The notes below the pieces were generated by a model, which did no database searches, was not told where the DNA came from, and saw only the letters and a list, made by a program, of their open reading frames with translations. Shown piece after piece: positions 1 through 21,144 of a stretch of 21,144 nucleotides of DNA. Both the position numbers and the translations under genes were made by a program. Numbering within the stretch: the first letter of the stretch is position 1; the number at the start of each line of letters is the position of its first letter. The DNA is from Nanobdellota archaeon (GTDB lineage Archaea > Nanobdellota > Nanobdellia > Woesearchaeales > GCA-2686295), in the NCBI GenBank assembly GCA_018819065.1, contig JAHJQL010000051.1:1-21144 (forward strand). The letters are read 5' to 3'.

Positions 1-188
1 GTGAAATAAACAGGGGGTGAAACAACGCCTAAAAAGCTGTTGTTCGAAACAAAAGTTAGACAAACAGATTCAAAAATAGAAATATTTTCAAAAATCAAAG
101 ATTTTTACATGTAGCAAACAGCTACATTCGGAGATACTGTAAGAAGTGATAAACTTTTTATACTCCCTTCTCCATTTTCATTTTTAGA

Positions 189-533
189 TTGATTAAAAAC
201 ACCACTAAAAAAACAGTTCTAGCAAAAGAGAAAAAGCTGTGCAAGTCTATTCTTTCAAAGACTAAAGGCTTGATGTTCTCAAGAAGGATAAAAGATGAGG
301 GCTTGGTTTTCTTCTTTGACAAGTCTCAGAGGGTTTCTCTTCACATGCTATTTGTATTCTTCCCTATAGACATCATTTTCTTGGATGAAAAAAAGCGAGT
401 GGTTGAAGTTAAAGAAAGCTTTAAACCATTCACTTTTTACACGTCAAAGGAAAGAATTAAATACTTAATAGAGCTACCAAATGGTACTGTTAAGAAAACG
501 AAAATCTCTAAAGATGACGTCATAAGGTTTTAA
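189..533 (+). CDS. DUF192-family protein (COG1430-like)
   Basis: 114-aa ORF with a TTG start. The pattern GLMF..(x)..LVFFF..(x)..LHM.FVFFPIDIIFLDE.K.VVEV matches my recollection of the small DUF192 family. A TATA-like aaacttttta lies about 25 nt upstream. The stop is 1 nt before the next ORF. Confidence 0.6.
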   Translation: MIKNTTKKTVLAKEKKLCKSILSKTKGLMFSRRIKDEGLVFFFDKSQRVSLHMLFVFFPIDIIFLDEKKRVVEVKESFKPFTFYTSKERIKYLIELPNGTVKKTKISKDDVIRF

Positions 534-534
534 G

Positions 535-1098
535 ATGAAAATAGTCGGTTTAGAACTAATGCCTGGAAACGAGCGAAGCGTAGCTGTATGCTTCCTCACA
601 GAAACATTAGATGATGTTATTAAGCTTGATGGTGATGAAGAGTTAATAAAGAAAGTTGAAGCTTTCAGGCCTGACATTGTAGCTATAGGTTCACCTTTAT
701 CTCTGCCTGAAAAAGGTAATATCCGAAAAGCTGAGCAAGAGTTAAGCAAGAGAAACTTAAAATTTCGATATCCAATAGGACTCCTTGCAGTAGAGCAAGT
801 CGTCATGAGGGGAATAGGTCTTAAGAACCATTTTCAAAGCAAAGGATTCTTAGTAATAGAAACTTTTCCAAACGGGTTTTACGAGTTGATAAGAATTCCA
901 AAAAAAGACAACTACGCTGATGTCAAGCGATTCTTAAAGATTTACAAGATAAACCTTGAAAGAAGAAACTACACCCAAGAAGAGTTAAACTCGATAATAT
1001 CAGCTTTTACCGGAAGATTATTCCTAGATGCAAAAGTAGAATTCTTAGGCGATGAGAACGAAGGACAGATAGTGCTGCCAAGAGTGATAAACTACTAA
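535..1098 (+). CDS. Predicted RNase-H-fold nuclease (DUF429/COG2410-like)
   Basis: 187-aa ORF. The N-terminal MKIVGLE...PDIVAIGSPLSLP pattern (beta strand with an acidic residue, then an xxDxPLxLP-like segment) resembles DUF429-type proteins. Tightly coupled to the upstream ORF. Confidence 0.45.
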   Translation: MKIVGLELMPGNERSVAVCFLTETLDDVIKLDGDEELIKKVEAFRPDIVAIGSPLSLPEKGNIRKAEQELSKRNLKFRYPIGLLAVEQVVMRGIGLKNHFQSKGFLVIETFPNGFYELIRIPKKDNYADVKRFLKIYKINLERRNYTQEELNSIISAFTGRLFLDAKVEFLGDENEGQIVLPRVINY

Positions 1099-1163
1099 AA
1101 AAAGCAAACTATATATACTAGTTTTTTAATATTAAACAAATTTGTTATTAGGAGGTTTTAAAC

Positions 1164-1484
1164 ATGAGCTTTTTTCATAAAACTTTGATTGACGTTCTTA
1201 ATGAAACTGATCATAAGAAAGCGTGTGAGATTATAAAAAACCATTTAGATGCAATTGAAAAAGAAGTTGAACTTGGAGAAATAGAGATTGCAGAATTAAA
1301 ATTGTACAGACAACACTTGTTAAAAGCCGTAAGTGTTCTTAGCTCTCTAAATTCTACACATAAAAAACCAGAAAAGTGGAAGCCAGAGATTGAGAATCAT
1401 ATAAGAAACGCTCATGCATTAATACTAGATATAGAGTTAAAAATTAAACAAGCATACAAGAACGGCCATAAATTTTTAGAGTGA
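1164..1484 (+). CDS. Hypothetical helical or coiled-coil protein
   Basis: 106-aa ORF with ATG preceded by aggagg 8 nt upstream and a TATA-like actatatatac further upstream. No recognisable domain. Confidence 0.6.
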   Translation: MSFFHKTLIDVLNETDHKKACEIIKNHLDAIEKEVELGEIEIAELKLYRQHLLKAVSVLSSLNSTHKKPEKWKPEIENHIRNAHALILDIELKIKQAYKNGHKFLE

Positions 1485-1546
1485 GCTTAACATAAAACAT
1501 ATAAGAGCTACTTTTTATTGCTGTTTTATACTCGAAGTGAATTTTT

Positions 1547-1843
1547 ATGAGTTGCTACACAGTGCCTGCTCTTGCAGCAATAATACATTTCTTTATGAGA
1601 AAGAAGATTCCTTCTTTTAGGAATGATAAGTATCATCGATTGTTGAATCAGCTGCTTCTTGGTGGAGCAGTATTTGGAGTGGTTGATCACTTGTGGAATG
1701 GAGAAATATTCTTGTTTGGAGATAAGCTTCTACTGGATTTATTGCTTGGTGTGACTATCACTGTAGTCATATTCTTGGTTGCTGGAGTGATGATGATTTT
1801 TGATAATGCATCAGAAAAAAAACATTTCAAAACCGAGAACTAA
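1547..1843 (+). CDS. Small membrane protein, hypothetical
   Basis: 98-aa ORF with two or three hydrophobic segments (VPALAAIIHFF, LLLGGAVFGVV, LLLGVTITVVIFLVAGVMMIF). Confidence 0.5.
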   Translation: MSCYTVPALAAIIHFFMRKKIPSFRNDKYHRLLNQLLLGGAVFGVVDHLWNGEIFLFGDKLLLDLLLGVTITVVIFLVAGVMMIFDNASEKKHFKTEN

Positions 1844-1856
1844 TATTTTTTTAGAC

Positions 1857-2420
1857 TTATTTCTTTGTCTTCTTTTTTGAATTTTTCTTTCGTAGTCTTT
1901 TCTTTTGATAGTGTTCAACAACTTCTTTTGTACTCCAAGGCTTGCAGTCTTTTTCGTTGAACCCAAGCACTTTCACATACTTAAAAACTGTTTTTAAGTC
2001 CTTTGCTTCTATCTCCAAGAATTCAGGAACAAAGTTGTAATCTTTTTTGTACTTGTCAAATTCAAACTTTGCATTGTTAAGTATGTATGATTTTCTTTGC
2101 TTCACAATTTTTCCAATCTTTTTCAACCCAAGCAATTCCAATATTTTTCTTGTGGTTTCAAAATCTGATGTCTTTATCTCATATTCATCACAAGCCTTCG
2201 CTTTCTTCATATGACGATATTTTTTAAGTGTTAGGAATGATTTTTCACCTTCTTTTCTCAGTCTAAGAATGTTTTTTTGTCTACTTATACTCTTATTGTT
2301 AAAGTCTAGCAGAATAGCATTTATTTCTCCATCAAAGATTTTCTTTGCGCCGATAGCTATTAATTTATTCTCAATCCTTGGCCTGTCAACTTCAAGTATT
2401 TTTACTTCAACTTCTTTCAT
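1857..2420 (-). CDS. CYTH-domain protein (triphosphate tunnel metalloenzyme, CyaB-like)
   Basis: 187 aa. The N-terminal EVEVK (ExExK signature) is followed by alternating beta-strand-like charged segments and an E.E pair (FLEIEA) near the C-terminus. The tail is lysine-rich. Confidence 0.7.
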   Translation of the reverse strand: MKEVEVKILEVDRPRIENKLIAIGAKKIFDGEINAILLDFNNKSISRQKNILRLRKEGEKSFLTLKKYRHMKKAKACDEYEIKTSDFETTRKILELLGLKKIGKIVKQRKSYILNNAKFEFDKYKKDYNFVPEFLEIEAKDLKTVFKYVKVLGFNEKDCKPWSTKEVVEHYQKKRLRKKNSKKKTKK

Positions 2421-2462
2421 AGTTTTAGAATTTGTTTTTGGGTTTTATATACTTTTTCGTTT

Positions 2463-3149
2463 TTAGATATCCTTATATTTTTGTTCCCCTAATAAACTTA
2501 TTGTGCAGATATGATTTATATCTCTTAAATGCTCGTTATAATCAAGTCCATATCCAACAACAAACGCGTTTGGGATTGAAAATCCTATAAAGTCAGGAAC
2601 AAAGCCATTGCTTTCAGAATTCCTCTTCAACAGTAGGCTGACTACTTTAATCGATGATGGTTTATACTTCTCTAACTCTTGAAGTAAGCCAGGTACTTTC
2701 TCTTTGTTAGGTTTGGTGTATCCTGTTATCGTCTTGCCACTATCAACTATGTCTTCAATTATAACCACTTCTCTTCCAGAGATTTTTTTAAGCTTAGGAC
2801 TAACAGTTATCTCTATGTTTCCAGTGCTCTTATCATCTTTATAACTGCTAACAGAAACAGATCCAAATGAGAATGGCCCCGCAGCAGGGTCACTGCTTTG
2901 TAGTTCCATATAGAAGTGTTGTATGTCTGAAAAAAATTTAAAAGCACCCTCAAGAACGTATAAAAAATGTGGTTTCTTATTATAATACTCTGAATAAATC
3001 TCTCTTGTTAATTTCTCAACTCTATTCTTTATAAGCCCGCTTGGTATGAGAACTGCCGATATATCCTCTTTATAGTGCGGAGGCACGATTAATTGTTCTT
3101 TTGAATAGGTCTGTGTTATGTCAGGTATGAATATTGGTGGCGAAGCCAT
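2463..3149 (-). CDS. hpt: Hypoxanthine-guanine phosphoribosyltransferase, long eukaryote-like form
   Basis: 228 aa. PRPP-binding motif VVIIEDIVDSGKT. The C-terminal PDFIGFSIPNAFVVGYGLDYNEHLRDINHICTIS is nearly collinear with the human HPRT1 C-terminus ([34 protein letters not shown], from memory). Confidence 0.85.
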   Translation of the reverse strand: MASPPIFIPDITQTYSKEQLIVPPHYKEDISAVLIPSGLIKNRVEKLTREIYSEYYNKKPHFLYVLEGAFKFFSDIQHFYMELQSSDPAAGPFSFGSVSVSSYKDDKSTGNIEITVSPKLKKISGREVVIIEDIVDSGKTITGYTKPNKEKVPGLLQELEKYKPSSIKVVSLLLKRNSESNGFVPDFIGFSIPNAFVVGYGLDYNEHLRDINHICTISLLGEQKYKDI

Positions 3150-3216
3150 ATCAAGGGGAAATATCTGTTATATAAAAACGTTTTCAATAATCTTTTTAAA
3201 CTCGCGTCCTATAACC

Positions 3217-4500
3217 ATGCATATGAGGTACATTTCAGACCTTCATATTCATTCTAAGTACAGCCGGGCTTGTTCAACAGAGTTAACAATACCAAACCTT
3301 GAGAAGTGGGCAAAGATAAAGGGAGTGGATGTTTTAGGCACGGGAGACTTTACTCATCCAAAGTGGATTGAAGAGCTTAAGAGCAACTTAAAGGATGATG
3401 GTTCTGGAATAATGAGAACTCAGAATGGTTTTCCATTCGTTCTCCAGACAGAGATATCTTTAATTTATAGTCAGGCAAATAAGGGTCGAAGAGTTCATCA
3501 CATAGTATTAGCGCCCAGTTTTGAAGTAGTTGACCAGATAACTGAGTATTTGAAGAAACACGGACGAGTAGATTATGATGGAAGGCCAATATTTAAGATT
3601 TCATCAGATAACTTATTATACGAATTAAGAAGGATTTCCCAAGATGTAGAAGTAATCCCCGCGCATATATGGACTCCTTGGTTTAGCCTATTTGGATCTA
3701 ATTCTGGCTTTGACTCAGTCCACGAATGTTTCAAAGACCAGGAGAAATATGTTCATGCATTAGAGACTGGTCTTTCAAGCGATCCAGCAATGAACTGGCA
3801 GCTAAGCCAGCTAGACAAATTTAACCTCGTATCATTTTCAGACGCTCACAGCTTTTGGCCCTGGAGAATTGGGCGAGAAGCAACTATTTTTGAATTGAAA
3901 GAATTATCATACGCAAATATTATAAGAGTGATTAGGTCAGGTGAAGGTCTTCTTGGAACTGTGGAAGTTGACCCCTCTTATGGAAAATACCACTTTGACG
4001 GTCACAGAAACTGCAACATCGTCATGAGTCCTGAGCAATCAGTCAGCGTCAATAATGTTTGCCCAAAATGTAATTCTAACATGACCTTAGGCGTTGCTCA
4101 CAGAATCAGAGAGCTTGCTGACAGACCACAAAACTACAAGCCTGAAAACGCGAAAACTTTTTACACGATGCTGCCATTATCAGAGATACTTGCAAAGATT
4201 TTCAATAAAACTATATCATCTAAGATTGTGTGGCGAGAGTATAACAAGGTTCTTAGAAGGTTTGGCTCAGAATATGAAATACTGCTAAACGCATCTAAAA
4301 GCCAGCTTAGAGAAGTAACTTATGAACAAGTCGCAGAAGCAATAATTAAGAACCGCTCAGGACTCCTAAAAGTAATTCCTGGATATGACGGAGTCTACGG
4401 AGAGCTTGTGATGGAGCCAATAACTAATAAGGAATTAGAAGAAGATGAAAAAGAAAAATTGGATGAGTCAAAACAGCAAGGACTCTCAGACTTTTTTTAG
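3217..4500 (+). CDS. endoQ: Endonuclease Q (PHP-domain DNA repair endonuclease with C-terminal zinc finger)
   Basis: DLHIHSKYSRA start motif, GTGDFTHPKW, VHHIVLAP, PAHIWTPWFSLFG, SDAHSFWPWRIGRE, GKYHFDGHRNC, CPKC...GVAHRIRELADR, PGYDGVYGEL. I placed the start at the ATG at 3217 (alternative 3223) rather than the track start at 3118, which overlaps the divergent hpt gene. Confidence 0.8.
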   Translation: MHMRYISDLHIHSKYSRACSTELTIPNLEKWAKIKGVDVLGTGDFTHPKWIEELKSNLKDDGSGIMRTQNGFPFVLQTEISLIYSQANKGRRVHHIVLAPSFEVVDQITEYLKKHGRVDYDGRPIFKISSDNLLYELRRISQDVEVIPAHIWTPWFSLFGSNSGFDSVHECFKDQEKYVHALETGLSSDPAMNWQLSQLDKFNLVSFSDAHSFWPWRIGREATIFELKELSYANIIRVIRSGEGLLGTVEVDPSYGKYHFDGHRNCNIVMSPEQSVSVNNVCPKCNSNMTLGVAHRIRELADRPQNYKPENAKTFYTMLPLSEILAKIFNKTISSKIVWREYNKVLRRFGSEYEILLNASKSQLREVTYEQVAEAIIKNRSGLLKVIPGYDGVYGELVMEPITNKELEEDEKEKLDESKQQGLSDFF

Positions 4501-4508
4501 ATTATTCT

Positions 4509-5210
4509 TCATCCAAGATAACTCATATATTTCTTGTCACTCTCCTCACTAACCTTTGAGGTTTGCTGTATTAATCCTTTGAGTTTTTGTTCAAACTCCT
4601 CTGCTTGTTTAAACAGCGGCTTATAATCAACCTTTAATCCCAGGTACTTGTCAAGCACCTCTATTACTTTTGCGGCTGACTTGCTGTCTGGAAGGGCGGA
4701 ATGTGTTTCAGCAAATATGCAAGTGATGTTGCTGTACTTTATCATTAGGCTTGAAGTAACACCTATTATTATACTTTCATTTATCGGTTCTAAACCAAAT
4801 TTTTTCAGGTTGTCATCTCCGTAATAAAATAGTTTTGAGTCATTCTTTAATCCGGGAGGCGAGTTGACCCCTTCAATGCATAGAATCTTCTTTGCTTTCA
4901 ACTGCTTAGCCAAGTCAATTATAGCATCTGCAATATCCCACTCTTTACCTTTAGGGTTTAGTATGGTTTGGAGTATTACAACATTGTGTTTCTTTGAGTA
5001 ATACACAGCCATGGGTTTTACAAGCTTACCCTTATGAATAGCAACGATCGCCGGCAAGTCATTATAAATAAATTCTCCTATAAGCTCACAGTTCATGTGT
5101 TCAAGCAAGAATTCTGTCGTTATCGTTCCTATAAGTCCAAATCCAGGGAAACCTTGAATTATTATAGGATTTTGCGGTTTCTTCTTTAGTTCAATCTTCA
5201 AAAAAACCAC
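4509..5210 (-). CDS. PAC2-family protein (archaeal proteasome assembly chaperone-like, COG1938)
   Basis: 233 aa. The N-terminal PIIIQGFPGFGLIGTI motif is typical of PAC2. GTG start at 5210; an alternative TTG at 5201 lies behind an aaggtgg SD-like sequence. Confidence 0.75.
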   Translation of the reverse strand: MVFLKIELKKKPQNPIIIQGFPGFGLIGTITTEFLLEHMNCELIGEFIYNDLPAIVAIHKGKLVKPMAVYYSKKHNVVILQTILNPKGKEWDIADAIIDLAKQLKAKKILCIEGVNSPPGLKNDSKLFYYGDDNLKKFGLEPINESIIIGVTSSLMIKYSNITCIFAETHSALPDSKSAAKVIEVLDKYLGLKVDYKPLFKQAEEFEQKLKGLIQQTSKVSEESDKKYMSYLG

Positions 5211-5310
5211 CTTGTTTTTTTGATACGACAGAAATTTTTGGAATTTCTGAAGTACAGAAACTTTTTGTTTCTGTTAGCCCAAAAAACTCTGTTTTTTGTT
5301 GTTTCATCAT
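5191..5310 (-). CDS. Possible 39-aa micro-ORF (MMKQQKTEFFGLTETKSFCTSEIPKISVVSKKQGGFFED)
   Basis: ATG-ATG preceded by gaggtg on the minus strand. It overlaps the PAC2 start by 20 nt in another frame. It has no homology support and contains two hairpins. Confidence 0.2.
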   Translation of the reverse strand: MMKQQKTEFFGLTETKSFCTSEIPKISVVSKKQGGFFED

Positions 5311-5410
5311 AACACCTCTATTCTTTCATTGGAATAATGTTTTATAAATTTTGTGTTAAAAAATAATTTTCAAGCAACATTTATAAAATAGAACAGTATT
5401 TATTATTAAC

Positions 5411-6370
5411 ATGGGTTTTGATTCAATACCAAGGATTGAGACGGCTGATTTCTATCTAGATGTAGCTTTCAGAGCCGGCAGAAACGCAGCCTCCCTAAAA
5501 AAAACAACTTTGAAAATTGACAAGTTCAAGAAGATAAAAACTTTAGAGATAGAAAAGATAGATGTAGTCAACAAGAATCTGAACAAGAAATTATCAGACA
5601 TAACATACTCTTTTCCTAACTTTGAAAACTTAACAGAGTTTTACGAAGAACTCGTGAGAACCTTGATTGATTACACAGCTCTTAAGAAGTCACTGGGATC
5701 AGTCAACTGGGCTAAGAACAAGATAGCTGATTTTTCAAGAGAATACGTTTTTAAGATAAAGAAATGTCAAGACTCTCTGGTTATAAAGAAGTACAGCAAG
5801 GAGTACAACGGACGAATATCATCTGTTATGAAGCAGATATCAAAAAACCTCTTATTTTTAGACGAGTCAAGAAGAGTGATGAAGGATTTTCCTTCAATAA
5901 AAGATGGCTTGTTCACAATTGCAATAGCTGGTTTTCCAAATGTTGGCAAATCAACAGTCCTAAGCAAGCTGACAACTTCAAAGCCAGACATCCAAGCCTA
6001 TGCATTCACCACAAAAACCCTCAACGTCGGATACATGGCTAGTGGTCATAACAAGATACAATTCATAGACACGCCCGGAACTCTAAATCGACTTGATAAG
6101 ATGAATGCAATTGAAAAAATAGCTTACTTAGCGATAAAATACTGTTCAGAATTAATAATATTCATCTATGACTTAACAGAAACGTACTCTTTAGAAGACC
6201 AAAACAAGCTTTTGAAAAGGATGAAAGAATTTGACAAACCCATACTAATTTATCTAAGCAAGGCCGACTTGCTTGAAGAGATGACTATCAATGATTTTTG
6301 CAAGAAAAACAAAGATGCAATAATAAGTATTGATGTGTTGAAAGAAAAAATATTGAATATTTCTATCTAA
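5411..6370 (+). CDS. Nog1-type GTP-binding protein (COG1084)
   Basis: 319 aa. G1 GFPNVGKST, G3 DTPG, G4-like SKAD, preceded by an N-terminal helical domain of about 170 aa, as in archaeal NOG1-family GTPases. Confidence 0.8.
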   Translation: MGFDSIPRIETADFYLDVAFRAGRNAASLKKTTLKIDKFKKIKTLEIEKIDVVNKNLNKKLSDITYSFPNFENLTEFYEELVRTLIDYTALKKSLGSVNWAKNKIADFSREYVFKIKKCQDSLVIKKYSKEYNGRISSVMKQISKNLLFLDESRRVMKDFPSIKDGLFTIAIAGFPNVGKSTVLSKLTTSKPDIQAYAFTTKTLNVGYMASGHNKIQFIDTPGTLNRLDKMNAIEKIAYLAIKYCSELIIFIYDLTETYSLEDQNKLLKRMKEFDKPILIYLSKADLLEEMTINDFCKKNKDAIISIDVLKEKILNISI

Positions 6371-6887
6371 GCTTTACAATTTCTATCTTACAGCCGCAAG
6401 GAACTTTGTGTTTAGCCCTATTCATGGCCTGCTTTGCAAATTCTAAGAATGGTTCATCAACGTAAGCTGAAAATATCTTCTGGTTTTTTCTTACTTGGGC
6501 TGCAAGACCAATTGGTTTTCCAAAAGACTTCTTCATACCAGTGCTCATCCTGTCAGCTCCAGCTCCAGATGCAAGCGGATTCTCCCTTAAGATGTGGTGA
6601 GGATAGACTAACAGTTTTAACCTATAACCAGTCTTTCCACATTTAGTCTCTAAAAGCCTGTTGCTAGTCATTCTGGCAGACTCTAAAGCGTTATGTCTCA
6701 ACTGGATGCCGCAGTTAACTTTTAATGAAACAGCGTATTGAAAAGTCCTCTTTAAATCACCCATGTCAAACTTAACAATCTTGTTATGGGGGGTCGCTCT
6801 AACAAACTGCTGAGTCCTATACTTACTCTTCCTAGTATAAGGGCGTTCTATTCTCCTATAAGCGACTCCTTTTCTAAGTTTAGCCAT
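6363..6887 (-). CDS. rpl10e: 50S ribosomal protein L10e (uL16)
   Basis: 174 aa. YRR..RPYTRKSKY, QLRHNALESARM, VYPHHILRENPLASGAGADRMSTGMKKSFGKPIG are classic archaeal L10e motifs. The 3' end overlaps the convergent GTPase gene by 8 nt. Confidence 0.95.
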   Translation of the reverse strand: MAKLRKGVAYRRIERPYTRKSKYRTQQFVRATPHNKIVKFDMGDLKRTFQYAVSLKVNCGIQLRHNALESARMTSNRLLETKCGKTGYRLKLLVYPHHILRENPLASGAGADRMSTGMKKSFGKPIGLAAQVRKNQKIFSAYVDEPFLEFAKQAMNRAKHKVPCGCKIEIVKLR

Positions 6888-6907
6888 GAGTCTACAGAAA
6901 AAGTAAG

Positions 6908-6919
6908 CTATTTAAATAG
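6908..6919. promoter_or_regulatory. Perfect 12-nt palindromic TATA element (ctatttaaatag) shared by divergent rpl10e and tRNA-Gln
   Basis: Centred about 30 nt upstream of the tRNA 5' end (6947) and about 25 nt upstream of the rpl10e ATG (6887, minus strand). Its symmetry would allow TBP/TFB loading in either direction. Confidence 0.5.
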
Positions 6920-6946
6920 ATTACTATTTTTTTTTTAGAGCATTAA

Positions 6947-7019
6947 AGCCCCGTAGTGTAGCGGCCAATCATCACAGGTTCTGGCCCTGTGGACCACGGT
7001 TCGAATCCGTGCGGGGCTA
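6947..7019 (+). tRNA. tRNA-Gln (anticodon CUG), no encoded CCA, no intron
   Basis: Hand-folded cloverleaf. Acceptor agccccg/cggggct (7 bp). Anticodon stem acagg/cctgt with loop ttCTGgc. T arm cacgg-ttcgaat-ccgtg. D-loop agcggccaa. Discriminator A. A1:U72 as in archaeal tRNA-Gln. Confidence 0.9.
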
Positions 7020-7078
7020 CATTATATTTTAGTGATTTGAGGGGATAATTTTTCTTGTATTATAAAGAAATTGGGCAG
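7006..7078 (+). repeat. 73-bp direct repeat, left copy (tRNA positions 60-73 plus 59 nt downstream); attL-like
   Basis: Identical base for base to 12191-12263 (offset 5185 nt), checked by eye. Confidence 0.9.
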
Positions 7079-7147
7079 AGCCATTATCTCTTTTGTTACA
7101 TTTGCGGACAACAATCTATTTTCACGTCTATAATTCGTTGGTTCGTC

Positions 7148-7160
7148 TCCGGGTGGCATA
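7148..7160 (+). repeat. Degenerate tRNA-3'-end-like core (tccgggtggcata), preceded by a T-loop-like ggttcgtc
   Basis: Lies inside the 89-nt segment present after the left 73-bp repeat but absent after the right one. The match is weak. Confidence 0.3.
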
Positions 7161-7167
7161 AAATCGA

Positions 7168-7180
7168 AACATTTATATAT
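7168..7180 (+). promoter_or_regulatory. TATA-type promoter element aacatttatatat of the VapBC module
   Basis: The identical 13-mer also occurs at 12275-12287. It sits 46 nt before the vapB ATG here and 43 nt before the AbrB-type antitoxin ATG there. Confidence 0.5.
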
Positions 7181-7225
7181 TTACACGTATTCAACGTATT
7201 ATACATAATACACGTAGGTAATACT

Positions 7226-7447
7226 ATGGTTAGTATAACTTTATCTGTGCCTAAAGAGTTGAAGAGTGAAATGGATTTGCATCCTGAGATGAATTGGTCA
7301 GAGATAGCACGACAAGCAATCAGAAGCAAAATAAGCATTCTAAAAAGGATGGATGCATTAGTAGCTAATAGTAAACTTACTGAGAAAGATGCTTTAGAAA
7401 TCGGTAGAAAAGTAAACAGATCTTTAGCGAAAAGATTTGGTGCATAA
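7226..7447 (+). CDS. vapB: Ribbon-helix-helix (CopG/VapB-type) antitoxin
   Basis: 73 aa. The start MVSITLSVPKELKSEMD....NWSEIARQAIR is a typical archaeal RHH antitoxin N-terminus. The stop abuts the PIN gene ATG (taaATG). The track ORF start at 7055 is an artefact of the repeat. Confidence 0.75.
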   Translation: MVSITLSVPKELKSEMDLHPEMNWSEIARQAIRSKISILKRMDALVANSKLTEKDALEIGRKVNRSLAKRFGA

Positions 7448-7858
7448 ATGGATGTAGTTGTAGATGCAAACATTCTAATGTCTGCACTGATTAAAGATAG
7501 TCATACAAGAAAACTCTTAGTTCTAAGCAACAACAATTTCTATACTCCAGAATATGTTTTCGATGAAATTAACAATCATATCGATGAGTTAGAGGAAAAA
7601 TCAGGGATGCCAAAAGAACTTATAAAAGAAGTAATCAGTGAAATAATACATCTAGCAAACGTGCACATAATACCAATAACAGAACTAGAAAAACATTATG
7701 ATAAAGCAAAAAGAATTACCCCAGATAAAGACGACACATACTACTTCGCACTAGCACTAAAGAACAACTGTCCAATATGGTCAAACGATAAAAAATTAAA
7801 AACACAAAACAAGATCACAATATACAATACAACAGAAATAACAGAAAAACACACATAA
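7448..7858 (+). CDS. vapC: PIN-domain ribonuclease toxin (VapC-type)
   Basis: 136 aa. N-terminal VVVDANILMSALI (first acidic residue). Downstream DDTYYFALA and PIWSNDKKL (the last conserved Asp) fit the PIN_3-like layout. Confidence 0.8.
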   Translation: MDVVVDANILMSALIKDSHTRKLLVLSNNNFYTPEYVFDEINNHIDELEEKSGMPKELIKEVISEIIHLANVHIIPITELEKHYDKAKRITPDKDDTYYFALALKNNCPIWSNDKKLKTQNKITIYNTTEITEKHT

Positions 7859-7898
7859 ATATATTTAGGACACATGAATGTCATCAAGACGTATTAAA

Positions 7899-7913
7899 TC
7901 TGGGCGGGGGCTA
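7899..7913 (+). repeat. tRNA-3'-end-like core copy (tctgggcgggggcta)
   Basis: Lies 40 nt after the vapC stop, in the same orientation as the tRNA. Differs from tccgtgcggggcta by 2 substitutions and 1 extra g. Confidence 0.7.
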
Positions 7914-7930
7914 TCCGTATCAATATGACA

Positions 7931-7941
7931 TCCGTGGGCTA
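7931..7941 (+). repeat. Truncated core copy (tccgtgggcta)
   Basis: Matches the tRNA core with an internal 3-nt deletion, 17 nt after the previous copy. Confidence 0.45.
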
Positions 7942-8033
7942 TCGGAATGGCTCACGAATATTATTTCTCTCTCAAAAACTTAGAAATGTGACATTTTAAT
8001 AATTCTACAAAACATACCAAAGTATAGAAGTTT

Positions 8034-8044
8034 GGACAGGGCTA
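8034..8044 (+). repeat. Short core-like motif (ggacagggcta) next to the stop of the Lrp-like gene
   Basis: Positional counterpart of ggggagggcta at 10410-10420. Both close a homologous non-coding spacer of about 120-130 nt. Confidence 0.4.
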
Positions 8045-8049
8045 TCATT

Positions 8050-9000
8050 TTAGAAATATACTAGTTTTATGTATTCTCTGAATGTTATTTCTTCGTAATC
8101 CGTGATTTTGGTGATGTTTTTTATTTCATTCATTATCCTGTTTATCTCTTCTCTTGTGGAAACTTCTATATCTATTTCAAAGTCGTTTTGGGATATTGTG
8201 AAATCAATATATGTTATGAAAGGATTGTATTTGGCAAATTCTATTAATTCTCTTATTTTGATAGTCTCGCTTAGTACGATATTTATTTTATAATATTTGT
8301 ATCCTATTTTCTCCAGGTTAAGTAATGGTTTGTATCCTACTATTATGTCGTTTTTCTCTAGTTGTTTTATTCTATATGCTATAGTCTTGGCTGGCATGTT
8401 TAATTTTTTGGAAATTTCTAGAACTGATACTCTGGCATTATTAGACATTATCTTTAATATTTTGATGTCGCGTTCATCGAATTGTACTTCTGGTGATCCT
8501 CCCACTATCAGTGATTTTGGTGGTTCTGAATTTTTTTGGTTTTGTACTAAGTAGTTTCTGTCAAAATGTATGACTTTTGTGAATATCGCTATTTGTACCC
8601 TGCCCATATTTTTCTTGAATTTTTCTTTAAAATTATTCCAGAATTCATAAAATTCATAGATGGTTTTTACCCAGCACATTATTGCTAAATCATAGTTTCC
8701 TTCGAGTCTTGATAATACATGTACTTCTGTAAGTGCTATAAGATAATTATGAATTTCAGTGTCAATTTCTTGGTCTGAATTTGCCAATCGCAAATATATC
8801 CTGAAACCAAAATATCCTAATTTGGAATTATCTATTATGGTATAATATCCTTTTATGTATCCTGTATCTTCTAATTTCTTTAATCTATATTGTGCAGTAT
8901 TTTGGTTTATTCTTAATTTTTTGGCAAGATGAGATACTGGTATTCTTCCATTTTTATCTAATTCGAGAAGCATCTTTTTATCAGTCAAATCAAGATTCAT
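8050..9000 (-). CDS. Tandem-repeat Lrp/AsnC-family transcriptional regulator
   Basis: 316 aa with two wHTH units (DKKMLLELDKNGRIPVSHLAKKLRINQNTAQYRLKKLEDTGYIKGY and RDIKILKIMSNNARVSVLEISKKLNMPAKTIAYRIKQLEKNDIIVGY). Each unit is followed by an RAM-like beta-alpha segment. Confidence 0.75.
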   Translation of the reverse strand: MNLDLTDKKMLLELDKNGRIPVSHLAKKLRINQNTAQYRLKKLEDTGYIKGYYTIIDNSKLGYFGFRIYLRLANSDQEIDTEIHNYLIALTEVHVLSRLEGNYDLAIMCWVKTIYEFYEFWNNFKEKFKKNMGRVQIAIFTKVIHFDRNYLVQNQKNSEPPKSLIVGGSPEVQFDERDIKILKIMSNNARVSVLEISKKLNMPAKTIAYRIKQLEKNDIIVGYKPLLNLEKIGYKYYKINIVLSETIKIRELIEFAKYNPFITYIDFTISQNDFEIDIEVSTREEINRIMNEIKNITKITDYEEITFREYIKLVYF

Positions 9001-9144
9001 ATTGTTATAAAGATTATCTTATTTATAAAGGTTATGCTAATATAACAAATATTATGTAGAAAAGTTAATATAGTTTGTGTACGTTACTCTTTATTAGTAA
9101 TAAAACATATCATCGTTGTATGATGTTTTACTGGAGATGAAAAA

Positions 9145-9915
9145 ATGGTTTCTGCGGAATACACAGAGTTTGAAGATGTACAGAAAAAAAATAATTATAC
9201 TGATATCCAACTTGAAAAAATAGTCCTTCAACTACGAGAAGTTGTTGATGGTGACATAAGAAACTATAATGAAGGAACAAGAAGATTGATAGTTATGAGA
9301 AATTACGATGAAATAAAGTCTAAGGAAGAGTATCTTTCTAAACATGCTATATTAAAATGGATGTTTTTAGAGAAAAAGATGCAGTCTAAACACAAAGAAA
9401 TATATTCTTTTAATCAACATAGTTCTAACTATTCTGAGTTAGTGGATATAATCTGGAAAATATACGATGTGACAAAACAGAACGTAGTATCTGGAGAGAG
9501 CATATTAGATCTTAGAAAGAACTTTGAAGAAGTATATGAATCAAAACGGAATAATTTGGCGCTGGATCATGTAAGTAATTATTTGTTTCAATATCCGGAA
9601 TATGCCAAGGCAGAATTCGAAGCTCTAACTAAAAAAATAAGAAGCGAAGATGGCTCCTACGGAATATATATTGGGAAATTTTATGATTATGGAAAGTATT
9701 ATCCTGCATTGACAGAACAACTAATGAAAGAATTAGGCTCAATGTATAATAGGACATCAGAATCGGATAGAAAACGTATCTTGTCTGCAGCTACACTTGG
9801 TTTTGTGGCTAATTTTGATTCCATATGTGAATTTCGCGTTGAGCAATTAGGCGATAATTTTAACTGGACAAAAGATAAATCTTGTGCATACGCAGGTATA
9901 ATTTGTGAGGATTGA
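9145..9915 (+). CDS. Hypothetical protein (orphan, 256 aa)
   Basis: ATG with ggaga 7 nt upstream, divergent from the Lrp-like gene. No motif I recognise. Confidence 0.6.
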   Translation: MVSAEYTEFEDVQKKNNYTDIQLEKIVLQLREVVDGDIRNYNEGTRRLIVMRNYDEIKSKEEYLSKHAILKWMFLEKKMQSKHKEIYSFNQHSSNYSELVDIIWKIYDVTKQNVVSGESILDLRKNFEEVYESKRNNLALDHVSNYLFQYPEYAKAEFEALTKKIRSEDGSYGIYIGKFYDYGKYYPALTEQLMKELGSMYNRTSESDRKRILSAATLGFVANFDSICEFRVEQLGDNFNWTKDKSCAYAGIICED

Positions 9916-9919
9916 CTAA

Positions 9920-10195
9920 ATGAAGCGTCAAGTTGTTCATAACATTCATGAGGATTACTCATTATGGAAGAAGTTGATTGAGTTAGATTATTATCTTTTA
10001 GGTTTGGCTGATGATGTTTTTGTTTCTCCTGTTAAGTATTATTTTAGTTCGCATGGTTTTGGAATAATCCTGTCAAGAAATGTGTTGATAGTTTCAGGAA
10101 GTACAAAGGATAAAGTCAGAAACGAAGTCCAGAGATTAGATAAGAAGATTCGACTCAATCAAAAGAAGCTACTTCAATGCGTAAGCATGCACTAA
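9920..10195 (+). CDS. Hypothetical protein (orphan, 91 aa)
   Basis: ATG 4 nt after the upstream stop, with gagg 9 nt upstream, so it looks operonic with 9145-9915. Confidence 0.5.
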   Translation: MKRQVVHNIHEDYSLWKKLIELDYYLLGLADDVFVSPVKYYFSSHGFGIILSRNVLIVSGSTKDKVRNEVQRLDKKIRLNQKKLLQCVSMH

Positions 10196-10265
10196 TATTC
10201 GTAGCTCTGGCTAGATTTCTATAATTTGTATGATATTCTCCGAGCTAAATTTATATATGATGACG

Positions 10266-10279
10266 TCCGGGCGGGGCTA
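10266..10279 (+). repeat. tRNA-3'-end-like core copy (tccgggcggggcta, 13/14)
   Basis: Lies 70 nt after the stop of the 91-aa ORF, in direct orientation. Contains the exact 11-mer gggcggggcta. Confidence 0.8.
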
Positions 10280-10409
10280 ATAGTACTAATGTGGTTTTTG
10301 CGGACACTATTTATGCCCGTAAAAAGCCAGTTTTTCTCTCTAAGAAATAATTTCTAGAAATTTGTATTACAGATGTAATACTTCGAAATACATCAAAAGT
10401 AATGAGTTC

Positions 10410-10420
10410 GGGGAGGGCTA
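10410..10420 (+). repeat. Short core-like motif (ggggagggcta) overlapping the stop codon of the TrmB-like gene
   Basis: Counterpart of 8034-8044. The cta is the reverse complement of the TAG stop. Confidence 0.4.
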
Positions 10421-11131
10421 GTATTTTGCTGTTTTCCAGATTAATTTAAAGTAGTTTCTATATGATTTAGCAACTTCTTTGTTTTGTATAACTGTTGCTA
10501 TAGGAATTTCACTCCAAACAATTATTGCAATATTATTTTCGTAAACAAATGTTGTTGTAGGAGAGATAAATTCTTCAGGAAGATATTTAAACGTGGAATA
10601 CGCGTATTTTACGCTTTCGGATTTTTTTGCATTTTCTGAAAATATCACGTGTGCAATTATCTTTTTATCCTTCTTGGATTTTTGAAATAATAAATAATCG
10701 TGTTTCATTATATCCAAGAATTTTCCTGAAGAACCATAACATACATATTCTTTAGTTTTTAAAATATCGCAGAGTATGGATTTGATGCCTTTTTTACCTT
10801 CATATATACTTGATGTTTCGGTTTCTTTACTCGACTTGAATCGCATTTCTAGTTCAGGTAATATCTCTTTTGCAATAGTTTCTTGATCTCTTATTATCTC
10901 TAGTAATTTTGTCGGAGAAACTGCTTTGAATACTTTTCTATTGGATTGAAGAACATATGTTACAAGTCCTTTATCTAATAATCTATTGATTGAATCGTAA
11001 ACTGTTGTTCTATTAATTTTAGATTTTTTACTTATTTTTCCTGCATTAGATGCTCCTATATCTAAAAGAGTTACATATACCAATGCTTCGGTTTTATTCA
11101 ATCCTAATTTTTCCAATTTTTCTATACTCAT
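10418..11131 (-). CDS. TrmB-family transcriptional regulator
   Basis: MSIEKLEKLGLNKTEALVYVTLLDIGASNAGKISKKSKINRTTVYDSINRLLDKGLV is the canonical TrmB N-terminal wHTH. I prefer the ATG at 11131 over the GTG at 11140. Confidence 0.8.
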   Translation of the reverse strand: MSIEKLEKLGLNKTEALVYVTLLDIGASNAGKISKKSKINRTTVYDSINRLLDKGLVTYVLQSNRKVFKAVSPTKLLEIIRDQETIAKEILPELEMRFKSSKETETSSIYEGKKGIKSILCDILKTKEYVCYGSSGKFLDIMKHDYLLFQKSKKDKKIIAHVIFSENAKKSESVKYAYSTFKYLPEEFISPTTTFVYENNIAIIVWSEIPIATVIQNKEVAKSYRNYFKLIWKTAKY

Positions 11132-11253
11132 AATACCCACTAATAATGTGTCTTTTTTAAATCTATTGGATTGTTGTTAGTTTACTCACAACATAAATTA
11201 ATATAGTGGAAGAGTATTCACTTATTGAGAGTAATTATTCGGGGAGATTTAAA

Positions 11254-11925
11254 ATGTATCATATTAGAAAAGAAGCAGATCTTAAAAACAATAGAAGGGT
11301 TTTATACGTCGAAGCTCCTTTTGATAAAGCTCTTAAGATAATCAAATTGAGAGGGAGTAATATTATTACTGCGAAACAACTCGCCGATGCGCGTATGCAA
11401 TGCGATGTAAGTCATTCTTTATCAGCAAATGGCGCATATATCTCAGAAGGAATTATAGTTGATCCGTATCCAAAACACCCTAACATACTTCTAAGAGAAT
11501 CTTTAATTTTGAATAATCCACATAATGCCACAGAGTCGCATCGAAAAATTAGGAATTATAATTATTATCATGAGTCTTACGTTGTTCCTTCTACTATTGA
11601 AAGTGTATTAAATGGTTTGATCGAGGATAAAGACTATATTTTTCTTGACGATAGAATCGGAGACCATGTTATTTCCTATACTGAATTTTTTGAACACAGT
11701 AAATTAATGAATTTTTTGTTTGGTAAATCTGCTAAAGCGTACGGGATTTGGTTAAAAGAAGAAGGAAAAATCTCAAAAGTCAATATTTATAATATTACAT
11801 GTGCAAGAAGATCAGAAATAACTGCGGATCAGCTTTGGTTTAATAGACTAACAGAGAATAGTTTCTTTGGAGGAGGAAGATATCTTAATCATAGTAATAG
11901 AGTTCGTTGGATAGATACAAAATAG
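11254..11925 (+). CDS. Hypothetical protein, member of the island paralog family (C-terminal LWFNRL...GGGRYLNHSNRVRWI)
   Basis: The ATG at 11254 is preceded by ggggag 7 nt upstream (the track ORF starts at GTG 11206). Distantly collinear with 13043-13858. Confidence 0.6.
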   Translation: MYHIRKEADLKNNRRVLYVEAPFDKALKIIKLRGSNIITAKQLADARMQCDVSHSLSANGAYISEGIIVDPYPKHPNILLRESLILNNPHNATESHRKIRNYNYYHESYVVPSTIESVLNGLIEDKDYIFLDDRIGDHVISYTEFFEHSKLMNFLFGKSAKAYGIWLKEEGKISKVNIYNITCARRSEITADQLWFNRLTENSFFGGGRYLNHSNRVRWIDTK

Positions 11926-12033
11926 AAAAATCGAAGAAGATATATTGTAATATTTTAGCTTTGTCTCGATTTCAATCATAACTGTATTACAAACTCCAAG
12001 ATAATTATATTAGCAATGATAGTAAAGGATTGT

Positions 12034-12171
12034 ATGGATGAATTTGAGGCTATAATGCAAGAAAAAGAACGACTATTAAGAAAATACCACTGCAAGACAA
12101 TAAATGAAGTAATACGAATTCTACAGCTAATTCTAGCCGAAAACAATAAAAAAGCCGAAAGTCCTATGTAA
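12034..12171 (+). CDS. Possible 45-aa small protein (MDEFEAIMQEKERLLRKYHCKTINEVIRILQLILAENNKKAESPM)
   Basis: Not in the ORF track because it is short; an alternative ATG lies at 12016. Its 3' end is conserved with a decayed copy at 14320-14361. The stop is exactly 19 nt before the core repeat in both places. Confidence 0.35.
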   Translation: MDEFEAIMQEKERLLRKYHCKTINEVIRILQLILAENNKKAESPM

Positions 12172-12190
12172 GTCATATCTCCTATAGATG

Positions 12191-12263
12191 TCCGTGCGGG
12201 GCTACATTATATTTTAGTGATTTGAGGGGATAATTTTTCTTGTATTATAAAGAAATTGGGCAG
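12191..12263 (+). repeat. 73-bp direct repeat, right copy; attR-like
   Basis: Identical to 7006-7078. Upstream of it there is no T-arm or other remaining tRNA sequence. Confidence 0.9.
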
Positions 12264-12274
12264 GCTAAAACCAT

Positions 12275-12287
12275 AACATTTATATAT
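12275..12287 (+). promoter_or_regulatory. TATA-type promoter element aacatttatatat of the AbrB-RelE module
   Basis: Identical 13-mer to 7168-7180. Confidence 0.5.
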
Positions 12288-12329
12288 ACGACGTGTTTTA
12301 ATATTAAAATATATTGTAGGTGGTGCTTT

Positions 12330-12605
12330 ATGGAAGTCTCTATAACTAAAATGTCTGAAAATGGTCAAGTCGTAATACCTGCTGAAGTAAGGAAAGATGC
12401 AGGGATAGGTCCATCAACAAAATTCATCGTATTTAATCATGATGGAAACATTATGTTAAAACAGATGAAAAAAGAATCTTTAGTGAAGGATATGGAATTA
12501 ATAGATAAGATTAATCGTAGTGAAACTCAAATAAGTAGTGGCAAAGTGGTTAAAGCAAATACCAAGATGAAAAATGAAGAAATAGATGACCTTCTAATGG
12601 GATAA
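12330..12605 (+). CDS. AbrB/SpoVT (MazE-like) domain antitoxin
   Basis: 91 aa. ITKMSENGQVVIPAEVRKDAGI is a swapped-hairpin AbrB motif. aggtggtg lies upstream of the ATG. The stop is 1 nt before the toxin ATG. Confidence 0.75.
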   Translation: MEVSITKMSENGQVVIPAEVRKDAGIGPSTKFIVFNHDGNIMLKQMKKESLVKDMELIDKINRSETQISSGKVVKANTKMKNEEIDDLLMG

Positions 12606-12606
12606 A

Positions 12607-12852
12607 ATGGAAATTATTTTTTCTGAAGAATTCAAGAATGAGTTCAAGAAGATAAAGGATAAAACTACAAGAATAAAAATTATCAAACATATAAAAAAAT
12701 TAGAACAATTGCCAGAATCAGGAAAACCGTTAAAACATAATCTAAAGAATCATAGAACCACAAGAATTCCTCCATTCAGATTAATATATAGAATTGAAGG
12801 AGATAAAATAATAATAAACTGTTTTGACCACAGAAAGGATGTATACGAATAA
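12607..12852 (+). CDS. RelE/ParE-superfamily toxin
   Basis: 81 aa. The ...GKPLKHNLKNHRTTRIPPFRLIYRIEGDKIIINCFDHRKDVYE tail is typical of RelE/StbE-type toxins (R..YRI.....I.I....HR.D.Y). Confidence 0.75.
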   Translation: MEIIFSEEFKNEFKKIKDKTTRIKIIKHIKKLEQLPESGKPLKHNLKNHRTTRIPPFRLIYRIEGDKIIINCFDHRKDVYE

Positions 12853-12867
12853 TTGTCAAGGATGGTA

Positions 12868-12881
12868 TCCGGGCGGGGCTA
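12868..12881 (+). repeat. tRNA-3'-end-like core copy (tccgggcggggcta, 13/14)
   Basis: Lies 15 nt after the relE-like stop and is identical to the copy at 10266-10279. Confidence 0.8.
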
Positions 12882-13042
12882 TTATGCGTGTTCTAGATTA
12901 TCGTATGAGTGTATTTGTTCGTATAGGCTCATGTGTTTCTTGTTTTGGTGTGTGTTTTTATATTCATAACGAAAAACAAATGTTTTGTTACTAAATAGTG
13001 GTTAAATAATCGTAAAATTTATAAATAGAACACTCTTTATGC

Positions 13043-13858
13043 ATGAAAAAAGAGTTAAAACTCACCATAACGGAGGAAAATAAAATTAGCTTACAATTAA
13101 ACAATCCAGTTGCTGTTTACAAGGAATTTTATGGCAAGAACATAGATAAGATGCCTGAGCTTATAGCTTCAGGTTTTACGCCAATGACTTTTGCTGACGT
13201 GATGAAGCGCAGACTAGAAGTCTTAGGAGGCAACAAAGATGTGGCAGATGCGTGGTGGGATAATTATTTTGACACTGTCAATATTGTTGCTTATCATCCT
13301 GATGGCAGGATAAAAATAGTTCTTGACTCACAATTAGCCAAGGAAATTAATCCAAAAAGTACTGTAAGAAATGGTTCAATTGTTCTTCCAAACACTGACG
13401 CATATGAACAACTTGCAGGACAAGAATTTACACAAAAGGAAATTGAAAAGTATGCCAAATCAGAATCATTAACGCTTAAACAAGCACTAAGCAATCCAAT
13501 ATGGGCTGCATTAGCAAATGATCCAAAACTTCATGAAGAATATGCAAAAGCAACATTCAAAGAAGCCAAAGAAAAATACGGGTTCAATAATAATCTAGGC
13601 GTTTATTTGTCAGGATTCAAAGAAGTTCCTAATTTTAGGCTTTGGTTGTCGAGCAGGCTCAACTACAACTCGGATGCTGATGGTAGCAATTCTCTTGACT
13701 ACAACTATGGGCGTCTGGTCGGGGTAGCGCCGGAGGCGCACGGCGCCGAAAAAATAGCTATGCCGACACTAGAGCAGATTATGAATATCAGTTCAAAATA
13801 TGTTGCTCCAGTTAATGTTGATGCATTAAGAAAAGACCTAAAAGGCATCTACAAATAA
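13043..13858 (+). CDS. Hypothetical protein, member of the island paralog family (C-terminal RLWLSSRLNYN...NYGRLVGV)
   Basis: 271 aa. tttataaata lies about 20 nt upstream, so the transcript is probably leaderless. Paralogous to 11254-11925 and to the relic at 13944-14149. Confidence 0.65.
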   Translation: MKKELKLTITEENKISLQLNNPVAVYKEFYGKNIDKMPELIASGFTPMTFADVMKRRLEVLGGNKDVADAWWDNYFDTVNIVAYHPDGRIKIVLDSQLAKEINPKSTVRNGSIVLPNTDAYEQLAGQEFTQKEIEKYAKSESLTLKQALSNPIWAALANDPKLHEEYAKATFKEAKEKYGFNNNLGVYLSGFKEVPNFRLWLSSRLNYNSDADGSNSLDYNYGRLVGVAPEAHGAEKIAMPTLEQIMNISSKYVAPVNVDALRKDLKGIYK

Positions 13859-13907
13859 TTCTTTTTTTCAATAATTTTTTATATTAACTATTCTTTACTT
13901 ATTATTG

Positions 13908-13917
13908 TCCCGGCTTA
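13908..13917 (+). repeat. Possible badly eroded core (tcccggctta)
   Basis: Lies 50 nt after the stop of 13043-13858, where a block boundary would be expected. The match is weak. Confidence 0.2.
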
Positions 13918-13943
13918 GTGCATTACTGCAAAAAGTGCACATC

Positions 13944-14149
13944 AGATAGCTGAGATCTACACGCCATTTCACTATGGCAAGCATTTGCAGTGCCTGCTAT
14001 AAAATACAACCACGACAGAAATGAAGTGGTGGTGAAAACTATTAGGTGAAATGGCTACTCGAGGGGATTTGGTTGCTTGGCAGGCTCAACAACAACTTCA
14101 ATGCCAATGGCAACAACAACGTTGACAACAACAATGGGCGTCTTGTCGG
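13944..14149 (+). pseudogene. Decayed, internally deleted paralog of 13043-13858
   Basis: Nucleotide collinearity with the intact gene: atagct-N9-acgcca, and gtggtgg(t)gaaaactatt versus gtggtgggataattatt. The segment tttggttg..ggcaggctcaac.acaact..aatgc..atgg...atgggcgtct.gtcgg also aligns. The relic has in-frame TAA and TGA stops, a +1 frameshift and about 340 nt missing. Track ORF 14046-14255 is its 3' remnant. Confidence 0.6.
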
Positions 14150-14380
14150 AATAGATCTGCTATTTACCGGGACACTTAAAATCTTAGTAGAGCCAAATCT
14201 TTATGTCGGAAGGGATATGGCTTCCATGCAAGATTTTGGCTCCAATATTGGCTAAAAACGCAAGATTCTGCACTTCCTGGCTCCATTCTGGGTCTACTCG
14301 ACGAGAGCCACGACTAAAGAATAATTTAGAAAACCGCAAAAACGCCGACAGTCCCACATGACTCAGTTTTCGGGTTGACC

Positions 14381-14394
14381 GCTGGGCGGGGCTA
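14381..14394 (+). repeat. Distal tRNA-3'-end-like core copy (gctgggcggggcta, 11/14)
   Basis: Last copy in the window. It contains the exact 11-mer gggcggggcta, and I take it as the outer island boundary. Confidence 0.7.
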
Positions 14395-14436
14395 TATTTT
14401 CTTTTTCGTAACATGGGAAGGAATTCTTTTCTTTTT

Positions 14437-15519
14437 CTAAGCACTTAATGTGTTTCCTTTTGTGTTCTGATGATTGCTATTAAGTCCGTCAGAACCATAA
14501 CTTCTTGCTGCGTCTGAAGAAAACAAGTAGATAAGTCCTAAAGCAAAAGGCTCTCCTTTCTTAATAACATAATCTCCCCACATATATGGATGCGCAGTTA
14601 AATTGCCTTTAAAGCCGGAATCGCCCCAGCCAGCTTTTAGTCTTTGATTGAATTGCATCTTGAACATTTCTTCAAAATTAAAAGAAGATTTCATTTTGTA
14701 TGGAATACTTCTAAGAAGCAATATGCCCATGTTTTTAGGAATCTCAATATATGGGTCAAGCTTAACGACGTGATGCACATTTTGTTTTAAAATATATTCT
14801 TTGTCTAATTCATTTTTTTCAAAGACTTCATCAATAGAATATTTCATTCGCATATCAATTGTGCCAAAATTTTGTTTAGGTTTCAGGACTAAATCAGAAA
14901 CTTTGAATAAGACGTAACTCTCTAGAGTTTTTAGTTTTGGACTAATTATTCTTGCTGCATTTTTGACATCTTCAGGATTGTTAAGCACAACGCCCGAGCC
15001 ATAATCTTCTGCATAAAAAAATATTTGTGCAAACCTGTCTCTTGAGTGTAGCCTTATAGAATTAGGGTTGCTATTTGTTACATGTACAAATTGTCCATTT
15101 TCATCACTAAAAATTATTGGGCTTGTAGATATTAAACCATACTTTCCATGACCGCTCCTCAACTCAACACCCATCATGAATTCTGTTTTTATCTGTTCGT
15201 GTAAGTATATTTGTGCGTTGCAGCCAGGCATTATATCTATGTGTTGATTGTTGTTGTCTTCAAATATTTTTGTAGGCTCATAATTTTTTCCAAGTACAAG
15301 AACGCCACCTGTTTTTTTAGCCATTTCAGATGGATCAAAATATTTTACAGTTCCTATTCTCACGTCTAATGTATTTGGCTGAAACTGAACATCCTCTATT
15401 TCTTTATCAAATAATATTTTATTTTCTAATATTGCATTTCTAATATTAGTATCATTCAGAATATTATAATTCATAAAAATATGATGTTTGCTAAGTTCCA
15501 GTCCATTCAGTTTAATCAT
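14437..15519 (-). CDS. Tandem-domain dCTP deaminase/dUTPase-fold protein (long DCD-family-like)
   Basis: 360 aa. ILNDTNIRNAI..NKILFD....VQFQPNTLDVRIG is the dCTP-deaminase N-terminal pattern. There are two beta-barrel halves; the second has AGWGDSGFKGNLT (DPGF.G..T-like) and the C-terminal SYGSDG....HQNTKGNTLS tail. Confidence 0.65.
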   Translation of the reverse strand: MIKLNGLELSKHHIFMNYNILNDTNIRNAILENKILFDKEIEDVQFQPNTLDVRIGTVKYFDPSEMAKKTGGVLVLGKNYEPTKIFEDNNNQHIDIMPGCNAQIYLHEQIKTEFMMGVELRSGHGKYGLISTSPIIFSDENGQFVHVTNSNPNSIRLHSRDRFAQIFFYAEDYGSGVVLNNPEDVKNAARIISPKLKTLESYVLFKVSDLVLKPKQNFGTIDMRMKYSIDEVFEKNELDKEYILKQNVHHVVKLDPYIEIPKNMGILLLRSIPYKMKSSFNFEEMFKMQFNQRLKAGWGDSGFKGNLTAHPYMWGDYVIKKGEPFALGLIYLFSSDAARSYGSDGLNSNHQNTKGNTLSA

Positions 15520-15555
15520 TGTGTTGTGGTGAGATTTAATTTATTTTTATTTTTT

Positions 15556-16551
15556 TTATTCTAATCTTTTTACTGCCTGCGCGTATATTTCTGCTCCGTA
15601 CTTTGCTTCTTGTATTGTGAAATACGTGTTTCCGATGTCATAGGAGCCTGCTTCTTTTGTTTTCCGCAATCTTGTTATTATGGTTTCTATTGCCATGTTT
15701 TCTTTTATTAGGACATTTACTGCTTTGTCTACATCCTCGTCTGTCGTCGTTTTAGTTTTCAGCAGTGCCTTGTTTCTCTTAACGCCTAGTTTGTGGCAGG
15801 TCCATTCATATGTTTTTTTGAGTTCGTATAATCCTCTGTTTAGAGCGTTATATCTGTAAGATGGGTTGTCTTCTTTTTCGCTCCACACTTTGGAGATATG
15901 TCTTTCAACACCCCTGCTTATTCCTTCTGAGAACGACTCATATGATGTTCCATATGTGTTTACAGTTGCTTGCAGTATTCCTTTCTTGCTTAGTATGTGA
16001 TGAGTGTATTCGTGTGCTGAGATGACTATGTTGTTTGTTTTGTTTGCGTCTTTTTTTGATAGGTCGATTGTTTCTTCCAATGGTGAATATGTGCTTATGT
16101 TGTACTCTTCTTTGTGATACTCTATTATTCCTTTTGCTATCATCGTTCCTGCTATTGTTCCAAATATAGCTATAGGGTTAAAGTTTGTGATGGCGTAATA
16201 TGCTGCAGGTGTTAATATTGATGCTAATGCTGCATAAACTCCTGCGTATTTGAGGTTTGTTTTTCTGAATTGAAATATGTTGTAATAGCCTATCTCTGGT
16301 GATTCTATGTTTTGTACTTGTAAGAATTCATCTACTTCTTTTTTTATATCGACAAAAGTTTTTTGAAGCTCTTTGTTTTTTAGTTTTTTTCCAAAGTTCA
16401 GCTTTCCTTCTTCGTTGAGTCTTTTTAGTTTTTTGTATTCTTCAATCTCTTTGTTTAGTATCTCTTCGAGTATTGGGATGTTTTCCTTTTTTAGGACTTC
16501 TGATTTTAGCTTGCAGTCTTCAATTTGTTCGAGTGTTTCTTGATTTATCAT
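15556..16551 (-). CDS. Membrane-associated MA-clan (gluzincin-like) HExxH metallopeptidase-domain protein
   Basis: HEYTHH followed 24 residues later by SFSEGIS (HExxH...E, Peptidase_MA-like). N-terminal coiled coil plus hydrophobic segments (YAGVYAALASILTPAAYYAI, IAIFGTIAGTMIAKGII). I prefer the ATG at 16551 because a tttatatat TATA sits at about 16594-16602 on the minus strand (the track start is TTG 16593). Confidence 0.6.
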   Translation of the reverse strand: MINQETLEQIEDCKLKSEVLKKENIPILEEILNKEIEEYKKLKRLNEEGKLNFGKKLKNKELQKTFVDIKKEVDEFLQVQNIESPEIGYYNIFQFRKTNLKYAGVYAALASILTPAAYYAITNFNPIAIFGTIAGTMIAKGIIEYHKEEYNISTYSPLEETIDLSKKDANKTNNIVISAHEYTHHILSKKGILQATVNTYGTSYESFSEGISRGVERHISKVWSEKEDNPSYRYNALNRGLYELKKTYEWTCHKLGVKRNKALLKTKTTTDEDVDKAVNVLIKENMAIETIITRLRKTKEAGSYDIGNTYFTIQEAKYGAEIYAQAVKRLE

Positions 16552-16712
16552 TGTGTAAAAAAACTCTTTTTTGTTTGGTGTTTGTCTATTCAATATATAA
16601 ACCTTTTGTTTTTTAACTACTTATTAGTGGTTATTTAATTAGAATTGGTGTTTTTGAAACTATCAAAATACTGTTTACACAACATTAATTACTTAGAAAG
16701 CAATATTTATCT

Positions 16713-17222
16713 TTATCTTATGATTGTGATTGTATCCCTATATGACTCTAGAACCCTCTGTTGAAGGGTTTCAGCAGTTTTTTTTTCAGATGAGAGATCT
16801 GTTTTAAATAGTGCATCTAATCCTGTTTTTTCTTCTTTTGGAACTGTCACAAATTGAAATTTACGCAAATTATCTGGAAAACCCAGTCTTACGTATGCAG
16901 AGTCAAATCCGTCCTTATCTTTTTTCTGATCTTTAGTGCTAAAAACGTAACCGTCTTCTGCTTTATCAACGAGGTACACTCTCCTCCACTTATTCTCATT
17001 TAGTATGTGGGTTATTGTTGTGCCGTCTTTTTTAGCTCCTTCGTAGGTATATTTTGGAGTGATGGCTTGTTCTATTAATAAAGTCGCTGCTACTCCAGCC
17101 ATAAAATAAACTGTGTTCTTTATGAAGGTAGGTATGTATTGTCCACTAAGGGTTTTTTTTATCATGCTGGAATACTTATTGGAGTATTCATCTTCTTCTT
17201 TGTTTAATTTTTTTGTCTTCAT
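16713..17222 (-). CDS. Single-pass membrane protein, hypothetical
   Basis: 169 aa with one TM segment (VYFMAGVAATLLI) and no recognised domain. A TATA-like aaatatttaaat lies upstream on the minus strand. Confidence 0.55.
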   Translation of the reverse strand: MKTKKLNKEEDEYSNKYSSMIKKTLSGQYIPTFIKNTVYFMAGVAATLLIEQAITPKYTYEGAKKDGTTITHILNENKWRRVYLVDKAEDGYVFSTKDQKKDKDGFDSAYVRLGFPDNLRKFQFVTVPKEEKTGLDALFKTDLSSEKKTAETLQQRVLESYRDTITIIR

Positions 17223-17492
17223 GGTGGGTTTGGAATGTGGTGCAAATATTTAAATCTTTATTTTCACGTTCTAAGTTTTCTTTATTGAAGTGAATTTTCT
17301 ACTTCTTTCTATTGTTTAAAGGTTGTTTTTGAATGGTTATTTTCTGTTTTCCAGTTTTATGAATCAAAAAATTTATAAATAAGAAACACCCAACAACATA
17401 CCCTAATATATTTTTTAATATACTGGTGTGGTGCCTTATTGGCTCCGATTTGGAGTTTACTAGGGGGTTAAAAATTGGTAGAAAGTCAATTA

Positions 17493-19217
17493 ATGACGAT
17501 AGGATTGCTGCTCTTATTTGCAATAATTGGAGGATTAATATCTGCAAAGTTCAAACAGCCAGTAGTCTTAGGTCTGCTGATTATAGGAATGATAATAGGC
17601 CCAAACACCCTAAACCTCGTCAACGATGCCGGAATGATAGACTTGATGATAGAGTTTGGAGCAATAATATTCTTGTTTGTCATTGGCCTTGAGTTTTCCC
17701 TAAAAAAACTCATGAAAAGCGGATTTAAGATGATTTTGGTGACACTCTTTAAAGTCGGCATCATGTTCTTCATTGGATTTACCACAACTGTTGTTTTAGG
17801 GCTTGGAGTAATAGCTGCTGTTTTTGTAGGAGTTTTGATGTCATTCTCAAGCACAGTCATAATACTTAACATATTAAAGCAGAAAAACCTTGTTAAAAGA
17901 CCAGAGGTTCCATTGCTTGTAGGTGTCTTAGTGCTAGAAGATATATTTGGAGTTGTAGCGCTAACTTTCTTCTCATCCATGAGGGCTTCAGGCTCGGCAG
18001 GCTTACTTAGTGGCCTTGAAGATATAGTAATTAGTTTATCAATCCTAGTCTTTATATACATCATAGTTTCAAAATTCGCAGAGAGGATAGTTTCGTGGAT
18101 TACAAAGAGTGCTGGCGATGAAATGATAATGTTCATAAGCCTCGGTATATGCGCTGCCTTTGCATCACTAAGCTACTTTTTGGGAATAAGTCCTAGTGCA
18201 GGCGCGTTTTTGGCTGGAAGCATAGTCTCAAACTTTGAAGAGTCAAAGAAGTTTGAAAGCTCGATAAAATCACACACATTAATGTTTACATCATTCCTAT
18301 TCATATCTGTTGGAACACTAATAGACTTATCAGCGATAAAAGAACACATCATGACAATAATAGTGTTTTTAGTAGTTATAATCCTTGGTTTGTTTGTCGC
18401 AGTTGGAATGGTGACAAGAGTCTTTGGAAATTTTTCTTTTCAAGGATCAATATTTAGCACTATGGCTATGCTTCCACTAGGAGTTTTTTCAATACTAGTA
18501 GCAAAAGAAAGCATGAAATTTAATATTGGCATAGACCTTGTTTCTGTAACATCTGTCTTAATATTTACACTCACAGTTATTATGGCTCTGCTTTTAAAGT
18601 ACAACCAAAGCTTATATGATACTTCTTTTAAGAATAGATACACTGGATTTCAGAAAGTTTTAGGCTCTTTCTCAGACTACATAAAATCTCTTTTAGAAGA
18701 GATAGATGTTGAGAACGCATCAAGCAGAATTCTAAAGAAAAAAGCCCACAAACTAATGGGTTATGCTTTGTTATCAGTATTCATAATAGTGTTTACAGGC
18801 AAGATATCTGGATTAGTTAAAGTTACAATTCTTAAATACTTTATTATCTTTGCAGGAGTCGTTGGTGTGTTTTTGACTGCGTTGATGATGCGCAGATACT
18901 CAAAAGAAGTGTTTCACCAAATAATAAAGATTCTCTCAAACATGTCGGGCGGAGAGAAAATAAGGCAGACAAAACTCGTAGTAAAGAGCATGATGAAAGG
19001 TTTGTTCTTTGTTTTGATTGGAATATTCTCTCCTTTAGTGATTTTCGTGCTTAATGCTAGTGGATATTACTTGTTTGCTTCAACCACGCTTATCATTATT
19101 GGCTTGTTATTCTTCCACTCAACTTACAAGCATTTGAAGAATGTCTCATACGATTATAAATATAATATTAAGGCCTATAAGAAGCTAGATATGACTTTTT
19201 TGAAAGTCAAGCAATAA
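17493..19217 (+). CDS. Cation:proton antiporter (CPA2/Kef-NapA type Na+/H+ exchanger domain) with an extra C-terminal membrane region
   Basis: TIGLLLLFAIIGGLISAKFKQPVVLGLLIIGMIIGPN start, EFGAIIFLFVIGLEF and GVLVLEDIFGV are CPA2 hallmarks. I prefer the ATG at 17493 over the TTG at 17475. Confidence 0.8.
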   Translation: MTIGLLLLFAIIGGLISAKFKQPVVLGLLIIGMIIGPNTLNLVNDAGMIDLMIEFGAIIFLFVIGLEFSLKKLMKSGFKMILVTLFKVGIMFFIGFTTTVVLGLGVIAAVFVGVLMSFSSTVIILNILKQKNLVKRPEVPLLVGVLVLEDIFGVVALTFFSSMRASGSAGLLSGLEDIVISLSILVFIYIIVSKFAERIVSWITKSAGDEMIMFISLGICAAFASLSYFLGISPSAGAFLAGSIVSNFEESKKFESSIKSHTLMFTSFLFISVGTLIDLSAIKEHIMTIIVFLVVIILGLFVAVGMVTRVFGNFSFQGSIFSTMAMLPLGVFSILVAKESMKFNIGIDLVSVTSVLIFTLTVIMALLLKYNQSLYDTSFKNRYTGFQKVLGSFSDYIKSLLEEIDVENASSRILKKKAHKLMGYALLSVFIIVFTGKISGLVKVTILKYFIIFAGVVGVFLTALMMRRYSKEVFHQIIKILSNMSGGEKIRQTKLVVKSMMKGLFFVLIGIFSPLVIFVLNASGYYLFASTTLIIIGLLFFHSTYKHLKNVSYDYKYNIKAYKKLDMTFLKVKQ

Positions 19218-19223
19218 AAATGA

Positions 19224-19943
19224 TTAGAATCCGAATGTTATATTTGCACCGCCGTATGTCTGGTTCTTTAAAGGCGAACCTAATATTTCGTCATAATTCT
19301 TATCTAATGATATTATCTGGTTAATTGTTGGTGTTATTATGACTTTGTCTGAAATTTCTATTGGCATTACTAGTCCAAATTTCAAATGACTTAATCCTGA
19401 ATTACTTCTCCATTTATGGTCATTATAGCCTATTGATCCTTCAGCTGTGATTGGTATTCCAACTATCTTAAAATTCTTGCTTATTGCTAGTTCAGCGTAT
19501 GTTCCTGCTCCTGCGCCAAAGTCGTGAGATAATTTTAGTTTTGGATTTAGCAATGTTTCTATTGAAACTCCTCCAAATATTTCCTTGCTAGTTTTTGTTT
19601 CTGTATTTGGGTAGATGTAGTATCCAATACCCGCGTTTAATGTAACTCCTTTTGCAGCTTCTTTGGTGTAATCAATAATTAGATCTATCTCGTTAATCAC
19701 TCTTGTTCCGTTATCATAGTTCCCCCAAATAGTCCCTGAGATGCTTTCTAAGCTTACGTTTGTGCTTGGCTGGACAACCATCCCTTCTGAAAACCTCATT
19801 CCGTGAACGTTAAACTGGCTGTGTATTCCAATGTCGCTTGAAATATTTACTGATGGCTGTTCATTCTTTTCCTGTGCAAACAAGTTGTTTCCAACTGCAT
19901 ACATTAGAATTATAGTTCCGATTGTTTTTAGTGTTTTAAGCAT
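19224..19943 (-). CDS. Secreted beta-barrel-like protein resembling the bacterial TorF/Gcw_chp outer-membrane family
   Basis: 239 aa. Signal peptide ending LFA-QE, alternating amphipathic strands, and a central W.NYD......EIDL..DYT...(x)...GIGYYIYP pattern. The C-terminal ...GANITFGF ends in Phe. Confidence 0.45.
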   Translation of the reverse strand: MLKTLKTIGTIILMYAVGNNLFAQEKNEQPSVNISSDIGIHSQFNVHGMRFSEGMVVQPSTNVSLESISGTIWGNYDNGTRVINEIDLIIDYTKEAAKGVTLNAGIGYYIYPNTETKTSKEIFGGVSIETLLNPKLKLSHDFGAGAGTYAELAISKNFKIVGIPITAEGSIGYNDHKWRSNSGLSHLKFGLVMPIEISDKVIITPTINQIISLDKNYDEILGSPLKNQTYGGANITFGF

Positions 19944-20054
19944 TTTCTCTTGTTGAAATTGTTTATCTTTTTAAATCTTTCTATTTTGTAGCTACTTAAT
20001 AGTGATTAATTGATTTTTCAAAAGAAATAAAAAGACACAATACAATATCCTTTT

Positions 20055-20723
20055 ATGAAAAAATCCTTTTTATTTTCTCTTATAGCATTATTTGTACTTC
20101 TTTTTCTTGCAATCTTTGCCTATGCAAGCTTTTATCCAAGCTCACAATTGTTTGGAAAAGTCGTTTACAGATTGGATACTGACAAGAAACAGGTTGTCCT
20201 AACATTTGATGATGGTCCCGGAGAACAAACAAAGCAGATACTTAATGTTTTAAAAGAAAAGAACGTCTCAGCAATCTTTTTTGTTGTCGGACAAAGAGCA
20301 TTAGAAAAACCTGAAGTTGTGAAGAGAATCGTTGATGAAGGTCACATCGTTGGAATTCACACAATGACACACTCTTATCTTTTCAGAAATAACTATTATG
20401 AGTTGTCTGAAAGCAAAGTCGTTGTTGAAAACATAACTGGTGAGACCATCACATTATTCAGACCACCTTATGGCTTTAGAATTCCAAAAACTATCAAGAC
20501 AGCAGAAGAGCTAAACCTCACAACAATTACTTGGTCAAACTTTCCGAGAGATTACAACCATGAAGGCGAAGAGATTATTTCGAGAGTAATCAACAACTTA
20601 GAGCCCGGAAACATAATAGTTCTTCATGACGGACCAGGTGGCAGAGAAGAGACTCTAAAAAGCCTGCCAACACTAATTGACTTGGTAAGAGCTAGAGGAT
20701 TTGAGTTTGTAAGACTTTCCTAA
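20055..20723 (+). CDS. Polysaccharide deacetylase (NodB homology domain, CE4), membrane-anchored
   Basis: N-terminal TM segment. VVLTFDDGPG (motif 1), GHIVGIHTMTH (motif 2), LFRPPYG (motif 3), IIVLHD. Confidence 0.85.
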   Translation: MKKSFLFSLIALFVLLFLAIFAYASFYPSSQLFGKVVYRLDTDKKQVVLTFDDGPGEQTKQILNVLKEKNVSAIFFVVGQRALEKPEVVKRIVDEGHIVGIHTMTHSYLFRNNYYELSESKVVVENITGETITLFRPPYGFRIPKTIKTAEELNLTTITWSNFPRDYNHEGEEIISRVINNLEPGNIIVLHDGPGGREETLKSLPTLIDLVRARGFEFVRLS

Positions 20724-20730
20724 AAATAGC

Positions 20731-21144
20731 TTAGTTGATTATCTTGATTGCCTCATTTAACGCTTCTTTGTCAGGTTCCCATGTCAGTTTGGTTTTTACA
20801 TCACTACCAAGGGCCCAAAGATAATAATCATGTTTCTTGTCAGCATTATAATTTCTAACTGGAATGTTCATGCTTGCATTGATGAAGTAGAATTGAAAGT
20901 TATGCTCGTCATCTCCGTTCTTAACGATTTTTGTGAAATCCATTTTCTTCACAACGCTATGCTTTGAAATCCCAACCTGGTTCTTTATTAATCGCTCAAC
21001 AGCTTCGTCTTCTGATTCTCCTTCTTTAAGAAGCGTTTTTGGAAACTCCCATCCACGCCACTCCTCAACTCTGCGAAGAATTAAGAAGAATGACTGACCT
21101 TGACTGTCACACACAATTGCTTGTACACCTTTTTTATCTGTCAT
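20731..21144 (-). CDS. Nudix-fold protein with a degenerate Nudix box
   Basis: 137 aa. GWEFPKTLLKEGESEDEAVERLIKNQVGI aligns to GX5EX7REUXEEXGU, but RLIKNQ replaces REUXEE. The ATG is exactly at the window edge, so the true start could lie further upstream. Confidence 0.6.
   Translation of the reverse strand: MTDKKGVQAIVCDSQGQSFFLILRRVEEWRGWEFPKTLLKEGESEDEAVERLIKNQVGISKHSVVKKMDFTKIVKNGDDEHNFQFYFINASMNIPVRNYNADKKHDYYLWALGSDVKTKLTWEPDKEALNEAIKIIN

Follow-up and report, generated by a model that had tools for sequence, protein, structure and literature searches.

A tRNA-Gln-anchored array of small gene blocks in a Woesearchaeota-type DPANN archaeon, consistent with repeated insertion at the tRNA 3′ end

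Related systems

CIMEs (cis-mobilizable elements) no longer have integration genes; what they retain are the att sites, direct repeats on both sides of the unit in which the 3′ end of the target gene is included (quoted in PMC5704250). In streptococcal islands of the ICESt1/ICESt3 type, CIMEs are found and new arrivals are stacked in tandem by accretion (PMC5704250). In the tycheposon islands of Prochlorococcus, nothing but a partial tRNA copy lies between neighbouring tandem elements, newer elements push the older ones inward, and the islands also contain degenerate remnants and scattered partial tRNAs (bioRxiv 10.1101/2020.12.28.424599).

The array described here lies in a window (the whole stretch of DNA analysed, 21,144 nucleotides) from a Woesearchaeota-type DPANN archaeon. 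It resembles CIMEs in its direct att repeats, lost integration genes and tandem stacking. CIMEs are bacterial and derive from conjugative elements with known integrases, whereas the units at tRNA-Gln are archaeal and much smaller (0.1-4.4 kb), with no integrase-bearing parent seen that targets tRNA-Gln. With the tycheposon islands, the array shares tRNA anchoring, a streamlined genome, tandem elements, partial tRNA copies and remnants. It has neither the tyrosine (or large serine) recombinase lineage nor the replication module that define tycheposons, and lacks the fragmented integrases of their islands. The units are best read as incapable of moving by themselves, like those described in both bacterial systems. 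An initial annotation had taken the arrangement for novel; its layout is known in bacteria from the tandem elements, partial tRNA copies and remnants of tycheposon islands (bioRxiv 10.1101/2020.12.28.424599) and from the integrase-less, att-flanked CIMEs formed by accretion in streptococcal elements (PMC5704250), and looks undescribed in this archaeal group.

The same annotation had likened the array to an integron. Chromosomal integron arrays are similar in their ordered small units, recurring recombination site, toxin-antitoxin modules and cassettes without internal recombinase. The analogy fails on the defining features: no adjacent intI, attI or Pc promoter is present, tRNA 3′ ends that lack attC-type hairpins make up the sites, and the genes lie on both strands, apparently with their own promoters. 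In Xer-dependent elements (IMEXs; Acinetobacter pdif modules), small modules that have no integrase and are often toxin-antitoxin pairs are mobilised by a recombinase of the host, whose target site bounds them; the tRNA-Gln units are alike in being small, in lacking an integrase and in including toxin-antitoxin pairs. Xer sites are dif-like 11-6-11 palindromes, whereas the core found here is a strand of the tRNA acceptor and T-stem, and a role of XerA is hypothetical.

Copies of the tRNA-Gln 3′ end

The anchor of the array, which would also be its attachment site, is a tRNA-Gln(CTG) gene on the plus strand (6947-7020; ARAGORN; Rfam tRNA, 52.8 bits). ARAGORN and Rfam agree on its placement from 6947; the 3′ boundary is at 7019/7020. 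The repeated core corresponds to its final 14 nt (7006-7019, tRNA positions 60-73). With at most one mismatch, GGGCGGGGCTA occurs five times, at 7009, 10269, 12194, 12871 and 14384, always on the plus strand. Shuffles give 0.01 matches by chance, and a count of five was reached in 0 of 100. The recurrence of the tRNA 3′ end downstream in a single orientation, noticed earlier from the sequence, is confirmed.

At least five decayed copies accompany the strong ones. All are confined to the plus strand between 7.0 and 14.4 kb, and the core motif was not found in the remaining 13.7 kb of the window. A 14-mer search with up to three mismatches returned the same copies and one unrelated match on the minus strand (6066). 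The weaker copies are present where they had been annotated. A longer, decayed partial tRNA copy read from the sequence, GGTTCGTCTCCGGGTGGCA (7140-7158, plus strand; T-loop and 3′ end), lies directly upstream of the VapBC promoter region. Two neighbouring decayed cores occupy 7899-7941 (plus): TCTGGGCGGGGGCTA (7899-7913) has one additional G and TCCGTGGGCTA (7931-7941) has CGG deleted. Two plus-strand spacers (7942-8044 and 10280-10420) end in the weak cores TTTGGACAGGGCTA (8031-8044) and TTCGGGGAGGGCTA (10407-10420), and are homologous (local alignment, z = 5.4). A further possible copy, proposed at 13908, cannot be counted as a core, since an RT-16 RNA has its 5′ end there (Rfam).

Core-motif searches place strong cores of the G variant, TCCGGGCGGGGCTA, at 10266-10279 and 12868-12881 (both plus). 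The distal core, GCTGGGCGGGGCTA (14381-14394), follows a relic of an m51-like terminal module (14317-14361; 14317-14394 together, plus strand). From the stop codon of the last plus-strand gene of each block to the core, the distances are 41, 71, 20, 16 and 20 nt; this range of 16-71 nt agrees with the 15-70 nt first given. No hairpin is formed at the core motif, and none of attC-like type at the sites.

TCCGGGCGGGGCTA is a genuine tRNA-Gln 3′ end in other Woesearchaeota. The G-variant cores are read as imported: they coincide with tRNA-Gln 3′ ends from other lineages, which is what would result if an insert had brought in the left part of each distal copy.

The 73-nt direct repeat

A repeat search found a perfect 73-nt direct repeat on the plus strand (7006-7078 and 12191-12263, 100% identity) that brackets 5.2 kb. 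Copy 1 consists of the 14-nt core and 59 nt downstream, and terminates in core-like GGGCAG. In copy 2, the exact core (12191-12204) is followed by a degenerate core, AATTGGGCAGGCTA (12254-12267). The exact core copy at 12191 had been annotated correctly; that it is the start of a longer perfect repeat had gone unnoticed. The repeat was confirmed in five other contigs.

Cargo of blocks 1, 2 and 4

The gene calls made from the sequence hold against Pfam (PIN_2 VapC, double-HTH Lrp/AsnC-like, TrmB-like, MazE/AbrB, ParE/RelE). The units present are two toxin-antitoxin pairs, two units combining a winged-helix regulator with cargo, and one satellite locus of a diversity-generating retroelement (DGR). 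Gene orientation across the blocks is mixed, and the blocks appear, as read from the sequence, to have their own TATA-like promoters.

Block 1 (7226-7858, plus strand) encodes VapB (7226-7447; RHH_12, precomputed) and the PIN-domain protein VapC (7448-7858; Pfam PIN_2, E = 3.6e-26). Block 2 (8050-10195, mixed strands) encodes a 316-aa regulator of the double-HTH Lrp/AsnC-like type on the minus strand (8050-9000; Pfam HTH_24, HTH_AsnC) and two plus-strand orphans of 256 aa (9145-9915) and 91 aa (9920-10195), neither of which matched a family in searches that included Pfam. Block 4 (12268-12852, plus strand; Pfam) carries AbrB/MazE (12330-12605) and RelE/ParE (12607-12852) with a promoter. This stretch is conserved elsewhere (blastn homology to window positions 12267-12853 in L170-L174), and other genomes also have the AbrB-RelE unit at sites that are not tRNA genes and lack cores.

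The tRNA-Gln site in other genomes

The 11-mer of the core has seven matches in 80 Woesearchaeota loci (1.07 Mb), all of them tRNA-Gln 3′ ends or partial copies just downstream. No same-strand 3′-end copies were found at about 18 other tRNA genes. Among metagenomic tRNA-Gln loci, 8 of 42 have copies downstream on the same strand, exact ones included. The blocks found at tRNA-Gln include one of 1.05 kb with a HEPN-MNT toxin-antitoxin pair (L128), one of 4.4 kb with a regulator and an ABC transporter (L131) and one of 1.3 kb with an ATP-grasp gene (L138). The flanking repeats of the L128 and L131 blocks are exact.

The comparison of related genomes proposed with the initial annotation reveals filled and empty alleles whose breakpoints fall exactly on the 14-mer. 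At the empty site (L160), the tRNA runs straight into the flank that is found beyond the distal core in L138; across the clade, this flank is 85, 1297, 1413, 1991 or 2173 nt from the tRNA. No empty-site relative was found for the lineage of the window itself. Far-side synteny is lost in the closest genomes available. Same-species contigs are all 100% identical to the window; three NCBI genome assemblies and several Logan contigs share this arrangement at 100% identity.

These data support the earlier view of the copies as recombination junctions at the tRNA 3′ end. They bear on a reading without any insertion mechanism (a generic terminator or REP-like repeat, an assembly artefact, or duplication or gene conversion acting locally on the tRNA end). 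The strong cores all lie in a terminator-like position after plus-strand gene ends, and a segmental duplication could yield the 73-nt repeat. This reading is largely refuted, and its probability is minimal: the motif is missing from the rest of the window, is restricted to tRNA-Gln in 1.07 Mb and forms no hairpin, the breakpoints between filled and empty alleles coincide exactly with it, and the arrangement is identical across assemblies.

The length of the repeat is nearly fixed (14 nt here; 15-16 nt in L128, L131 and L138). Casposons target tRNA 3′ ends, generate duplications of about 14-15 bp and can be inserted in tandem. The copies could on these grounds be 14-16-nt target-site duplications left by a transposase or casposase with tRNA genes as its target, rather than products of conservative site-specific recombination, the blocks being remnants of casposon-like or other transposon insertions. 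This is very unlikely. Cas1, PolB and transposase are absent, and none of the inverted repeats detected was a terminal inverted repeat at a block end. One repeat is 73 nt long. Four copies share a T-to-G difference from the resident tRNA that matches the tRNA-Gln of other lineages, which local duplication cannot produce.

Recombinases and mobility

The absence of mobility genes is confirmed: no recombinase or transposase family was matched in ORFs of at least 40 aa between 7.0 and 14.4 kb, or in the larger flanking genes. Neither the window, nor any block, nor the sequence downstream of any of about 50 tRNA-Gln loci yielded a recombinase, which leaves the enzyme hypothetical. No circular form and no attP-bearing plasmid or virus was found.

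One alternative is a dedicated cassette system. Born-small, integrase-less cassettes, each with a short conserved site (arm and tRNA-Gln core), would be inserted and excised at tRNA-Gln by a recombinase whose gene lies on a helper element or at another place in the genome; integron cassettes and Xer-dependent dif modules would be the models, with a tRNA as the site. In about 15 blocks, from the window and from more than 10 other genomes, neither an integrase nor a recognisable piece of one was present, the exact-repeat blocks included. A left arm of about 33 nt is conserved before the distal core in L129, L131, L138 and L154, whose cargo is unrelated and whose downstream flanks differ. L138 and L154 share the integrase-less 1.3-kb block A at 97% identity, against 80-86% in their flanks; this is counted as support for horizontal spread, in the best explanation below as well. 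The two toxin-antitoxin units of the window each begin directly after core-like sequence, with the same 59-nt arm. Such a system is nevertheless only a tentative alternative. No candidate recombinase or circular junction was found, the AbrB-RelE unit is known from coreless sites away from tRNA genes, arm and core together show no excess of secondary structure, and the arms vary by lineage, no motif common to all copies being significant. Co-transfer with a helper that was later excised precisely (cis-mobilisation, PMC5704250) would explain the same data.

The best explanation, favoured somewhat above even chance, is a small tRNA-anchored genomic island built by repeated site-specific recombination at tRNA-Gln positions 60-73. 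At least five small gene blocks would have been inserted serially at the tRNA-Gln end, each leaving a 14-base copy of it. Incoming circular DNA would carry its own copy of the tRNA-Gln 3′ end as attP. A crossover within the shared GCGGGGCTA would restore the tRNA and, at the same time, leave the far end of the insert marked by a partial copy of it. Successive events, or the insertion of ready-made composites, would result in head-to-tail stacking (tandem accretion). The core order is not a simple newest-nearest-tRNA series: the exact T-type copy at 12191 sits between G-type copies, which requires the assumption of one or more composite insertions. For any further movement, the units would depend on a recombinase whose gene lies elsewhere, possibly acting in trans, or on homologous recombination between repeats.

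DGR pieces in blocks 3 and 5

DGRs with AvpA-type variable proteins are known in Nanoarchaeota and DPANN archaea. Blocks 3 and 5 resemble them in their variable-protein genes; the pair of variable region (VR) and template repeat (TR) differs mainly at adenines, and an RT-16 RNA stands before the template. The tRNA-Gln locus differs in having no reverse transcriptase; the only one found is on L117, another contig of the same genome.

Block 3 (10418-12171, mixed strands) encodes a TrmB-like regulator on the minus strand (10418-11140; Pfam TrmB) and, on the plus strand, a 223-aa protein (11254-11925) and m51, a 51-aa micro-ORF (12016-12171). The 223-aa protein belongs to a DGR variable-protein family; in L121, a complete DGR has its homologues as VR-bearing targets. 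A homologue of m51 follows the reverse transcriptase in L117. Block 3 contains neither a template repeat nor a reverse transcriptase.

The cargo of block 5 (13043-13858, plus strand), first called an orphan, is a 271-aa DGR variable protein that matches AvpA (PDB 5IOO, E = 1.7e-5; PMC5006420). VR/TR comparison places its variable region at 13638-13727, followed by a GC hairpin (13727-13739). What had been annotated as a decayed relic is not a dead gene. It is a DGR RNA gene (13907-14154, plus strand) made of an RT-16 RNA (13907-14063; Rfam RF03019, 76.6 bits, gathering score 50) and an AAC-rich template repeat (14065-14154). The terminal relic of block 5 (14317-14361) has an m51-like C-terminus, ENRKNADSPT.

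Blocks 3 and 5, at the least, demonstrably arose by internal deletion from larger DGR-bearing elements and lost the reverse transcriptase; decay therefore occurred here. The terminal m51-plus-core module follows the reverse transcriptase in L117 and is kept in the blocks here, with the reverse transcriptase missing. These deletion products speak against born-small cassettes. The earlier preference for a cassette platform over fossil scars of serial integration is not upheld, given this decay and the AbrB-RelE units away from tRNA genes; the initial interpretation as a whole is partly supported. A XerA-like tyrosine recombinase adjoins the complete DGR of the same family in L121/L122, with no link to a tRNA or core. 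L117 and the tRNA-Gln locus each hold the other's best-matching template, and the differences between the template repeat at 14065-14154 and the variable region in L117 are adenine-biased.

Copies of the tRNA-Gln 3′ end

The tRNA-Gln(CTG) gene is located at 6947-7019/7020 on the plus strand (ARAGORN and Rfam). The 11-mer GGGCGGGGCTA from its 3′ end is found five times with at most one mismatch, always on the plus strand, against 0.01 occurrence expected; a search with the 14-mer gives the same set. The recurrence of the tRNA 3′ end proposed in the initial annotation is thus borne out. The weaker copies listed there are also present in the sequence, and the strong copies lie just past the final plus-strand gene of a block (gap of 16-71 nt). 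A perfect 73-nt direct repeat (7006-7078 = 12191-12263) had been overlooked; it brackets 5185 bp, and the exact copy of the core (the last 14 nt of the tRNA) at 12191 is its start. Further decayed core-like sequences are found behind the 12191-12263 repeat, at 7069-7082 and at 7140-7158, and both toxin-antitoxin units begin immediately past such a sequence.

The strong cores at 7899/7931 and 10266 are each followed by a spacer of about 100-140 nt (7942-8044 and 10280-10420); the two spacers are homologous, extend to a weak core, TTYGGRSAGGGCTA, and stop just short of a minus-strand gene encoding a winged-helix regulator. Blocks 2 (Lrp-like regulator) and 3 (TrmB-like regulator) therefore have one architecture. 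The spacers may represent very small units that have decayed, or the conserved end of an element.

The specificity of the motif was assessed in 80 Woesearchaeota loci (1.07 Mb). The pattern G[GT]GCGGGGCTA has seven matches, all corresponding either to the 3′ end of a tRNA-Gln gene or to a partial copy of it a few hundred bases downstream. No same-strand copy of the 3′ end was found at about 18 other tRNA genes of these loci. Judged from these sequences, the core motif cannot be regarded as a generic repeat. The variant TCCGGGCGGGGCTA is the genuine tRNA-Gln 3′ end in other Woesearchaeota, including L017, one of the closest relatives according to the identity of ribosomal protein L10e (73%). 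The G-type copies of the window would thus have come in with inserted DNA and are best read as the portion of the site imported with the insert; a crossover inside the shared GCGGGGCTA would yield their pattern.

The conserved portion of the sites is just the tRNA 3′ end. An attC-like hairpin formed by arm plus core is not supported: for 11 cores, folding of the 58-nt segment that terminates in the core, on either strand, gives z values from -2.4 to +1.6, mostly near 0. A motif of the arm (the stretch next to the core) common to all copies was rejected, significance being reached only for within-group similarities.

Gene content of the blocks

Family searches confirm the genes initially annotated. 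Two pairs are type II toxin-antitoxin systems according to their families (RHH_12 with PIN_2; MazE/AbrB with ParE/RelE). The genes of the Lrp-like and TrmB-like regulators lie on the minus strand. TATA-like TTTATATA boxes can be read in the sequence upstream of vapB, abrB and the gene encoding a 271-aa protein. The AbrB-RelE pair (12268-12852) belongs to a very abundant, strongly conserved DPANN family (>537 protein clusters, 73-94% identity), members of which are also found at unrelated non-tRNA chromosomal sites (L170-L174) with a conserved promoter region and no tRNA cores.

The sequences to the left of the cores at 12191 and 14381 are homologous to each other; they code for the C-termini of micro-ORFs (ENNKKAESPM and ENRKNADSPT). 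This micro-ORF, m51 (about 51 aa; 12016-12171 and 14317-14361), precedes the core by about 20 nt in two blocks of the window and is matched by no family. It is also found in L117, another contig of the same genome (3115-3195, minus strand), immediately past a reverse transcriptase gene and with a degenerate core. The orphan proteins have only HTH matches in PHROGs, PADLOC and NCBIfam, and no viral relative of the 223-aa and 256-aa proteins was found.

Remains of diversity-generating retroelements (DGRs)

Two proteins initially labelled as orphans are related to DGR proteins. The 271-aa protein of block 5 matches AvpA (PMC5006420), a DGR variable protein of Nanoarchaeota (PDB 5IOO, E = 1.7e-5). 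Its gene carries a variable region (VR) in its C-terminal stretch (13638-13727; 74% identical to the template repeat, TR), followed by a GC hairpin (13727-13739). A full-length RT-16 RNA (Rfam; 13907-14063) abuts the TR (14065-14154), which is rich in AAC codons; the same RNA immediately precedes the TRs of L117 and of the comparison contig L121. The segment 13043-14154 is a DGR locus that lacks a reverse transcriptase of its own. The sole reverse transcriptase found (551 aa) is encoded on L117, beside a paralogous variable protein (DGR locus at 3311-6195). The TR/VR pairing is crosswise, the template of either locus fitting best the VR of the other: the TR of the window differs from the VR of L117 at 12 positions (8/12 at template adenines) and the TR of L117 from the VR of the window at 15 (11/15 at adenines); the non-adenine positions are consistent with the crosswise pairing. 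A target-plus-template locus can be distant from the one reverse transcriptase detected in its genome.

The 223-aa protein of block 3 (11254-11925) belongs to a tiny family (four database matches) that includes the two VR-bearing targets of a complete DGR in L121 (1516-4554: VRs at 2076-2156 and 2902-2982, TR at 3309-3389, then the reverse transcriptase, with a XerA-like recombinase alongside). The gene of the window has no template repeat. The assignment to DGRs (adenine-biased VR/TR differences, variable protein, reverse transcriptase in trans only) concerns blocks 3 and 5 only. Given these homologies and the m51 and core located after the reverse transcriptase in L117, blocks 3 and 5 are remains of DGR-bearing elements that kept their terminal module and whose reverse transcriptase (and, for block 3, also the TR) was lost by internal deletion. 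The locus shows that DGR parts (variable-protein genes, RT-16/TR RNA) move and degenerate as fragments of units of this kind.

Chromosomal context and clonality

The array is flanked by ordinary archaeal chromosome: PAC2, NOG1 and L10e (immediate neighbour) on the left, a dCTP-deaminase-like gene and a Na+/H+ exchanger on the right. The G+C content of the window is about 33%. The nearest L10e proteins are those of Woesearchaeota/Nanoarchaeota genomes (best identity, 76%), and L10e adjoins tRNA-Gln in several relatives, as in the window. The window sequence is identical to contigs of three metagenome-assembled genomes in NCBI (GCA_018822225.1, GCA_018819945.1 and GCA_018828865.1) and to several Logan contigs; the latter break inside the 73-nt repeat, as predicted for k = 31. 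Exact-protein look-ups (L10e, RelE, DCD-like neighbour) show a constant gene order and 100% identity in every contig. Since every same-species contig is identical to the window, these comparisons have no power to detect polymorphism in its own lineage. No empty site was found for this lineage, the right-hand flank being shared by no species-representative genome in the L10e search, and a metagenome scan with the 59-nt arm gave no match.

The tRNA-Gln gene as an insertion site in relatives

Very few mobile elements have been characterised in DPANN archaea, whose genomes are tiny. A metagenome scan with the 28-nt 3′ half of the window tRNA-Gln returned 42 loci, eight of which carry same-strand copies downstream (three of them exact). 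The blocks thus delimited encode a HEPN-MNT toxin-antitoxin pair (L128 = L045; 1.05 kb), a regulator and an ABC transporter (L131; 4.4 kb), an ATP-grasp protein (L138, L145 and L154; 1.3 kb) or a single ORF of 82 aa (L126 = L039; 0.46 kb) or 96 aa (L129; 0.4 kb). None of them contains an integrase gene.

Empty and filled sites were compared within a single clade with a common upstream kinase gene. In L160, the ferredoxin/S3Ae flank directly follows the tRNA (empty site); in L138, the same flank follows the distal core. The distance from the tRNA to this flank is 85, 1297, 1413, 1991 or 2173 nt across members of the clade. Presence/absence polymorphism with breakpoints on the repeats, a check suggested with the initial annotation, is therefore found in relatives (L160 empty; L138, L154 and L131 filled), while all contigs of the window's own lineage are clonal. 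The L138 and L154 versions of block A share 97% identity, versus 80-86% for the flanks, which points to horizontal spread of the block. A left arm of about 33 nt, TARYCCCAAAAAKTNNCCMTARAANNTAYMTAA, precedes the distal core in L129, L131, L138/L145 and L154, in blocks whose cargo is unrelated and whose downstream flanks differ. The recurrent use of tRNA-Gln across Woesearchaeota provides a concrete place to study gene gain and loss in DPANN archaea.

The left arm of L154 resembles a hybrid of those of L138 and L131, which hints at a crossover within the arm.

Search for a recombinase

As initially reported, no mobility gene was detected: ORFs of at least 40 aa in 7.0-14.4 kb and the flanking genes have no match to Phage_integrase, other recombinase families or transposase families. 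No integrase was found downstream of about 50 tRNA-Gln loci (Pfam search on 96 ORFs downstream of tRNA-Gln; jackhmmer search from the L122 integrase against all fetched ORFs). The only matches are in L121/L122, where a XerA-like tyrosine recombinase lies beside the complete DGR related to block 3; neither a tRNA nor a core is located close to it. An SSV-type split integrase was ruled out, no integrase-like ORF adjoining any core. Four scans of viral contigs for attP-like patterns gave no convincing match; the sequences retrieved are high-GC coding sequences (apparently by chance) or belong to viruses or unrelated contigs with a whole tRNA.

The absence of integrase from about 15 blocks raises the question of the enzyme behind the recombination. 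One tentative and rather doubtful answer is a Woesearchaeota family of very small integrase-less cassettes, shuttled between genomes and stacked at tRNA-Gln by a recombinase acting in trans on an arm-plus-core site derived from the tRNA-Gln 3′ end. The lack of integrase, the very small size of blocks bounded by exact repeats, the conservation of the left arm and the near-identity of block A in diverged genomes argue for it, but neither such an enzyme nor a circular junction was found in the searches, and the AbrB-RelE family is also present at core-less non-tRNA sites. Such cassettes would be a functional analogue of integron and dif-module systems, the cassette-array principle having then been invented independently on the basis of a tRNA. 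They would disperse toxin-antitoxin pairs, regulators, transporters and DGR parts among hosts for which few mobile elements are known. Co-transfer with a helper element that was later precisely excised (PMC5704250) would give the same picture.

Comparison with known systems

The integron-like label initially given to the array does not hold. In integrons, intI, attI and Pc lie beside the array, whereas the left neighbour here is L10e; attC sites are imperfect inverted repeats folding as hairpins, unlike the cores; cassettes are mostly promoterless and in one orientation, whereas the blocks have genes on both strands and TATA-like boxes. Xer/dif modules (IMEX, pdif) are bounded by dif-like sites made of two 11-bp inverted arms around a 6-bp spacer; this palindrome is not seen by eye in the core. 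Casposons encode Cas1 and a family B polymerase and have terminal inverted repeats; the window has no Cas1 or PolB match, and no inverted repeats were found at block ends. Tycheposons carry a tyrosine or large serine recombinase of their own lineage and a replication module, neither of which is present.

The arrangement matches tandem accretion, i.e. direct repeats of the target 3′ end in one orientation with an intact tRNA; tandem accretion including integrase-less att-flanked units is the published CIME concept (PMC5704250). It also matches Prochlorococcus islands, where partial tRNAs separate tandem elements and degenerate remnants persist (10.1101/2020.12.28.424599). Among open-access papers, no similar description of DPANN elements integrated at tRNA genes was found. 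The novelty lies in the host (DPANN Woesearchaeota), the very small size of the units, the consistent absence of integrase, the repeated targeting of tRNA-Gln and the presence of DGR parts among the cargo.

Origin of the array

A history of repeated site-specific recombination at the 3′ end of tRNA-Gln, with units stacked in tandem, is consistent with the data. The 5.2-kb segment would be a composite with internal cores that recombined into the junction of a related earlier unit with the same arm, giving the 73-nt repeat. The initial interpretation is partly supported: the decay demonstrated in blocks 3 and 5 supports the first of its two readings, fossil attR sites whose integrases were lost. 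The analogy with integrons is not retained.

Variant tRNA-Gln loci

Many Woesearchaeota tRNA-Gln genes contain an intron and are missed or mislabelled by ARAGORN, and several adjoin the L10e gene (loci noted for one or the other feature: L039/L126, L128/L045, L147, L017, L031, L082). In L139, a similar segment of about 80 nt follows each of two tRNA-Gln genes (TTG and CTG). About 80 nt past each gene (oriented coordinates -3183 and +80), both segments end in a longer partial tRNA copy (T-arm and acceptor end), and a T-arm-like sequence in inverted orientation lies before this copy. In L064 (oriented 15672-16496), tRNA-Gln(TTG) and an intron-bearing tRNA-Gln(CTG) are in tandem, and an exact 14-nt copy of the 3′ end of the first gene lies 87 nt downstream, with no intervening gene.

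Follow-up and report, generated by a model that had tools for sequence, protein, structure and literature searches.

We find that a perfect 73-bp direct repeat beside a tRNA-Gln(CUG) gene is the best-preserved pair of an array of seven tRNA-Gln-end cores, rather than an isolated pair. The window (the whole 21,144 nucleotides analyzed) is a contig of a metagenome-assembled genome (MAG) from the Woesearchaeota/Nanoarchaeota (DPANN). The explanation that we favor, and hold to be fairly probable, is that integration scars lie in tandem at the 3′ end of this tRNA gene and that the repeat is their youngest attL/attR-type pair. The kind of feature is known and the lineage is new: repeated insertion at a tRNA gene and integrase loss are familiar processes, here encountered in a tiny archaeon from a little-studied DPANN group. 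An initial annotation of this DNA viewed the repeat as bracketing a potentially mobile composite element. The att-type scar, the composite and the lack of a detectable recombinase are supported by our analysis, whereas the isolated pair, the significance of a hairpin and present-day mobility are not.

The 73-bp repeat at the end of tRNA-Gln

A repeat search of the window confirms that the two copies (Table 1) match at 73/73 nt with a spacing of 5185, as annotated. Taking the Rfam end of the tRNA, the 73-mer comprises its final 14 nt, to the discriminator base, plus a 59-nt trailer, again as originally described; the ARAGORN end instead gives 15 nt of tRNA and 58 nt of trailer. Copy 1 overlaps the 3′ part of the tRNA and completes an intact tRNA-Gln, as is characteristic of attL/attR pairs. 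The attachment-site reading put forward earlier is borne out in that the repeat fits an attL/attR-type scar and a tyrosine recombinase lies next to the homologous arm in a related locus, L190. Most likely, tRNA-Gln(CUG) was the integration target, its last 14 nt being core 1. The edges of the 73-mer are sharp, similarity being absent immediately outside on both sides. The imperfect hairpin noted within the repeat does exist, yet its fold is no more stable than that of shuffled sequence (z = +0.46 for the 73-mer). A 23-mer taken from the repeat has no match in IMG/VR or JGI metagenome contigs. We reject a transposon or casposon target-site duplication: the duplication is 73 bp as against ≤15 bp, terminal inverted repeats are lacking (the repeat search found no inverted-repeat pair at 7079/12190), and no transposase or casposase is present among the window ORFs.

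Table 1. Features at and downstream of tRNA-Gln(CUG), in window coordinates
Feature	Position	Strand	Basis or remark
tRNA-Gln(CUG), intact	6947–7020	+	ARAGORN (CTG); Rfam tRNA 6947–7019, 52.8 bits
Direct repeat copy 1, attL-like: tRNA 3′ end plus 59-nt trailer	7006–7078	+	Spanned by contigs L005, L006
Degenerate tRNA-end core GGTTCGTCTCCGGGTGGCA	7140–7158	+	SW score 22; just upstream of VapBC promoter
VapB (RHH_12) and VapC (PIN), toxin-antitoxin pair	7226–7858	+	Pfam
tRNA-end core AATCTGGGCGGGGGCTA	7897–7913	+	SW score 24; 39 nt past VapC stop codon
Double Lrp/AsnC regulator	8050–9000	−	Pfam
p256, complete ORFan	9145–9915	+	Homologues: none found
p91	9920–10195	+	ORF in Lrp module (8050–10195)
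tRNA-end core GTCCGGGCGGGGCTA	10259–10282	+	Repeat and SW searches
TrmB-family regulator	10418–11140	−	Pfam
p239, orphan homologue of first variable protein of DGR loci	11206–11925	+	Homologues and their DGR context
Arm-like region with small ORF p51, abutting copy 2 on the left	11983–12190	+	L190 similarity
Direct repeat copy 2, attR-like	12191–12263	+	Spanned by contigs L008, L010
AbrB/MazE-type antitoxin and RelE/ParE toxin	12330–12852	+	Pfam
tRNA-end core ATCCGGGCGGGGCTA	12861–12884	+	Block begins 9 nt beyond RelE stop codon
RT-less DGR remnant	13043–14153	+	Rfam RF03019, 76.6 bits; TR/VR comparison
p271 variable protein	VR 13641–13726	+	TR/VR comparison
RT-16 RNA	13907–14063	+	Rfam RF03019
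Template repeat	14068–14153	+	TR/VR comparison
Putative integrase-deletion scar plus last core	14150–14397	+	L190 similarity
Last tRNA-end core	14374–14397	+	SW search

Seven cores and the modules between them

With a score threshold of ≥22, the SW search finds seven tRNA-Gln-3′-end cores between 7006 and 14397, all on the + strand and none on the − strand; the mean in 30 shuffled sequences is 0.07. The motif GCGGGGCTA occurs exactly five times, and six times with ≤1 mismatch, a number reached in 0/100 shuffles. No cores lie elsewhere in the 21 kb, the array being confined to accessory DNA downstream of the tRNA. Aside from the 73-bp pair, the cores have merely ~12–15 nt in common with the tRNA end. 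The best-preserved inner cores, 10259 and 12861, read CCGGG where the resident tRNA-Gln reads CCGTG. CCGGG is the tRNA-Gln allele in three relatives (L018, L032 and L083), as expected if the left halves of these cores derive from foreign attP sites. Two cores have counterparts in a further related locus, L186: GTTCGTCTC, a variant of core 7140, is present at position 2691, and core 10259 with its next ~55 nt is 80% identical to positions 560–628. The cores themselves are not palindromic, and the regions that follow them fold well in some copies only.

Between the cores lie small modules, some only ~0.1–0.7 kb: VapBC; Lrp with two ORFs; TrmB with an orphan target of a diversity-generating retroelement (DGR); AbrB-RelE; and a DGR remnant lacking reverse transcriptase (RT). 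Gene orientation is mixed, with Lrp and TrmB on the − strand, and the toxin-antitoxin (TA) cassettes have their own conserved TATA-type upstream region. GC3 is 0.20–0.27 in most array genes, 0.33–0.34 in p91 and p271, and 0.31–0.40 in the housekeeping genes of the left flank. The AbrB-RelE cassette (12272/12279–12856) is found in two further genomic contexts at 86% nucleotide identity. The bracketed 5.1 kb proves to be a composite of VapBC and two regulator blocks, as had been proposed, with older, degenerate cores at ~7140, ~7897 and 10259 inside it.

We envisage a family of elements that recombine, by means of a Nanoarchaeota-specific tyrosine recombinase, at the final ~14 nt of tRNA-Gln. 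Every integration would restore the tRNA, displace older inserts downstream, and mark the distal junction with a partial copy of the tRNA end. Over time, deletions would remove the integrase genes together with most of the cargo, leaving TA pairs, regulators and DGR fragments set apart by the seven cores. In the last event, a 5.1-kb composite already holding three older cores would have inserted as one piece, its recombinase being subsequently lost or acting in trans. The flanking identity would be 73 bp and not ~14 bp because the incoming attachment region matched the 14-nt core plus the 59-nt trailer; possibly, earlier excision via a neighboring core brought trailer DNA into attP. This extension counts against serial integration, which alone is insufficient to account for it, since the incoming DNA must already have matched the resident trailer. 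Also on the negative side, 73 bp slightly exceeds the published archaeal att range, an integrase and a before/after pair are absent, and some cores in related loci are seen with no tRNA gene in the sequence fetched.

Related loci and the search for an integrase

Locus L190 links the array to an integrase. It contains an intron-containing tRNA-Gln (58–155) and a 402-aa tyrosine recombinase (7169–8377, −), followed in order by an arm, a core (8777), a TA cassette, a core (9520) and an AbrB-RelE pair with 86% nucleotide identity to that of the window. Core 9520 is identical at 28/29 positions to the tRNA-proximal copy. Window 11983–12122 is 77% identical to L190 8573–8714, which separates the integrase gene from the att core; the att site of the window is thus flanked by an arm homologous to that of an integrase-encoding element. 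The same arm-like region also resembles window 14310–14380, which matches the L190 arm, and window 14150–14300 matches L190 6460–6620, which lies on the opposite side of the integrase gene, past its 3′ end. A deleted integrase fits these data, because both L190 integrase flanks adjoin at window 14150–14380, just before core 14374, and we regard 14150–14397 as a probable integrase-deletion scar. In L195, housekeeping genes enclose a frameshifted integrase, the arm and a core. An integrase lies inside the bracket in L190, and as a pseudogene in L195, but not in the window.

Similar inserts recur at the same tRNA in other relatives. In L046/L119, a HEPN-MNT pair bounded by a 15-nt tRNA-Gln-end repeat occupies the L10e-adjacent tRNA-Gln, and in L040/L117 a 474-nt insert bounded by a 12-nt repeat does so; no integrase is present within the locus fetched in these cases. 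For the cores of L186–L188, the 6–11 kb fetched showed no tRNA gene.

The bracketed segment itself appears to be integrase-less, as annotated, in the sense that its sequence holds no detectable recombinase: ORFs of the segment and window have no Pfam match to PF00589, tblastn with four DPANN integrases finds no similarity in the window (the probes being DPANN-family integrases and Pfam models), and intergenic gaps in the segment are ≤265 nt. The complete ORFan p256, which could conceivably have such a function, qualifies this statement. An integrase was likewise not found in a 28-kb version of the contig, nor could one be attributed to this MAG.

The excised junction or circle that the initial annotation suggested looking for was not recovered. 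In every assembly of this population the site is occupied, and neither an empty site nor a circle junction nor a different order is seen; present-day mobility is therefore unsupported. Six relatives (L102, L018, L036, L032, L054 and L083) have an L10e-adjacent tRNA-Gln with no second copy; their L10e identity is ≤78% and downstream synteny is absent, so none provides a true before/after pair. The last event is recent, as had been claimed, but only relative to the inner cores. It probably predates the split from a slightly diverged strain, because that strain, represented only by proteins of a 21,450-bp JGI contig, carries the segment and flank genes on one contig.

Alternative explanations and known systems

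Gene conversion or homologous recombination, raised in the initial annotation, could account for the extended identity in an old array that received no new element, the partners being related att-plus-trailer copies, either two in the array itself or one on a sister chromosome. In L190, similarity between the tRNA-proximal and third copies continues past the core (28/29 nt, roughly 80% after that); the middle copy lacks it. Related trailers therefore recur at non-adjacent cores. The occupied arrangement is also the same in every assembly, including the slightly diverged strain. However, conversion requires flanking homology, and similarity ends abruptly at both edges of the 73-mer. The other cores were equally exposed, yet retain only about 12–15 nt in common with the tRNA end. 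We consider this explanation unlikely.

It is also conceivable, though we doubt it, that the array is a working cassette platform, loosely integron-like with the tRNA end as attI. Integrase-less modules (mostly TA) would be the mobile units, excised and inserted at tRNA-Gln-end cores by a tyrosine recombinase whose gene lies at another place in the genome. In three genomes (window, L046, L190), cores neatly bound single TA pairs, AbrB-RelE occurs in three contexts with homology restricted to 12272–12856, and L186 has cores with conserved downstream sequence and no tRNA seen nearby. The integrase family is large (2186 matches), and a 24-nt contig tail in SRR7062488 suggests a co-occurring strain that diverges just left of core 7140. 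Against this, homology from promoter through stop is equally expected of any conserved operon, cassette order shows no population polymorphism, and retention of TA pairs during decay of larger elements gives the same pattern. The modules have their own promoters and mixed gene orientation, a conserved palindromic site is absent, and post-core hairpins are significant in some copies only.

Archaeal integrons were reported in 2022 (PMC9668308). Like integrons and CALINs, the array has ordered small modules, many of them TA, divided by a recurring recombination-site-like sequence, and one relative has a tyrosine recombinase at an end of the array. Unlike them, it has no adjacent IntI-type integrase, its head is a tRNA gene, and its recurring site is a tRNA 3′ end and not an attC-type imperfect palindrome. 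Membership is rejected, as IntI/attI, attC hairpins and promoterless, co-oriented cassettes are all lacking.

We judge it very improbable that the GC-rich cores serve an intergenic function (as a processing site, terminator or protein-binding site with a chance resemblance to the tRNA end) instead of being recombination scars. The cores are strictly co-oriented and intergenic, strong hairpins follow some of them (z = −2.8 and −3.4 in L186), and L186 shares a conserved core-and-trailer sequence with the window. Yet the hairpins differ between copies, cores are restricted to the accessory DNA, the best-preserved ones match tRNA-Gln alleles from related species at every base, and integrase and arm adjoin the core in L190 and L195.

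An assembly artefact (mis-join or collapsed repeat), a concern with any metagenome-assembled source and one flagged initially, is effectively refuted, since contigs of independent assemblers and different runs, all 100% identical to the window, span both junctions: Logan contig L005 (6066–7497) and MEGAHIT k141 contig L006 (6268–7188) cross copy 1 into the VapB side, MAG contig L008 (from 11271) and Logan contig L010 (11245–16726) cross copy 2 into the AbrB side, and full-length MAG contigs JAHJKX010000100.1 and JAHJPC010000128.1 agree throughout. Breaks in the Logan k=31 assembly of SRR10598174 fall at 7035, 7049–12220 and 12234, exactly as predicted for a 73-bp repeat in a k=31 graph.

Serial integration, our preferred explanation, aligns the locus with tandem Campbell-type (attL/attR) arrays of mobile elements integrated by tyrosine recombinases at tRNA genes (Sulfolobales, Thermococcales, Methanococcales, Thaumarchaeota; bacterial tRNA-linked genomic islands). 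Shared features are a repeat that overlaps the tRNA 3′ end and rebuilds the tRNA, repeated use of the site with co-oriented partial tRNA copies, integrase loss and decay, and TA, regulator and defence-type cargo. In archaea, tandem re-use of one site and post-integration integrase loss are documented, and crenarchaeal att sites measure 29–69 bp, near the length seen here (PMC6563490, PMC8371274). The differences are the DPANN (Woesearchaeota) host, the unusual density (seven cores in 7.4 kb), and a newest pair that encloses an integrase-less composite with only 14 of 73 identical nucleotides inside the tRNA. A 2021 review on archaeal tyrosine recombinases does not mention DPANN.

The SSV-type "suicidal" integrases of hyperthermophilic archaea (PMC7253208) likewise target tRNA genes, and an intact integrase is apparently missing after integration. 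There, attP lies inside the int gene, which leaves the insert between int(N) and int(C) fragments (PMC7253208). Here, tblastn and Pfam with DPANN-family probes detect no int(N) or int(C) similarity at either copy or elsewhere in the window, and the L190 integrase is intact and unsplit beside its att site; we reject this class.

Finally, the array retains parts of a DPANN/CPR DGR. p239 and p271 are of variable-protein types, and RT-16 RNA and an adenine-rich template repeat are present in the layout that the complete DGRs of L097 and L099 have. It differs from these in that the window contains no reverse transcriptase, TR/VR mismatches fall at many non-adenine sites (13/62, versus 11/28 A sites), and the two target genes are parted by an inserted TA cassette. 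Thus 13043–14153 is a DGR remnant only, a broken passenger of the array and not the cause of the repeat.

A perfect direct repeat within an array of tRNA-Gln ends

The initial annotation described a perfect 73-bp direct repeat, and we find that its two copies are indeed identical over all 73 nt. The ends assigned to tRNA-Gln by ARAGORN and Rfam mean that copy 1 takes in the final 14 nt of the tRNA and 59 nt of trailer, as had been stated, and similarity ends abruptly at both edges of both copies. The hairpin noted within the 73-mer is present, but the sequence folds no better than when shuffled (z = +0.46). An assembly mis-join as the source of the repeat is ruled out by independent contigs spanning copy 1 (L005 and L006, from the L10e gene through to the VapB side) and copy 2 (L008 and L010, from the segment through to AbrB-RelE). 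The MAG contig JAHJKX010000100.1 (Nanoarchaeota) carries the window sequence, offset by one base, and further MAG assemblies, Logan k=31 contigs of several runs and MEGAHIT k141 contigs contain it at 100% identity. Moreover, the breaks in one Logan assembly fall at 7035, 7049-12220 and 12234, as expected of a 73-bp repeat in a k=31 graph, which argues again that the repeat is real. One Logan contig, L004, ends at 7029, six bases before the repeat-predicted breakpoint at 7035; this early stop could come from a variant base at 7030, within the 73-mer, in the sample concerned, or from low coverage alone.

The two copies belong to a larger array. When both strands of the whole 21 kb were scanned by Smith-Waterman alignment with the 3′ 22-mer of the tRNA (score at least 22), seven cores were returned (7006, in the tRNA itself; ~7140; ~7897; 10259; 12191; 12861; 14374), all on the + strand between 7006 and 14397, with none on the − strand or elsewhere; first-order shuffles (n = 30) gave a mean of 0.07 sites. 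The sequence GCGGGGCTA occurs exactly five times in the window and six times with up to one mismatch, a number reached in 0 of 100 shuffles. Because the 73-bp pair encloses the first three of the core-separated modules (VapBC, the Lrp block and the TrmB block), the 5.1-kb segment is a composite, as had been suspected, with older, degenerate cores inside. The two best-preserved inner cores, 10259 and 12861, carry CCGGGCGGGGCTA where the resident tRNA has CCGTGCGGGGCTA. Three related Woesearchaeota (L018, L032, L083) have the G form of CCGGGCGGGGCTA as their tRNA-Gln allele, which fits the idea that G-form cores are left half-sites from foreign attP sequences. GC3 is 0.20–0.27 in most array genes, 0.33–0.34 in p91 and p271, and 0.31–0.40 in the housekeeping genes of the left flank.

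Several further regularities were considered and set aside. A universal module of core plus hairpin is rejected because hairpins differ between copies. A native trailer conserved across relatives is also rejected, the shared part being a short T-rich stretch only. The right edge of the 73-mer (GGGCAG/GCTA) resembles 7150-7158, a likeness that is suggestive only; placement of this edge within a degenerate core was discarded, as the motif is absent from the AbrB upstream regions of related loci L190 and L186.

Features of the window and of the related locus L190 (a 243-kb ENA contig, features in order)
Sequence	Feature	Position	Remark
Window	tRNA-Gln(CTG)	6947-7020 (ARAGORN); 6947-7019 (Rfam)	
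Window	73-bp direct repeat, copy 1	7006-7078	tRNA-Gln 3′ end + trailer
Window	73-bp direct repeat, copy 2	12191-12263	5185 nt from copy 1
Window	Core-separated module 1		VapB-VapC
Window	Core-separated module 2		double Lrp/AsnC regulator + two unknown ORFs
Window	Core-separated module 3		TrmB regulator + p239 + small ORF
Window	Core-separated module 4		AbrB-RelE
Window	Core-separated module 5		p271 + RT-16 RNA + template repeat (TR)
Window	RT-less DGR remnant	13043-14153	p271 + RT-16 RNA + TR
Window	p271 variable repeat (VR)	13641-13726	sequence RLNYNSDADGSNSLDYNYGRLVGV
Window	RT-16 RNA	13907-14063	Rfam, 76.6 bits
Window	Adenine-rich TR	14068-14153	encodes RLNNNFNANGNNNVDNNNGRLVGI
L190	1, intron-containing tRNA-Gln	58-155	
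L190	2, small ORFs		about 7 kb
L190	3, 402-aa tyrosine recombinase	7169-8377, − strand	PF00589, 26.4 bits; R, H-x-x-R and Y regions visible
L190	4, stretch like the window		77% identical to window 11983-12122
L190	5, core	8777	
L190	6, small TA-like pair		
L190	7, core	9520	28/29 positions match tRNA-proximal copy
L190	8, AbrB-RelE pair		86% nucleotide identity to the window's

Related loci and the associated integrase

Searches based on L10e group the window organism among Woesearchaeota, and the L10e–tRNA-Gln adjacency is kept in many relatives. Synteny with relatives covers the left flank (L10e, NOG1, PAC2, endonuclease Q-like, CYTH) and nothing right of the tRNA, so that the L10e search of GTDB genomes and metagenomes, where relatives reach at most 78% identity, yielded no before/after pair. 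In relatives (L018, L032, L036, L040, L046, L083, L102, L190), the L10e-adjacent tRNA-Gln often contains an intron. ARAGORN missed or miscalled every one of these tRNA-Gln genes, a gathering-threshold Rfam scan of eight of these loci recovered the L102 tRNA only, and synteny became apparent only after blastn. In such MAGs, caution is warranted, as partial tRNA copies and intron-containing tRNAs are easily missed or misannotated. Inserts bounded by a copy of the tRNA end are seen at L046/L119 (a HEPN-MNT TA pair of 1068 nt, with a 15-nt copy) and L040/L117 (474 nt, with a 12-nt copy), with no integrase within the sequence fetched around each locus. Other relatives lack a second tRNA-end copy.

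Clustered at 90% identity, the window's RelE groups with proteins from other genomes. The order of features in L190 indicates that the DNA directly left of copy 2 of the 73-mer is homologous to the arm that separates an integrase gene from its att core. Copies 1 and 3 of L190 are alike in their trailers (copy 2 is not), which reveals the same tendency as the window's 73-bp pair. Further right in the window, 14150-14300 matches L190 6460-6620, DNA that follows the integrase gene past its 3′ end, and 14310-14380 is similar to the arm at the gene's opposite side. These two integrase-flank stretches (14150-14380) adjoin each other directly before core 14374, in what looks like a clean integrase-deletion scar. 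At another locus, L195, housekeeping genes enclose an integrase with a frameshift, together with the same arm and a core.

At E ≤ 1e-5 the integrase family numbers 2186 members, the named ones being from Nanoarchaeota or Woesearchaeota; neither a single-sequence query nor a 32-sequence profile gave a match among the viral contigs of IMG/VR. For eight NCBI- or Logan-sourced homologues checked for an integrase of the same MAG, the accessions returned were all from other MAGs. At L192 (9900-17900), in the company of Fic and TrmB genes, an integrase 59% identical to that of L190 is flanked by direct repeats of 46 and 38 nt and by a partial integrase copy in inverted orientation. Integrases of this branch may recognise another target; L192 was dropped as an informative comparison because no tRNA lies near its integrase.

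Formation, age and mobility of the array

Archaeal elements are documented to leave direct repeats at the 3′ ends of tRNAs, to use one site in tandem more than once and to lose their integrases, and published crenarchaeal att sites measure 29–69 bp (PMC6563490, PMC8371274). Repeated Campbell-type integration is the simplest account of the array. Each element would recombine with the tRNA-Gln end, rebuilding the tRNA at the proximal junction and leaving a partial copy at the distal one, with the newest insert adjoining the tRNA. Later deletion would strip integrases and cargo; TA pairs tend to persist through such decay because they are addictive. The last event would have put the composite 7079-12190 beside the tRNA, and the 73-bp identity implies that the attachment region of the arriving DNA was already a match for the resident core and 59-nt trailer. 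The crossover is predicted to lie right of the T/G position in CCG(T/G)GCGGGGCTA. The incoming element and the resident AbrB-RelE element could have been members of one family, or the incoming element could have been excised earlier from this lineage via a neighbouring core, carrying trailer DNA along. It is also possible that the identity was lengthened afterwards by conversion.

Another proposal, which we regard as rather unlikely, is that Woesearchaeota possess an integron-like, mechanistically distinct cassette system, in which integrase-less modules with tRNA-Gln-end cores are shuffled in trans by a lineage-specific tyrosine recombinase. Such modules may be mainly TA pairs along with defence or diversification genes, and in that case the 73-bp repeat would be the trace of a recent insertion of several cassettes. 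The locus itself is not an integron, because it has neither IntI nor an attC-type palindrome and its modules have their own promoters and mixed orientation. Nor is it, as probed with Pfam models and DPANN-family integrases, an SSV-type split-integrase scar; a transposon or casposon insertion is rejected as well. Repeated integration at the tRNA leaves the current understanding of site-specific integration unchanged; the novelty lies in the host lineage, in how dense the array is, in its recurrence at the tRNA-Gln beside L10e and in the accompanying integrase family. DPANN mobile elements have barely been described. The window and its relatives mark this tRNA-Gln as a recurrent insertion hotspot, with which a large Nanoarchaeota-specific tyrosine-recombinase family goes, and show how TA pairs and broken DGRs build up in very small genomes.

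The initial annotation had read the repeat as a recent, possibly mobile insertion or duplication, an interpretation largely right in kind but too narrow, with recency and mobility unproven. Since every assembly is occupied and a diverged strain carries both the segment and flank genes, "recent" means younger than the inner cores, and no more than that. Nothing in these assemblies points to present movement. An empty site would read ...GGTTCGAA + 73-mer + GCTAAAACC... and a circle junction ...CTATAGATG + 73-mer + AGCCATTATC.... A 23-mer from the repeat has no exact match in IMG/VR or JGI metagenome contigs.

The slightly diverged strain, known from proteins only, has the segment and flank genes on one 21,450-bp JGI contig. 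Divergence is not limited to the segment, as flank proteins vary too. In this strain (proteins P0009, P0013, P0014, P0016, P0040), VapB is truncated, the Lrp regulator is split in two, the p256 stop codon is read through and the dCTP-deaminase-like protein is shortened, variants that suggest either that island genes are still decaying into pseudogenes or that the contig contains sequencing errors. In SRR7062488, Logan contigs L015 and L010 are 100% identical to the window in 7131-9557 and 11245-16726, and their 24-nt tails (L015 bases 1–24; the last 24 of L010) diverge at 7130/7131 and 16726/16727. The left tail of L015 is a diverged version of 7101-7130. These tails hint at a co-occurring strain with the same island and a different outside.

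Island genes and the broken retroelement

The window contains no reverse transcriptase, and the DGR remnant is probably inactive. Its TR and VR mismatch at 11 of 28 A sites and 13 of 62 non-A sites. For the other variable-protein type, p239 (11206-11925), a search of 5.8 billion proteins yielded only six homologues. The ones examined (L097 10001-12997; L099 1516-4554) each occupy the first of the two variable-protein positions of a complete DGR, whose order is target, target, RT-16 RNA, TR and RT; a small tyrosine recombinase lies immediately upstream. The window's p239 stands as an orphan, with the AbrB-RelE cassette between it and p271. Three proteins of ~250 aa were considered as paralogues, a notion rejected because BLASTP was not significant; p239 and p271 proved to be DGR variable-protein types. 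Divergent from the double Lrp/AsnC regulator lies p256 (9145-9915), a complete ORFan that matched only itself in a word search of 5.8 billion proteins and in exhaustive HMMER against 1.84 billion representatives. Searched against PHROGs and PADLOC, the unknown ORFs gave only generic HTH matches.

Directly past the last core, 14437-16593 (− strand) encodes a 360-aa dCTP-deaminase-like protein (PF22769, 42.7 bits) and a 345-aa protein without a family. This pair has no PADLOC match; the dCTP-deaminase-like protein may be a nucleotide-depletion defence gene.

Follow-up and report, generated by a model that had tools for sequence, protein, structure and literature searches.

What are the three related segments that recur between positions 11254 and 14149 of this 21,144-nt stretch of Nanobdellota DNA (hereafter the window)? 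A sequence-only reading took them for an uncharacterised paralog family, two genes intact and a third decayed, diverging rapidly inside a mobile island. Our analysis leads, with high confidence, to a different answer: the copies are very probably parts of a diversity-generating retroelement (DGR) of the type found in DPANN archaea ('Nanoarchaeota'), partly dismantled and with its own reverse transcriptase (RT) gene deleted. The locus comprises two related genes for putatively lectin-fold, hypervariable proteins and a non-coding template. Systems of this type are already known; this example lacks its RT.

In a DGR, a dedicated RT reverse-transcribes a non-coding template RNA, misreading adenines only, and the mutagenised cDNA substitutes for a variable repeat (VR) at the 3′ end of a target gene. 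Homing of the cDNA is steered by an IMH motif and a nearby hairpin, and the outcome is that the ligand-binding face of a C-type-lectin-fold protein is rewritten. The window contains an adenine-rich template repeat (TR) with AAY codons at variable positions, an IMH at the end of the VR, a differing IMH* at the end of the TR, and a hairpin 3′ of the VR. An intact RT gene was not found anywhere in the 21-kb window by Pfam and tblastn searches.

Two variable-protein genes

The open reading frames are as the sequence-only reading described them, and the C-terminal motif that recurs among the copies is real. The features of the two genes are as follows.

13043–13858, plus strand: DGR target gene encoding a 271-aa variable protein with a predicted AvpA-like C-type-lectin fold (from homologs, AF2, Foldseek and orthologous loci)
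13638–13727, plus strand: VR within the 271-aa gene, with the IMH-type motif GTCGGGGTAG at its end (from its 90-nt match to 14065–14154)
13727–13739, plus strand: hairpin GCGCC-GGA-GGCGC with a GRA trinucleotide loop, within the gene and directly 3′ of the VR (read from the sequence)
11254–11925, plus strand: second, putatively AvpA-like variable-protein gene, of a different subfamily (from homolog starts, relatives and hhalign)
11831–11913, plus strand: apparently fossil VR of the second gene (from comparison with family TRs)

The 271-aa protein has 101 homologs, mostly from organisms named as DPANN archaea and lacking Pfam domains. The earlier reading could assign it no known domain and proposed structure modelling with a Foldseek search. 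That check was run, and the AF2 model (pLDDT 92.8) has a single significant match in the PDB fold search, the archaeal variable protein AvpA (5ioo_A; E 1.3e-10; TM 0.67 normalised to the target; 20% identity over 225 columns). The VR corresponds to residues 199–228, which lie on strands 197–203, 212–214 and 224–228 of the model, and the predicted structure is thus a C-type-lectin fold with the VR as a surface site near the C-terminus. In the family alignment, the variable positions are embedded in a fixed RLW..RL..S.A.G...L....GRLVGV scaffold, and the hairpin is kept in the paralog at a second locus, L003 (see below). With its VR, GGGGT-type IMH, GGA-loop hairpin and AvpA-like fold, the 271-aa gene is a DGR target.

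The product of the second gene is 223 aa long if translation starts at M17, and 239 aa long if it starts at an upstream GTG at position 11206. Its homologs begin at M17 and extend about 45 aa further, while the window gene terminates just past its VR. That the two intact proteins are related, as the earlier reading had proposed, was borne out by deeper profiles but not by pairwise comparison: BLASTP gave an E value of 0.97 and a six-sequence profile 0.0025 (probability 12%), whereas hhalign with deeper profiles returned a probability of 93.6% and an E value of 2.1e-7 over about 190 columns. The pairing of ITAKQLADARMQ with MTFADVMKRRLE, an example of the upstream collinearity suggested earlier, lies within this alignment. 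On this profile evidence, the 223/239-aa protein is a remote homolog, or paralog, of the 271-aa protein and represents a second target subfamily. It has 622 representative relatives, and at the two loci of this family that carry an RT-16 RNA (L009 and L011; see below) TR–VR mismatches fall at TR adenines in 20/21, 19/20, 18/19 and 13/15 cases (87–95%). Its own AF2 model is unusable for fold assignment (pLDDT 33), and it is through the hhalign result and its DGR-target relatives that the protein would belong to the AvpA-like group. The segment at 11831–11913 differs from the family TRs by 32–33 mismatches, 18–19 of them non-adenine, plus a codon deletion; it has neither the GGGGTG IMH nor the hairpin, and no TR in the window matches it. 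The gene thus appears to be fossilised, its homing signals and tail lost and its VR frozen.

The third copy as a template cassette

The third copy had been described as a decayed gene with in-frame stops, a frameshift and a 340-nt internal deletion, at about three-quarters nucleotide identity to the 271-aa gene. The nucleotide similarity stands for 90 nt, with 14065–14154 matching the VR at 74% identity (blastn E 8e-13), and goes no further: outside these 90 nt, nothing in 13859–14460 aligns with the gene beyond chance. What surrounds and composes the match is a series of non-coding elements.

13875–13886, plus strand: TATA-box-like TTTTTATATTAA, possible promoter of the template RNA (seen by eye; also present in the L049 ortholog)
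13907–14063, plus strand: RT-16 structured RNA (Rfam RF03019), 5′ leader of the template RNA (from the Rfam score over the full model)
14065–14154, plus strand: TR, non-coding, with the IMH*-type end GTCGGAATAG (from the blastn match to the VR; adjoins RT-16)
14152–14174, plus strand: 3′ strands of two long-range helices closing the RT-16 plus TR RNA (from MFE folds, RNAalifold and covariation)

RT-16 scores 76.6 bits, above the gathering threshold of 50, matches model positions 1–158 of 158, and has core helices that covary. The TATA-like element, a possible promoter of the template RNA, sits 21–32 nt upstream of it. The TR has 28 adenines in 90 nt, 11 AAY codons in the VR frame and a GGAAT end. 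Downstream, two helices close the RNA: an inner one pairs 14152–14158 with 13953–13959, an outer one pairs 14167–14174 with 13906–13913, and both are intact in the window (7 and 8 bp). A closing helix is present in the MFE folds of eight loci, and the inner helix was recovered in the RNAalifold consensus. Compensatory changes affect 6 of 10 pairs in the outer helix and 8 of 9 in the inner one; in the helix alignment 92.8% of cells are paired, as against 28–46% when the partners are slid by 1–3 columns. The downstream strand thereby folds back on the 5′ portion of RT-16 and encloses the TR. The supposed relic is therefore a template cassette, made up of a possible TATA box, RT-16, the TR with its IMH*, and a back-pairing strand.

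The same layout, with RT-16 just 3′ of the target gene and the TR following from the RT-16 3′ end, occurs in 16 further loci that cover both target families, and at all loci examined no more than a few nucleotides separate the start of the TR from the end of RT-16. Fourteen of the 16 are loci of the 271-aa family outside the window lineage, and the other two, L009 and L011, are of the second family. In 10 of these 14 loci, 86–100% of TR–VR mismatches fall at TR adenines: 12/12 (L027), 13/13 (L017), 10/10 (L031), 14/14 (L014), 13/13 (L037), 14/14 (L042), 13/14 (L018), 10/11 (L016), 18/20 (L030) and 19/21 (L019). The bias is less clean in L024 (17/21) and L044 (12/20), and no TR–VR pair was recovered in L036. 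An RT lies within a few kilobases of RT-16 in 14 of the 16 loci; for the other two, L042 has a short fragment match only and L044 none.

These observations bear directly on the view that all three copies are protein-coding paralogs, the third a pseudogene decaying after duplication, with divergence driven by conflict-type positive selection. In its favour, the two intact proteins are truly homologous, the island is indeed mobile in character, being tRNA-linked with several tRNA-like junctions, and a 69-aa ORF (14046–14255, called in MAG annotations) can be read across the third copy. That ORF, however, merely reads through the TR. Moreover, the homology of the third copy is restricted to the VR equivalent, the flank upstream of it consists of a conserved structured RNA and not of degraded coding sequence, and the AAY-rich composition and GGAAT end of the copy are typical of a DGR template. 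The recurrence of the gene, RT-16 and repeat with a nearby RT, and the adenine-specific differences in the 10 loci above and in both second-family loci, likewise speak against a pseudogene, and we consider that view highly improbable. Rapid divergence itself survives, in that the C-terminal segment is a hot spot of change; what was attributed to duplication followed by decay is instead the signature of a DGR.

Loss of the reverse transcriptase and a second locus

What became of the RT can be read from the region upstream of the 271-aa gene.

12885–12932, minus strand: DGR RT gene remnant, its first 16 codons (MSLYEQIHSYDNLEHA) followed by stops (from tblastn with the L049 RT)
12861–12884, plus strand: tRNA-3′-end-like fragment (TCCGGGCGGGGCTA) at the RT cut-off junction (repeat family D3; tRNA-Gln alignment)

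In the orthologous locus L049, the gene order is RT (minus strand), target, RT-16. The window remnant matches residues 1–16 of the L049 RT at 75% identity (tblastn E 0.005). DNA homology between 12883–13065 and L049 positions 1415–1594 takes in the start of the RT gene as well as the divergent intergenic region, ending exactly at 12883–12885, directly adjoining the fragment at 12861–12884, which aligns with the 3′ end of tRNA-Gln. The cassette RT, expected divergently upstream of the 271-aa gene as in L049, has been deleted, and the breakpoint of the loss is a tRNA-like recombination junction.

Given that the cassette's own RT is gone, any activity must use the RT of another locus in trans; otherwise the cassette is inactive. 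A candidate partner exists: the MAG GCA_018828865.1 contains the window locus and, on another contig assigned to the same genome by MAG binning, the DGR locus L003. The L003 RT is intact (551 aa, RVT_1, YVDD), with a C-terminal HTH_40 domain and no obvious neighbouring small gene. It is about 66% identical to the ortholog of the lost RT, and the L003 RT-16 is 78% identical to that of the window.

We then compared the repeats of the two loci. Within the window, only 11 of the 23 TR–VR mismatches are at TR adenines and 12 are non-adenine, so the pair lacks the adenine-only pattern of a DGR. The window VR fits an L017-type TR2 far more closely, with 12 adenine mismatches, 1 non-adenine mismatch and no gap. 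The L003 VR, for its part, differs from the window TR by 7 adenine and 3–4 non-adenine mismatches, and between the L003 TR and the window VR there are 3 non-adenine changes and one codon indel, a good but imperfect fit. At the diagnostic non-adenine sites the cross-fit distinguishes GCTTGG from GTCGAR, GTTGAC from CTTGAC, and CTTGTC from CTGGTC. The sister lineage L017 writes this target from a TR2 of its own, with 13/13 mismatches falling at adenines, so the swap of template and VR is specific to the window's organism. These data suggest that the latest rewriting of the window VR used the TR type of the RT-bearing L003 locus; conversely, the L003 VR fits the window TR. The cross-fit could also come from ordinary recombination between paralogous VRs.

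We put at about an even chance the explanation that the cassette has been dead since the RT deletion, its TR, RT-16 and VR drifting, with the cross-fit produced by recombination or gene conversion between the paralogous targets. An RT cut down to 16 codons, a TR–VR pair with 12 non-adenine mismatches and a neighbouring 223/239-aa gene that appears clearly fossilised all agree with this, and the near-identical flanks of the window and L003 VRs would favour recombination. The public data also lack any VR variant of the 271-aa protein, whose 90%-identity cluster contains one sequence. Four contigs, drawn from separate samples or assemblies, match the window at 100% identity over 5–18 kb, a comparison biased by the choice of contigs encoding exactly this protein, and the sole variant of the paralog differs outside the VR. 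Current DGR activity is therefore unproven, the public data being consensus assemblies and clonal; since a single clonal population is the source of these assemblies, their lack of variants is also weak evidence for a dead cassette. Against drift, RT-16 at full score, the closing helices, the IMH*, all 11 AAY codons, the IMH, the hairpin and the ORF are intact, and a paralogous RT and RT-16 persist in the MAG that also carries the window locus.

It is possible, though we hold it less probable than not, that the cassette is active in trans, the L003 RT copying both template RNAs and either cDNA homing into either VR. The shared IMH and flanks of both targets would permit such cross-homing. This reading accommodates the intact cassette, a cross-fit that spans all diagnostic non-adenine sites and a template swap specific to the window's organism, but it must contend with the lack of observed VR variants, with the 3–4 non-adenine mismatches and one codon indel that the cross pairs keep, and with RTs only about 66% identical, whose cross-recognition of RT-16 RNAs is unproven. 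More tentatively still, the locus may form part of a cross-wired DGR network in which an intact cassette without an RT is served in trans and the upstream RT-16 organises priming through a two-helix clamp. If so, two templates would write into each other's targets, one enzyme serving two templates and at least two targets, and a priming RNA upstream of the template, clamped to the TR 3′ flank, would reverse the layout of the Bordetella phage system.

Relation to known retroelements

Among the closest known systems are the 'Nanoarchaeota' DGRs of DUSEL4 (Paul et al., 2015, Nat Commun 6:6585, PMC4372165), together with DPANN and CPR DGRs more widely. The DUSEL4 DGRs share with the window the host group, and one of the paper's genomes, SCGC AAA011-G17, is the source of L015, a locus of our 271-aa family. 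Also common to both are an orphan target gene in which some 45 aa of tail come after an internal VR, an IMH of the ..GGGGT type against an IMH* of the ..GGAAT type, a GRA-loop hairpin at the same position inside the target gene, and several DGR loci per genome. Unlike these DGRs, the window has an RT reduced to 16 codons and a VR for which a better template exists than the TR beside it. Neither an RT-16-like RNA upstream of the TR nor TR-enclosing helices were found in the passages of PMC4372165 considered.

AvpA, an archaeal DGR variable protein (PDB 5IOO; Handa et al., 2016, PMC5006420), has 256 aa as against 271 in the window protein, with a C-type-lectin fold in both, that of the window protein being predicted. 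The VR lies near residues 180–210 in AvpA and at 199–228 in the window protein, the fixed β5 strand encoded by the IMH reads RFxGV and RLVGV, respectively, and in both an internal VR precedes a helical tail, about 46 aa long, in which the hairpin lies. Searches with profile HMMs of either window family fail to find the AvpA sequence, no PDB hit having an E value below 0.4; the relationship to AvpA shows only at the level of fold, and the window families are therefore subfamilies separate from AvpA. The AvpA motifs GxxVVVYAH and HPxxxPFxG were not seen in the consensus of the 271-aa family, an alignment that does not include AvpA.

In the DGR of Bordetella phage BPP-1, structured RNA flanking the template is required, and a 'cPRT Stop' duplex of sequences upstream and downstream of the TR brackets the template (Handa et al., 2018, NAR; bioRxiv 10.1101/2023.10.23.563531). 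Handa et al. predicted comparable duplexes in 207 DGRs, in a survey whose host groups included Nanoarchaeota. The two covarying helices that bracket the window TR resemble this duplex. Whereas the upstream strand of the BPP-1 duplex directly adjoins the TR, that of the window does not, and the window also differs in that its large structured element, RT-16 (about 157 nt), precedes the TR, with only some 20 nt downstream of the TR, and in that no gene for an accessory variability determinant (Avd) was recognised.

The RT-16 motif itself (Rfam RF03019; Weinberg et al., 2017, PMC5737381) was published among RT-1 to RT-19, which are given only as lying near RT genes, with a DGR role explicitly proposed for RT-10 only. 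As in that description, RT genes adjoin RT-16 in the related loci, and the window match is full-length. The present analysis gives RT-16 a precise place, that of 5′ leader to the DGR template in DPANN archaea, and the window RT-16 additionally pairs with the 3′ flank of the TR, beyond the Rfam model.

Template repeat and RT-16 RNA beside the 271-aa gene

The open reading frames 11206/11254-11925 (239/223 aa) and 13043-13858 (271 aa) are present as the sequence-only reading gave them. It had also described a third gene copy, carrying stops, a frameshift and a 340-nt deletion. Nothing downstream of the 271-aa gene aligned with that gene beyond chance except 90 nt, 14065-14154, which match 13638-13727 inside the gene at 74% identity (blastn E 8e-13), and a search upstream of this repeat for the homology that such a deletion and frameshift imply returned nothing above chance. 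The Rfam model of RT-16 matches over its full length at 13907-14063 (76.6 bits; gathering score 50), the RNA ending two bases short of the repeat. RT-16 is among the motifs that Weinberg et al. found beside reverse transcriptase (RT) genes, an explicit link to diversity-generating retroelements (DGRs) being made there for RT-10 only (PMC5737381). The repeat has 28 A in 90 nt and, read in the frame of the gene copy, is made up in large part of AAY codons, 11 in number. Its 3′ end reads GTCGGAATAG, versus GTCGGGGTAG in the gene copy, which is followed directly by the hairpin GCGCC-GGA-GGCGC. For DUSEL4 Nanoarchaeota DGRs, Paul et al. (PMC4372165) describe a motif pair at the repeat ends, ..GGAAT (IMH*) versus ..GGGGT (IMH), and a GRA-loop hairpin within the target gene; the window shares both the pair and the hairpin.

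The supposed decayed copy is the template repeat (TR) of a DGR, and the match inside the 271-aa gene is its variable repeat (VR). The recurrence that had been noticed is real and beyond chance. Its interpretation is right in part: related, fast-changing genes do sit in a mobile island, and their mechanism is that of a known system, the DPANN-type DGR whose targets are AvpA-like. Peculiar to the window locus are a deleted RT, a frozen second target, a cross-locus fit of TR and VR, the placement of RT-16, and helices enclosing the TR. Three unrelated "hypothetical proteins" in the public MAG annotations, including a spurious 69-aa ORF, are thereby replaced by one mechanism, in which an archaeon of very small size and probably symbiotic habit directs hypermutation at a lectin-fold surface protein. 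The 69-aa ORF (14046-14255), annotated as a gene in public MAGs, just spans the TR and is almost certainly not a gene.

Two related families of DGR targets

Neither the 271-aa nor the 223/239-aa protein matches a Pfam domain. The AF2 model of the 271-aa protein (pLDDT 92.8) has a sole significant fold match in the PDB, AvpA (5IOO; E 1.3e-10, TM 0.67 normalised to target, 20% identity), a C-type-lectin-fold protein that serves as the variable protein of a Nanoarchaeota DGR (PMC5006420). As in the 271-aa protein, the VR of AvpA is internal, and a helical tail of ~46 residues, which contains the hairpin, comes after it. Searches of PDB sequences with profiles of both families gave no match and did not reach the AvpA sequence, so the 271-aa family constitutes a separate subfamily. 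The 239-aa protein yielded an unusable model (pLDDT 33) from a 6-sequence input alignment. Pairwise BLASTP and a shallow 6-sequence profile detected no convincing relation between the two window proteins, and the initial search with the 223/239-aa protein found just five homologs, 265-270 aa in length. When 1.8 billion representative proteins were searched with a profile, the number of its relatives rose to 622, and hhalign with a deep alignment of 49 sequences established homology to the 271-aa family over ~190 columns (93.6%, E 2.1e-7). The proposal that the two are loosely collinear paralogs is thus borne out, though the relationship is invisible to pairwise BLAST.

For the 271-aa protein, 101 homologs (150-290 aa) were found, all devoid of Pfam domains; those with a named source are mostly from DPANN archaea. 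A genome scan with a 10-sequence alignment of the family identified 35 loci, among them one in SCGC AAA011-G17, a genome that Paul et al. had studied (PMC4372165). In 14 of the 35, as well as in L003 and L004, the family gene has RT-16 downstream, and wherever a repeat was recovered it starts at most a few bases from the RT-16 3′ end and matches the C-terminal region of the gene. TR-VR differences fall nearly all at TR adenines in ten of the 14 loci (12/12, 13/13, 10/10, 14/14, 13/13, 14/14, 13/14, 10/11, 18/20 and 19/21); the bias is weaker in L024 (17/21) and L044 (12/20), and no TR-VR pair was recovered from L036. Of the 16 other loci with RT-16, 14 have a DGR-type RT (YVDD, 365-551 aa) no more than a few kb away; L042 gave a short fragment match and L044 no match. 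The analysis assigns the orphan Rfam motif RT-16 a concrete position, that of 5′ leader to the template RNA of DPANN DGRs.

The RTs of 271-aa family loci are ~550 aa long with a C-terminal HTH_40 domain (L003 3311-4966, minus strand), and at loci of the other target family the RT has 365-387 aa and begins at the extreme end of the TR (L009 9900-10997; L011 3391-4554). About half of the 271-aa family loci are without RT-16. At one of them, L001, the gene for P0003 (8001-8780) is 83% identical to the 271-aa protein, has a VR of the window TR type and adjoins an ABC transporter operon; no RT-16, TR or RT was found within 8 kb of it. This gene and the other family loci lacking RT-16 may be remote targets or non-diversified paralogs.

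Homologs of the 223/239-aa protein occur at L009 and L011 within complete cassettes comprising, in this order, an integrase, target A, its paralog target B, RT-16, TR and RT, and TR-VR mismatches there lie at adenines in 20/21, 19/20, 18/19 and 13/15 cases. The window protein ends with RVRWIDTK directly after its VR, its relatives being ~45 residues longer. Compared with the family TRs, its VR shows 32-33 differences, of which 18-19 fall outside adenines, and a codon deletion. The gene lacks both the GGGGTG IMH and the hairpin, and no matching TR was found within the window; we read it as a fossilised target. Its end, ...CGTTGGATAGATAC (11900-11925), is nearer to the IMH*-type end of the window TR, ..GGAATAGATCT (14145-14160), than to the IMH of its own family, GTGGGGTG, with ~9/11 nt matching and the break at the homing site. 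This may be a trace of aberrant homing or chance.

Helices enclosing the template

In most loci, a segment 12-16 nt beyond the 3′ end of the TR can pair with the 5′ end of RT-16, and the pairing covaries: GTCCCGG/CCGGGAC, GTCCCAGC/GCTGGGAC, GTCCTAGC/GCTAGGAC, ATCCCAGCA/TGCTGGGAT, GTTCCAGT/ACTGGAAC and GTCTCT/AGAGAC. This outer helix closes the RT-16 and TR unit in the MFE folds of all eight loci folded. Independently, RNAalifold predicted an inner helix between the strand directly 5′ of the CUACACGC core and bases overlapping or following IMH*. A cross-locus permutation control for the outer helix was unclean, its sequence being common to many loci, and covariation was therefore counted column by column. 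In a 13-sequence alignment, compensatory changes affect 6 of 10 outer and 8 of 9 inner pairs, and 92.8% of cells are paired, versus 28-46% after the partner is slid by 1-3 columns. The window positions of the two helices are as follows:

13906-13913 with 14167-14174, plus strand: outer helix
13953-13959 with 14152-14158, plus strand: inner helix

Since both are present, the template unit of ~13906-14174 is intact. The helices also occur in L003, L009, L011, L014, L016-L019, L027, L030, L031 and L037; neither is part of the Rfam model of RT-16, and both are in competition with the 5′ hairpin annotated there.

A survey with Nanoarchaeota among its host groups predicted upstream-downstream duplexes for 207 DGRs (Handa et al., 10.1101/2023.10.23.563531). 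The window helices resemble one such duplex, the "cPRT Stop" of Bordetella-phage DGR RNA, but the large structured element precedes the TR in the window and follows it in the phage RNA. Covariation shows the template to be enclosed by pairing of RT-16 with the TR 3′ flank, an arrangement that can be set against the cis-priming and termination model of the Bordetella phage.

Crosswise templates, the lost RT and the island

The window (~33% GC) is archaeal, and encodes ribosomal protein L10e and TrmB- and Lrp-type regulators. Identical sequence occurs in contig JAHJPC010000128.1 (MAG GCA_018819945.1), one contig of Nanoarchaeota MAG GCA_018828865.1 and two Logan assemblies. MAG GCA_018828865.1 carries a second cassette, L003, with, in this order, an RT of 551 aa, a target (P0005) 55% identical to the window target, RT-16 and a TR.

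The window TR and its own VR do not follow the adenine-specific pattern, with 11 adenine and 12 non-adenine mismatches, and the L003 pair has 10/22 at adenines. Exchanging partners improves both fits: the window VR shows 10 adenine and 3 non-adenine mismatches and one codon indel against the L003 TR, and 12 and 1, gap-free, against the near-identical TR type of L017, while the L003 VR shows 7 adenine and 3-4 non-adenine mismatches against the window TR. All diagnostic non-adenine sites follow this crosswise sorting. At L017, the sister of L003, the target matches its own TR, with 13/13 mismatches at adenines; it was thus written from that TR, and the swap is specific to the window organism. 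Retrohoming in trans between the window locus and L003, which have IMH and flanks in common, may have caused the swap, as may recombination between the two VRs. The fit raises the possibility that templates and targets are used across loci. Public assemblies contained no VR variants: the 271-aa protein cluster is a single sequence, and in a strain comparison L005-L008 were all 100% identical to the window. The assemblies derive from one clone, so the lack of variants is weak evidence against present DGR activity.

The following features lie in or beside the island:

6947-7020: tRNA-Gln, its 3′ end being the first 15 nt of a 73-nt repeat
7227-7447 and 7448-7858: RHH and PIN toxin-antitoxin pair
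12330-12605 and 12607-12852: MazE/AbrB-type and ParE/RelE-type toxin-antitoxin pair
14437-15519, minus strand: dCTP-deaminase/dUTPase-like protein, 360 aa, with a long additional C-terminal region
15556-16593, minus strand: 345-aa protein with an HExxH motif and no Pfam match, next after the dCTP-deaminase-like gene

The 73-nt repeat is perfect and direct (7006-7078 and 12191-12263), and the pair looks like attL/attR of a 5.2-kb integrated element whose cargo comprises the RHH/PIN pair, Lrp-type and TrmB-type regulators, two unknown ORFs and the 223/239-aa gene. A tblastn search with the L009 and L011 integrases as queries found no integrase in the window. Three further tRNA-3′-end-like fragments (TCCGGGCGGGGCTA; 10259-10282, 12861-12884 and 14374-14397) split 7020-14397 into cassette-like segments, the last marking the island end ahead of the dCTP-deaminase-like gene. 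Both toxin-antitoxin pairs are preceded by an identical repeat-derived leader, from which their ORFs take the start MYYKEIGQ.

The ortholog locus L049, whose target is 80% identical to that of the window and whose RT-16 matches at 147/157 positions, has a divergent RT immediately upstream of the target. The window retains the entire RT-target intergenic region and the first 16 RT codons (MSLYEQIHSYDNLEHA, followed by two stops, versus MSTYEQIHTYDNLDLAYHRARK). Homology to L049 stops at 12883-12885, exactly where the fragment 12861-12884 sits, with the MazE/ParE-type pair to its left; the cis RT was thus lost by recombination of the island-building kind. The locus records the decay of a DGR, its RT removed at a tRNA-like junction and the neighbouring target frozen once homing signals were lost. 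In L049 itself (2590-2678), the TR stops after GGGGCTTTGGTTGG and gives way to unrelated T-rich sequence close to the contig end, reflecting either a disrupted TR or a repeat-caused assembly artefact.

At 14463-14519 (plus strand), on the strand opposite the 3′ end of the dCTP-deaminase-like gene, an Rfam model of C/D-box snoRNA matches below threshold (16 bits, E 0.45). The segment has a C-box-like UGAUGA and a D-box-like CUGA; it may be an archaeal C/D sRNA or a chance match.
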